Shown piece after piece: positions 1-64,000 of a stretch of 64,000 bases of DNA. The notes under the pieces were generated by a model. That model searched no databases. It worked only from the letters and a program-made list of their open reading frames with translations, and was not told the DNA's origin. The translations under genes were made by a program, and so were the position numbers. Source of the DNA: Escherichia coli (GTDB taxonomy: Bacteria > Pseudomonadota > Gammaproteobacteria > Enterobacterales > Enterobacteriaceae); assembly GCF_002854065.1 (NCBI RefSeq), contig NZ_CP024147.1; one strand, given 5' to 3'. Positions within the stretch are counted from its first letter, which is position 1. The number at the start of each line of letters is the position of its first letter.

Positions 1-81
1 GTATCCGTTGCTGAATCTGGCATATGTGGGAGTATAAGACGCGCAGCGTCGCATCAGGCATTTTTTTCTGCGCCAACGCAA

Positions 82-108
82 AAAGACCATCCGTCAGGAT
101 GGCCTTTC
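82..108 (-). terminator. rrn operon terminator hairpin downstream of 5S rRNA
   Basis: GC-rich dyad (ccatcc/ggatgg arms) flanked by A-run and T-run just past the 5S 3-prime end on the minus strand. Confidence 0.5.
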
Positions 109-118
109 GCTTTATTTG

Positions 119-238
119 ATGCCTGGCAGTTCCCTACTCTCGCATGGGGAGACCCCACACTACCATCGGCGCTACGGCGTTTCACTTCTGAGTTCGGCAT
201 GGGGTCAGGTGGGACCACCGCGCTACGGCCGCCAGGCA
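119..238 (-). rRNA. rrfG: 5S ribosomal RNA
   Basis: Reverse complement matches the E. coli 5S sequence as I recall it (tgcctggcggc...ctgccaggcat), 120 nt. Confidence 0.95.
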
Positions 239-330
239 AATTCTGTTTTATCAGACCGCTTCTGCGTTCTGATTTAATCTGTATCAGGCTGAAAATCTTC
301 TCTCATCCGCCAAAACAGCTTCGGCGTTGT

Positions 331-3233
<2,903 letters not shown>

Positions 3234-3426
3234 TCACAACCCGAAGATGTTTCTTGCGACTCATCATCGTGTTGCGAAAATTTGAGAGACTCACGAACAA
3301 CTTTCGTTGTTCAGTGTTTCAATTTTCAGCTTGATCCAGATTTTTAAAGAGCAAATATCTCAAACATCACCCGAAGATGAGTTTTGAGATATTAAGGTCG
3401 GCGACTTTCACTCACAAACCAGCAAG

Positions 3427-3502
3427 TGGCGTCCCCTAGGGGATTCGAACCCCTGTTACCGCCGTGAAAGGGCGGTGTCCTGGGCCTCTAGACGAAGGGG
3501 AC
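3427..3502 (-). tRNA. gltW: tRNA-Glu in the 16S-23S spacer
   Basis: Reverse complement gtccccttcgtctagaggcccaggacaccgccctttcacggcggtaacaggggttcgaatcccctaggggacgcca; position in spacer of the clpB-proximal rrn operon. Confidence 0.95.
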
Positions 3503-3587
3503 GTATCAGTCTGCTTCGCAAGACGCCTTGCTTTTCACTTTCTATCAGACAATCTGTGTGAGCACTGCAAAGAACGCTTCTTTAAGG

Positions 3588-5129
<1,542 letters not shown>

Positions 5130-5253
5130 AAAAGTTTGATGCTCAAAGAATTAAACTTCGTAATGAATTACGTGTTCACTCTTGAGACTTGGTATTCATT
5201 TTTCGTCTTGCGACGTTAAGAATCCGTATCTTCGAGTGCCCACACAGATTGTC

Positions 5254-5273
5254 TGATAAATTGTTAAAGAGCA
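5254..5273 (-). promoter_or_regulatory. rrn leader boxA antitermination element
   Basis: Reverse complement tgctctttaacaatttatca in the leader between P2 and the 16S 5-prime end. Confidence 0.7.
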
Positions 5274-5310
5274 GTGCCGCTTCGCTTTTTCTCAGCGGCG
5301 CGGGGTATGC

Positions 5311-5338
5311 ATAATACGCTTTCCCGCCACAGAGTCAA
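5311..5338 (-). promoter_or_regulatory. rrn P2 promoter
   Basis: Reverse complement gives -35 TTGACT and -10 TATTAT with 16-bp spacer. Confidence 0.7.
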
Positions 5339-5429
5339 GCATTTATTTTTGCTTTCTCTACCGGAATTCTCAGGAGAACCCCGCTGACCCGGCGGCGTGT
5401 TTGCCGTTGTTCCGTGTCAGTGGTGGCGC

Positions 5430-5480
5430 ATTATAGGGAGTTATTCCGGCCTGACAAGCGAAAAATATAAAAACTTTATC
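5430..5480 (-). promoter_or_regulatory. rrn P1 promoter with GC-rich discriminator and AT-rich UP element
   Basis: Reverse complement TTGTCAggccggaataactcccTATAATgcgccaccactg; A/T-rich block immediately upstream. Confidence 0.8.
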
Positions 5481-5541
5481 GTTCGCTCACTTTTCAGGCA
5501 AAACATCTTAAATATAGTCTTTTCCGTCTAACTTATAGACA

Positions 5542-5567
5542 AAAACGAGCCCCGAAGGGCTCGTTTT
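5542..5567 (-). terminator. clpB intrinsic terminator
   Basis: Hairpin aacgagccc-gaa-gggctcgtt followed by T-run on the minus-strand transcript, directly after clpB stop. Confidence 0.6.
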
Positions 5568-5572
5568 ATCAT

Positions 5573-8146
5573 TTACTGGACGGCGACAATCCGGTCTTCA
5601 TTAACTTCCAGGCGAATCACTTTACCCGGAACCAATTCACCAGACAGTATTTGCTGTGCCAACGGGTTTTCGATCTGCTGCTGGATAGCACGTTTCAAAG
5701 GACGTGCACCATAGACTGGATCGTAACCGTTCTCGCTCAGCAGTTTCAGCGCCTCGTCAGAAATGTGGATTTCATAACCACGTTCTTCCAGACGTTTGTA
5801 CAGACGTTTCAACTGAATCTGCGCAATCGAGGCAATGTGCTGTTCGCCCAGCGGATGGAAGACCACCACTTCATCGATACGGTTAATGAACTCCGGACGG
5901 AAGTTATGGCTTACCACACCGAGCACCAGTTCTTTCATATGCGCATAATCCAGTTCACCGAAGCGTTCCTGAATCAAATCGGAACCGAGGTTAGAGGTCA
6001 TAATGACAACCGTATTACGGAAGTCGACCGTTCTCCCCTGCCCGTCAGTCAGACGCCCATCATCCAGTACCTGCAACAGAATGTTGAAGACATCCGGATG
6101 CGCTTTTTCCACTTCATCCAGCAGGATAACGGAATACGGACGACGACGCACAGCTTCGGTCAGGTAGCCACCTTCTTCATAACCAACATATCCCGGAGGC
6201 GCACCAACCAGACGAGACACCGAGTGTTTCTCCATAAACTCGGACATATCGATACGGACCATCGCCTCGTCGCTATCAAACATAAAGTTCGCCAGCGCCT
6301 TACAAAGCTCAGTTTTCCCCACACCAGTTGGGCCGAGGAACAGGAATGAACCAATCGGGCGATTTGGATCCGCCAGCCCCGCACGGCTACGACGAATAGC
6401 GTTAGATACCGCATCAACCGCTTCGTTCTGACCAATAACGCGATGGTGCAGTTCTTGCTCCATACGCAGCAGTTTTTCGCGCTCGCTTTCCATCATGCGA
6501 GAAACCGGAATCCCCGTCCAACGCGCCAGCACTTCAGCAATTTCGGCGTCGGTCACTTTATTACGCAACAGACGCATAGTTTTGCCTTCGAGCTGCGTTG
6601 CGGCTTCCAGTTGCTTTTCCAGCTCCGGGATTTTGCCGTATTGCAGTTCAGACATCCGCGCCAGGTCACCCACACGGCGAGCCTGTTCAATAGCGATTTT
6701 CGCCTGTTCCAGTTCCGCTTTAATGGTCTGCGTACCAGAAAGCGATGCTTTCTCTGCTTTCCACTCTTCTTCTAACTCGGAGTACTGACGTTCTTTGTCG
6801 CTCAGTTCTTCGTTGAGCATATCCAGACGTTTTTTACTGGCTTCATCAGACTCTTTCATTAACGCCTGTTGTTCCAGTTTGAGCTGGATGATACGGCGAT
6901 CGAGTCGGTCGAGTTCTTCTGGTTTTGAGTCAATCTGCATACGAATGCTGGATGCTGCTTCATCGATCAGGTCGATGGCTTTATCCGGCAGCTGACGGTC
7001 AGCAATGTAGCGATGAGACAACGTCGCCGCTGCAACAATTGCCGGGTCAGTAATTTGCACATGGTGGTGCAATTCGTAACGTTCTTTCAGGCCACGTAGA
7101 ATCGCAATGGTATCTTCAACAGAAGGCTCGGCAACAAACACTTTCTGGAAACGACGTTCCAGCGCAGCATCTTTTTCGATGTACTGGCGATATTCGTCAA
7201 GCGTCGTGGCACCTACGCAGTGCAATTCACCACGCGCCAGCGCCGGTTTCAGCATGTTTCCGGCGTCCATTGCGCCATCGGCTTTACCCGCGCCGACCAT
7301 GGTATGTAATTCGTCGATAAACAGGATGACGTTGCCTTCCTGTTTGGCAAGATCGTTAAGCACGCCTTTTAAACGTTCTTCAAACTCACCGCGATATTTC
7401 GCCCCAGCCACCAGCGCGCCCATATCCAGCGCCAGTACGCGGCGGCCTTTCAACCCTTCCGGCACTTCGCCGTTGATAATACGCTGCGCCAGACCTTCAA
7501 CGATGGCAGTTTTACCGACGCCGGGTTCACCAATCAGTACCGGATTATTTTTAGTACGACGTTGCAGCACCTGAATGGTACGGCGAATTTCTTCATCACG
7601 ACCAATCACCGGATCGAGTTTGCCCTGTTCGGCTCGTTCGGTAAGGTCGATGGTATATTTTTTCAAAGCCTGACGTTGGTCTTCAGCACCTTGATCGTTC
7701 ACGCTTTCACCTCCACGCATTTGTTCAATCGCTTGAGTAATGTTGGCGGTGGTCGCCCCTGCTGCTTTCAGGATGTCGGCCAGCGTGCCGCGAGACTCAA
7801 GTGCCGCCAGAACGAACAGTTCTGACGAGATAAAGTTATCACCACGTTTTTGCGCCAGCTTGTCGCAAAGATTAAGAACGCGCACCAGATCCTGTGATGG
7901 CTGGACATCACCACCAGTACCTTCAACCTGCGGTAAACGATTTAATGCCTGATTGATATCTGTGCGCAACTGGCCAGCATTTATGCCAGCTGATGTTAAC
8001 AAAGGACTAACCGAACCCCCTTCCTGATTCAGCAGGGCGCTCATTAAATGAAGTGGTTCGATGAATTGGTTGTCGTGCCCGAGTGCAAGTGATTGGGCAT
8101 CGGCAAGAGCAAGCTGGAATTTATTAGTAAGACGATCCAGACGCAT
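5573..8146 (-). CDS. clpB: ClpB disaggregase (AAA+ chaperone, Hsp100)
   Basis: ORF track 861 aa; N-terminus from [18 protein letters not shown] onward, two Walker A motifs ([16 protein letters not shown]); start moved to the fifth in-frame Met (857 aa). Confidence 0.95.
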
Positions 8147-8184
8147 AACTCCTCCCATAACGGATCAAAGTTGCTACTGGAGAT

Positions 8185-8214
8185 TAAATGAGGTCATCCC
8201 TCAATTATTCAAGG
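8185..8214 (-). promoter_or_regulatory. sigma32 heat-shock promoter of clpB
   Basis: Reverse complement contains CCTTGAA ... CCTCATTTA, resembling the sigma32 consensus CTTGAAA / CCCCATnT. Confidence 0.55.
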
Positions 8215-8275
8215 TTATTGACCAGATTAATGTGAAAAGAAAATCACACGTACCGGATCGTCTTGATTCTTTAGG

Positions 8276-9007
8276 TTATATCAGCCAAATGAAACTTGCC
8301 ATACGCCCGGTGGTCTTGTCGCGACGATAAGAGAAGAAAGTCTCATTTTCCGTATATGTACAACGGTCGCCGCCGAAAATTTGTTCAACACCAACGCTCC
8401 CCAGACGCTGCCGGGCAAGCAGATAAATATCCGCCAGATACTTATCACCATGCTGAATGAAAGCTGTACTCGCTTTGGCGTCTGCTGCCATAAACGCCTC
8501 GCGAACCTCCGCCCCCACTTCGAACGCGCGTGGACCAATTGCCGGCCCTAACCAGGCGAGAATATTTTCCGGATTATCAGCAAAACAGGAAACTGTCTCT
8601 TCCAGCACGCCTGCGCGCAGTCCACGCCAGCCAGCATGAGCGGCGGCGACTTCCGTTCCCGCTCGATTGCAAAACAGCACAGGGAGGCAGTCGGCAGTCA
8701 TCACTGCGCAAACCGTGCCAGGCGTATTGCTATAAGAGGCATCTGCTCGTTTTGAGGCATAAGGTTCGCCAGTAAGCTTAAGCACATCTTTGCCGTGTAC
8801 CTGCTCAAGCCAGACCGGTTTAGAAGGCAAATTGCCCGCAGCAAAAAGTCGCTTGCGATTCTCCTCAACGTGATCCGGGTTATCGCCACAATGGGCACCG
8901 AGGTTGAGCGAGTCATACGGGGGCAAGCTCACGCCGCCGATACGAGTAGAGCTACAAGCCGCAACACCTTTTGGCAGCGGCCACTGCGGGACAATCAGCT
9001 TACTCAT
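8276..9007 (-). CDS. yfiH: YfiH/PgeF family purine nucleoside phosphorylase / peptidoglycan editing factor
   Basis: 243-aa ORF with K-12-like sequence; 4-nt overlap with rluD. Confidence 0.9.
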   Translation of the reverse strand: MSKLIVPQWPLPKGVAACSSTRIGGVSLPPYDSLNLGAHCGDNPDHVEENRKRLFAAGNLPSKPVWLEQVHGKDVLKLTGEPYASKRADASYSNTPGTVCAVMTADCLPVLFCNRAGTEVAAAHAGWRGLRAGVLEETVSCFADNPENILAWLGPAIGPRAFEVGAEVREAFMAADAKASTAFIQHGDKYLADIYLLARQRLGSVGVEQIFGGDRCTYTENETFFSYRRDKTTGRMASFIWLI

Positions 9008-9984
9008 AACCAGTCCACTTCATCCTTATGTTCTTCGAAATCGGCACGCATCGCCTCAATCAGCTCCACCATATCTTGTGGAATAGGCGCATGCCATTCC
9101 ATTTCGATGCCGGAGATCGGGTGATAAAGACGCAGCATGGTTGCATGAAGCGCCTGGCGGTCAAACTTACGCAGCGTGGAGATAAACGCTTCCGAAGCAC
9201 CTTTTGGCGGACGCGGACGGCCACCATAAACCGGATCGCCCACCAGCGGATGAGTGATATGGGCCATATGCACGCGGATCTGGTGCGTACGTCCAGTTTC
9301 CAGACGCAACCGCAGACGCGTGTGCACACGGAAGTGTTCCATGATGCGATAGTGAGTCACCGCTGGTTTGCCCATCGGATGCACCGCCATGTGAGTACGT
9401 TTGGTCGGGTGGCGACTGATTGGCTCATCCACCGTACCGCCAGCGGTCATATGACCAATCGCCACCGCTTCGTACTCACGAGTAATTTCACGCCTTTGCA
9501 AAGATTCGACTAAACGCGTCTGAGCCGGAACGGTTTTTGCCACAACCATCAGGCCAGTGGTGTCTTTATCCAGACGATGGACGATGCCCGCACGCGGTAC
9601 ATCGGCAATAGGCGGATAATAATGAAGCAACGCATTCAGTACCGTGCCATCCGGGTTACCCGCGCCAGGATGAACCACCAGGTCGCGCGGTTTATTAATG
9701 ACGATGATGTCTTCATCTTCATAGACGATATCCAGCGGGATATCCTGCGGTTCAAAACGCGCTTCTTCTTCAATCTCTGCGTTGATGGCAACCTGCTCGC
9801 CACCCAATACTTTTTCTTTCGGCTTATCACAAAGTTTGCCGTTAACCAGCACGCGCTGGTCGAGGATCCATTCTTTTATTCGCGAACGTGAATAATCCGG
9901 GAACATTTCGGCCAAAGCCTGATCTAAGCGTTGACCGAGTTGGTTTTCGGACACCGTTGCAGTGAGCTGTACTCGTTGTGCCAT
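9004..9984 (-). CDS. rluD: 23S rRNA pseudouridine synthase RluD
   Basis: 326-aa ORF, S4 domain N-terminus and pseudouridine synthase motif HRLDKDTTGLMVVAK. Confidence 0.95.
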   Translation of the reverse strand: MAQRVQLTATVSENQLGQRLDQALAEMFPDYSRSRIKEWILDQRVLVNGKLCDKPKEKVLGGEQVAINAEIEEEARFEPQDIPLDIVYEDEDIIVINKPRDLVVHPGAGNPDGTVLNALLHYYPPIADVPRAGIVHRLDKDTTGLMVVAKTVPAQTRLVESLQRREITREYEAVAIGHMTAGGTVDEPISRHPTKRTHMAVHPMGKPAVTHYRIMEHFRVHTRLRLRLETGRTHQIRVHMAHITHPLVGDPVYGGRPRPPKGASEAFISTLRKFDRQALHATMLRLYHPISGIEMEWHAPIPQDMVELIEAMRADFEEHKDEVDWL

Positions 9985-10118
9985 ATATACTGCTTCTTCG
10001 TTTATCGTTGGGGTTTTACGGCTTTGCCGTTTAATATAGTGTGCTATTGTAGCTGGTCTTAACCGGGAGCAGGAACAGAGAATCTCCCGTATTACATTTT
10101 GAGGAAAGTCAAAACGTC

Positions 10119-10856
10119 ATGACGCGCATGAAATATCTGGTGGCAGCCGCCACACTAAGCCTGTTTTTGGCGGGTTGCTCGGGGTCAAAGGAAGAAGTAC
10201 CTGATAATCCGCCAAATGAAATTTACGCGACTGCACAACAAAAGCTGCAGGACGGTAACTGGAGACAGGCAATAACGCAACTGGAAGCGTTAGATAATCG
10301 CTATCCGTTTGGTCCGTATTCGCAGCAGGTGCAGCTGGATCTCATCTATGCCTACTATAAAAACGCCGATTTGCCGTTAGCGCAGGCTGCCATCGATCGT
10401 TTTATTCGCCTTAACCCGACCCATCCGAATATCGATTATGTCATGTACATGCGTGGCCTGACCAATATGGCGCTGGATGACAGTGCGCTGCAAGGGTTCT
10501 TTGGCGTTGACCGTAGCGATCGCGATCCTCAACATGCACGAGCTGCGTTTAGTGACTTTTCCAAACTGGTGCGCGGCTATCCAAACAGTCAGTACACCAC
10601 CGATGCCACCAAACGTCTGGTATTCCTGAAAGATCGTCTGGCGAAATATGAATACTCCGTGGCCGAGTACTATACAGAACGTGGCGCATGGGTTGCCGTC
10701 GTTAACCGCGTAGAAGGCATGTTGCGCGACTACCCGGATACCCAGGCTACGCGTGATGCGCTGCCGCTGATGGAAAATGCATACCGTCAGATGCAGATGA
10801 ATGCGCAAGCTGAAAAAGTAGCGAAAATCATCGCCGCAAACAGCAGCAATACATAA
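10119..10856 (+). CDS. bamD: Outer membrane protein assembly factor BamD (lipoprotein, TPR)
   Basis: 245-aa ORF with lipobox LAGC; matches BamD/YfiO. Confidence 0.95.
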
Positions 10857-10873
10857 CAGAAACCTGAAACACA

Positions 10874-10903
10874 AAACGGCAGCCCTTGAGCTGCCGTTTT
10901 TTT
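10874..10903 (+). terminator. bamD intrinsic terminator
   Basis: cggcagc-ccttga-gctgccg hairpin followed by T7 run. Confidence 0.65.
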
Positions 10904-11072
10904 ATTCTGTTAGTTGTGAAACTGAAGCGATTTAGTCACTATCGATCTCATCAAATATGGCTCGCTTTGAGATATTCCTCAAGTAAAAAAACACCTCTTC
11001 CTGCGATTTCTCACAAAAAAGATTCGTTGACAAAAAGTGACAAAATTATGAGATTTCCATCACACATTTTGA

Positions 11073-11468
<396 letters not shown>

Positions 11469-11491
11469 TCCTTTATATTGAGTGTATCGCC

Positions 11492-11515
11492 AACGCGCCT
11501 TCGGGCGCGTTTTTT
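11492..11515 (+). terminator. raiA intrinsic terminator
   Basis: cgcgcc-ttcg-ggcgcg hairpin followed by T-run. Confidence 0.65.
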
Positions 11516-11571
11516 GTTGACAGCGTGAAAACAGTACGGGTACTGTACTAAAGTCACTTAAGGAAACAAAC

Positions 11572-11619
11572 ATGAAACACACACCGTTTTTCTTCGCATT
11601 CTTTTTTACCTTCCCCTGA
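11572..11619 (+). CDS. pheL: pheA leader peptide (Phe-rich attenuation peptide)
   Basis: atgaaacacacaccgtttttcttcgcattcttttttaccttcccctga encodes MKHTPFFFAFFFTFP; too short for the ORF track. Confidence 0.85.
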   Translation: MKHTPFFFAFFFTFP

Positions 11620-11665
11620 ATGGGAGGCGTTTCGTCGTGTGAAACAGAATGCGAAGACGAACAAT

Positions 11666-11697
11666 AAGGCCTCCCAAATCGGGGGGCCTTTTTTATT
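11666..11697 (+). terminator. pheA attenuator terminator
   Basis: aaggcctccc-aaatc-ggggggcctt hairpin followed by T6, between pheL and pheA. Confidence 0.8.
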
Positions 11698-11717
11698 GAT
11701 AACAAAAAGGCAACACT

Positions 11718-12878
11718 ATGACATCGGAAAACCCGTTACTGGCGCTGCGAGAGAAAATCAGCGCGCTGGATGAAAAATTATTAGCATTACTCGCAGAGCG
11801 GCGCGAACTGGCCGTCGAGGTGGGAAAAGCCAAACTGCTCTCGCATCGCCCGGTACGTGATATTGATCGTGAACGCGATTTACTGGAAAGATTAATTACG
11901 CTCGGTAAAGCGCACCATCTGGACGCCCATTACATTACTCGCCTGTTCCAGCTCATCATTGAAGATTCCGTATTAACTCAGCAGGCTTTGCTCCAGCAAC
12001 ATCTCAATAAAATTAATCCGCACTCAGCACGCATCGCTTTTCTCGGCCCCAAAGGTTCTTATTCCCATCTTGCGGCGCGCCAGTATGCTGCCCGTCACTT
12101 TGAGCAATTCATTGAAAGTGGCTGCGCCAAATTTGCCGATATTTTTAATCAGGTGGAAACCGGCCAGGCCGACTATGCCGTCGTACCGATTGAAAATACC
12201 AGCTCCGGTGCCATAAACGACGTTTACGATCTGCTGCAACATACCAGCTTGTCGATTGTTGGCGAGATGACGTTAACTATCGACCATTGTTTGTTAGTCT
12301 CCGGCACGACTGATTTATCCACCATCAATACGGTCTACAGCCATCCGCAGCCATTCCAGCAATGCAGCAAATTCCTTAATCGTTATCCGCACTGGAAGAT
12401 TGAATATACCGAAAGTACGTCTGCGGCAATGGAAAAGGTTGCACAGGCAAAATCACCGCATGTTGCTGCGTTGGGAAGCGAAGCTGGCGGCACTTTGTAC
12501 GGTTTGCAGGTACTGGAGCGGATTGAAGCGAATCAGCGACAAAACTTCACCCGATTTGTGGTGTTGGCGCGTAAAGCCATTAACGTGTCTGATCAGGTTC
12601 CGGCGAAAACGACGTTGTTAATGGCGACCGGGCAACAAGCCGGTGCGCTGGTTGAAGCGTTGCTGGTACTGCGCAACCACAATCTGATTATGACCCGTCT
12701 GGAATCACGCCCGATTCACGGTAATCCATGGGAAGAGATGTTTTATCTGGATATTCAGGCCAATCTTGAATCAGCGGAAATGCAAAAAGCATTGAAAGAG
12801 TTAGGGGAAATCACCCGTTCAATGAAGGTATTGGGCTGTTACCCAAGTGAGAACGTAGTGCCTGTTGATCCAACCTGA
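11718..12878 (+). CDS. pheA: Bifunctional chorismate mutase / prephenate dehydratase
   Basis: 386-aa [42 protein letters not shown]... Confidence 0.95.
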
Positions 12879-12885
12879 TGAAAAG

Positions 12886-12913
12886 GTGCCGGATGATGTG
12901 AATCATCCGGCAC
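12886..12913. terminator. Hairpin between convergent pheA and tyrA
   Basis: gtgccggatgat-gtgaa-tcatccggcac dyad in the 42-bp gap between the two stop codons. Confidence 0.55.
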
Positions 12914-12920
12914 TGGATTA

Positions 12921-14042
12921 TTACTGGCGATTGTCATTCGCCTGACGCAATAACACGCGGCTTTCACTCTGAAAACGCTGTGCGTAATCGCCGAACCAGT
13001 GCTCCACCTTGCGGAAACTGTCAATAAACGCCTGCTTATCGCCCTGCTCCAGCAACTCAATCGCCTCGCCGAAACGCTTATAGTAACGTTTGATTAACGC
13101 CAGATTACGCTCTGACGACATAATGATGTCGGCATAAAGCTGCGGATCCTGAGCAAACAGTCGCCCGACCATCGCCAGCTCAAGGCGGTAAATCGGCGAA
13201 GAGAGCGCCAGAAGTTGCTCAAGCTGAACATTTTCTTCTGCCAGGTGCAGCCCGTAAGCAAAAGTAGCAAAGTGGCGCAGAGCCTGAATAAACGCCATAT
13301 TCTGATCGTGCTCGACAGCGCTAATACGATGCAACCGAGCGCCCCAGACCTGAATTTGCTCCAGAAACCATTGGTATGCTTCCGGCTTACGTCCATCACA
13401 CCAGACCACAACTTGCTTTGCCAGGCTACCGCTGTCCGGGCCGAACATCGGGTGCAACCCCAGTACCGGGCCATCGTGCGCCGCCAGCATGGCCTGTAAC
13501 GGTCCATTTTTCACTGATGCCAGATCAACCAGAATACAATCTTTCGGTAAAGGCGGTAATTTGCCGATAACTTGCTCAGTAACGTGGATTGGCACACTAA
13601 CAATCACCATTCCGGCATCGGCAACAATATCAGCCGCTCGATCCCAGTCATGTTGCTCCAGAATCCGCACCTGATAACCCGAGAGTGTCAGCATCTTCTC
13701 GAACAGACGTCCCATCTGACCGCCGCCGCCAACGATAACTACCGGGCGTAACGCAGGACAAAGCGTTTTAAATCCTTTGTCGTTTTCACTGGAGTAAGAT
13801 TCACGCATCACCCGACGCAAAACATCCTCAATCAGATCTGGCGGTACACCCAGAGCTTCCGCCTCTGCACGACGCGAGGCCAACATAGATGCCTCTCGCT
13901 CCGGAACATAAATAGGCAGTCCAAAGCGGCTTTTCACCTCTCCCACTTCAGCAACCAGTTCCAGACGCTTCGCTAATAAATTCAGCAGCGCTTTATCGAC
14001 TTCATCAATTTGATCGCGTAATGCGGTCAATTCAGCAACCAT
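12921..14042 (-). CDS. tyrA: Bifunctional chorismate mutase / prephenate dehydrogenase
   Basis: 373-aa [40 protein letters not shown]... Confidence 0.95.
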
Positions 14043-14052
14043 AATAAACCTC

Positions 14053-15123
14053 TTAAGCCACGCGAGCCGTCAGCTGCCCGTTCAGATCCTGATGAATTTC
14101 ACGCAGCAAGGCATCGGTCATTTCCCAGCTAATGCAGGCATCGGTTACGGATACACCGTATTTCATTTCACTGCGCGGTTGCTCGGAAGACTGATTGCCC
14201 TCGTGGATATTACTTTCGATCATCAGACCAATAATTGAGCGATTGCCATCTTTGATTTGAGCAACCACGGATTCTGCCACCGCAGGCTGACGGCGATAAT
14301 CTTTATTGGAATTACCGTGGCTGCAATCTACCATCAGAGACGGGCGCAGTCCCGCCTGTTCCATCTCTTTTTCACATTGCGCAACATCCGCAGGGCTATA
14401 GTTCGGCGCTTTACCACCGCGCAGGATGACATGCCCGTCCGGATTCCCCTGAGTTTGTAGCAACGCAACCTGCCCTGCCTGGTTAATGCCAACAAAACGG
14501 TGCGGCTGGGCGGCGGCGCGCATAGCGTTAATTGCTGTTGCCAGACTGCCGTCGGTGCCGTTTTTAAAACCAACCGGCATGGAAAGCCCGGAGGCCATTT
14601 CACGGTGAGTTTGCGATTCCGTTGTACGAGCACCAATTGCTGACCAGCTAAACAGATCGCCCAGGTATTGCGGGCTATTCGGATCTAACGCTTCCGTCGC
14701 CAGTGGCAGTCCCATATTCACCAGCTCAAGCAGCAATTTACGCGCGATCTGCAGACCGGCTTCTACATCAAAAGAGCCATCCATATGGGGATCGTTAATT
14801 AACCCTTTCCAGCCGACAGTGGTACGGGGTTTTTCAAAATAGACGCGCATTACCAGATAGAGGCTATCGCTGACCTCTGCGGCAAGGGCTTTAAATCGAC
14901 GAGCATATTCCAGAGCAGTTTCCGGATCATGAATGGAACAAGGACCACATACTACCAGCAGACGAGGATCGCGCCCGGCGATAATATCTGAAATGGTTTT
15001 ACGCGAGTCAGCAATCTGGGCTTCTTGTTGCAGGCTTAATGGAAAAGCGGCCTTCAGTTGTGCCGGAGTCATTAAAACCTGTTCGTCGGTAATATGTACG
15101 TTATTCAGCGCGTCTTTTTGCAT
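14053..15123 (-). CDS. aroF: Tyr-sensitive DAHP synthase
   Basis: ORF track 379 aa; start moved to [30 protein letters not shown] (356 aa). Confidence 0.93.
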
Positions 15124-15217
15124 GATGGCGATCCTGTTTATGCTCGTTTGCGATAGTTGATCCTCAGTGAGGATGACGTAACGATAACACATAAAGTAAA
15201 GTTTTCAATCCATATTT

Positions 15218-15235
15218 CGTACATTTTTCTTTACA
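15218..15235 (-). promoter_or_regulatory. TyrR box upstream of aroF
   Basis: cgtacatttttctttaca fits the TGTAAA-N6-TTTACA TyrR consensus pattern. Confidence 0.55.
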
Positions 15236-15269
15236 TAATCAATTTATTCGCGCTTTCAACCCTTGATTC

Positions 15270-15287
15270 TGTATAGATAAATTTACA
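15270..15287 (-). promoter_or_regulatory. TyrR box upstream of aroF
   Basis: tgtatagataaatttaca fits the TGTAAA-N6-TTTACA pattern. Confidence 0.55.
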
Positions 15288-15332
15288 CCACCTTTGAAAA
15301 CAATCCGCTATGCTTTGAAAAAGGAGAAAGAA

Positions 15333-15698
15333 ATGATGAAAAAGTTTATCGCCCCCTTGTTGGCTTTACTGGTTAGCGGATGCCAGATTGATCCTTATAC
15401 TCACGCGCCAACCTTGACCAGCACCGACTGGTATGATGTTGGTATGGAAGATGCGATATCGGGCAGCGCCATAAAAGATGACGATGCATTTAGCGATTCA
15501 CAGGCGGATCGCGGTCTATACCTTAAAGGATATGCCGAAGGACAAAAGAAAACTTGCCAGACCGATTTTACTTATGCCCGAGGACTTTCCGGTAAAAGCT
15601 TTCCTGCCAGCTGCAACAATGTTGAAAATGCCAGCCAACTGCATGAAGTATGGCAAAAAGGGGCTGATGAAAATGCCAGCACAATACGATTAAATTAA
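15333..15698 (+). CDS. yfiL: Small lipoprotein YfiL
   Basis: Start moved to MMKKFIAPLLALLVSGC (lipobox) preceded by AAGGAG; ORF track start is an upstream TTG. Confidence 0.8.
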   Translation: MMKKFIAPLLALLVSGCQIDPYTHAPTLTSTDWYDVGMEDAISGSAIKDDDAFSDSQADRGLYLKGYAEGQKKTCQTDFTYARGLSGKSFPASCNNVENASQLHEVWQKGADENASTIRLN

Positions 15699-15847
15699 TT
15701 AAAATCCCACAAATAAATTAAACATAAGATTTTACTCATTATGTTTTATTTCTCACAATGATGACGACCGCATGAAATAATGATATTTTAATGAGCATTC
15801 TGAAAAAATATCGATGCATTTCGAGCGAAGATGGTGGGGATCCCTGA

Positions 15848-16366
15848 ATGCGTTTTTCTCACCGACTGTTCTTACTTCTGATTCTCCTGCTGACGGGAGC
15901 ACCAATACTCGCTCAGGAGCCTTCTGACGTTGCGAAAAACGTGCGTATGATGGTTTCCGGTATTGTCAGTTACACCCGCTGGCCTGCGCTATCAGGGCCA
16001 CCAAAGTTATGTATCTTTTCATCTTCACGTTTTAGTACCGCCCTACAAGAGAATGCCGCGACATCTTTGCCTTATCTGCCTGTCATCATTCACACTCAAC
16101 AAGAGGCGATGATTTCAGGCTGCAATGGTTTTTATTTTGGCAACGAGTCACCGACATTCCAGATGGAATTAACCGAACAATATCCGTCAAAGGCGTTATT
16201 ATTAATTGCCGAACAAAATACCGAGTGCATTATTGGTAGCGCCTTTTGTCTGATCATCCACAATAATGACGTCAGATTTGCCGTAAACCTGGATGCCTTA
16301 TCGCGTAGCGGTGTAAAGGTCAACCCGGATGTCTTGATGCTCGCACGGAAGAAAAATGATGGATAA
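15848..16366 (+). CDS. yfiR: Periplasmic repressor of the DgcN diguanylate cyclase
   Basis: 172-aa ORF with signal peptide; first gene of the yfiR-dgcN-yfiB cluster. Confidence 0.9.
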
Positions 16367-17582
16367 CGATAATTCTCTTAATAAGCGCCCCACGTTTAAA
16401 AGAGCATTACGCAACATCAGTATGACCAGCATATTTATCACTATGATGCTGATCTGGTTGCTGCTTTCCGTGACCTCGGTGCTGACCCTGAAACAGTACG
16501 CGCAAAAAAACCTGGCACTGACAGCAGCAACAATGACTTACAGTCTGGAAGCAGCTGTCGTTTTTGCCGATGGCCCTGCAGCAACTGAAACACTGGCAGC
16601 GCTGGGCCAGCAAGGGCAATTTTCAACTGCAGAAGTACGTGATAAGCAGCAAAATATTCTGGCATCCTGGCATTACACCCGTAAGGATCCAGGCGATACT
16701 TTCAGCAATTTCATAAGCCACTGGCTCTTCCCTGCCCCCATCATTCAGCCGATTCGTCACAATGGCGAAACCATTGGCGAAGTACGCTTAACCGCTCGCG
16801 ACAGTTCAATCAGCCATTTTATCTGGTTTTCGCTCGCCGTACTGACCGGTTGTATTCTGCTGGCATCAGGAATCGCAATTACCCTCACCCGCCATTTGCA
16901 CAATGGCCTGGTGGAAGCACTGAAAAATATCACCGATGTCGTACATGATGTGCGTTCCAACCGCAATTTTTCCCGACGAGTTTCGGAAGAACGTATCGCT
17001 GAGTTTCACCGCTTCGCTCTCGACTTCAACAGTCTGCTGGATGAAATGGAAGAGTGGCAGCTTCGTTTACAGGCCAAAAATGCGCAGCTTCTGCGTACCG
17101 CGCTACATGACCCATTAACCGGGCTGGCTAACCGCGCAGCGTTTCGTAGCGGCATCAATACGTTGATGAACAATTCCGATGCCCGAAAAACGTCGGCGTT
17201 ACTATTTCTTGATGGCGATAATTTCAAATATATCAATGATACCTGGGGTCATGCGACGGGCGATAGAGTCTTGATTGAAATCGCAAAACGGTTAGCTGAA
17301 TTTGGCGGGCTGCGACATAAAGCATACCGCCTGGGCGGCGATGAATTCGCTATGGTGCTCTATGATGTACAGTCGGAATCTGAAGTGCAGCAGATATGCT
17401 CAGCACTGACACAAATCTTTAATCTCCCGTTTGATCTTCATAATGGCCATCAGACCACCATGACATTAAGCATTGGTTACGCGATGACCATTGAGCACGC
17501 CTCTGCGGAAAAATTACAAGAGCTTGCCGATCACAATATGTATCAGGCCAAACACCAGCGTGCCGAAAAGCTGGTGAGATAA
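16356..17582 (+). CDS. dgcN: Membrane diguanylate cyclase (GGDEF domain)
   Basis: 408-aa ORF with TM segments, HAMP-like region and RLGGDEF motif; 11-nt overlap with yfiR. Confidence 0.9.
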
Positions 17583-17597
17583 CAAGGATATATCGAT

Positions 17598-18080
17598 ATG
17601 ATAAAGCACCTGGTAGCACCCCTGATTTTCACCTCACTAATACTGACTGGCTGCCAGTCCCCTCAGGGAAAGTTTACTCCTGAGCAAGTCGCCGCTATGC
17701 AATCTTATGGATTTACTGAATCCGCCGGCGACTGGTCGCTGGGCTTATCAGATGCCATTCTGTTCGCAAAAAATGACTACAAATTGCTCCCGGAAAGCCA
17801 GCAACAGATCCAAACCATGGCAGCCAAATTGGCCTCGACAGGGCTAACACATGCCCGTATGGATGGACACACCGATAACTATGGTGAAGACAGTTACAAC
17901 GAAGGCTTATCATTGAAACGGGCGAATGTCGTGGCCGATGCATGGGCTATGGGTGGACAAATTCCACGCGGCAATCTCACCACACAGGGTTTAGGAAAAA
18001 AATATCCCATAGCCAGTAACAAGACCGCCCAGGGCCGCGCCGAGAACCGCCGCGTCGCAGTGGTGATTACTACCCCTTAA
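17598..18080 (+). CDS. yfiB: OmpA-family outer-membrane lipoprotein YfiB
   Basis: 160-aa ORF, lipobox LTGC, OmpA-like C-terminal domain. Confidence 0.9.
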   Translation: MIKHLVAPLIFTSLILTGCQSPQGKFTPEQVAAMQSYGFTESAGDWSLGLSDAILFAKNDYKLLPESQQQIQTMAAKLASTGLTHARMDGHTDNYGEDSYNEGLSLKRANVVADAWAMGGQIPRGNLTTQGLGKKYPIASNKTAQGRAENRRVAVVITTP

Positions 18081-18095
18081 AACACGAGCAAACAG

Positions 18096-18131
18096 ATAAA
18101 AAAAGGGCCAGCCAATTGGCCAGCCCTTCTT
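18096..18131. terminator. GC-rich dyad between convergent yfiB and rplS
   Basis: aaaaaaagggccagccaattggccagcccttctt; imperfect palindrome flanked by A-run and T-rich run. Confidence 0.45.
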
Positions 18132-18156
18132 AACAGGATGTCGCTTAAGCGAAATC

Positions 18157-18507
<351 letters not shown>

Positions 18508-18545
18508 TTAATCTCTTATCCTGGGTAAACTGATATCTCGGGGGC

Positions 18546-19313
18546 TTACGCCATCCCATCATGTTTATGTTGCTGTTGTGCGTGTTCCGTTTTGAACTCC
18601 GCCAGCAACCTTGCTTGCTCTTCAGTCAGAGCCAGGTTTTCCAGAAGTTCAGGTCTTCTAAGCCAGGTACGGCCCAGCGACTGTTTCAAACGCCAGCGAC
18701 GTATCTCGGCATGGTTGCCCGACAGTAACACTGGCGGAACTTCCATCCCTTCTAACACCTCAGGCCGCGTATAGTGCGGGCAATCCAGCAATCCTTCAGC
18801 AAAGGAATCTTCCGTTGCCGAGGCTTCATGTCCCAGTACTCCCGGAATAAACCGGGAAACGGAGTCAATCAGCGTCATTGCTGGTAACTCACCACCACTG
18901 AGAACGTAATCGCCGATTGACCATTCTTCGTCAATTTCGGTTTGGATCACGCGCTCATCTATACCTTCGTAGCGACCGCACACCAGAATCAATTTTTGAT
19001 TCGTTGCCAGTTCGCTGACGCCCGCTTGATCAAGCTTGCGTCCCTGTGGTGACAGATAAATCACCTTTGCGCCTTCACCCGCCGCGGCTTTTGCTGCATG
19101 AATGGCGTCCCGTAAGGGTTGCACCATCATTAACATCCCCGGTCCGCCGCCGTAAGGACGATCGTCCACGGTACGGTGCCGGTCATGCGTGAAGTCGCGA
19201 GGACTCCAGCTCTGGATGCTCAGCAGGCCATTTTTAACTGCCCGGCCAGTTACCCCGTAATCGGTAATTGCGCGGAACATTTCAGGAAACAGGCTAATTA
19301 TGCCAATCCACAT
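18546..19313 (-). CDS. trmD: tRNA (guanine37-N1)-methyltransferase
   Basis: 255-aa [32 protein letters not shown]... Confidence 0.95.
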
Positions 19314-19343
19314 AGCGCCGTCTTTTACCGTTTATCCGGTGGT

Positions 19344-19892
19344 TTAAAAACCAGGATCCCAATCTACTTCGATTGAACGAGTAGTGAGATCGACTTTCTT
19401 GATAACCTGCCCATCGAGGAACGGTACGAGACGTTCCTTGATACCAAACGCATCTTTCAGGTTTGCCTTAATGACGAGAACGTCATTAGATCCGGTTTCC
19501 ATCATATCGACGACTTTACCGAGATCGTAGCCTTCAGTGGTTACTACCTGGCAGCCCATCAGGTCTTTCCAGTAGTAGTCACCCTCTTCAAGCTGAGGCA
19601 GCTGCGATGAATCCACGACAATTTCACAATTCGTCAGCAGGTTCGCCGCATCACGATCGTCAACGCCTTTCAGCTTGATGATCATGTCCTGATTGTGGTG
19701 CTTCCAGCTTTCCAGCTGGACTTGCTGCCACTGACCCGCCTTCTGGATAAACCAGGGCTGATAGTCAAAAATGCTTTCGGCGTCTTCGGTGGAAGAAAAC
19801 ACTCTGAGCCACCCACGAATACCGTAAGACGAACCCATTTTTCCCAAAACGATGGGATCAACAGGTGCTTGCGCGGTGAGTTGTTTGCTCAT
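19344..19892 (-). CDS. rimM: Ribosome maturation factor RimM
   Basis: Start moved to [21 protein letters not shown]... (182 aa). Confidence 0.9.
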
Positions 19893-19910
19893 CATGACCA
19901 CCGTGACAGA

Positions 19911-20237
<327 letters not shown>

Positions 20238-20295
20238 TTACTGATTTCTGGAGAAAATGCAATCAGCAGTTAATAACTCTGTCGCATAAGGTCAT

Positions 20296-21657
20296 TTAGC
20301 GACCAGGAAATCCCGGCGGCATCATCCCCTTCATGCTTCTCATCATCTTCGCCATTCCGCCCTTCTTCATTTTCTTCATCATGCGCTGCATGTCGTCGAA
20401 CTGTTTCAGAAGACGGTTAACGTCCTGCACCTGCATACCGCAACCGGCAGCAATACGGCGTTTACGCGAACCTTTGATGATTTCTGGCTTAGCGCGCTCT
20501 TTCATCGTCATCGAGTTGATGATGGCTTCCATACGCACCAGCACTTTATCGTCCATCTGTGACTTGACGTTATCCGGGATCTGCCCCATGCCCGGCAGTT
20601 TGCCCATCAGGCTGGCCATGCCGCCCATATTTTTCATCTGGCGCAGTTGCTCAAGGAAGTCGTTGAGATCGAAGCCGTCACCTTTTTTCAGCTTGCTGGC
20701 TAATTTCTCTGCCTGCGCGCGGTCAACTTTGCTTTCGATATCTTCGATCAGCGACAGTACGTCGCCCATGCCGAGAATACGCGACGCGATGCGGTCCGGA
20801 TGGAACGGCTCCAGCGCCTCAGTTTTCTCGCCAACACCGAGGAACTTGATCGGTTTGCCAGTGATGTGACGAATAGAGAGCGCCGCACCGCCGCGGGCAT
20901 CGCCGTCCACTTTGGTCAACACTACGCCGGTAAGCGGTAACGCTTCATTGAATGCTTTTGCCGTATTGGCCGCATCCTGACCGGTCATGGCGTCAACCAC
21001 AAACAGGGTTTCAACCGGGTTAATCGACGCATGGACTTGTTTGATCTCGTCCATCATCGCTTCGTCAACGTGCAGACGACCAGCGGTATCCACCAGCAGC
21101 ACGTCGTAGAATTTCAGTTTGGCTTCTTTCAGCGCCGCGTTAACGATATCTACCGGCTTCTGACCAACATCAGAAGGGAAGAAATCAACGCCCACCTGCT
21201 CAGCCAGCGTCTCAAGCTGTTTGATTGCCGCCGGGCGATAGACGTCGGCAGAAACCACCAGCACTTTCTTCTTGTGCTTCTCGCGCAGGAACTTACCGAG
21301 TTTACCAACGCTGGTTGTTTTACCGGCACCTTGCAGGCCCGCCATCAGTACGACCGCAGGCGGTTGCGCAGCCAGGTTCAGGGTCTGGTTCTCTTCGCCC
21401 ATCGCCGCAACCAGTTCGTTACGGACGATTTTGACGAACTCCTGCCCCGGCGTCAGGCTCTTATTAACTTCATGACCAACCGCTTTCTCTTTTACGCGAT
21501 TGATAAACTCACGCACTACCGGCAGAGCGACGTCCGCCTCCAGCAGCGCCATGCGCACTTCGCGCAGCGTATCTTTTACGTTGTCTTCAGTGAGGCGTCC
21601 ACGGCCACTGATATTGCGCAGCGTGCGCGACAAACGATCGGTTAAATTATCAAACAT
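20296..21657 (-). CDS. ffh: Signal recognition particle protein Ffh
   Basis: 453-aa ORF, GTPase motifs (GLQGAGKTT, DTAGR) and Met-rich C-terminal M domain. Confidence 0.95.
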   Translation of the reverse strand: MFDNLTDRLSRTLRNISGRGRLTEDNVKDTLREVRMALLEADVALPVVREFINRVKEKAVGHEVNKSLTPGQEFVKIVRNELVAAMGEENQTLNLAAQPPAVVLMAGLQGAGKTTSVGKLGKFLREKHKKKVLVVSADVYRPAAIKQLETLAEQVGVDFFPSDVGQKPVDIVNAALKEAKLKFYDVLLVDTAGRLHVDEAMMDEIKQVHASINPVETLFVVDAMTGQDAANTAKAFNEALPLTGVVLTKVDGDARGGAALSIRHITGKPIKFLGVGEKTEALEPFHPDRIASRILGMGDVLSLIEDIESKVDRAQAEKLASKLKKGDGFDLNDFLEQLRQMKNMGGMASLMGKLPGMGQIPDNVKSQMDDKVLVRMEAIINSMTMKERAKPEIIKGSRKRRIAAGCGMQVQDVNRLLKQFDDMQRMMKKMKKGGMAKMMRSMKGMMPPGFPGR

Positions 21658-21823
21658 TGTCTCTCGCCTGGGGTGGAAACGGTTGGCCGCAATCGCGACA
21701 CATCATCAGTATTTTGCCGCAGTATAACATGAAGGCGTCTTTGTTGTTATGCAACGGTTGGAGCAGCGTTCACCTGACGCTATACTGCTTCTCTTTCTTA
21801 TTGCTCAAACTGTCGACATTACT

Positions 21824-22615
21824 ATGCCCGTTTTTGCTCTGCTCGCGCTTGTCGCCTACTCCGTCAGTCTTGCGCTGATTGTTCCCGGTCTGCTGCAAAA
21901 AAACGGCGGCTGGCGGCGCATGGCTATTATTTCTGCGGTCATTGCGCTGGTCTGCCACGCAATCGCTCTGGAAGCCCGCATCCTGCCCGACGGTGATAGC
22001 GGACAAAACCTCAGCCTGCTGAACGTTGGTTCATTGGTCAGTTTGATGATCTGTACGGTAATGACCATTGTGGCTTCTCGCAATCGTGGCTGGTTGCTGC
22101 TACCCATTGTCTATGCCTTTGCGCTTATCAACCTGGCGCTGGCGACCTTCATGCCCAATGAATACATCACCCATCTGGAAGCTACGCCTGGGATGCTGGT
22201 GCACATTGGCTTATCGCTCTTTTCCTATGCCACGCTAATTATCGCCGCCCTGTACGCGCTGCAACTGGCGTGGATTGATTACCAACTGAAGAACAAGAAG
22301 CTGGCGTTTAACCAGGAAATGCCGCCATTGATGAGTATCGAGCGTAAAATGTTCCACATCACGCAGATTGGCGTGGTGCTGCTAACGCTCACGCTTTGCA
22401 CTGGCCTGTTCTACATGCACAACTTATTTAGCATGGAAAATATCGACAAGGCTGTGCTCTCTATCGTGGCGTGGTTTGTCTATATTGTGCTGCTGTGGGG
22501 ACATTATCATGAAGGATGGCGTGGACGCCGCGTCGTCTGGTTTAACGTTGCGGGTGCAGTCATTCTGACACTGGCCTACTTCGGCAGCCGAATTGTCCAG
22601 CAGTTAATCAGCTAA
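21824..22615 (+). CDS. ypjD: Inner membrane protein YpjD (cytochrome c assembly-like family)
   Basis: Start moved to MPVFALLALVAYSVSLALIVPGLL...; polytopic membrane protein. Confidence 0.85.
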   Translation: MPVFALLALVAYSVSLALIVPGLLQKNGGWRRMAIISAVIALVCHAIALEARILPDGDSGQNLSLLNVGSLVSLMICTVMTIVASRNRGWLLLPIVYAFALINLALATFMPNEYITHLEATPGMLVHIGLSLFSYATLIIAALYALQLAWIDYQLKNKKLAFNQEMPPLMSIERKMFHITQIGVVLLTLTLCTGLFYMHNLFSMENIDKAVLSIVAWFVYIVLLWGHYHEGWRGRRVVWFNVAGAVILTLAYFGSRIVQQLIS

Positions 22616-22635
22616 ACCCAGAAAAGGAGTTTCCC

Positions 22636-23922
22636 CTGGAACACATTTCTACTACTACGTTGATCATTATTCTGATCATCATGGTGGTCATTTCAGCCTA
22701 TTTTTCCGGGTCCGAAACCGGAATGATGACCCTGAACCGCTATCGTCTGCGACATATGGCGAAACAGGGTAATCGCTCGGCCAAACGCGTCGAAAAATTG
22801 CTGCGTAAGCCAGACCGCCTGATAAGCCTGGTGTTAATCGGCAATAACCTGGTCAATATTCTTGCCTCCGCGCTCGGCACTATTGTTGGGATGCGTTTGT
22901 ACGGCGATGCGGGCGTGGCAATTGCGACTGGTGTGCTGACCTTTGTGGTGCTGGTTTTTGCCGAGGTGTTGCCGAAAACTATCGCTGCGCTATACCCGGA
23001 AAAAGTCGCTTATCCGAGTAGTATTCTGTTAGCACCGCTGCAAATTTTGATGATGCCGCTGGTCTGGTTGCTGAACGCTATCACCCGCATGTTAATGCGC
23101 ATGATGGGCATCAAAACCGATATCGTGGTCAGCGGCTCTTTGAGCAAAGAAGAGTTGCGCACTATCGTGCATGAATCGCGCTCACAAATTTCCCGTCGCA
23201 ATCAGGATATGCTGCTGTCGGTGCTCGATCTGGAAAAAATGACCGTTGATGACATCATGGTGCCGCGCAGTGAAATTATCGGTATTGATATCAACGATGA
23301 CTGGAAATCGATTCTGCGCCAACTCTCCCACTCACCTCACGGGCGCATCGTGCTCTACCGTGATTCGCTGGACGACGCCATCAGTATGCTGCGAGTACGT
23401 GAAGCCTGGCGGTTGATGTCGGAGAAAAAAGAGTTCACCAAAGAAACCATGCTGCGCGCCGCGGACGAGATCTATTTTGTGCCGGAAGGTACGCCGCTCA
23501 GCACGCAGTTGGTAAAGTTTCAGCGCAACAAAAAGAAAGTCGGCCTGGTCGTCAACGAGTATGGAGACATTCAGGGGCTGGTGACGGTTGAAGATATTCT
23601 GGAAGAGATTGTCGGCGATTTCACTACATCGATGTCGCCAACACTTGCCGAAGAGGTCACGCCGCAAAACGACGGTTCGGTGATTATCGATGGCACCGCC
23701 AACGTGCGGGAAATCAACAAAGCCTTTAACTGGCATCTACCGGAAGATGATGCCCGCACGGTTAATGGCGTCATTCTTGAGGCACTGGAAGAGATCCCTG
23801 TCGCAGGCACCCGCGTGCGTATTGGCGAGTACGATATAGATATTCTCGACGTACAGGACAATATGATTAAGCAGGTAAAAGTTTTTCCTGTGAAACCGCT
23901 GCGCGAGAGTGTGGCGGAGTAA
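22636..23922 (+). CDS. yfjD: CorC/TlyC-family membrane protein with CBS domains
   Basis: Open frame reads (CTG)EHISTTTLIIILIIMVVISAYFSGSETG...; AAAAGGAG lies 6 nt before the CTG; first in-frame ATG is 45 nt further on (22681), and the ORF-track start at 22660 is itself a TTG. Confidence 0.75.
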   Translation: MEHISTTTLIIILIIMVVISAYFSGSETGMMTLNRYRLRHMAKQGNRSAKRVEKLLRKPDRLISLVLIGNNLVNILASALGTIVGMRLYGDAGVAIATGVLTFVVLVFAEVLPKTIAALYPEKVAYPSSILLAPLQILMMPLVWLLNAITRMLMRMMGIKTDIVVSGSLSKEELRTIVHESRSQISRRNQDMLLSVLDLEKMTVDDIMVPRSEIIGIDINDDWKSILRQLSHSPHGRIVLYRDSLDDAISMLRVREAWRLMSEKKEFTKETMLRAADEIYFVPEGTPLSTQLVKFQRNKKKVGLVVNEYGDIQGLVTVEDILEEIVGDFTTSMSPTLAEEVTPQNDGSVIIDGTANVREINKAFNWHLPEDDARTVNGVILEALEEIPVAGTRVRIGEYDIDILDVQDNMIKQVKVFPVKPLRESVAE

Positions 23923-23928
23923 CGAAAA

Positions 23929-23954
23929 CGGCCCTGCATTCGCATGCAGGGCCG
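23929..23954 (-). terminator. grpE intrinsic terminator
   Basis: ggccctgcat-tcg-catgcagggcc hairpin; T-run follows on the minus-strand transcript. Confidence 0.6.
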
Positions 23955-23976
23955 TGAATTATTACGAAAACAGAAA

Positions 23977-24603
<627 letters not shown>

Positions 24604-24615
24604 CTAACTTCGCTT

Positions 24616-24646
24616 ATTATGGGGATCAGTTTCAGGGTTTCAAGGG
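24616..24646 (-). promoter_or_regulatory. sigma32 heat-shock promoter of grpE
   Basis: Reverse complement reads CCCTTGAAA-N13-CCCCATAAT, a close match to the sigma32 consensus. Confidence 0.65.
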
Positions 24647-24692
24647 AAGCACTCACATTGTCATCAATCTTCGCAACAAGGACCTCGGAAAA

Positions 24693-25571
24693 ATGAATAA
24701 TCATTTCAAGTGTATTGGCATTGTGGGACACCCACGGCACCCTACTGCACTGACAACACATGAAATGCTCTACCGCTGGCTGTGCACAAAAGGTTACGAG
24801 GTCATCGTTGAGCAACAAATCGCTCACGAACTGCAACTGAAGAATGTGAAAACTGGCACGCTCGCGGAGATTGGGCAACTGGCTGATCTCGCGGTAGTCG
24901 TTGGTGGCGACGGTAATATGCTGGGCGCGGCGCGCACGCTCGCCCGTTACGATATTAAAGTTATTGGAATCAACCGTGGCAACCTGGGTTTCCTGACTGA
25001 CCTTGACCCCGATAACGCCCAGCAACAATTAGCCGATGTGCTGGAAGGTCACTACATCAGCGAGAAACGTTTTTTGCTGGAAGCGCAAGTCTGTCAGCAA
25101 GATTGCCAAAAGCGCATCAGCACCGCGATAAATGAAGTGGTACTTCATCCAGGCAAAGTGGCGCATATGATAGAGTTCGAAGTGTATATCGACGAGATCT
25201 TTGCGTTTTCTCAGCGATCTGATGGGCTAATTATTTCGACGCCAACAGGCTCCACCGCCTATTCCCTCTCTGCGGGCGGTCCTATTCTGACCCCCTCTCT
25301 GGATGCGATTACCCTGGTGCCCATGTTCCCGCATACGTTGTCAGCACGACCACTGGTCATAAACAACAGCAGCACGATCCGTCTGCGTTTTTCGCATCGC
25401 CGTAACGACCTGGAAATCAGTTGCGACAGCCAGATAGCACTGCCGATTCAGGAAGGTGAAGATGTCCTGATTCGTCGCTGTGATTACCATCTGAATCTGA
25501 TTCATCCGAAAGATTACAGTTATTTCAATACATTAAGCACCAAGCTCGGCTGGTCAAAAAAATTATTCTAA
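24693..25571 (+). CDS. nadK: NAD kinase
   Basis: 292-aa [33 protein letters not shown]..., GGDG motif ([14 protein letters not shown]). Confidence 0.95.
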
Positions 25572-25588
25572 TTTTACGCCAGCCTCTT

Positions 25589-25608
25589 TACTGTATATAA
25601 AACCAGTT
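25589..25608 (+). promoter_or_regulatory. LexA (SOS) box upstream of recN
   Basis: tactgtatataaaaccagtt; CTGT-N8-ACAG core. Confidence 0.75.
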
Positions 25609-25610
25609 TA

Positions 25611-25630
25611 TACTGTACACAATAACAGTA
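25611..25630 (+). promoter_or_regulatory. LexA (SOS) box upstream of recN
   Basis: tactgtacacaataacagta; CTGT-N8-ACAG core, tandem to the first box. Confidence 0.75.
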
Positions 25631-25656
25631 ATGGTTTTTCATACAGGAAAACGACT

Positions 25657-27318
25657 ATGTTGGCACAACTGACCATCAGCAACTTTGCTATCGTTCGTGA
25701 GCTTGAGATTGATTTTCATAGCGGCATGACCGTAATAACTGGCGAAACCGGTGCGGGTAAATCTATTGCAATAGATGCCCTCGGTCTTTGTCTCGGTGGT
25801 CGCGCTGAAGCCGACATGGTGCGTACCGGCGCTGCTCGCGCTGACCTGTGCGCCCGTTTTTCTCTGAAAGATACGCCAGCGGCCCTGCGCTGGCTGGAAG
25901 AAAACCAGCTTGAAGACGGGCATGAATGTTTGCTTCGTCGCGTAATCAGCAGCGATGGTCGCTCTCGTGGTTTCATCAACGGTACAGCTGTTCCTCTGTC
26001 ACAACTGCGCGAACTGGGTCAGTTGCTCATTCAGATCCATGGTCAGCACGCTCATCAGTTACTCACCAAACCCGAGCACCAAAAATTCCTGCTTGATGGC
26101 TACGCTAATGAAACCTCTCTGCTCCAGGAAATGACCGCACGTTATCAGTTGTGGCACCAAAGCTGCCGTGACCTCGCGCATCATCAACAGTTAAGTCAGG
26201 AACGCGCTGCCCGTGCGGAACTGCTGCAATACCAATTAAAAGAACTTAACGAATTTAATCCGCAGCCCGGAGAGTTTGAGCAAATCGACGAAGAGTACAA
26301 ACGTCTGGCGAACAGCGGTCAATTGCTGACCACCAGCCAGAATGCATTGGCATTAATGGCCGACGGTGAAGACGCAAACCTGCAAAGTCAGCTTTACACG
26401 GCTAAACAACTGGTGAGCGAATTGATTGGCATGGACAGCAAACTGTCCGGCGTACTTGATATGCTGGAAGAAGCTACCATCCAGATTGTTGAAGCCAGCG
26501 ACGAACTGCGCCACTACTGCGATCGTCTGGATCTCGATCCCAACCGACTGTTTGAACTTGAACAGCGCATCTCAAAACAGATTTCGCTGGCACGTAAACA
26601 TCACGTCAGCCCTGAGACATTGCCACAGTATTACCAGTCGCTACTGGAAGAACAGCAGCAACTGGACGATCAGGCCGACTCACAAGAAACGCTCGCGCTG
26701 GCGGTAACGAAACATCATCAGCAGGCACTGGAAACGGCGCGCGCATTACACCAGCAACGCCAGCATTATGCAGAAGAACTTGAACAGCTGATCACCGACA
26801 GCATGCATGCGCTCTCAATGCCGCATGGGCAGTTTACGATTGATGTCAAATTTGACGAGCATCACCTGGGCGCTGACGGCGCCGATCGTATTGAGTTTCG
26901 GGTAACCACCAACCCAGGTCAGCCAATGCAGCCTATTGCCAAAGTCGCATCCGGTGGTGAATTGTCCCGCATCGCATTGGCAATTCAGGTCATCACGGCG
27001 CGTAAAATGGAAACCCCGGCACTGATTTTTGATGAAGTGGATGTAGGGATTAGCGGTCCAACAGCGGCAGTTGTCGGCAAACTGCTGCGTCAACTCGGCG
27101 AATCAACTCAGGTGATGTGTGTTACCCACCTGCCACAAGTCGCGGGATGTGGTCATCAACACTATTTTGTCAGCAAAGAAACCGATGGTGCGATGACAGA
27201 AACGCATATGCAATCTCTGGATAAAAAAGCGCGGTTACAAGAGCTGGCGCGCCTGCTTGGTGGCAGTGAAGTCACACGTAACACACTGGCGAATGCGAAA
27301 GAACTGCTTGCGGCGTAA
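25657..27318 (+). CDS. recN: DNA repair protein RecN (SMC-like ATPase)
   Basis: 553-aa ORF, Walker A GETGAGKS, coiled-coil middle. Confidence 0.95.
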
Positions 27319-27466
27319 ACTTTTTTCCTGCTTCACGGTCAGAGTAAACAGCAAAACGCCGTAAGACCGGAAAGCAAAAGGTTTTAAAGTGATGAAAGGT
27401 CTATTATCATCGGCATATTACAGATGAGCCACGTACTGCTCGGGCCCGAAAAGGAATCAAATCACT

Positions 27467-27808
27467 ATGCGCTGTAAAACGCTGACTGCTGCAGCAGCAG
27501 TACTATTGATGTTGACCGCAGGCTGTTCCACTCTGGAGCGAGTGGTTTACCGTCCTGACATCAACCAGGGGAACTATCTGACCGCTAACGACGTATCCAA
27601 AATACGTGTTGGCATGACGCAACAACAAGTTGCGTACGCATTGGGTACACCGCTGATGTCCGATCCATTTGGTACGAATACCTGGTTCTATGTCTTCCGC
27701 CAGCAACCAGGTCATGAAGGTGTAACGCAGCAAACGCTGACGCTAACCTTTAACAGTAGCGGTGTGTTGACCAATATTGATAACAAACCTGCGCTGAGTG
27801 GTAACTAA
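27467..27808 (+). CDS. bamE: Outer membrane protein assembly factor BamE (lipoprotein)
   Basis: 113-aa ORF, lipobox LTAGC. Confidence 0.93.
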
Positions 27809-27834
27809 TAATAAAGTTGCTCTCAAAGACGTTA

Positions 27835-27862
27835 AAAAAGGTGCTCAATGAGCACCTTTTTT
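27835..27862. terminator. Bidirectional terminator between bamE and ratB
   Basis: aaaaaaggtgctc-aatg-agcacctttttt: perfect hairpin with A-run and T-run on either side. Confidence 0.7.
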
Positions 27863-27869
27863 CTGTCCG

Positions 27870-28160
27870 TTATTTATTCGCTGATTTTTCTGCTCGTTGC
27901 CTGCGAAGCTCTTTCGGATCGGCAATGAGAGGGCGATAAATCTCCACCCGATCACCATCATGCACACTATCGCTTAGTTTTGCCGGACGGCTGTAAATGC
28001 CGACTTTGTTTTTAGTTAAATCGATATCGGTCCGCAATTCCAGCAAGCCACTGGCGCGAATAGCTTCTTCAACCGTCGCGCCCTCCTGCAGCGTCACGCG
28101 CTGCAGGTACTGCTTCTCAGGTAGCGCATAAGCCACCTCAACGGCAATTTTACCTGGCAC
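27870..28160 (-). CDS. ratB: RatB (YfjF; RnfH/ubiquitin-like fold)
   Basis: Conserved region begins at a GTG codon ([19 protein letters not shown]...), giving 96 aa; the ORF-track N-terminal extension overlaps ratA. Confidence 0.75.
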
Positions 28161-28626
28161 TGTAAACCTCTTTCGCACGAACCGTAAAAGCCTGGACCAT
28201 ATTAGACGCCAGCTCTTTAAACACGCGACCAAAGGCGAGCTCAATCAACTTATTGGTAAACTCAAAGTCGAGATGAAACTCGATACGACACGCCTCCTGG
28301 CTCAGCGGCGTAAACTTCCATCCACCAATCAATTTCTTGAACGGCCCATCCACCAGATTCATAAGAATACTTTGGTTACTGGTCAACTGGTTGCGGGTAG
28401 TAAACGTTTTGCTGATCCCAGCCTTAGAGACATCTACCGCCGCAGTCATCTGCCCAGGAGTGGACTCCAGAATCCGACTTCCGGTACAACCCGGCAAAAA
28501 CTGAGGATAAGACTGAACGTCATTCACTAACTGATACATTTGCTCCGCGCTGTAGGGTACCAGTGCGGTCCGGCTAATCTGAGGCATAACAATTTCCATC
28601 AACAAAAATCCAACAAATAATATCAT
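28150..28626 (-). CDS. ratA: Ribosome-association toxin RatA (SRPBCC / polyketide-cyclase-like fold)
   Basis: 158-aa ORF; true start may be the internal [16 protein letters not shown]. Confidence 0.85.
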
Positions 28627-28757
28627 TTATCCTGCTGTAAAAAAAACGCTATCCCGGCGCTGGGTAACATCGGGTTCATGCTAAGATAGAGCCTTGTCCC
28701 CCGCAGGATTGATATGGGGTGTTTTCGATTTCAGATTACCGATGATTCACGACGCTT

Positions 28758-29240
28758 ATGACGAAGAAAAAAGCACATAAACCTGGTTCAGCGACCATCG
28801 CGCTTAACAAGCGCGCCCGTCACGAATACTTTATCGAAGAAGAGTTCGAAGCGGGACTTGCCCTGCAAGGCTGGGAAGTTAAATCCCTGCGCGCAGGAAA
28901 AGCCAATATCAGCGACAGCTACGTCCTTCTGCGTGACGGAGAGGCATTTCTGTTTGGCGCTAACATCACGCCAATGGCCGTGGCCTCCACGCATGTGGTG
29001 TGCGATCCTACCCGTACCCGCAAGTTACTTCTCAACCAGCGCGAACTGGACTCATTGTACGGTCGCGTCAATCGAGAAGGCTATACCGTAGTGGCGCTCT
29101 CCCTGTACTGGAAAAATGCCTGGTGCAAAGTGAAAATCGGCGTCGCCAAAGGTAAGAAACAGCACGATAAACGTTCAGATATCAAAGAGCGCGAATGGCA
29201 GGTGGATAAAGCGCGTATCATGAAAAATGCCCACCGTTAA
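28758..29240 (+). CDS. smpB: SsrA-binding protein SmpB
   Basis: 160-aa [54 protein letters not shown]... Confidence 0.95.
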
Positions 29241-29454
29241 ACCTGCACTCCAATTATTGACCAGTTCCTCACCGCGCCTCCCTCTCCGGCGGCGCGAATG
29301 AACATCTTATTGGTTATCACATCCGACACAAATGTTGCCATTCCATTGCTTAATCGAATAAAAATCAGGCTACATGGGTGCTAAATCTTTAACGATAACG
29401 CCATTGAGGCTGGTCATGGCGCTCATAAATCTGGTATACTTACCTTTACACATT

Positions 29455-29817
29455 GGGGCTGATTCTGGATTCGACGGGATTTGCGAAACCCAAGGTGCAT
29501 GCCGAGGGGCGGTTGGCCTCGTAAAAAGCCGCAAAAAATAGTCGCAAACGACGAAAACTACGCTTTAGCAGCTTAATAACCTGCTTAGAGCCCTCTCTCC
29601 CTAGCCTCCGCTCTTAGGACGGGGATCAAGAGAGGTCAAACCCAAAAGAGATCGCGTGGAAGCCCTGCCTGGGGTTGAAGCGTTAAAACTTAATCAGGCT
29701 AGTTTGTTAGTGGCGTGTCCGTCCGCAGCTGGCAAGCGAATGTAAAGACTGACTAAGCATGTAGTACCGAGGATGTAGGAATTTCGGACGCGGGTTCAAC
29801 TCCCGCCAGCTCCACCA
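29455..29817 (+). ncRNA. ssrA: tmRNA (transfer-messenger RNA)
   Basis: ggggctgattctggattcgacggg ... gcgggttcaactcccgccagctccacca; internal tag reading frame gcaaacgacgaaaactacgctttagcagcttaa (ANDENYALAA-stop). Confidence 0.95.
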
Positions 29818-30020
29818 AAATTCTCCATCGGTGATTACCAGAGTCATCCGATGAAGTCCTAAGAGCCCGCACGGCGCAAGCCCTGCGGGCTTTTTTGTGC
29901 CCTGAATTTGTCCCGCGAAGTCCGAAGAGAACTAATTAAATCCGAACCTTTTAGGCCCATTGATAGGCCCAACGAAAAGCTCTATTGTTTTCGTTGGGCC
30001 TAAACGCATGGAGACTCCCC

Positions 30021-31262
30021 ATGGCAAGAAAAACCAAGCCGTTAACCGATACGGAAATCAAAGCCGCCAAACCTAAAGATGCCGATTACCAGCTGTATGA
30101 TGGTGACGGGCTTACTCTGCTAATCAAGTCCAGCGGTAGTAAGCTCTGGCAGTTCCGTTACTATCGACCTCTGACCAAGCAGCGAACCAAGCAGAGCTTC
30201 GGAGCCTATCCAGCCGTCTCCCTTTCTGATGCGCGTAAACTCAGAGCTGAATCTCGAGCTTTGTTGGCGAAAGACATTGATCCTCAGGAACATCAGAAAG
30301 AACAGGTGAGAAATTCTCAAGAGGCCAAAACCAACACTTTCCGGTTAGTTGCCGAGCGTTGGTGGAATGTGAAGAAAGCCAGCGTAACAGAGGACTATGC
30401 CGACGATATCTGGCGCTCGCTTGAGAGGGATGTTCTCCCGGCAATCGGTGATATCAGTGTCACTGAGATTAAGGCTCATACTTTGGTTAAAGCAGTTCAT
30501 CCGGTTCAGGCCAGAGGTGCATTAGAGACAGTCCGCCGCCTTTGTCAGCGTATTAACGAAGTCATGATTTATGCGCAGAACACAGGCCTGATTGATGCGG
30601 TTCCCAGCGTAAACATCGGGAAAGCATTCGAGAAACCGCAAAAGAAAAACATGCCAAGCATCCACCCAGGTCAACTTCCACAGCTAATGCAGACTATGCG
30701 TACGGCAAGTATCAGCCTGTCCACACGATGCCTGTTCATGTGGCAGCTTCTCACCATCACCCGCCCTGCCGAAGCTGCTGAGGCTCGATGGGATGAGATC
30801 GATTTCGATGCTAGCGAATGGAAAATTCCAGCTGCTCGAATGAAGATGAATCGGGAGCATACGGTTCCATTATCTGATGGAGCTCTCGCTATTCTGGAAA
30901 TAATGAAGTCTCTCAGCGGTGGTCGAGAATTTATCTTTCCCAGTCGCATTAAGCCTACCCAGCCGATGAACAGCCAGACAGTAAATGCAGCCCTTAAGCG
31001 TGCTGGTTTAGGAGGCGTACTCGTTTCACACGGCTTACGTTCTATTGCCAGTACGGCACTCAATGAGGAAGGATTTCCGCCTGATGTTATTGAGGCTGCA
31101 CTTGCTCATGTAGATAAGAATGAGGTACGTCGCGCTTACAATCGAAGTGACTATCTTGAGCAACGACGACCGATGATGCAGTGGTGGGCTGATTTTGTTA
31201 AAGCAGCAGATAGCGGCAGTATCGTGAATAGTGGGGTTAGGGGAATACGTCTTGTAGGATGA
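30021..31262 (+). CDS. intA: P4-type tyrosine integrase (prophage remnant at the ssrA attachment site)
   Basis: Start moved to MARKTKPLTDTEIKAAKPKDADYQLYDGDGLTL... (413 aa); C-terminal catalytic region includes HGLRS and a tyrosine near the end. Confidence 0.9.
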   Translation: MARKTKPLTDTEIKAAKPKDADYQLYDGDGLTLLIKSSGSKLWQFRYYRPLTKQRTKQSFGAYPAVSLSDARKLRAESRALLAKDIDPQEHQKEQVRNSQEAKTNTFRLVAERWWNVKKASVTEDYADDIWRSLERDVLPAIGDISVTEIKAHTLVKAVHPVQARGALETVRRLCQRINEVMIYAQNTGLIDAVPSVNIGKAFEKPQKKNMPSIHPGQLPQLMQTMRTASISLSTRCLFMWQLLTITRPAEAAEARWDEIDFDASEWKIPAARMKMNREHTVPLSDGALAILEIMKSLSGGREFIFPSRIKPTQPMNSQTVNAALKRAGLGGVLVSHGLRSIASTALNEEGFPPDVIEAALAHVDKNEVRRAYNRSDYLEQRRPMMQWWADFVKAADSGSIVNSGVRGIRLVG

Positions 31263-31536
31263 ATCCTTTATCAGCACCCATTATGGGTGCTGATAACTCA
31301 CCTATAGGTAATACGGAATTTTACCCTTTGGTTTTCTTTTTTCTAGTAACCGTATTATCGAAAGCCAATTTGATACTCTCAATATTTCTTGACCAGTTTT
31401 TTATAATGGTATCTGCCAATGCATCAGGGCTCATTGTTGATATCCGATATTTTTTACTTTGATTATTAATTTCAAAATTTGGGTGATGCTGCCAACTTAC
31501 TGATTTAGTGTATGATGGTGTTTTTGAGGTGCTCCA

Positions 31537-31812
31537 GTGGCTTCTGTTTCTATCAGCTGTCCCTCCTGTTCAGCTACTGACGGGGTGGTGCGTAACGGCA
31601 AAAGCACTGCCGGACATCAGCGCTATCTCTGCTCTCACTGCCGTAAAACATGGCAACTGCAGTTCACTTACACCGCTTCTCAACCCGGTACGCACCAGAA
31701 AATCATTGATATGGCCATGAATGGCGTTGGATGCCGGGCAACCGCCCGCATTATGGGCGTTGGCCTCAACACGATTTTCCGCCATTTAAAAAACTCAGGC
31801 CGCAGTCGGTAA
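31537..31812 (+). CDS. insA: IS1 InsA (transposition inhibitor; N-terminal part of the InsAB' transposase)
   Basis: 91-aa [68 protein letters not shown]...; the -1 frameshift site A6C (ttaaaaaactc) lies near 31788-31794. Confidence 0.9.
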
Positions 31813-32234
31813 CCTCGCGCATACAGCCGGGCAGTGACGTCATCGTCTGCGCGGAAATGGACGAACAGTGGGGATACGTCGGGGCTAAATCGCGCCAGCG
31901 CTGGCTGTTTTACGCGTATGACAGGCTCCGGAAGACGGTTGTTGCGCACGTATTCGGTGAACGCACTATGGCGACGCTGGGGCGTCTTATGAGCCTGCTG
32001 TCACCCTTTGACGTGGTGATATGGATGACGGATGGCTGGCCGCTGTATGAATCCCGCCTGAAGGGAAAGCTGCACGTAATCAGCAAGCGATATACGCAGC
32101 GAATTGAGCGGCATAACCTGAATCTGAGGCAGCACCTGGCACGGCTGGGACGGAAGTCGCTGTCGTTCTCAAAATCGGTGGAGCTGCATGACAAAGTCAT
32201 CGGGCATTATCTGAACATAAAACACTATCAATAA
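31731..32234 (+). CDS. insB: IS1 InsB reading frame (expressed as InsAB' by -1 frameshift)
   Basis: 167-aa ORF overlapping the insA 3-prime end in the -1 frame. Confidence 0.9.
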
Positions 32235-32249
32235 GTTGGAGTCATTACC

Positions 32250-33713
32250 GAAAAAGGTTACTGGTTTCACGCTTATCAACCCGAAGATCTTTGTACCATC
32301 CACAATCCAATGGGAGATTTGCAGGATTTTATCGCATTGGTTAAAGATGCTAAAAAATTTGGTATCGATATCATTCCTGATTATACCTTTAACTTTATGG
32401 GAATCGGGGGTAGTAGTAAAAATGACCTGGATTATCCCTCTGCTGATATACGAGCGAAGATCAGTAAAGATATAGAAGGTGGTATCCCTGGCTATTGGCA
32501 AGGTCAGGTTTTGATTCCATTTATTATCGATCCAGTAACAAAAGAACGTAAACAAATCCATCCAGAAGATATACATCTCACTGCAAAAGACTTCGAAGCT
32601 AGTAAAGATAATATTTCTAAGGATGAATGGGAAAACCTCCATGCATTAAAAGAAAAGCGTTTAAACGGAATGCCTAAAACAACCCCAAAAAGTGACCAGG
32701 TTATTATGCTGCAAAATCAATACGTTCGTGAAATGCGAAAATATGGCGTACGAGGTTTACGTTATGATGCGGCAAAACACTCAAAACATGAACAAATAGA
32801 AAGATCAATAACCCCACCGCTTAAAAATTATAATGAGCGATTACACAATACTAACTTATTTAACCCAAAATATCATGAAAAAGTCGTTATGAATTACATG
32901 GAATATCTGGTAACTTGCCAGTTGGATGAACAACAAATGTCATCGCTACTTTATGAAAGAGATGATTTAAGCGCCATTGATTTTTCATTGCTCATGAAGA
33001 CGATAAAAGCCTTTTCATTTGGTGGCGATCTCCAAACCCTTGCATCAAAACCGGGTTCCACAATCTCAAGCATCCCATCAGAAAGACGGATATTGATTAA
33101 CATTAACCACGATTTTCCTAACAATGGCAATCTTTTCAATGACTTTCTATTTAACCATCAACAAGATGAACAATTAGCAATGGCATATATGGCCGCTCTC
33201 CCGTTCAGCAGGCCTTTAGTTTACTGGGATGGCCAAGTATTAAAATCAACGACTGAAATTAAAAATGATGATGGGTCGACGCGTGTCGGCGGTGAGGCGT
33301 GGCTTAATAAAGGTTGCTCTACCTATCAGCAGCTCTACAATGAATTCCACGCATTATATATAGATAAAGCAGGAATATGGAGCGCATTTGAGGGTGTATT
33401 TGCAACTAAAAACGTTCTGGCCTTTAGTCGTGGGGATTCTGTGAATATTAATCACTCTCCTCATGACGGACTAGTTATAATAAATAAAGGAAACGAAGAA
33501 GTTGAAGGTACCTGGCCTAACAAATTGCAACCTGGAAAATATAAAAACATGGGGAGTAATAGCGTTAACATTATTATTAATAATACCCGAAAATTTATCC
33601 CCCCTGGTAAAGTATTTACGCTTAGAGGCGGAACTCTAAATATCAATATTCCTGGGCGTAGCGCTCTTCTTTTAGGGAAAACAGGAGAACTGCCGAACTA
33701 TCTCTATTTGTAA
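32250..33713 (+). pseudogene. 5-prime-truncated glycoside hydrolase family 13 (alpha-amylase-like) gene, cut by IS1
   Basis: Frame is open from the IS1 boundary; GH13-like conserved blocks GDLQDFIALVKDAKKFGIDIIPD, GLRYDAAKH and ININHD are present but the N-terminal part of the barrel is missing; no Shine-Dalgarno before the first ATG (32310). Confidence 0.6.
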
Positions 33714-33725
33714 TTTAATGTTATA

Positions 33726-33749
33726 TCTGCCCCGCTAAAACGGGGCAGA
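33726..33749 (+). terminator. Perfect dyad after the GH13 fragment
   Basis: atctgccccg-ctaaaa-cggggcagat, 10-bp perfect arms; no strong T-run follows. Confidence 0.4.
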
Positions 33750-34006
33750 TAATATGTTTAGTTTACTGACGGTCATTTTGCAGTGAAGCCATTTACTGTT
33801 TTTTATCGACCAGATAATCTGTTCTCTGATGGTAATTCCCCCCTAACCTGTTGCTTTAGTTATTCATTTCCTGTCTCACTTTGCCTTAATACCCTACGTT
33901 AAATGTTACTAATTTGTTGTTTTTGATCACAATAAGTAAACAATATGTCGCTTTTGTGCGCATTTTTCAGAAATGTAGATATTTTTAGATTATGGCTACG
34001 AAATGA

Positions 34007-35026
<1,020 letters not shown>

Positions 35027-35045
35027 GCGCAAAGGAATTGAGCGG

Positions 35046-36314
35046 ATGTATGATTTTGTGATTATTGGCGGCGGCATCATCGGCATGTCGACCGCCATGC
35101 AACTGATTGATGTCTACCCGGACGCCCGCATTGCGTTGCTGGAAAAAGAGTCCGGCCCGGCCTGTCACCAGACGGGCCACAACAGCGGCGTGATCCATGC
35201 CGGGGTTTATTACACGCCCGGCAGTCTGAAGGCGCAGTTTTGCCTGGCGGGAAACCGCGCCACCAAAGCCTTTTGCGATCAAAACGGCATTCGCTACGAC
35301 AACTGCGGCAAGATGCTGGTCGCCACGTCTGAACTCGAAATGGAACGGATGCGCGCCTTATGGGAACGCACGGCGGCGAACGGCATCGAGCGCGAGTGGT
35401 TAAACGCCGATGAACTGCGCGAGCGCGAACCGAATATCACCGGGCTTGGCGGTATTTTTGTGCCGTCCAGCGGCATTGTCAGCTACCGCGAAGTCACGGC
35501 GGCGATGGCAAAAATCTTCCAGGCCAGAGGCGGCGAGATTATCTATAACGCCGAAGTCAGCGCCCTCAGTGAGCATAAAAACGGCGTGGTGATACGTACC
35601 CGTCAGGGCGGTGAATATGAAGCATCGACGCTGATTAGCTGCTCCGGGCTGATGGCTGACCGGCTGGTGAAAATGCTCGGCCTCGAACCGGGCTTTATTA
35701 TCTGCCCGTTCCGTGGCGAGTATTTCCGCCTGGCGCCGGAGCATAACCAGATTGTTAACCATCTGATTTACCCCATTCCCGATCCGGCAATGCCGTTTTT
35801 GGGCGTTCATCTCACCCGCATGATCGACGGTAGCGTCACCGTTGGGCCAAACGCAGTGCTGGCGTTCAAACGCGAAGGCTATCGCAAGCGCGACTTCTCA
35901 TTTAGCGACACGCTGGAGATTTTAGGCTCGTCGGGGATTCGCCGGGTGCTGCAAAACCATCTACGCTCAGGACTGGGCGAGATGAAAAACTCGCTGTGCA
36001 AAAGCGGCTATCTGCGGCTGGTGCAAAAGTATTGTCCCCGGCTTTCGTTAAGCGATCTCCAGCCCTGGCCCGCCGGTGTGCGGGCGCAGGCGGTATCGCC
36101 GGACGGCAAGCTGATTGACGATTTTCTGTTTGTCACCACCCCGCGCACGATCCACACCTGCAATGCGCCCTCCCCGGCAGCGACATCAGCAATTCCTATT
36201 GGTGCGCATATTGTCAGCAAGGTACAAACGCTGTTGGCAAGCCAGAGTAACCCCGGACGCACGCTGCGAGCGGCACGTAGTGTGGATGCCTTACACGCCG
36301 CATTTAATCAATAA
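35046..36314 (+). CDS. lhgO: L-2-hydroxyglutarate oxidase/dehydrogenase (FAD)
   Basis: Start moved to MYDFVIIGGGIIGMSTAMQL (FAD-binding GxGxxG), 422 aa. Confidence 0.9.
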   Translation: MYDFVIIGGGIIGMSTAMQLIDVYPDARIALLEKESGPACHQTGHNSGVIHAGVYYTPGSLKAQFCLAGNRATKAFCDQNGIRYDNCGKMLVATSELEMERMRALWERTAANGIEREWLNADELREREPNITGLGGIFVPSSGIVSYREVTAAMAKIFQARGGEIIYNAEVSALSEHKNGVVIRTRQGGEYEASTLISCSGLMADRLVKMLGLEPGFIICPFRGEYFRLAPEHNQIVNHLIYPIPDPAMPFLGVHLTRMIDGSVTVGPNAVLAFKREGYRKRDFSFSDTLEILGSSGIRRVLQNHLRSGLGEMKNSLCKSGYLRLVQKYCPRLSLSDLQPWPAGVRAQAVSPDGKLIDDFLFVTTPRTIHTCNAPSPAATSAIPIGAHIVSKVQTLLASQSNPGRTLRAARSVDALHAAFNQ

Positions 36315-36336
36315 CCTTTGAAAACAGGATGTAGCG

Positions 36337-37785
36337 ATGAAACTGAACGACAGTAACTTATTCCGCCAGCAGGCGTTGATTAACGGGGAATGGCTGGACG
36401 CCAACAATGGTGAAGTCATCGACGTCACCAATCCGACGAACGGCGACAAGCTGGGTAGCGTGCCGAAAATGGGCGCTGATGAAACCCGCGCCGCTATCGA
36501 CGCCGCCAACCGCGCCCTGCCCGCCTGGCATGCGCTCACCGCCAAAGAACGCGCCAACATTCTGCGCAACTGGTTCAATTTGATGATGGAGCATCAGGAC
36601 GATTTAGCGCGCCTGATGACCCTCGAACAGGGCAAACCACTGGCTGAAGCGAAAGGTGAAATCAGCTACGCCGCCTCCTTTATTGAGTGGTTTGCCGAAG
36701 AAGGCAAACGCATTTATGGCGACACCATTCCCGGTCATCAGGCCGATAAACGCCTGATTGTTATCAAGCAGCCGATTGGCGTCACCGCGGCTATCACGCC
36801 GTGGAACTTCCCGGCGGCGATGATTACCCGTAAAGCCGGCCCGGCGCTGGCGGCTGGCTGCACGATGGTGCTGAAGCCCGCCAGTCAGACGCCGTTCTCT
36901 GCGTTGGCGCTGGCAGAGCTGGCGATCCGCGCGGGCATTCCGGCTGGCGTGTTTAACGTGGTCACCGGTTCGGCGGGCGCGGTGGGTAATGAACTGACCA
37001 GCAACCCGCTGGTACGCAAACTGTCGTTTACCGGCTCGACCGAAATTGGCCGCCAGTTAATGGAACAGTGCGCGAAAGACATCAAAAAAGTGTCGCTGGA
37101 GCTGGGCGGCAACGCGCCGTTTATCGTCTTTGACGATGCCGATCTCGATAAAGCCGTGGAAGGCGCACTGGCCTCGAAATTCCGCAACGCCGGGCAAACC
37201 TGCGTCTGCGCCAACCGTTTATACGTGCAGGACGGCGTGTATGACCGCTTTGCCGAAAAATTGCAGCAGGCGGTGAGCAAACTGCACATCGGTGACGGGC
37301 TGGAGAAAGGCGTCACTATCGGGCCGCTGATTGATGAAAAAGCAGTAGCAAAAGTAGAAGAGCATATTGCCGATGCGCTGGAGAAAGGCGCACGCGTGGT
37401 TTGCGGTGGTAAAGCACACGAACGCGGCGGTAACTTCTTCCAGCCGACCATTCTGGTGGACGTTCCAGCCAACGCCAAAGTGTCGAAAGAAGAGACGTTC
37501 GGCCCCCTCGCCCCGCTGTTCCGTTTTAAAGATGAAGCCGATGTGATCGCGCAAGCCAATGACACCGAGTTTGGTCTTGCCGCCTATTTCTACGCCCGTG
37601 ATTTAAGCCGCGTCTTCCGCGTGGGCGAAGCGCTGGAGTACGGCATCGTCGGCATCAATACCGGGATTATTTCCAATGAAGTGGCCCCGTTCGGCGGCAT
37701 TAAAGCCTCGGGGCTGGGTCGTGAAGGTTCGAAGTATGGCATCGAAGATTACTTAGAAATCAAATATATGTGCATCGGTCTTTAA
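36337..37785 (+). CDS. gabD: Succinate-semialdehyde dehydrogenase (NADP+)
   Basis: 482-aa aldehyde dehydrogenase family ORF; operon context. Confidence 0.95.
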   Translation: MKLNDSNLFRQQALINGEWLDANNGEVIDVTNPTNGDKLGSVPKMGADETRAAIDAANRALPAWHALTAKERANILRNWFNLMMEHQDDLARLMTLEQGKPLAEAKGEISYAASFIEWFAEEGKRIYGDTIPGHQADKRLIVIKQPIGVTAAITPWNFPAAMITRKAGPALAAGCTMVLKPASQTPFSALALAELAIRAGIPAGVFNVVTGSAGAVGNELTSNPLVRKLSFTGSTEIGRQLMEQCAKDIKKVSLELGGNAPFIVFDDADLDKAVEGALASKFRNAGQTCVCANRLYVQDGVYDRFAEKLQQAVSKLHIGDGLEKGVTIGPLIDEKAVAKVEEHIADALEKGARVVCGGKAHERGGNFFQPTILVDVPANAKVSKEETFGPLAPLFRFKDEADVIAQANDTEFGLAAYFYARDLSRVFRVGEALEYGIVGINTGIISNEVAPFGGIKASGLGREGSKYGIEDYLEIKYMCIGL

Positions 37786-37798
37786 CTGGAGAATGCGA

Positions 37799-39079
37799 AT
37801 GAGCAGCAATAAAGAGTTAATGCAGCGCCGCAGTCAGGCGATTCCCCGTGGCGTTGGGCAAATTCACCCCATTTTCGCTGATCGCGCGGAAAACTGCCGG
37901 GTGTGGGACGTTGAAGGCCGTGAGTATCTTGATTTCGCGGGCGGCATTGCGGTGCTCAATACCGGGCACCTGCATCCGAAAGTGGTTGCGGCAGTGGAAG
38001 CGCAGTTGAAAAAACTGTCGCACACCTGCTTCCAGGTGCTGGCCTACGAGCCGTATCTGGAGCTGTGCGAGATTATGAATCAGAAGGTGCCAGGCGATTT
38101 CGCCAAGAAAACGCTGCTGGTTACGACCGGTTCCGAAGCGGTGGAAAACGCGGTGAAAATCGCCCGCGCCGCCACCAAACGTAGCGGCACCATCGCTTTT
38201 AGCGGCGCGTATCACGGGCGCACGCATTACACGCTGGCGCTGACCGGCAAGGTGAATCCGTACTCTGCGGGCATGGGCCTGATGCCAGGGCACGTTTATC
38301 GCGCGCTTTATCCTTGCCCACTGCACGGCATCAGTGAAGATGATGCTATCGCCAGTATCCACCGAATTTTTAAAAATGATGCGGCGCCGGAAGATATTGC
38401 CGCCATCGTGATTGAGCCGGTTCAGGGCGAAGGCGGTTTCTACGCCGCTACGCCAGCTTTTATGCAGCGTTTACGCGCGCTGTGTGACGAGCACGGGATC
38501 ATGCTGATTGCCGATGAAGTGCAGAGCGGCGCGGGGCGTACCGGCACGCTGTTTGCGATGGAGCAAATGGGCGTGGCACCAGATCTCACCACCTTTGCGA
38601 AATCGATCGCAGGCGGTTTCCCGCTGGCGGGCGTCACCGGGCGCGCCGAAGTGATGGATGCCGTCGCACCGGGCGGGCTGGGCGGCACCTATGCCGGTAA
38701 CCCGATTGCCTGCGTGGCGGCGCTGGAAGTGTTGAAGGTGTTCGAGCAGGAAAATCTGCTGCAAAAAGCTAACGTTCTGGGGCAGAAGTTGAAAGACGGA
38801 TTGTTGGCGATCGCCGAAAAACACACTGAGATCGGCGACGTACGCGGCCTGGGGGCGATGATCGCCATCGAGCTGTTTGAAGATGGCGATCACAACAAGC
38901 CGGACGCCAAACTCACCGCCGAGATCGTGGCGCGCGCCCGCGATAAAGGTCTGATTCTTCTCTCGTGCGGCCCGTATTACAACGTGCTGCGCATCCTTGT
39001 ACCGCTCACCATTGAAGATGCTCAGATTCGTCAGGGTCTGGAGATCATCAGCCAGTGTTTTGCTGAGGCGAAGCAGTAG
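37799..39079 (+). CDS. gabT: 4-aminobutyrate aminotransferase (PLP)
   Basis: Start moved to MSSNKELMQRRSQAIPRGVGQ (426 aa); GGAG lies 8 nt upstream. Confidence 0.93.
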   Translation: MSSNKELMQRRSQAIPRGVGQIHPIFADRAENCRVWDVEGREYLDFAGGIAVLNTGHLHPKVVAAVEAQLKKLSHTCFQVLAYEPYLELCEIMNQKVPGDFAKKTLLVTTGSEAVENAVKIARAATKRSGTIAFSGAYHGRTHYTLALTGKVNPYSAGMGLMPGHVYRALYPCPLHGISEDDAIASIHRIFKNDAAPEDIAAIVIEPVQGEGGFYAATPAFMQRLRALCDEHGIMLIADEVQSGAGRTGTLFAMEQMGVAPDLTTFAKSIAGGFPLAGVTGRAEVMDAVAPGGLGGTYAGNPIACVAALEVLKVFEQENLLQKANVLGQKLKDGLLAIAEKHTEIGDVRGLGAMIAIELFEDGDHNKPDAKLTAEIVARARDKGLILLSCGPYYNVLRILVPLTIEDAQIRQGLEIISQCFAEAKQ

Positions 39080-39084
39080 CACCG

Positions 39085-39352
39085 CCCCCATGCCGGAGGC
39101 GACGCTGCGCGTCTTGTCCGGCCTACGAGAGTGTAGGTCGGATAAGGCGTTTACGCCGCATCCGACAATCGGCGCACCCTGCCGGAGGCGATGCTTACGC
39201 GTCTTGTCCGGCCTACGGAAATGTAGATCGGATAAGGCGTTTACGCCGCATCCGACATTCGGCGCATCCATGCCGGAGGCGACGCTGCGCGTCTTGTCCG
39301 GCCTACGAGAGTGTAGGTCGGATAAGGCGTTTACGCCGCATCCTACAATCTG
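39085..39352. repeat. Three tandem REP/BIME units (about 90-bp period)
   Basis: gccggaggcgacgctgcgcgtcttgtccggcctac...taggtcggataaggcgtttacgccgcatccgaca occurs three times with small differences. Confidence 0.85.
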
Positions 39353-39496
39353 TACGTGAACAGGAAGAAATCTATGTTGGCCGGGTAAGGCGGAGCCGCT
39401 CTCCGGCAAAAAGAATCAATAACAATTATACGCGTGACCCGACGCGGGAAATGTCGGGGCGCTCTCCCAAGTGACACACTTTCGAGAGGATTCAGG

Positions 39497-40897
39497 ATGG
39501 GGCAATCATCGCAACCACATGAGTTAGGCGGCGGGCTGAAGTCACGCCATGTCACCATGTTGTCTATTGCCGGTGTTATCGGCGCAAGTCTGTTTGTCGG
39601 TTCCAGCGTCGCCATCGCCGAAGCGGGCCCGGCGGTATTACTGGCCTATCTGTTCGCCGGGCTACTGGTGGTTATGATTATGCGGATGTTGGCGGAAATG
39701 GCGGTTGCCACGCCCGATACCGGTTCGTTTTCCACCTATGCCGATAAAGCTATTGGTCGTTGGGCGGGTTATACCATCGGCTGGTTGTACTGGTGGTTTT
39801 GGGTACTGGTTATCCCGCTGGAAGCCAACATCGCCGCCATGATCCTGCACTCGTGGGTTCCAGGCATTCCCATCTGGTTATTTTCCCTCGTCATTACCCT
39901 CGCCTTAACTGGCAGTAATTTATTAAGCGTTAAAAACTACGGCGAATTTGAGTTCTGGCTGGCGCTGTGCAAAGTCATCGCTATCCTGGCCTTTATTTTC
40001 CTTGGTGCAGTCGCAATTAGCGGTTTTTACCCGTATGCCGACGTGAGCGGTATTTCAAGATTGTGGGATAGCGGCGGCTTTATGCCCAACGGCTTCGGCG
40101 CGGTATTAAGCGCGATGTTGATCACCATGTTCTCGTTTATGGGCGCAGAAATTGTCACCATTGCCGCCGCGGAATCCGACACGCCGGAAAAACATATTGT
40201 CCGCGCCACCAACTCGGTTATCTGGCGTATTTCTATCTTCTATTTATGCTCTATTTTTGTCGTCGTGGCGTTAATACCGTGGAATATGCCGGGGCTGAAA
40301 GCCGTTGGTTCTTATCGCTCGGTTCTGGAATTGCTCAATATTCCCCATGCGAAATTAATCATGGACTGCGTGATATTACTTTCCGTAACCAGTTGCCTGA
40401 ACTCGGCGCTGTATACCGCTTCCAGGATGCTCTACTCCTTAAGCCGTCGCGGTGATGCGCCCGCGGTAATGGGTAAAATCAACCGCAGTAAAACCCCGTA
40501 CGTGGCGGTGTTACTCTCCACCGGCGCGGCATTTTTAACGGTGGTGGTGAACTATTACGCACCTGCGAAAGTGTTTAAATTCCTGATAGACAGCTCCGGC
40601 GCTATCGCCCTGCTGGTTTATCTGGTAATTGCCGTTTCACAGTTGCGGATGCGTAAAATCTTGCTCGCGGAAGGAAGCGAAATCCGCCTGCGGATGTGGC
40701 TTTATCCCTGGCTCACCTGGCTGGTGATTGGCTTTATTACCTTTGTGTTGGTGGTCATGCTATTCCGCCCGGCGCAACAGTTAGAAGTGATTTCCACCGG
40801 CTTATTAGCAATAGGGATAATCTGTACCGTGCCGATTATGGCGCGCTGGAAAAAACTGGTATTGTGGCAAAAAACACCCGTTCATAATACGCGCTGA
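39497..40897 (+). CDS. gabP: GABA permease (APC family)
   Basis: Start moved to MGQSSQPHELGGGLKSRHVTMLSIAGVIGASLFVGSS (466 aa). Confidence 0.9.
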   Translation: MGQSSQPHELGGGLKSRHVTMLSIAGVIGASLFVGSSVAIAEAGPAVLLAYLFAGLLVVMIMRMLAEMAVATPDTGSFSTYADKAIGRWAGYTIGWLYWWFWVLVIPLEANIAAMILHSWVPGIPIWLFSLVITLALTGSNLLSVKNYGEFEFWLALCKVIAILAFIFLGAVAISGFYPYADVSGISRLWDSGGFMPNGFGAVLSAMLITMFSFMGAEIVTIAAAESDTPEKHIVRATNSVIWRISIFYLCSIFVVVALIPWNMPGLKAVGSYRSVLELLNIPHAKLIMDCVILLSVTSCLNSALYTASRMLYSLSRRGDAPAVMGKINRSKTPYVAVLLSTGAAFLTVVVNYYAPAKVFKFLIDSSGAIALLVYLVIAVSQLRMRKILLAEGSEIRLRMWLYPWLTWLVIGFITFVLVVMLFRPAQQLEVISTGLLAIGIICTVPIMARWKKLVLWQKTPVHNTR

Positions 40898-40917
40898 TAA
40901 TGATCAGGAGTCACACC

Positions 40918-41580
40918 ATGACCATTACGTCTCTGGATGGCTATCGCTGGCTGAAGAACGATATTATTCGCGGTAATTTTCAACCGGATGAAAAATTACG
41001 AATGAGTTTGCTGACATCGCGTTATGCACTTGGCGTTGGGCCGTTACGGGAAGCTCTTTCGCAACTGGTGGCGGAACGGCTGGTCACGGTGGTGAATCAA
41101 AAAGGGTATCGGGTGGCGTCTATGTCAGAGCAGGAGCTGCTCGATATTTTCGATGCCCGCGCCAATATGGAAGCGATGTTAGTGAGTCTGGCGATTGCCC
41201 GCGGTGGCGATGAGTGGGAGGCAGACGTTCTCGCAAAAGCGCATCTGTTGAGTAAGCTTGAGGCCCGTGACGCCAGCGAGAAAATGCTTGATGAGTGGGA
41301 TCTGCGTCATCAGGCGTTTCATACGGCAATTGTGGCGGGCTGTGGTTCTCACTATTTGCTGCAAATGCGTGAACGGTTGTTTGATCTGGCGGCGCGCTAT
41401 CGATTTATCTGGCTGCGACAAACAGTGCTTTCGGTGGAAATGCTGGAGGATAAACACGATCAGCACCAGACCCTGACTGCGGCGGTACTGGCGCGAGATA
41501 CCGCGCGCGCCAGTGAGTTAATGCGCCAGCATTTACTGACGCCAATTCCCATTATCCAGCAGGCGATGGCTGGCAATTAA
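40918..41580 (+). CDS. csiR: GntR/FadR-family transcriptional repressor CsiR
   Basis: Start moved to MTITSLDGYRWLKNDIIRGNF (220 aa); wHTH N-terminus. Confidence 0.85.
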   Translation: MTITSLDGYRWLKNDIIRGNFQPDEKLRMSLLTSRYALGVGPLREALSQLVAERLVTVVNQKGYRVASMSEQELLDIFDARANMEAMLVSLAIARGGDEWEADVLAKAHLLSKLEARDASEKMLDEWDLRHQAFHTAIVAGCGSHYLLQMRERLFDLAARYRFIWLRQTVLSVEMLEDKHDQHQTLTAAVLARDTARASELMRQHLLTPIPIIQQAMAGN

Positions 41581-42030
41581 CTACTCTTCAGGAATACGCA
41601 ACACTTGCCCCGGGTAAATTTTATCCGGGCTTTTTAGCATCGGTTTATTCGCTTCGAAGATTTTATTGTACAGATTGGCGTTACCGTAGACCTGTTTGGA
41701 AATGGCACTCAGAGTGTCGCCAGACTTAACGGTATAAAACTGGCTGGCAGTGGCTGGTGTCGCCGTTTTCACCTGATCATCAACACTGGCAATGCCGGAA
41801 ATATTCCCCACCGCAACAAGGATTTTCTCTTTCGCCTCCTGACTCAGGCCGTCACCAGTGACCGTCGCTTTGCCATCGGCAATTTGAATGTTCACTTTAT
41901 CGGCATCCGGTATACCGGTTTTGTTCAGATGCTCCTGCACCTTCTTCGCCTGATCGTCTTTATCGTGCTGACCTGTAACCGCGTCCCAGAGTTTTTCTCC
42001 GGCATCTTTCACAAAATTGAACAGACCCAT
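41581..42030 (-). CDS. ygaU: K+-binding protein Kbp/YgaU (BON + LysM domains)
   Basis: Start moved to [20 protein letters not shown] (149 aa); C-terminal LysM ([34 protein letters not shown]). Confidence 0.85.
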
Positions 42031-42113
42031 AGCTACCTCATTCGTTAACGGAAACACTCAGAAAGTGTAGCAGAGGAACGCGGCGCGTTAACGCCGCGGG
42101 GATGAGCACAGGT

Positions 42114-42272
42114 TTAATCGCGGGTTTGCACCCAGAACGCGTGAATCAAACCGGGGATATACCCAAGCAGTGTCAGCAGAATATTAATAATGAACGCCCA
42201 ACCGAACCCTTTACCGAGCAGCACGCTGAGCGGCGGCAGAATGATGGTGATGACGATTCTCCAGAAACCCAT
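42114..42272 (-). CDS. yqaE: Small membrane protein YqaE (Pmp3/UPF0057 family), 52 aa
   Basis: Reverse complement encodes MGFWRIVITIILPPLSVLLGKGFGWAFIINILLTLLGYIPGLIHAFWVQTRD-stop; below the ORF-track length cutoff. Confidence 0.8.
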   Translation of the reverse strand: MGFWRIVITIILPPLSVLLGKGFGWAFIINILLTLLGYIPGLIHAFWVQTRD

Positions 42273-42454
42273 ATGTACTCCCTATAAGAAAATTACTCAT
42301 TGTTTAAAAAGAGATTTTATCTCTTAAGCGTAGTAATTTTAGCGGAGCCTGCCAGTTTCAGCTTACGCTTTTACTCTCATTTACGCTGCTGAGGCTGGTA
42401 TATGTTGCATTTTTAGTTTAGAGTTTACTTAATTTAGAAAATACTTAAATAAAT

Positions 42455-42754
42455 ATGACTGAACTCGCGCAATTACAGGCCAGTGCCGAACAGGCAGCGG
42501 CCTTATTGAAAGCAATGAGCCACCCTAAACGGTTGCTGATTCTGTGCATGCTTAGCGGTTCCCCCGGCACCAGCGCGGGAGAGCTGACGCGCATTACCGG
42601 ACTGAGCGCCTCTGCGACATCACAGCATCTCGCTCGTATGCGGGACGAAGGACTTATCAACAGCCAACGGGATGCCCAACGCATTCTATATTCCATTAAA
42701 AATGAGGCGGTAAATGCCATTATCGCCACCCTGAAAAATGTCTATTGTCCGTAA
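42455..42754 (+). CDS. ygaV: ArsR/SmtB-family transcriptional regulator
   Basis: 99-aa ORF with HTH; forms a pair with ygaP. Confidence 0.9.
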   Translation: MTELAQLQASAEQAAALLKAMSHPKRLLILCMLSGSPGTSAGELTRITGLSASATSQHLARMRDEGLINSQRDAQRILYSIKNEAVNAIIATLKNVYCP

Positions 42755-42763
42755 GGAGTCACT

Positions 42764-43282
42764 ATGGCTTTGACAACCATTTCGCCGCATGATGCACAAG
42801 AATTAATCGCACGCGGCGCAAAGTTAATCGATATTCGTGACGCTGATGAATATCTTCGTGAACATATTCCTGAAGCAGATCTGGCTCCATTATCCGTGCT
42901 GGAACAGTCAGGTCTCCCGGCTAAATTACATCGCGAGCAAATTATATTCCACTGCCAGGCAGGTAAACGCACCAGTAATAACGCCGATAAATTAGCAGCG
43001 ATTGCCGCCCCCGCAGAAATCTTTTTACTCGAAGATGGGATTGATGGCTGGAAAAAAGCAGGATTGCCAGTAGCGGTAAATAAATCTCAACCCTTGCCGT
43101 TAATGCGCCAGGTGCAGATCGCTGCGGGTGGTTTAATATTAATCGGCGTTATACTGGGTTATACCGTAAATAGCGGTTTCTTCTTATTAAGCGGCTTTGT
43201 TGGTGCCGGGTTACTGTTTGCAGGAATTAGCGGTTTTTGTGGGATGGCAAGGTTGTTAGATAAGATGCCGTGGAACCAATGA
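42764..43282 (+). CDS. ygaP: Membrane-anchored rhodanese (thiosulfate sulfurtransferase)
   Basis: 172-aa ORF, rhodanese active-site Cys (FHCQAGKR) and C-terminal TM segments. Confidence 0.9.
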
Positions 43283-43334
43283 GCTTGAGAAGCGACGCCG
43301 GACGCGCCATAGCAGTGACATCCGGCCTCAGTAA

Positions 43335-43739
43335 TTAGATCAGGAAATCGTCGAGAGATTTACCTTCTGCCAGCGCCTGAGCGATTGGCTTCGGTGTACG
43401 GCCCTGACCGGTCCAGGTTTTAGTTTCACCGTTAACATCGGTGAATTTATATTTCGCCGGACGCGGCTGGCGTTTTTTACCAGCGCGTGGTGCAGCAGCA
43501 GAGCTATTACCCAATAACTCTTCCGGGTTAATTCCGTCAGCCTTCATCAGCTCCAGCCAGGTGCTAATTTTTTCCTGACGCTCAGCCAGTTCACGCTGCT
43601 GCTGTTCTTCTTCTTCACGTCTTTCTTTAGTGACAACCCTGAATTTTTCGAGCATTTCTTCAAGAACGTCAATGGAGAATTCGCGAGCCATCGCACGGAG
43701 GGTGCGAATGTTATTTAAACTTTGTAACATTACGGACAT
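43335..43739 (-). CDS. stpA: H-NS paralogue StpA (nucleoid protein / RNA chaperone)
   Basis: 134-aa [39 protein letters not shown]... Confidence 0.95.
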
Positions 43740-44406
43740 AATAAAGAAAACCTTTTAACGCCAAAACAAAAAAGTATTTCGTCGCGTAGTGTAAGCGATC
43801 ACTTATTATATTTCCACAAAATTTAATCTATTTACAGTCCTGCGCGAGATTATTTCAGCTGTTATTTTCTGAAACTCTCAGAATAATTTCAAGATTATAT
43901 ATTAGCCATTTTGATGAGTAATTTAGGTTATTGGTGAACAGAGTGGCGCTCTCTGCTCGCTAATTCCGCAAGCCTGACAAAACCGAAGTGAATAAAAATG
44001 CAATATAAAAGAATAAAAGAAAACACCCCTCACTGGTGCTTTCTGCTGTTAATGTACATTTTCTGGCATAAAAAATGCTGTAAATGACCCGGTCACGACA
44101 TACACCGAATTCTCTACGCTTATAGCGTTACCTCACCCCCAAACTTTCATTAGTGAAATTAAAGACAAGGCCATATCTAATTGATTTAATTGAAAATAAA
44201 TCATATCGGCATGTAAAAATCCACAATGTACAAAAAACGAGCCGTTACGGAATATTTTATCTACAAAAACTGACTAAATAAAAATTTTTCACTAATTGAT
44301 TAGTCATAGCCAGCGATATACGCTATGCGAAAATGCAGATGGCAATGAGATCCACTGCTTTCATCTCCATTAACATCCCATTACGCCTTTATTAAGGAGC
44401 ATTAGC

Positions 44407-44856
44407 ATGTTCTCACCGCAGTCACGCTTGCGTCATGCAGTTGCAGATACGTTCGCGATGGTTGTTTACTGTTCTGTCGTGAACATGTGTATTGAAGTTT
44501 TCCTCTCCGGAATGAGCTTCGAACAGTCTTTTTATTCCAGATTGGTAGCGATTCCGGTGAACATCTTAATTGCATGGCCATACGGTATGTACCGCGATCT
44601 GTTTATGCGCGCGGCACGCAAAGTTAGCCCGTCGGGCTGGATAAAAAATCTGGCGGATATCCTGGCTTATGTGACGTTCCAGTCACCGGTGTATGTGGCG
44701 ATCTTGTTAGTGGTGGGCGCAGACTGGCATCAGATTATGGCGGCGGTCAGTTCAAACATCGTTGTTTCGATGTTGATGGGGGCGGTTTATGGCTACTTCC
44801 TCGATTATTGCCGCCGACTGTTTAAAGTCAGCCGTTACCAGCAGGTAAAAGCCTGA
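44407..44856 (+). CDS. alaE: L-alanine exporter AlaE
   Basis: 149-aa membrane [34 protein letters not shown]... Confidence 0.9.
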
Positions 44857-44865
44857 CTCTTCTTT

Positions 44866-44888
44866 TCGCGACTGGCATCGCCAGTCGC
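44866..44888 (+). terminator. Hairpin after alaE
   Basis: gcgactggc-atc-gccagtcgc dyad followed by a weak T-rich stretch. Confidence 0.45.
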
Positions 44889-44892
44889 GTCT

Positions 44893-45237
44893 TTAACTGG
44901 CTTCGCCAAATAAACCATTCAAATAACGTTCAAGCGCAACACGCGAACTAAAGCCATGCGGGATACCGTAATGCTCGTGTCGCTCGCCTGCTAAATAGAG
45001 CGGAAATTGCTGGTAATGATCGCAAGTTTTAATATCGGAAGCGGGTTCAGCCAGTGTCGAACTGCGTTCTTTTAATGTTGGATGAATTACCAGAGCGGTA
45101 CGTCCCATTCGCGCTTCGCGATTAACATAGACATAATTTTCCCCACGGCGGTAACCATACGCTTTCTGGGTTACCACATCGACAGTAAAACCGACTTTTT
45201 CAAGTACGCGCGCCACCTCGTCTGGTCGTAAATACAT
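44893..45237 (-). CDS. ygaC: Uncharacterised protein YgaC
   Basis: 114-aa [50 protein letters not shown]... Confidence 0.85.
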
Positions 45238-45388
45238 ATTTGATCCTCGTTATTATCAACCGCGGGCCTACCTTACCTGATTGCGCATTCACAACGCTTT
45301 CAGAAAAGTCCATAAAGCCGCGATGAACCTCAGTTAAGAAAATTATGGTCTACACTGAAAATTACATCGAATTCTAATGGGGGATCAT

Positions 45389-45718
45389 ATGTTTAACCGA
45401 CCGAACCGCAACGACGTTGATGATGGCGTGCAGGATATCCAGAATGATGTCAATCAATTAGCTGACAGCCTCGAATCTGTATTGAAGTCCTGGGGCAGCA
45501 ACGCCAAAGGGGAAGCTGAAGCCGCACGCAGTAAAGCTCAGGCTTTGCTGAAAGAAACCAGGGCGCGAATGCATGGTCGTACTCGCGTTCAGCAAGCCGC
45601 ACGCGATGCCGTTGGCTGCGCGGATTCTTTTGTTCGTGAAAGACCCTGGTGTAGCGTGGGAACTGCTGCTGCGGTAGGTATTTTTATCGGTGCGTTGTTG
45701 AGCATGCGTAAATCGTAG
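45389..45718 (+). CDS. ygaM: ElaB/YqjD-family ribosome-associated membrane-anchored protein YgaM
   Basis: Start set to MFNRPNRNDVDDGVQDIQNDV; an in-frame ATG 12 nt upstream (45377) is an alternative; C-terminal TM anchor. Confidence 0.8.
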   Translation: MFNRPNRNDVDDGVQDIQNDVNQLADSLESVLKSWGSNAKGEAEAARSKAQALLKETRARMHGRTRVQQAARDAVGCADSFVRERPWCSVGTAAAVGIFIGALLSMRKS

Positions 45719-45867
45719 TGAGACGATGACAAGCAGTAGTCTGACTTCTGAAAAGTACTCAGTGCGTCAACGCCTTGTCCGCCTACAGGCCTGAAAAACA
45801 TAGCGCATCAGGGGATTTTGCCCTGGTCACCAGTCTTATAGGACCCCGAAGCCTGGCTTCGGAGTTA

Positions 45868-47202
45868 TTAATTTAAAGCACTGCGCAATTGCTGTGCTAC
45901 CTGTCGCGCCATACTTTCGCTAACGATATTCGTAAACGAGAGCAATAATCCTCCGTCCTCGCTTGAGCGGATACGCCAGTCGCTAAGTGCCTGTACGGCA
46001 AGACCAGCAGCATTGGCTTTATGCACGAATGTCACGTCATTACCTGCTAGTTTGATCACCATCTGGATACCGCCTTTTTGCGGCACAACCTGAAATCCCT
46101 GCTGCGTAAGTGCCTGCTCAATCCACTGCCGTCGCTGGGCATAATGCTGGCGCATTTTCTTCAGATGCCGCCAGAAATGCCCCTCACGGATGAAATCTGC
46201 CAGTGTGTTCTGCCACAGTACGGGTACAGCACATGGTTCCAGTGACGCCTGCTGCCGGAATTGCGAAATCTGCTCCACCGGCACCACCAGCCACGCACAG
46301 CGCAATGCAGGAAATAGCGCTTTGCTGAATGTTCCGGCATAAATCACCCGCTGCGGCGCGTCGAGACTTTTTAGTGCCGGTAACGGCTTACCGTGATAGC
46401 GAAACTCACTGTCGTAATCATCTTCAATAATCCATGCCTGACTACGCTCTGCCCATTCCAGTATCTGATACCTACGCGCTAAAGAGAGTGCCACACCCAG
46501 CGGGCTTTGGTGTGCCGGAGTAATCAGGGCAAAACGCGCATCAGGATAATTTTGTATTCCGCTTGTGACATCCAGTCCGTTGTCATCAACCGGCACAGGT
46601 AAAATTTCCAGACCGTGGCGAGTGACAATCGGGCGAATCAGCGGAAAGCCGGGATCTTCCATCCACATCCCGTCTCCCGGTTGCGCCAGAGCGTGCAGAA
46701 TTAAAGCCATTGAGGCCGCATAACCGTGAGTGATAAAGACCTGCTCTGGCTGACAATCAATCCCACGTGAAACGCGTAAATAATCAACAATAGCCTCGCG
46801 CAAGGCCGCCTCGCCGCAGACATCACCTAATGCCAAATCAAAACGCGTCTGGGTACGCAGACGGCGGCCCATCACCCGCGCCCACAATTCACGCGGAAAA
46901 AGATCAAGTGCAGGTAGCCCCATCTGAAAAGGCAGCGGCTGCTGACTTTCACCAGCAAAAGCCACGACATCCACAGCAGACTGTTGCGGATGTATCTGCT
47001 CACTGACAAAGGTACCCGCCTGTCCCCGCCTGACCAGCCATCCCTGCGCCACCAGCTCAGCATAAGCATTTTCGACAGTGGATCGAGAGACACCCAGCTC
47101 CTGCGACCAGGTACGGCTCGAGGGTAGCCTTGCGCCAGGTTTCAGTTCTCCTTGCTCGATAGCCGTTTTTAACTGACGGGCGATATCCTGATAACGTGGC
47201 AT
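45868..47202 (-). CDS. MocR/GabR-type regulator (GntR wHTH fused to a fold-type I aminotransferase-like PLP domain)
   Basis: 444-aa ORF; N-terminal MPRYQDIARQLKTAIEQGELKPGARLPSSRTWSQELGVSRSTVENAYAELVAQGWL (GntR HTH) and a putative PLP lysine in YAGTFSKALFPALR. Confidence 0.85.
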   Translation of the reverse strand: MPRYQDIARQLKTAIEQGELKPGARLPSSRTWSQELGVSRSTVENAYAELVAQGWLVRRGQAGTFVSEQIHPQQSAVDVVAFAGESQQPLPFQMGLPALDLFPRELWARVMGRRLRTQTRFDLALGDVCGEAALREAIVDYLRVSRGIDCQPEQVFITHGYAASMALILHALAQPGDGMWMEDPGFPLIRPIVTRHGLEILPVPVDDNGLDVTSGIQNYPDARFALITPAHQSPLGVALSLARRYQILEWAERSQAWIIEDDYDSEFRYHGKPLPALKSLDAPQRVIYAGTFSKALFPALRCAWLVVPVEQISQFRQQASLEPCAVPVLWQNTLADFIREGHFWRHLKKMRQHYAQRRQWIEQALTQQGFQVVPQKGGIQMVIKLAGNDVTFVHKANAAGLAVQALSDWRIRSSEDGGLLLSFTNIVSESMARQVAQQLRSALN

Positions 47203-47289
47203 ATGGTCTGCTTTTTTAGGTAATTTATGGCTCTCTTTAGCAGTCCATTATAGTGCTACATTGCGGGCGTTAATAAGAGGAGAAACTGT

Positions 47290-47721
47290 ATGACTACATT
47301 ACGTCAGCCTTACTACGAACTTAGCCCGGCAGTGTATAACGCACTGGTGCAGGCCAAAACGGCACTGGAAAATAGCACGCTGGATACCACGTTGATGGAG
47401 TTAATTTATTTGCGCGTCTCGCAAATCAACGGCTGCGCATTTTGTCTGGAGATGCACAGCAAAGCATTGCGCAAATCCGGTGTGCCACAACACAAACTGG
47501 ACGCCCTGGCAGGCTGGCGCGTAAGCCATCATTTTGATGAACGCGAGCGAGCGGCGCTGGCATGGGCGGAATCAGTGACCGATATTGCCAGAACCCATGC
47601 GGAAGACGAGGTTTATCAGCCTTTGCTTGAGCATTTCAGCGCAGCAGAAATCAGCGATTTAACGTTTGCCATCGGGCTGATGAATTGTTTTAACCGTCTG
47701 GCCGTTTCCATGCGGATGTAA
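47290..47721 (+). CDS. Carboxymuconolactone decarboxylase / AhpD-like family protein
   Basis: 143-aa ORF with NGCAFCLEMH (CxxC...H) signature; strong AAGAGGAG Shine-Dalgarno; divergent from the MocR gene. Confidence 0.8.
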   Translation: MTTLRQPYYELSPAVYNALVQAKTALENSTLDTTLMELIYLRVSQINGCAFCLEMHSKALRKSGVPQHKLDALAGWRVSHHFDERERAALAWAESVTDIARTHAEDEVYQPLLEHFSAAEISDLTFAIGLMNCFNRLAVSMRM

Positions 47722-47728
47722 TTTGCTG

Positions 47729-47757
47729 TTGCCGGGTATGCGCCCGGCAAAAAAACA
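47729..47757. terminator. GC-rich hairpin after the AhpD-like gene (atypical terminator)
   Basis: ttgccggg-tatgcg-cccggcaa followed by an A-run rather than a T-run on the plus strand. Confidence 0.35.
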
Positions 47758-47929
47758 CAAAATCCCCTACCCCGTTGAGCCATTCACCGGTGGCGTAATC
47801 AATCTAAAATTCCCATATCTTGTGTGGTTGAATCTTTTTTCAACTACATCTAGTATCTCTGTATCAACAGAGAGACAACCCGACGCGTATCATCGCGCCG
47901 TATCTTCATTTTAAACGGAAATACGAATC

Positions 47930-48175
47930 ATGCGCATTACTATTTACACTCGTAACGATTGCGTTCAGTGCCACGCCACCAAACGGGCGATGGAAAACCA
48001 GGGCTTTGATTTTGAAATGATTAATGTCGATCGCGTTCCTGAAGCGGCAGAAGCGTTGCGTGCTCAGGGCTTTCGTCAGTTGCCGGTAGTGATTGCTGGC
48101 GATCTTAGCTGGTCTGGTTTCCGTCCGGACATGATTAACCGTCTGCATCCAGCGCCACACGCGGCCAGTGCATGA
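47930..48175 (+). CDS. nrdH: Glutaredoxin-like protein NrdH
   Basis: 81-aa [25 protein letters not shown]... (CVQC redox motif). Confidence 0.92.
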
Positions 48176-48582
48176 GCCAGCTCGTCTACTTCTCCAGCAG
48201 CTCCGAAAACACGCAGCGTTTTATCGAACGTTTAGGTCTGCCCGCGGTGCGCATCCCGCTCAATGAGCGGGAACGGATTCAGGTAGACGAGCCTTACATC
48301 CTGATCGTGCCCTCTTACGGCGGCGGCGGTACGGCTGGCGCGGTGCCACGACAGGTAATTCGCTTTTTAAACGACGAGCACAACCGGGCGTTGCTTCGCG
48401 GCGTTATTGCTTCGGGTAATCGCAACTTTGGTGAGGCGTATGGCCGCGCTGGAGATGTGATTGCCCGGAAATGCGGCGTGCCGTGGCTGTACCGCTTTGA
48501 ACTCATGGGTACGCAAAGCGATATCGAAAACGTTCGTAAAGGAGTAACCGAATTTTGGCAACGACAACCGCAGAATGCCTGA
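48172..48582 (+). CDS. nrdI: Flavodoxin-like protein NrdI
   Basis: 136-aa ORF; 4-nt overlap with nrdH. Confidence 0.92.
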
Positions 48583-50699
48583 CGCAGGAAACGATGGATT
48601 ACCACGCGCTGAATGCGATGCTTAACCTCTACGATAGCGCAGGTCGCATTCAGTTCGATAAAGACCGCCAGGCCGTTGACGCCTTTATTGCGACGCATGT
48701 GCGTCCGAACAGTGTGACCTTCAGTAGCCAGCAGCAGCGCCTGAACTGGCTGGTCAACGAAGGTTACTATGATGAAAGCGTTCTTAATCGCTACCCTCGC
48801 GACTTTGTCATTACGCTGTTTGCCCACGCACACACCAGCGGTTTTCGTTTCCAGACATTCCTCGGGGCATGGAAGTTTTACACCAGCTATACGTTGAAGA
48901 CATTCGACGGTAAACGTTATCTGGAAGATTTTGCCGATCGAGTCACGATGGTGGCGCTGACGCTGGCACAAGGCGATGAAACACTGGCGACGCAGCTCAC
49001 TGATGAGATGCTGTCAGGACGCTTTCAGCCAGCCACGCCGACATTCCTCAACTGCGGTAAGCAGCAGCGCGGCGAACTGGTTTCCTGTTTTCTGCTGCGT
49101 ATTGAAGACAATATGGAGTCGATTGGCCGGGCGGTAAATTCCGCACTACAACTGTCGAAACGCGGCGGCGGCGTGGCATTTTTGCTGTCGAATCTGCGAG
49201 AAGCGGGCGCGCCAATTAAACGTATTGAAAATCAATCTTCTGGCGTAATTCTGGTGATGAAAATGCTGGAAGACGCATTTTCCTATGCCAACCAACTCGG
49301 CGCTCGTCAGGGGGCTGGTGCAGTCTATTTACATGCTCATCATCCCGATATTCTGCGTTTTCTCGACACGAAACGGGAAAATGCCGACGAAAAAATCCGC
49401 ATTAAAACACTGTCGCTGGGCGTGGTGATCCCGGATATCACTTTCCATCTGGCAAAAGAGAATGCGCAGATGGCGCTGTTTTCGCCTTATGACGTAGAGC
49501 GAGTTTATGGCAAGCCGTTTGCCGATGTGGCCATCAGCCAACACTATGACGAACTGGTTGCCGATGAACGCATTCGCAAAAAATACCTCAACGCCCGTGA
49601 TTTCTTCCAGCGACTGGCAGAAATCCAGTTTGAGTCTGGCTATCCGTACATCATGTATGAAGACACGGTAAACCGTGCTAACCCTATCGCCGGGCGCATA
49701 AATATGAGTAATCTCTGCTCAGAAATTTTGCAGGTTAACAGCGCCTCAGAGTATGACGAGAATCTCGACTATACCCGCACAGGCCATGATATTTCCTGCA
49801 ATTTAGGTTCGTTGAATATTGCGCACACCATGGATTCCCCCGATTTTGCCCGCACGGTAGAGACTGCCGTGCGCGGTTTAACGGCAGTATCAGATATGAG
49901 TCATATCCGCAGCGTGCCGTCCATCGAAGCCGGAAATGCCGCCTCGCACGCCATCGGACTGGGGCAGATGAATTTACACGGCTATCTGGCGCGAGAAGGC
50001 ATCGCTTATGGTTCGCCGGAAGCACTGGATTTCACCAATCTCTATTTCTATGCCATCACCTGGCACGCACTGCGTACCTCGATGTTGCTGGCGCGCGAAC
50101 GCGGTCAAACCTTCGCCGGGTTCAAACAGTCACGCTATGCCAGTGGTGAATATTTTAGCCAATATCTGCAAGGGAACTGGCAGCCGAAAACGGCGAAAGT
50201 TGGCGAACTGTTTACCCGTAGCGGTATTACGTTACCTACCCGTGAGATGTGGGCGCAGCTGCGCGATGACGTGATGCGCTACGGCATTTACAACCAGAAT
50301 CTTCAGGCGGTGCCGCCAACCGGTTCTATCTCTTATATCAACCATGCTACGTCGAGTATTCATCCGATTGTGGCGAAAGTAGAGATACGCAAAGAGGGCA
50401 AAACAGGACGCGTTTACTACCCTGCCCCGTTTATGACTAACGAGAATCTGGCGCTGTATCAGGACGCTTACGAAATTGGCGCAGAAAAGATCATCGACAC
50501 CTACGCGGAAGCGACTCGCCATGTCGATCAGGGGCTGTCGCTGACGCTGTTTTTCCCCGATACCGCCACCACTCGCGATATCAACAAAGCGCAGATTTAC
50601 GCCTGGCGCAAAGGTATCAAAACGCTCTATTACATCCGGCTGCGTCAGATGGCGCTGGAAGGCACTGAAATTGAAGGCTGCGTCTCCTGTGCACTTTAA
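48555..50699 (+). CDS. nrdE: Class Ib ribonucleotide reductase alpha subunit
   Basis: 714-aa ORF; conserved RNR catalytic region including the NLCSEI segment. Confidence 0.95.
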
Positions 50700-51668
<969 letters not shown>

Positions 51669-51927
51669 GGGTGTTATTTTCAAAAATATCACTACCCGCG
51701 ACAGGGAAATAATTCCCGCCAAATAGCTTTTTATCACGCAAATATTTTGTGGTGATCTACACTGATACTCTGTTGCATTATTCGCCTGAAACCACAATAT
51801 TCAGGCGTTTTTTCGCTATCTTTGACAAAAAATATCAACTTTTCTCGATTTGCTCTCAGCCCTTATATCACGGGAAATTCCGGCGATTTGCTCGCATCAA
51901 TATTCATGCCACATTTGCCATCAGGGG

Positions 51928-51955
51928 TTGCCTCAGATTCTCAGTATGTTAGGGT
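51928..51955 (+). promoter_or_regulatory. proU osmoregulated promoter
   Basis: TTGCCT-N16-TAGGGT upstream of proV, as recalled for the K-12 proU promoter; the AT-rich start of proV corresponds to the known H-NS-bound downstream regulatory element. Confidence 0.6.
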
Positions 51956-52023
51956 AGAAAAAAGTGACTATTTCCATTGGGTAATATATCAACATAAACA
52001 AATAACAGGAATCTTTCTATTGC

Positions 52024-53226
52024 ATGGCAATTAAATTAGAAATTAAAAATCTTTATAAAATATTTGGTGAGCATCCACAGCGAGCGTTCAAATATATCGA
52101 ACAAGGACTTTCAAAAGAACAAATTCTGGAAAAAACTGGGCTATCGCTTGGCGTAAAAGACGCCAGTCTGGCCATTGAAGAAGGCGAGATATTTGTCATC
52201 ATGGGATTATCCGGCTCGGGTAAATCCACAATGGTACGCCTTCTCAATCGCCTGATTGAACCCACCCGCGGGCAAGTACTGATTGATGGTGTGGATATTG
52301 CCAAAATATCCGACGCCGAACTCCGTGAGGTGCGCAGAAAAAAGATTGCGATGGTCTTCCAGTCCTTTGCCTTAATGCCGCATATGACCGTGCTGGACAA
52401 TACTGCGTTTGGTATGGAATTGGCCGGAATTAATGCCGAAGAACGCCGGGAAAAAGCCATTGATGCACTGCGTCAGGTCGGGCTGGAAAATTATGCCCAC
52501 AGCTACCCGGATGAACTCTCTGGCGGGATGCGTCAACGTGTGGGATTAGCCCGCGCGTTAGCGATTAATCCGGATATTTTATTAATGGATGAAGCCTTCT
52601 CGGCGCTCGATCCATTAATTCGCACCGAGATGCAGGATGAGCTGGTAAAATTACAGGCGAAACATCAGCGCACCATTGTCTTTATTTCCCACGATCTCGA
52701 TGAAGCCATGCGTATTGGCGACCGAATTGCCATTATGCAAAATGGTGAAGTGGTACAGGTCGGCACACCGGATGAAATTCTCAATAATCCGGCGAATGAT
52801 TATGTCCGTACCTTCTTCCGTGGCGTTGATATTAGTCAGGTATTCAGTGCGAAAGATATTGCCCGCCGGACACCGAATGGCTTAATTCGTAAAACCCCTG
52901 GCTTCGGCCCACGTTCGGCACTGAAATTATTGCAGGATGAAGATCGCGAATATGGCTACGTTATCGAACGCGGTAATAAGTTTGTCGGCGCAGTCTCCAT
53001 CGATTCGCTTAAAACCGCGTTAACGCAGCAGCAAGGTCTTGATGCGGCGCTGATTGATGCGCCGTTAGCAGTCGATGCACAAACGCCTCTTAGCGAGTTG
53101 CTCTCTCATGTCGGACAGGCACCCTGTGCGGTGCCCGTGGTCGACGAGGACCAACAGTATGTCGGCATCATTTCGAAAGGAATGCTGCTGCGCGCTTTAG
53201 ATCGTGAGGGGGTAAATAATGGCTGA
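52024..53226 (+). CDS. proV: Glycine betaine/proline ABC transporter, ATPase subunit (with CBS domains)
   Basis: 400-aa ORF; Walker [13 protein letters not shown] signature LSGGMRQR. Confidence 0.95.
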
Positions 53227-54283
53227 TCAAAATAATCCGTGGGATGCCACGCCAGCGGCGGACAGTGCCGCGCAATCCGCAGACGCCTGGGGTACACCGA
53301 CGACTGCACCGACTGACGGCGGTGGCGCTGACTGGCTGACCAGTACGCCTGCGCCAAACGTCGAGCATTTTAATATTCTCGATCCGTTCCATAAAACGCT
53401 GATCCCGCTCGACAGTTGGGTCACTGAAGGGATCGACTGGGTCGTTACCCATTTCCGTCCCGTCTTCCAGGGCGTGCGCGTTCCGGTTGATTATATCCTC
53501 AACGGTTTCCAGCAATTGCTGCTGGGTATGCCCGCGCCGGTGGCGATTATCGTTTTCGCTCTCATCGCCTGGCAGATTTCCGGGGTCGGAATGGGCGTGG
53601 CGACGCTGGTTTCGCTGATTGCCATCGGCGCAATCGGTGCCTGGTCGCAGGCAATGGTTACTCTGGCGCTGGTGTTAACCGCCCTGCTGTTCTGTATCGT
53701 CATCGGTTTGCCGTTGGGGATCTGGCTGGCGAGAAGTCCGCGAGCGGCGAAAATTATTCGTCCACTGCTTGATGCCATGCAGACCACGCCAGCGTTTGTT
53801 TATCTGGTGCCAATCGTCATGCTATTTGGTATCGGTAACGTGCCGGGCGTGGTGGTGACGATCATCTTTGCTCTGCCGCCGATTATCCGTCTGACCATTC
53901 TGGGGATTAACCAGGTTCCGGCGGATCTGATTGAAGCCTCGCGCTCATTCGGTGCCAGCCCGCGCCAGATGCTGTTCAAAGTTCAGTTACCGCTGGCGAT
54001 GCCGACCATTATGGCGGGCGTTAACCAGACGCTGATGCTGGCCCTTTCTATGGTGGTCATCGCCTCGATGATTGCCGTCGGCGGGCTGGGTCAGATGGTA
54101 CTTCGCGGTATCGGTCGTCTGGATATGGGGCTTGCCACCGTTGGCGGCGTCGGGATTGTGATCCTCGCCATTATCCTCGATCGTCTGACGCAGGCCGTTG
54201 GGCGCGACTCACGCAGTCGCGGCAACCGTCGCTGGTACACCACTGGCCCTGTCGGTCTGCTGACCCGCCCATTCATTAAGTAA
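53219..54283 (+). CDS. proW: Glycine betaine/proline ABC transporter, permease
   Basis: 354-aa membrane ORF; 8-nt overlap with proV. Confidence 0.95.
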
Positions 54284-54339
54284 CTCTGCACTTGCCCGGT
54301 GACGCCGGGCATATCACCCTGCCAAAAAAAGGAATAACA

Positions 54340-55332
54340 ATGCGACATAGCGTACTTTTTGCGACAGCGTTTGCCACGCTTATCTCTACACAAACTTTTG
54401 CTGCCGATCTGCCGGGCAAAGGCATTACTGTTAATCCAGTTCAAAGCACCATCACCGAAGAAACCTTCCAGACACTGCTGGTCAGTCGTGCGCTGGAGAA
54501 ATTAGGTTATACCGTCAATAAACCCAGCGAAGTGGATTACAACGTTGGCTACACCTCGCTTGCTTCCGGCGATGCAACCTTCACCGCCGTGAACTGGACG
54601 CCACTGCATGACAACATGTACGAAGCTGCCGGTGGCGATAAGAAATTTTATCGTGAAGGGGTATTTGTTAACGGCGCGGCACAGGGTTACCTGATCGATA
54701 AGAAAACCGCCGACCAGTACAAAATCACCAACATCGCACAACTAAAAGATCCGAAGATCGCCAAACTGTTCGATACCAACGGCGACGGTAAAGCGGATTT
54801 GACTGGCTGTAACCCTGGCTGGGGCTGCGAAGGTGCGATCAACCACCAGCTTGCCGCGTATGAACTGACCAATACCGTGACGCATAATCAGGGGAACTAC
54901 GCGGCGATGATGGCTGACACCATCAGTCGTTACAAAGAGGGCAAACCGGTGTTTTACTACACCTGGACGCCGTACTGGGTGAGTAATGAGCTGAAGCCAG
55001 GGAAAGATGTGGTCTGGTTGCAGGTGCCGTTCTCTGCACTGCCGGGCGATAAAAATGCCGATACCAAACTGCCGAATGGCGCGAATTACGGCTTCCCGGT
55101 CAGCACCATGCATATCGTTGCCAATAAAGCCTGGGCCGAGAAAAACCCGGCAGCAGCGAAACTGTTTGCCATTATGCAGTTGCCAGTGGCAGATATTAAC
55201 GCCCAGAACGCCATTATGCATGACGGCAAAGCCTCAGAAGGCGATATTCAGGGCCACGTTGATGGCTGGATCAAAGCCCACCAGCAACAGTTCGATGGCT
55301 GGGTGAATGAGGCGTTGGCAGCGCAGAAGTAA
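54340..55332 (+). CDS. proX: Glycine betaine/proline ABC transporter, periplasmic binding protein
   Basis: Start moved to [21 protein letters not shown] (signal peptide), 330 aa. Confidence 0.93.
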
Positions 55333-55340
55333 TTTTTATT

Positions 55341-55425
<85 letters not shown>

Positions 55426-55523
55426 CCACACCGCACATTTCAACAATCTATCTTTCATCCCATATTCATCAACATCCGCTATTATTGATTTCCAGCTTAA
55501 TCATCACCTGATGAACAAAAATA

Positions 55524-56708
55524 ATGACTAAACCTAATCATGAGCTTAGCCCGGCGCTGATCGTGCTGATGTCTATCGCCACCGGTCTGGCGGTAGCCAG
55601 TAACTATTACGCCCAGCCATTGCTCGACACCATCGCGCGTAACTTTTCCCTTTCCGCCAGTTCGGCAGGCTTTATTGTTACCGCCGCGCAGTTGGGCTAT
55701 GCCGCAGGTCTACTGTTTCTTGTTCCCCTCGGTGATATGTTTGAACGCCGCCGCCTGATTGTCTCGATGACCTTACTGGCAGCGGGCGGTATGTTAATCA
55801 CTGCCAGCAGTCAGTCACTGGCGATGATGATCCTCGGTACGGCATTAACCGGTTTATTCTCAGTCGTGGCACAAATTCTGGTTCCGCTGGCAGCGACGCT
55901 GGCTTCACCGGATAAACGCGGCAAAGTGGTTGGCACCATTATGAGCGGTCTGCTGTTGGGGATATTGCTGGCACGAACCGTTGCCGGGTTACTGGCAAAC
56001 CTCGGCGGCTGGCGCACCGTCTTTTGGGTTGCCTCGGTGTTAATGGCTCTGATGGCGCTGGCATTATGGCGTGGTCTGCCACAAATGAAATCAGAAACCC
56101 ACCTCAACTACCCACAGTTGTTGGGTTCCGTTTTCAGCATGTTTATCAACGATAAGATCCTGCGCACCCGCGCGTTGCTGGGCTGCCTGACCTTTGCCAA
56201 CTTCAGCATTCTCTGGACCTCAATGGCCTTTTTGCTTGCCGCCCCACCTTTTAACTACAGCGATGGTGTCATTGGTCTGTTTGGGCTTGCGGGAGCTGCC
56301 GGAGCGTTGGGCGCTCGTCCGGCGGGCGGTTTTGCCGACAAGGGCAAATCGCACCACACAACAACTTTCGGTCTGCTTCTGCTGTTACTTTCATGGCTGG
56401 CAATCTGGTTTGGTCACACTTCCGTACTGGCGCTGATTATCGGCATCCTGGTGCTGGACCTCACCGTGCAGGGCGTGCATATCACTAACCAGACGGTAAT
56501 TTATCGAATACATCCTGATGCGCGTAATCGCCTGACCGCAGGTTACATGACCAGCTACTTTATTGGCGGTGCCGCCGGATCGCTAATTTCAGCCTCAGCC
56601 TGGCAACATGGCGGTTGGGCTGGCGTTTGTCTGGCTGGCGCGACGATTGCCCTGGTTAACTTACTGGTCTGGTGGCGAGGTTTTCATCGTCAGGAAGCCG
56701 CAAATTAA
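55524..56708 (+). CDS. ygaY: MFS transporter YgaY (intact reading frame)
   Basis: 394-aa uninterrupted ORF with about 12 hydrophobic segments. Confidence 0.85.
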   Translation: MTKPNHELSPALIVLMSIATGLAVASNYYAQPLLDTIARNFSLSASSAGFIVTAAQLGYAAGLLFLVPLGDMFERRRLIVSMTLLAAGGMLITASSQSLAMMILGTALTGLFSVVAQILVPLAATLASPDKRGKVVGTIMSGLLLGILLARTVAGLLANLGGWRTVFWVASVLMALMALALWRGLPQMKSETHLNYPQLLGSVFSMFINDKILRTRALLGCLTFANFSILWTSMAFLLAAPPFNYSDGVIGLFGLAGAAGALGARPAGGFADKGKSHHTTTFGLLLLLLSWLAIWFGHTSVLALIIGILVLDLTVQGVHITNQTVIYRIHPDARNRLTAGYMTSYFIGGAAGSLISASAWQHGGWAGVCLAGATIALVNLLVWWRGFHRQEAAN

Positions 56709-56831
56709 GCAATCAGCAACCGTTTTCGTGGCTTTACACTTATAAGGGTGTTAAGAAGCCCATCAGTCTGATAAGGTTAAGATATTCATTCAGTCTATTT
56801 ATAATATTAACAATCGTTAAGCGTACACTCT

Positions 56832-57569
56832 ATGGAAAGCCCTACTCCACAGCCTGCTCCTGGTTCGGCGACCTTCATGGAAGGATGCAAAGACAGTTTA
56901 CCGATTGTTATTAGTTATATTCCGGTGGCCTTTGCGTTCGGTCTGAATGCGACCCGTCTGGGATTCTCTCCTCTCGAAAGCGTTTTTTTCTCCTGCATCA
57001 TTTATGCAGGCGCGAGCCAGTTCGTCATTACCGCGATGCTGGCAGCAGGGAGTAGTTTGTGGGTTGCTGCACTGACCGTCATGGCAATGGATGTTCGCCA
57101 TGTTTTGTATGGCCCGTCACTGCGTAGCCGTATTATTCAGCGTCTGCAAAAATCGAAAACCGCCCTATGGGCGTTTGGCCTGACGGATGAGGTTTTTGCC
57201 GCCGCCACCGCAAAACTGGTACGCAATAATCGCCGCTGGAGCGAGAACTGGATGATCGGCATTGCCTTCAGTTCATGGTCATCGTGGGTCTTTGGTACGG
57301 TAATAGGGGCATTCTCCGGCAGCGGCTTGCTGCAAGGTTATCCCGCCGTTGAAGCAGCATTAGGTTTTATGCTTCCGGCACTCTTTATGAGTTTCCTGCT
57401 CGCCTCTTTCCAGCGCAAACAATCTCTTTGCGTTACCGCAGCGTTAGTTGGTGCCCTTGCAGGCGTAACGCTATTTTCTATTCCCGTCGCCATTCTGGCA
57501 GGCATTGTCTGTGGCTGCCTCACTGCGTTAATCCAGGCATTCTGGCAAGGAGCGCCCGATGAGCTATGA
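56832..57569 (+). CDS. ygaZ: AzlC-family branched-chain amino acid (L-valine) exporter, large subunit
   Basis: 245-aa membrane ORF. Confidence 0.9.
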
Positions 57570-57894
57570 GGTTCTGCTGCTTGGGTTACTGGTTGGCGCG
57601 GCGAATTATTGCTTCCGCTATTTGCCGCTGCGCCTGCGTGTGGGTAATGCCCGCCCAACCAAACGTGGCGCGGTAGGTATTTTGCTCGACACCATTGGCA
57701 TCGCCTCGATATGCGCTCTGCTGGTTGTCTCTACCGCACCAGAAGTGATGCACGATACACGCCGTTTCGTGCCCACGCTGGTCGGCTTCGCGGTACTGGG
57801 TGCCAGTTTCTATAAAACACGCAGCATTATCATCCCAACACTGCTTAGTGCGCTGGCCTATGGGCTCGCCTGGAAAGTGATGGCGATTATATAA
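57559..57894 (+). CDS. ygaH: AzlD-family exporter small subunit
   Basis: 111-aa membrane ORF; 11-nt overlap with ygaZ. Confidence 0.9.
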
Positions 57895-57984
57895 CCCACA
57901 AGAATCATTTTTCTAAAACAATACATTTACTTTATTTGTCACTGTCGTTACTATATCGGCTGAAATTAATGAGGTCATACCCAA

Positions 57985-58515
57985 ATGGATAGTTCGTTTA
58001 CGCCCATTGAACAAATGCTAAAATTTCGCGCCAGCCGCCACGAAGATTTTCCTTATCAGGAGATCCTTCTGACTCGTCTTTGCATGCACATGCAAAGCAA
58101 GCTGCTGGAGAACCGCAATAAAATGCTGAAGGCTCAGGGGATTAACGAGACGTTGTTTATGGCGTTGATTACGCTGGAGTCTCAGGAAAACCACAGTATT
58201 CAGCCTTCTGAATTAAGTTGTGCTCTTGGATCATCCCGTACCAACGCGACGCGTATTGCCGATGAACTGGAAAAACGCGGTTGGATCGAACGTCGTGAAA
58301 GCGATAACGATCGCCGCTGCCTGCATCTGCAATTAACGGAAAAAGGTCACGAGTTTTTGCGCGAGGTTTTACCACCGCAGCATAACTGCCTGCATCAACT
58401 CTGGTCCGCGCTCAGCACAACAGAAAAAGATCAGCTCGAGCAAATCACCCGCAAATTGCTCTCCCGTCTCGACCAGATGGAACAAGACGGTGTGGTTCTC
58501 GAAGCGATGAGCTAA
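57985..58515 (+). CDS. mprA: MarR-family repressor MprA (EmrR)
   Basis: 176-aa [52 protein letters not shown]... Confidence 0.93.
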
Positions 58516-58572
58516 CGCGTCATCTCGCTCAAAAATCCAGATTTATAAAAGAAAAAATGACTGGCCAGCATC

Positions 58573-58603
58573 GCAACATGCTGGCCTTTTTGGCAAGCAG
58601 GTC
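58573..58603 (+). terminator. Intercistronic hairpin between mprA and emrA (possible attenuator)
   Basis: ggccagcat-cgcaac-atgctggcc followed by tttttgg. Confidence 0.6.
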
Positions 58604-58641
58604 GGCTCAGCCGATGAGTTAAGAAGATCGTGGAGAACAAT

Positions 58642-59814
58642 ATGAGCGCAAATGCGGAGACTCAAACCCCGCAGCAACCGGTAAAGAAGAGCGGCAAACG
58701 TAAGCGTCTGCTCCTCCTTCTCACCTTGCTCTTTATAATTATTGCCGTAGCGATAGGGATTTATTGGTTTTTGGTACTGCGTCATTTCGAAGAAACCGAT
58801 GACGCATACGTGGCAGGGAATCAGATTCAAATTATGTCTCAGGTGTCTGGCAGCGTGACGAAAGTCTGGGCCGATAACACCGATTTTGTAAAAGAAGGCG
58901 ACGTGCTGGTCACTCTCGACCCGACAGATGCTCGCCAGGCGTTTGAAAAAGCCAAAACTGCACTGGCTTCCAGCGTTCGCCAAACCCACCAGCTGATGAT
59001 TAACAGCAAACAGTTGCAGGCGAATATTGAGGTGCAAAAAATCGCCCTCGCGAAAGCACAAAGCGACTACAACCGCCGTGTGCCGCTGGGCAATGCCAAC
59101 CTGATTGGTCGCGAAGAGCTGCAACACGCCCGCGACGCCGTTACCAGTGCCCAGGCGCAACTGGACGTCGCGATTCAACAATACAATGCCAATCAGGCGA
59201 TGATTCTGGGGACTAAACTGGAAGATCAGCCTGCCGTGCAACAGGCTGCCACCGAAGTACGTAACGCCTGGCTGGCGCTGGAGCGTACTCGTATTGTCAG
59301 TCCGATGACCGGTTATGTCTCCCGCCGCGCGGTACAGCCTGGGGCGCAAATTAGCCCAACGACGCCGCTCATGGCGGTCGTTCCAGCCACCAATATGTGG
59401 GTGGATGCCAACTTTAAAGAGACGCAGATTGCCAATATGCGTATCGGTCAGCCGGTCACTATCACCACCGATATTTACGGCGATGATGTGAAATACACCG
59501 GTAAAGTGGTTGGTCTGGATATGGGCACAGGTAGCGCGTTCTCACTGCTTCCGGCGCAAAATGCGACCGGTAACTGGATCAAAGTTGTTCAGCGTCTGCC
59601 TGTGCGTATCGAACTGGACCAGAAACAGCTGGAGCAATACCCGCTGCGTATCGGTTTATCCACGCTGGTGAGCGTCAATACCACTAACCGTGACGGTCAG
59701 GTACTGGCAAATAAAGTACGTTCCACTCCGGTAGCGGTAAGCACCGCGCGTGAAATCAGCCTGGCACCTGTCAATAAACTGATCGACGATATCGTAAAAG
59801 CTAACGCTGGCTAA
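58642..59814 (+). CDS. emrA: Multidrug efflux membrane fusion protein EmrA
   Basis: Start moved to MSANAETQTPQQPVKKSGKRKRLLLLLTLLFIIIAVAIG (390 aa). Confidence 0.93.
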   Translation: MSANAETQTPQQPVKKSGKRKRLLLLLTLLFIIIAVAIGIYWFLVLRHFEETDDAYVAGNQIQIMSQVSGSVTKVWADNTDFVKEGDVLVTLDPTDARQAFEKAKTALASSVRQTHQLMINSKQLQANIEVQKIALAKAQSDYNRRVPLGNANLIGREELQHARDAVTSAQAQLDVAIQQYNANQAMILGTKLEDQPAVQQAATEVRNAWLALERTRIVSPMTGYVSRRAVQPGAQISPTTPLMAVVPATNMWVDANFKETQIANMRIGQPVTITTDIYGDDVKYTGKVVGLDMGTGSAFSLLPAQNATGNWIKVVQRLPVRIELDQKQLEQYPLRIGLSTLVSVNTTNRDGQVLANKVRSTPVAVSTAREISLAPVNKLIDDIVKANAG

Positions 59815-59830
59815 TCCAGAGGTGCGTGTG

Positions 59831-61369
59831 ATGCAACAGCAAAAACCGCTGGAAGGCGCGCAACTGGTCATTATGACGATTGCGCTGTCACTAGCGACAT
59901 TCATGCAGGTGCTGGACTCCACCATTGCTAACGTGGCGATCCCCACTATCGCCGGGAATCTGGGCTCATCGCTCAGCCAGGGAACGTGGGTAATCACTTC
60001 TTTCGGGGTGGCGAATGCCATCTCGATCCCGCTTACCGGCTGGCTGGCAAAGCGCGTCGGGGAAGTGAAACTGTTCCTCTGGTCCACCATCGCCTTTGCT
60101 ATTGCGTCGTGGGCGTGTGGTGTCTCCAGCAGCCTAAATATGCTGATCTTCTTCCGCGTGATTCAGGGGATTGTCGCCGGGCCGTTGATCCCGCTTTCGC
60201 AAAGTCTATTGCTGAATAACTACCCGCCAGCCAAACGCTCAATCGCGCTGGCGTTGTGGTCGATGACGGTGATTGTCGCGCCAATTTGCGGCCCGATCCT
60301 CGGCGGCTATATCAGTGATAATTATCACTGGGGCTGGATATTCTTCATCAACGTGCCGATTGGCGTGGCGGTGGTGTTGATGACATTGCAGACGCTGCGC
60401 GGACGCGAAACCCGCACCGAACGGCGGCGGATTGATGCCGTGGGGCTGGCACTGCTGGTTATTGGTATCGGCAGCCTGCAGATTATGCTCGACCGCGGTA
60501 AAGAGCTGGACTGGTTTTCATCACAGGAAATTATCATCCTTACCGTGGTGGCGGTGGTGGCTATCTGCTTCCTGATTGTCTGGGAGCTGACCGACGATAA
60601 CCCGATAGTCGATCTGTCGTTGTTTAAGTCGCGCAACTTCACCATCGGCTGCTTGTGTATCAGCCTCGCGTATATGCTCTACTTCGGCGCTATTGTTCTG
60701 CTGCCGCAGTTGTTGCAGGAGGTCTACGGTTACACGGCAACGTGGGCAGGTCTGGCCTCTGCGCCGGTAGGGATTATTCCGGTGATCCTGTCGCCGATTA
60801 TCGGCCGCTTCGCGCATAAACTGGATATGCGGCGGCTGGTAACCTTCAGCTTTATTATGTATGCCGTCTGCTTCTACTGGCGTGCCTATACCTTTGAACC
60901 GGGCATGGATTTTGGCGCGTCGGCCTGGCCGCAGTTTATCCAGGGCTTCGCTGTGGCCTGCTTCTTTATGCCGCTGACCACCATTACGCTGTCTGGTTTG
61001 CCACCGGAACGACTGGCGGCGGCATCGAGTCTCTCCAACTTTACGCGTACGCTGGCGGGGTCTATCGGCACGTCGATAACCACAACCATGTGGACCAACC
61101 GCGAGTCGATGCACCATGCGCAGTTAACCGAGTCGGTAAACCCGTTCAACCCGAATGCCCAGGCGATGTACAGTCAACTGGAAGGGCTTGGGATGACGCA
61201 ACAGCAGGCCTCCGGCTGGATTGCCCAGCAGATCACTAACCAGGGGCTGATTATTTCCGCCAATGAGATCTTCTGGATGTCAGCCGGGATATTCCTCGTC
61301 CTGCTGGGGCTGGTGTGGTTTGCTAAACCGCCATTTGGCGCAGGTGGCGGCGGAGGCGGTGCGCACTAA
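59831..61369 (+). CDS. emrB: Multidrug efflux MFS transporter EmrB
   Basis: Start moved to MQQQKPLEGAQLVIMTIALSLATFMQV (512 aa); 14-TM MFS. Confidence 0.93.
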   Translation: MQQQKPLEGAQLVIMTIALSLATFMQVLDSTIANVAIPTIAGNLGSSLSQGTWVITSFGVANAISIPLTGWLAKRVGEVKLFLWSTIAFAIASWACGVSSSLNMLIFFRVIQGIVAGPLIPLSQSLLLNNYPPAKRSIALALWSMTVIVAPICGPILGGYISDNYHWGWIFFINVPIGVAVVLMTLQTLRGRETRTERRRIDAVGLALLVIGIGSLQIMLDRGKELDWFSSQEIIILTVVAVVAICFLIVWELTDDNPIVDLSLFKSRNFTIGCLCISLAYMLYFGAIVLLPQLLQEVYGYTATWAGLASAPVGIIPVILSPIIGRFAHKLDMRRLVTFSFIMYAVCFYWRAYTFEPGMDFGASAWPQFIQGFAVACFFMPLTTITLSGLPPERLAAASSLSNFTRTLAGSIGTSITTTMWTNRESMHHAQLTESVNPFNPNAQAMYSQLEGLGMTQQQASGWIAQQITNQGLIISANEIFWMSAGIFLVLLGLVWFAKPPFGAGGGGGGAH

Positions 61370-61377
61370 GGTTGTCA

Positions 61378-61404
61378 AAGGGAGCTTCGGCTCCCTTTTT
61401 ATTT
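61378..61404 (+). terminator. emrB intrinsic terminator
   Basis: gggagc-ttcg-gctccc followed by tttttattt. Confidence 0.75.
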
Positions 61405-61626
61405 GCTCATTGTGCAAACGGTTGTTTTATCCACTCATTCGGTGTATCTTTTCGCCGCCCCAAACTCTTCCATTCACTATTAACCGGTTCTGAGCATTCG
61501 CTCAGGTTGTTAATTCTCTTTTTCCTTCGCCCTCGCTTTCGCGGGTGATACTCACATTTTCCGTTTAACCCCATAACTCGCACCCTCGCGGGCGTACGTT
61601 TATTACACACAAAATAATGGATTATT

Positions 61627-62334
61627 ATGAATACCCAACTTAAATACGGGAGAACCTGGCATTATCCTTTCTCCCCCGGCACCACCAGCGATGACCGCAT
61701 TAACGCCGATTACTGGCAGGATTTACAGGCCATCGCGCAACTGGTGCATACAGAAAAACTCGACGGCGAAAATAACTGCCTTAACCGCTACGGTGTGTTT
61801 GCCCGTTCCCATGCCGCGCCTACGCAGTCGGCATGGACCTATAAAATTCGCCAGCGTTGGCAACTGCTGAAAAACGATCTCGGCGACCTGGAGTTGTTTG
61901 GCGAAAATCTCTACGCCGTTCATTCCATTGAATACCGCGCGCTGGAACAGGACTTTTACCTGTTTGCCGTTCGCTGCCAGGATATGTGGCTGAGCTGGGA
62001 AGAGGTGCAGTTTTACGCCGCCCTGTTTGATTTCCCCTGCGTTCCCGAAATCTCCGGCCCGCAGCCGGGGAATGATGAAAAAAGCTGGCAACGTGATTTT
62101 CTGGCACTGACCAATGCGCGCGGCGCGTTCGATCCCTGGGATACACAAACCGGGCAACCCTGTACTCTGGAAGGCATTGTCAGCCGGAATCGTGATGCGT
62201 TTTCCGTCGCTGACTTTTCGCATAACGTCTTCAAGTATGTGCGCAAAAATCATGTCAAAACCACTGTGCACTGGAAACGACACTGGCAACGGGCGCGGAT
62301 GGCCCATGAGTTCGCTTATGGAGAACAGTCATGA
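61627..62334 (+). CDS. Putative ATP-dependent polynucleotide ligase (minimal covalent nucleotidyltransferase)
   Basis: 235-aa ORF with candidate nucleotidyltransferase motifs: [35 protein letters not shown]; ATG start; 4-nt ATGA overlap with the next gene. Confidence 0.7.
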
Positions 62335-63443
62335 TTTGGCAGCTTACCGACGATAAACGCTGGTCGACACTACGCCAGCGTTTCAGTTGGGTTGAGGAGA
62401 TGCATCACACGCCACAAGACCCGGAGCATCATGGTGAAGGTGACGTCGGCGTGCATACCGAAATGGTGCTTAACGCCCTTGTTACTCAGCCAGAATTCCA
62501 GCAACTCCCCGCTCAACAGCAGGAAGTTTTATGGGCGGCGGCGTTATTACATGATGTTGAAAAGCGCAGCACTACCGTGCAGGAAAACGGACGTATTCAG
62601 TCGCCGGGCCATGCTCGTCGGGGCGAACTGACGGCCCGGCTGATTTTGTGGCGCGATATCCCAACGCCGTTCGTGCTGCGCGAGCAAATCGTTGCGCTGG
62701 TGCGTCTGCATGGGTTACCGCTATGGTTACTGGAACGTCCGGAACCGGAGCGTTTGTTGCTCACGGCTGCAATGCGCATCGACACGCGTCTGCTCACTTT
62801 GCTTGCTCGTGCCGATCTGCTTGGTCGCCAAAGCCCGGATCAGCAATCAATGCTGGAACGCATCGATCTGTTCGAGCTGTTTTGCCAGGAGCAACAGTGT
62901 TGGGGAAAAGTGCGCTCGTTCGTGTCTGATTCCGCACGCTGGCATTACCTGACCCATGAGCAAAGTTCTCCTGATTTTGTTCCCTGGGAGGCTGAACCTT
63001 TTGAGGGCATTTTGCTGTGTGGCTTACCGGGTATGGGCAAAGATCGCTATATCAATGAACAGTGCCAGGGAATGGACGTTATCAGCCTTGATGATATGCG
63101 GCGGCGAATCAATGCCAATCCGGACGACAAAACCGCCACCGGGCGTATTGTGCAACAGGCAAAAGAAGAGGCACGCGTTTTTTTACGCCAGAAAAAGCCG
63201 TTCATCTGGAATGCAACGAACTTTACCCGCCAGCTTCGTAGCCAGCTCATCAGCCTGTTTACGGCTTACGGCGCACGAGTAAAAATAGTTTATCTTGAAG
63301 TGCCATGGGCGCAATGGAAGCAGCAAAATGCCAGACGCGAGTATGCAGTTCCTGAAGCGGTCGTGATGCGGATGGCCTCAAGGCTGGAAGTTCCTCAACC
63401 TGATGAAGCACATAGCGTGGAGTATCGGGTGATTGAAAGGTAA
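62331..63443 (+). CDS. Putative HD-domain phosphoesterase fused to a 5-prime-OH polynucleotide-kinase-like P-loop domain
   Basis: 370-aa ORF: N-terminal HD signature ([10 protein letters not shown] ... LLHDVEK ... D), C-terminal P-loop GLPGMGKD followed by ISLDDMRRR and TRQLR, resembling polynucleotide kinase catalytic motifs. Confidence 0.7.
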
Positions 63444-63448
63444 AAAAA

Positions 63449-63473
63449 CCGGGCGGTGGTGTCACCTGCCCGG
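63449..63473. terminator. Bidirectional terminator between the HD-kinase gene and luxS
   Basis: ccgggcggtg-gtgt-cacctgcccgg with A7 upstream and T-rich downstream. Confidence 0.65.
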
Positions 63474-63491
63474 CTTCTTTTGTTCCACTGA

Positions 63492-64000
63492 CTAAATGTG
63501 CAGTTCCTGCAACTTCTCTTTCGGCAGCGCCAGTTCTTCGTTGCTGTTGATGCGCACGTCACGTTCCAGAATGCTACGCGCAATATCCTGCGCTTCCTGC
63601 AACGAGTGCATCTGGTAAGTGCCACACTGGTAGACGTTCAGTTCCGGGATCTGATTCTGATCCTGCACTTTCAGCACGTCTTCCATTGCCGCTTTCCAGG
63701 CATCAGCAACACGCTGCTCATCTGGCGTACCAATCAGACTCATATAAAAACCGGTGCGGCAGCCCATTGGCGAGATATCGATAATCTCTACACCATTACC
63801 GTTAAGATGGTTACGCATAAAACCAGCAAACAGGTGCTCCAGGGTATGGATCCCTCTTTCTGGCATCACTTCTTTGTTCGGCACGCAGAAGCGCAGATCG
63901 AACACGGTGATTGCGTCGCCATGCGGGGTGTTCATTGTTTTCGCCACCCGAACTGCAGGCGCTTCCATCCGGGTATGATCGACTGTGAAGCTATCTAACA
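63492..64000 (-). CDS. luxS: S-ribosylhomocysteine lyase LuxS (partial; N-terminus beyond the window end)
   Basis: Translation ...[59 protein letters not shown]... to ...EKLQELHI-stop; start codon would lie just past position 64000. Confidence 0.9.

Follow-up and report, generated by a model that had tools for sequence, protein, structure and literature searches.

The Locus and Its Boundaries

The window analyzed here is a stretch of 64,000 nucleotides from Escherichia coli (RefSeq assembly GCF_002854065.1, contig NZ_CP024147.1); the features described below are on the strand shown, unless noted otherwise. The chromosomal gene order in the window is emrR-emrA-emrB, a gene of a stand-alone adenylyltransferase-domain polynucleotide ligase, a gene of an HD-Pnk protein, and the convergent luxS. 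The ligase gene occupies positions 61627..62334 on the plus strand, with the ATG at 61627 and the stop codon ending at 62334, and codes for 235 amino acids. It is a real open reading frame with the same coordinates as in the first-pass annotation, which had been made from the letters alone; its assignment as a ligase comes from a Pfam match, conserved residues and a structure model. The second gene (62331..63443, plus strand, 370 aa) has an N-terminal HD phosphoesterase part and a C-terminal P-loop 5'-OH polynucleotide kinase part, and its ATG overlaps the ligase stop codon (ATGA). In RefSeq, the annotation pipeline has already given the first gene a correct product name ('RNA ligase family protein', WP_001095979.1), while the product name of the second is 'ATP-binding protein'. 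We found no paper on either of the two E. coli genes in the literature.

On the left, the two-gene cassette is bounded by an intrinsic terminator hairpin of emrB at 61377..61398 (plus strand; a 9-bp stem followed by a T run), located just past the emrB stop codon at 61367-61369. A putative sigma-70 promoter was read at 61422..61450 (plus strand), with the -35 hexamer TTGTTT, a 17-nt spacer and the -10 hexamer TATCTT, and we infer that it may serve as the cassette promoter. The hexamers stay in place when upstream regions from other Enterobacteriaceae are aligned, and those of Superficieibacter (TTGCAA/TATTAT) are closer to the ideal; a consensus promoter scan did not flag 61422..61450. On the right, a hairpin CCGGGC...GCCCGG between an A run and a T run (63442..63481, no strand assigned) is a terminator-like site by sequence reading. 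It probably acts as a bidirectional terminator common to the cassette and the convergent luxS, whose stop codon is at 63492.

Between the putative promoter and the ligase gene, we observed a conserved leader hairpin, CCGGTTCTGAGCATTCGCTCAG, at 61484..61505 (plus strand), identified by pattern match and RNAalifold. The pattern is unique in the window, had no match in 100 shuffles, and was found upstream of the ligase gene in 11 pattern-matching emrB-linked enterobacterial loci and in none of the 73 other loci. RNAalifold kept a single 6-bp stem in the leader, with the covariation coming essentially from one sequence. A riboswitch-like structured RNA was considered and rejected, given this covariation, a z-score of -1.9 for the single-sequence fold of the leader, and the lack of any family match in an Rfam search with the 260-nt leader. 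A candidate LexA/SOS box at 61490-61505 (CTG-N10-CAG) was also rejected upon inspection, as its centre is GC-rich and it is better read as the hairpin.

Sequence Assignment of the Ligase Gene

The first-pass annotation had suggested an HMM search for this protein. The Pfam family RNA_ligase (PF09414) matched residues 38-205 with an E-value of 3.7e-28; the score of 99.3 bits against a cut-off of 27 is above the gathering threshold, and the alignment runs across the whole model (positions 2-171 of 171). This match and the conservation of the motifs described below are far beyond chance. The NCBIfam collection held no model for the ligase, and the PADLOC defence-system models gave no match to it.

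A search of 5.8 billion proteins produced 2156 homologs with E < 1e-5. Nearly all of them are stand-alone proteins of 228-250 aa, and the identity to the E. coli ligase is 60-87% even in Bacteroidota; an exhaustive search among cluster representatives found ligase homologs in 1284 clusters. The sequence profile built for the ligase reaches the ligases Trl1 and NgrRnl at an E-value of about 1e-4. On the other hand, the single-sequence search of PDB sequences returned mollusc hemocyanins (E 2e-9) and no ligase. We reject the hemocyanin match as an artefact since its score was summed over eight repeated units, each having an individual E-value of 0.37 or worse.

The dN/dS ratio of the ligase gene is 0.04-0.11, which corresponds to strong purifying selection. 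The E. coli protein is an uncharacterized member of an already described heal-and-seal repair family, and its kind is not new.

Catalytic Motifs and Conserved Residues

Residue conservation was assessed in a 66-sequence alignment of diverse ligase homologs, down to about 30% identity. The first-pass annotation had named ligase motifs I, III, IV and V in the expected order. All four are present and collinear, with E93, F113, E182-G183 and K203 conserved in sequence order. Three of the motif positions given there stand (KLDGEN at 44-49, LFGENLYAV at 90-98 and VFKYVRK at 201-207), while EGIVSR is located at 182-187 rather than at about 183-188. Motifs Ia and IIIa are added to the list here.

Motif I, KLDGEN (aa 44-49; 61756..61773, plus strand), contains the invariant residues K44, D46 and G47. 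K44, which had been proposed as the adenylylated lysine, is conserved in all 66 homologs and aligns with K40 of the Deinococcus protein DR_B0100; it is the predicted AMP-accepting lysine. The region FARSH (aa 58-62; 61798..61812, plus strand), with R60 conserved in at least 90% of sequences, would be motif Ia, judging from its position in the nucleotidyltransferase (NTase) fold. Motif III, LFGENLYAV (aa 90-98; 61894..61920, plus strand), carries the invariant E93, and Y103 is invariant as well. In motif IIIa, FYLFAVR (aa 110-116; 61954..61974, plus strand), F113 is at least 90% conserved. The spacing of 20 between E93 and F113 is the same as that between E99 and F119 in T4 Rnl2, and the IV-to-V spacing of the ligase is likewise that of Rnl2.

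Motif IV, EGIVSR (aa 182-187; 62170..62187, plus strand), has E182 and G183 invariant, and in the profile search it aligns with motif IV of NgrRnl and Trl1. Motif V, VFKYVRK (aa 201-207; 62227..62247, plus strand), includes the invariant K203, followed by V205 and R206, both conserved in at least 90% of the sequences. This motif is atypical: it reads K-x-V-R, as compared to the canonical K-x-K of Rnl2 and Rnl5, with the second position taken by V205 and then R206.

Outside of the Pfam domain, conservation extends to both termini. A family-specific N-terminal motif (aa 6-24; 61642..61698, plus strand) includes K6, Y7, H12, S16, D22 and D23, all at least 90% conserved, and its counterpart in DR_B0100 is KYPSIPHLPWSPGLQNDDR. 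In the basic C-terminal tail (aa 208-235; 62248..62331, plus strand), H209 and W216 are conserved at the same level, while V210, K211, T212, H215, W220, R222 and A223 are invariant in the close-homolog set.

Predicted Structure of the Ligase

The AlphaFold2 model of the ligase, made with the 66-sequence alignment, had a pLDDT of 94.3 and a pTM of 0.91. The model has the nucleotidyltransferase fold expected in the first-pass annotation, and its closest structures are RNA ligases. In the structure comparison, the highest score was that of the Naegleria RNA ligase of the Rnl5 type (15.1), followed by T4 Rnl2 (14.8), archaeal Rnl3 (13.3) and T. brucei REL1 (12.9); Trl1 ligase domains scored about 11, DNA ligases about 10-11 and capping enzymes about 8. 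A Foldseek search with the same model agreed with this ranking. Neither of the two outcomes named in the first-pass annotation as refuting its reading, a non-nucleotidyltransferase fold or an unconserved motif I lysine, was obtained, which supports its interpretation.

The part that aligns to the NTase core covers about 177 of the 235 residues, and the OB and C-terminal domains are absent; the description of the protein as a minimal ligase is therefore appropriate. What is left outside of the core is an N-terminal segment of about 37 aa and, at the C terminus, a basic tail of about 30 aa, both conserved and confidently modelled. The N-terminal motif had pLDDT values of 96-98, and the C-terminal tail was modelled mostly as coil with pLDDT of 81-96. 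We found no Rnl2-type C-terminal helical domain, as the protein ends 28 residues past motif V with an extended tail in the model. We also found no Rnl5-type N-terminal OB-like domain: only 37 residues precede the Pfam domain, the model has no beta-barrel there, and in the profile search NgrRnl was alignable only from its residue 147 onward. The ligase probably recognizes its substrate via the conserved N-terminal motif and the basic C-terminal tail, and it may also require a partner or a special substrate architecture.

The Downstream Partner, HD-Pnk

The N-terminal part of HD-Pnk had a weak match to the Pfam HD family and, in NCBIfam, resembled the multifunctional CCA-adding/repair enzyme in its HD region. 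The C-terminal part had a strong match to the AAA_33 P-loop kinase family, and its best NCBIfam relative was the kinase part of bacterial Pnkp. Among PADLOC models, HD-Pnk matched only the Cas3 HD domain, at chance level (E 0.04).

In an alignment of 81 HD-Pnk sequences, the metal ligands H34, H42, H74-D75, H94, H127 and D162 were at least 95% conserved; the HD dyad H74-D75 (62550..62555, plus strand) is located in ALLHDVEK. The P-loop and a D-x-x-R motif similar to that of T4 Pnk are conserved in the same set. The P-loop sequence GLPGMGKD (aa 231-238; 63021..63044, plus strand), conserved in the clade, has Asp where Ser or Thr is usual; the Deinococcus protein DR_B0098 has GSGKS at this place instead of GMGKD.

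In the structure model of HD-Pnk, the kinase domain superposes on the kinase of C. thermocellum Pnkp, on mammalian PNKP and on T4 Pnk, and the N-terminal domain superposes on a tRNA nucleotidyltransferase. HD-Pnk has no OB fold. We also co-folded the ligase with HD-Pnk, using 24 genome-paired sequences joined by a Gly-Ser linker. With this shallow alignment, and with no PAE produced, the pTM was 0.59; HD-Pnk was modelled confidently, and the ligase termini had pLDDT below 50, which lends no support to a physical complex. The idea that HD-Pnk supplies a substrate-binding module to the ligase in trans gains no support from the OB-less HD-Pnk or from the co-fold.

Distribution and Synteny

The cassette was present between emrB and luxS in 998 of 5426 complete E. 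coli genomes (about 18%). Strain K-12 does not have it, and only 63 bp separate emrB and luxS there. At 0.53, the GC content of the cassette resembles that of the flanking DNA, and emrB, the cassette and luxS also follow one another in Klebsiella spallanzanii, in Superficieibacter and in an Enterobacter species. Both observations led us to reject the idea of a foreign island. Since the GC content is flank-like and the order is kept in three other genera, long residence at this site, with repeated loss in K-12-like lineages, seems more likely than recent insertion.

For the wider set, a scan of one genome per species gave 329 relatives, and 80 loci were kept; Runella is not among the 80. These loci span Enterobacterales and Bacteroidota and include Escherichia, Klebsiella, Serratia, Xenorhabdus, Providencia, Proteus, Chitinophaga, Chryseolinea and Bacteroides. 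The synteny is obligatory: a full-length HD-Pnk homolog, with 49-96% identity, was located immediately downstream of the ligase gene and on the same strand in all 80 loci, and by ORF calls the two frames overlap in 58 of them. This strongly supports, at the pathway level, the earlier suggestion that the downstream HD-kinase is the ligase partner. The ligases at the Chitinophaga, Chryseolinea and Ohtaekwangia loci (Bacteroidota) are 62-68% identical to the E. coli ligase.

Genes of RNA repair were found among the neighbors. An RtcB gene was present just upstream of the ligase gene, on the same strand, in 17 of the 80 loci and in at least three lineages; in eight of these 17 loci (Serratia, Bacteroides), a gene of a PrfH-type release factor was located between RtcB and the ligase. 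Distant homologs of the ligase domain are fused to a 2H phosphoesterase, a PTP-type phosphatase and a P-loop kinase in 'Swiss Army Knife' proteins. Ligase homologs are also present in jumbo phages, where ligases of such type have been interpreted as tRNA repair enzymes; in phage XacN1, no recognizable kinase was seen beside the ligase homolog.

Comparison with Characterized Systems

The pairing of a ligase with HD-Pnk is already in the literature. Among the closest known systems is a Deinococcus radiodurans operon. Its ligase DR_B0100 (LigB/DdrP) is 35% identical to the E. coli ligase over 216 aa (pairwise E 5e-27), with residues 4-216 of the ligase aligned to 2-194 of DR_B0100 and K40 opposite K44; a tblastn search in a plasmid collection also finds DR_B0100 (E 2e-18). 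Both proteins consist of the adenylation domain alone (210 aa in Deinococcus vs. 235 aa in E. coli) and have in common the N-terminal KY..H.P.SPG..DD and C-terminal VR..HVxT..HW motifs. The Deinococcus HD-Pnk, DR_B0098, aligns with the E. coli one over the full length at 29% identity (E 8e-34), and in both species the operon starts with the ligase gene. In Deinococcus, however, the operon is on a megaplasmid, and a PARG-like gene (TIGR02452) separates the ligase gene from the HD-Pnk gene; E. coli has neither feature.

It has been reported that DR_B0100 forms an AMP adduct, which is abolished by the K40A substitution, and that it ligated no tested DNA or RNA substrate, either alone or with its operon partners. 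For DR_B0098, an HD-kinase, 5'-kinase activity was described. In a later report, DR_B0100 ligated DNA only in the presence of both DR_B0098 and PprA.

These data bear on an explanation in which the cassette repairs DNA strand breaks, with HD-Pnk cleaning 3'-phosphate/5'-OH DNA ends and the ligase sealing DNA, as proposed for 'LigB'. Besides the in vitro ligation with DR_B0098 and PprA, this explanation draws on the induction of the DR_B0100-DR_B0098 operon by ionising radiation and on the radiation sensitivity of DR_B0098 mutants and, in one study, of DR_B0100 mutants. These operon data point to DNA and count against a reading in terms of RNA. The explanation is also favored by the resemblance of the HD-Pnk kinase domain to mammalian PNKP, a DNA repair enzyme, and by the description of the Runella HD-Pnk as a DNA/RNA end-healing enzyme. 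However, the relatives closest to the ligase in sequence and structure are without exception RNA ligases, and DNA ligases rank clearly below them; a DNA-binding or OB domain is absent from the ligase. The neighbors in other genomes are genes of RNA repair (RtcB, PrfH) and not of DNA repair. In addition, one study found the radiation resistance of a DR_B0100 mutant to be that of the wild type, LigB and PprA are not always found together in a Deinococcus species, and inspection revealed no convincing LexA box upstream of the E. coli cassette. On balance, we consider repair of DNA by the cassette to be unlikely.

A second related system is that of Runella slithyformis, where the ORF of a putative ligase overlaps the HD-Pnk ORF (Munir & Shuman). 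The Runella HD-Pnk is a characterized enzyme that combines an HD domain of 2',3'-phosphoesterase type at the N terminus with a 5'-OH kinase domain at the C terminus, and the Runella ligase forms the enzyme-AMP and sealed none of the tested substrates. By its description, the gene layout matches that of the E. coli cassette; the Runella cluster has two additions absent from the E. coli cassette, Tpt1 and a methyltransferase-HIT gene.

The formation of E-AMP by two homologs that seal no tested substrate suggests another explanation: the protein would be a true adenylyltransferase carrying out a reaction other than simple sealing of 3'-OH and 5'-PO4 ends. Such a ligase could act on a 2'-phosphate or modified end, could depend on an activating partner, or could only adenylylate 5' ends, thus capping or marking them. 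Trl1 uses a 2'-phosphate end, and the ligase domain of Pnkp needs Hen1; the latter case is a precedent for an obligatory activator. The Tpt1 (a 2'-phosphotransferase) and the methyltransferase-HIT protein of the Runella cluster would also fit, as would the atypical motif V and the presence, between the Deinococcus ligase and HD-Pnk genes, of PARG, which strips ADP-ribose from 5'-phosphate ends. On the other hand, the E. coli cassette has two genes only, so the gene of any further partner that the ligase requires would be located elsewhere, and all mappable residues for the Rnl2-type steps 2 and 3 are conserved. HD-Pnk reportedly removes 2'-phosphates too, which argues against a Trl1-like requirement for 2'-PO4. 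We regard a reaction of this kind as improbable.

Among RNA ligases with assigned types, T4 Rnl2 and the Naegleria/Deinococcus Rnl5 have PF09414 and the motif order in common with the ligase, at an identity of 13-20%. They differ by the domains attached to the core: nick sealing by T4 Rnl2 depends on a helical domain at its C terminus, Rnl5 carries an OB-like domain at the N terminus, and the E. coli ligase has neither.

Among ATP-dependent heal-and-seal systems, those of phage T4 (Pnkp with Rnl1), bacterial Pnkp/Hen1 and fungal and plant Trl1 are well understood. Their logic is like that of the cassette: breaks with 2',3'>P and 5'-OH ends are handled by a phosphoesterase and a 5'-kinase together with an ATP-dependent ligase. 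Still, the phosphoesterase of the cassette is of the HD type, compared to the HAD, calcineurin-like or 2H types in those systems. The cassette also differs in coding for the minimal ligase as a separate protein and in having no Hen1 methyltransferase.

In the Serratia and Bacteroides loci, the RtcB2-PrfH module immediately precedes the ligase/HD-Pnk pair on the same strand; it is absent from this part of the E. coli window. Both this module and the cassette are sporadically distributed accessory modules, though the chemistry of RtcB, a GTP-dependent ligase of 3'-P and 5'-OH ends, is unrelated. RtcB2-PrfH has been reported to rescue and religate ribosomes cut by colicin E3. The accessible published list of accessory genes around PrfH-RtcB mentions no ligase/HD-Pnk pair.

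Proposed Function of the Cassette

We consider it likely that the ORF codes for an ATP-dependent polynucleotide ligase, reduced to the NTase domain, that is the sealing half of the cassette, with HD-Pnk as the healing half and with RNA as the most likely substrate. The preference for RNA is suggested by the nearest relatives being RNA ligases, by the RtcB-PrfH neighbors, and by the contexts of the Swiss Army Knife proteins and the phage homologs.

In the proposed mechanism, by homology, the HD domain would strip 2',3'-cyclic, 3'- or 2'-phosphates to leave a 3'-OH, and the P-loop kinase of HD-Pnk would phosphorylate the 5'-OH. The ligase would react with ATP to form Lys44-AMP, move the AMP to the 5'-phosphate and catalyze the attack of the 3'-OH. 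Of these activities, the self-adenylylation of the ligase and the kinase and phosphoesterase activities of HD-Pnk are those carried over from the homologs, and the translation of HD-Pnk would be coupled to that of the ligase. The substrates would most likely be RNAs cut by transesterifying ribotoxins, for example in tRNA anticodon loops or in rRNA, and the cassette may have the role of an accessory counter-toxin or stress-repair module. The sealing step, the preference for RNA and the anti-ribotoxin role go a step further and are inferred, while family membership, fold, residue conservation, synteny and purifying selection are what the present analysis shows.

Several observations count against this proposal. 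Both tested homologs self-adenylylate and yet seal no standard DNA or RNA substrate; since neither sealed a standard 3'-OH/5'-PO4 substrate, even when its operon partners were added, sealing is unproven for the whole family. The Deinococcus radiation data, the lack of the second lysine in motif V, the co-fold without support for a complex and the lack of a match among the PADLOC defence models are to be added here.

A more specific version of the proposal for RNA sealing could account for the first of these observations. It is possible, if tentative, that the ligase is specialized for one damaged RNA in its native context, for example a toxin-cut rRNA or tRNA on the ribosome, and that the pair acts as an ATP-dependent arm beside RtcB2-PrfH. 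Sealing in the native context only would explain why the homologs self-adenylylate without sealing model substrates. The joining of the pair to RtcB-PrfH operons in Serratia and Bacteroides would be accounted for as well.

The cassette is not a new kind of system. However, the HD-Pnk-associated ligase is spread over many bacterial phyla, and two biochemical attempts have found no substrate for it. An intact conserved copy under purifying selection at a fixed chromosomal site of E. coli, with natural strains that carry it and natural strains that do not, makes the question of the ligase substrate directly testable in the best genetic system, and the linkage with RtcB-PrfH is a contextual clue to what the substrate of the family is. 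If the ligase does act on one damaged RNA in its native context, E. coli strains with and without the cassette would be the first genetic handle on the substrate of this ligase family.

Leader and start region of the ligase gene

The approximately 200 nt located 5' of the ligase gene (61422-61626 in the window) are conserved between enterobacterial genera, with conserved blocks that include CTTCCATTCAC. Judged from its sequence, the 5' end of this leader (61422-61450) likely carries the promoter for the cassette, composed of TTGTTT, a 17-nt spacer, and TATCTT. Further downstream, a hairpin CCGGTTCTGAGCATTCGCTCAG (61484-61505) occurs once in the window and is confined to the emrB-linked loci. 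Covariation in the leader was weak, with essentially one sequence supplying it, and no Rfam family was found to match the region 61422-61626.

Within the leader, conservation is highest in the block ATAATGGATTAT(C/T)ATG, situated around a mini-ORF of 8 codons (MDYYEYPT, followed by a stop; 61617-61643) that is out of frame with the ligase and overlaps its start codon. We consider that this block is probably simply the ribosome-binding region.

Domain features of the ligase and HD-Pnk

In a single-sequence PDB search, ligase residues 79-166 (61861-62124) matched mollusc hemocyanins with an E-value of 2e-9. We rejected this relationship as an artefact of repeat summation, since the score adds up eight repeated units, each of which alone is non-significant.

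In some homologs, an HNH nuclease domain is fused N-terminally to the ligase domain, a fusion that has been noted likewise in the jumbo-phage literature. The ligase homolog P0134 had a weak Pfam HNH match, and the gene of Halogranum tailed virus 1 found as a phage match is annotated as “HNH protein”.

The P-loop of HD-Pnk, GLPGMGKD (63021-63044), has an aspartate after the lysine, at the position usually taken by serine or threonine. Of the 81 sequences in the clade, at least 95% keep this Asp-type P-loop; the Deinococcus HD-Pnk (DR_B0098) instead has GSGKS.

Cassette ends in E. coli strains

Close to the two ends of the cassette we observed an imperfect 12-nt direct repeat, TTCCATTCACTA (61468-61479) and TTCCACTGACTA (63483-63494), which may mark the junction of an old insertion or deletion, although it could also have arisen by chance. 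The emrB-luxS spacer of K-12 is 63 bp long, and its terminator hairpin differs from the one in the window. In the bovine strains XJ34 and XJ6-3, the match to the 61300-63600 query was broken into two pieces, and the annotation under this match was an IS200C transposase.

Neighboring genes in related loci

Among the loci fetched, the ligase and HD-Pnk genes were separated by about 790 nt solely in a Dysgonomonas genome (L074), where an additional 276-aa ORF lies between them (6666-7496). In several loci of Bacteroidota, a conserved 392-aa protein is encoded between RtcB and the ligase (L038, 4537-5715; also L041, L046, and L061). Pfam gave no match for either protein.

Besides the loci with PrfH described next, nine others had RtcB upstream of the ligase, with PrfH not detected. 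In L070, L079, and L080, the end of RtcB was at most about 80 nt from the ligase start. Both RtcB and a PrfH-type release factor were present in Serratia and Bacteroides, 5' of the ligase/HD-Pnk pair on the same strand, at a distance of about 700-1700 nt from the ligase (L014-L017, L020, L076, L077, and L082). In these genera, RtcB, PrfH, the ligase, and HD-Pnk make up a putative four-gene RNA/ribosome repair operon.
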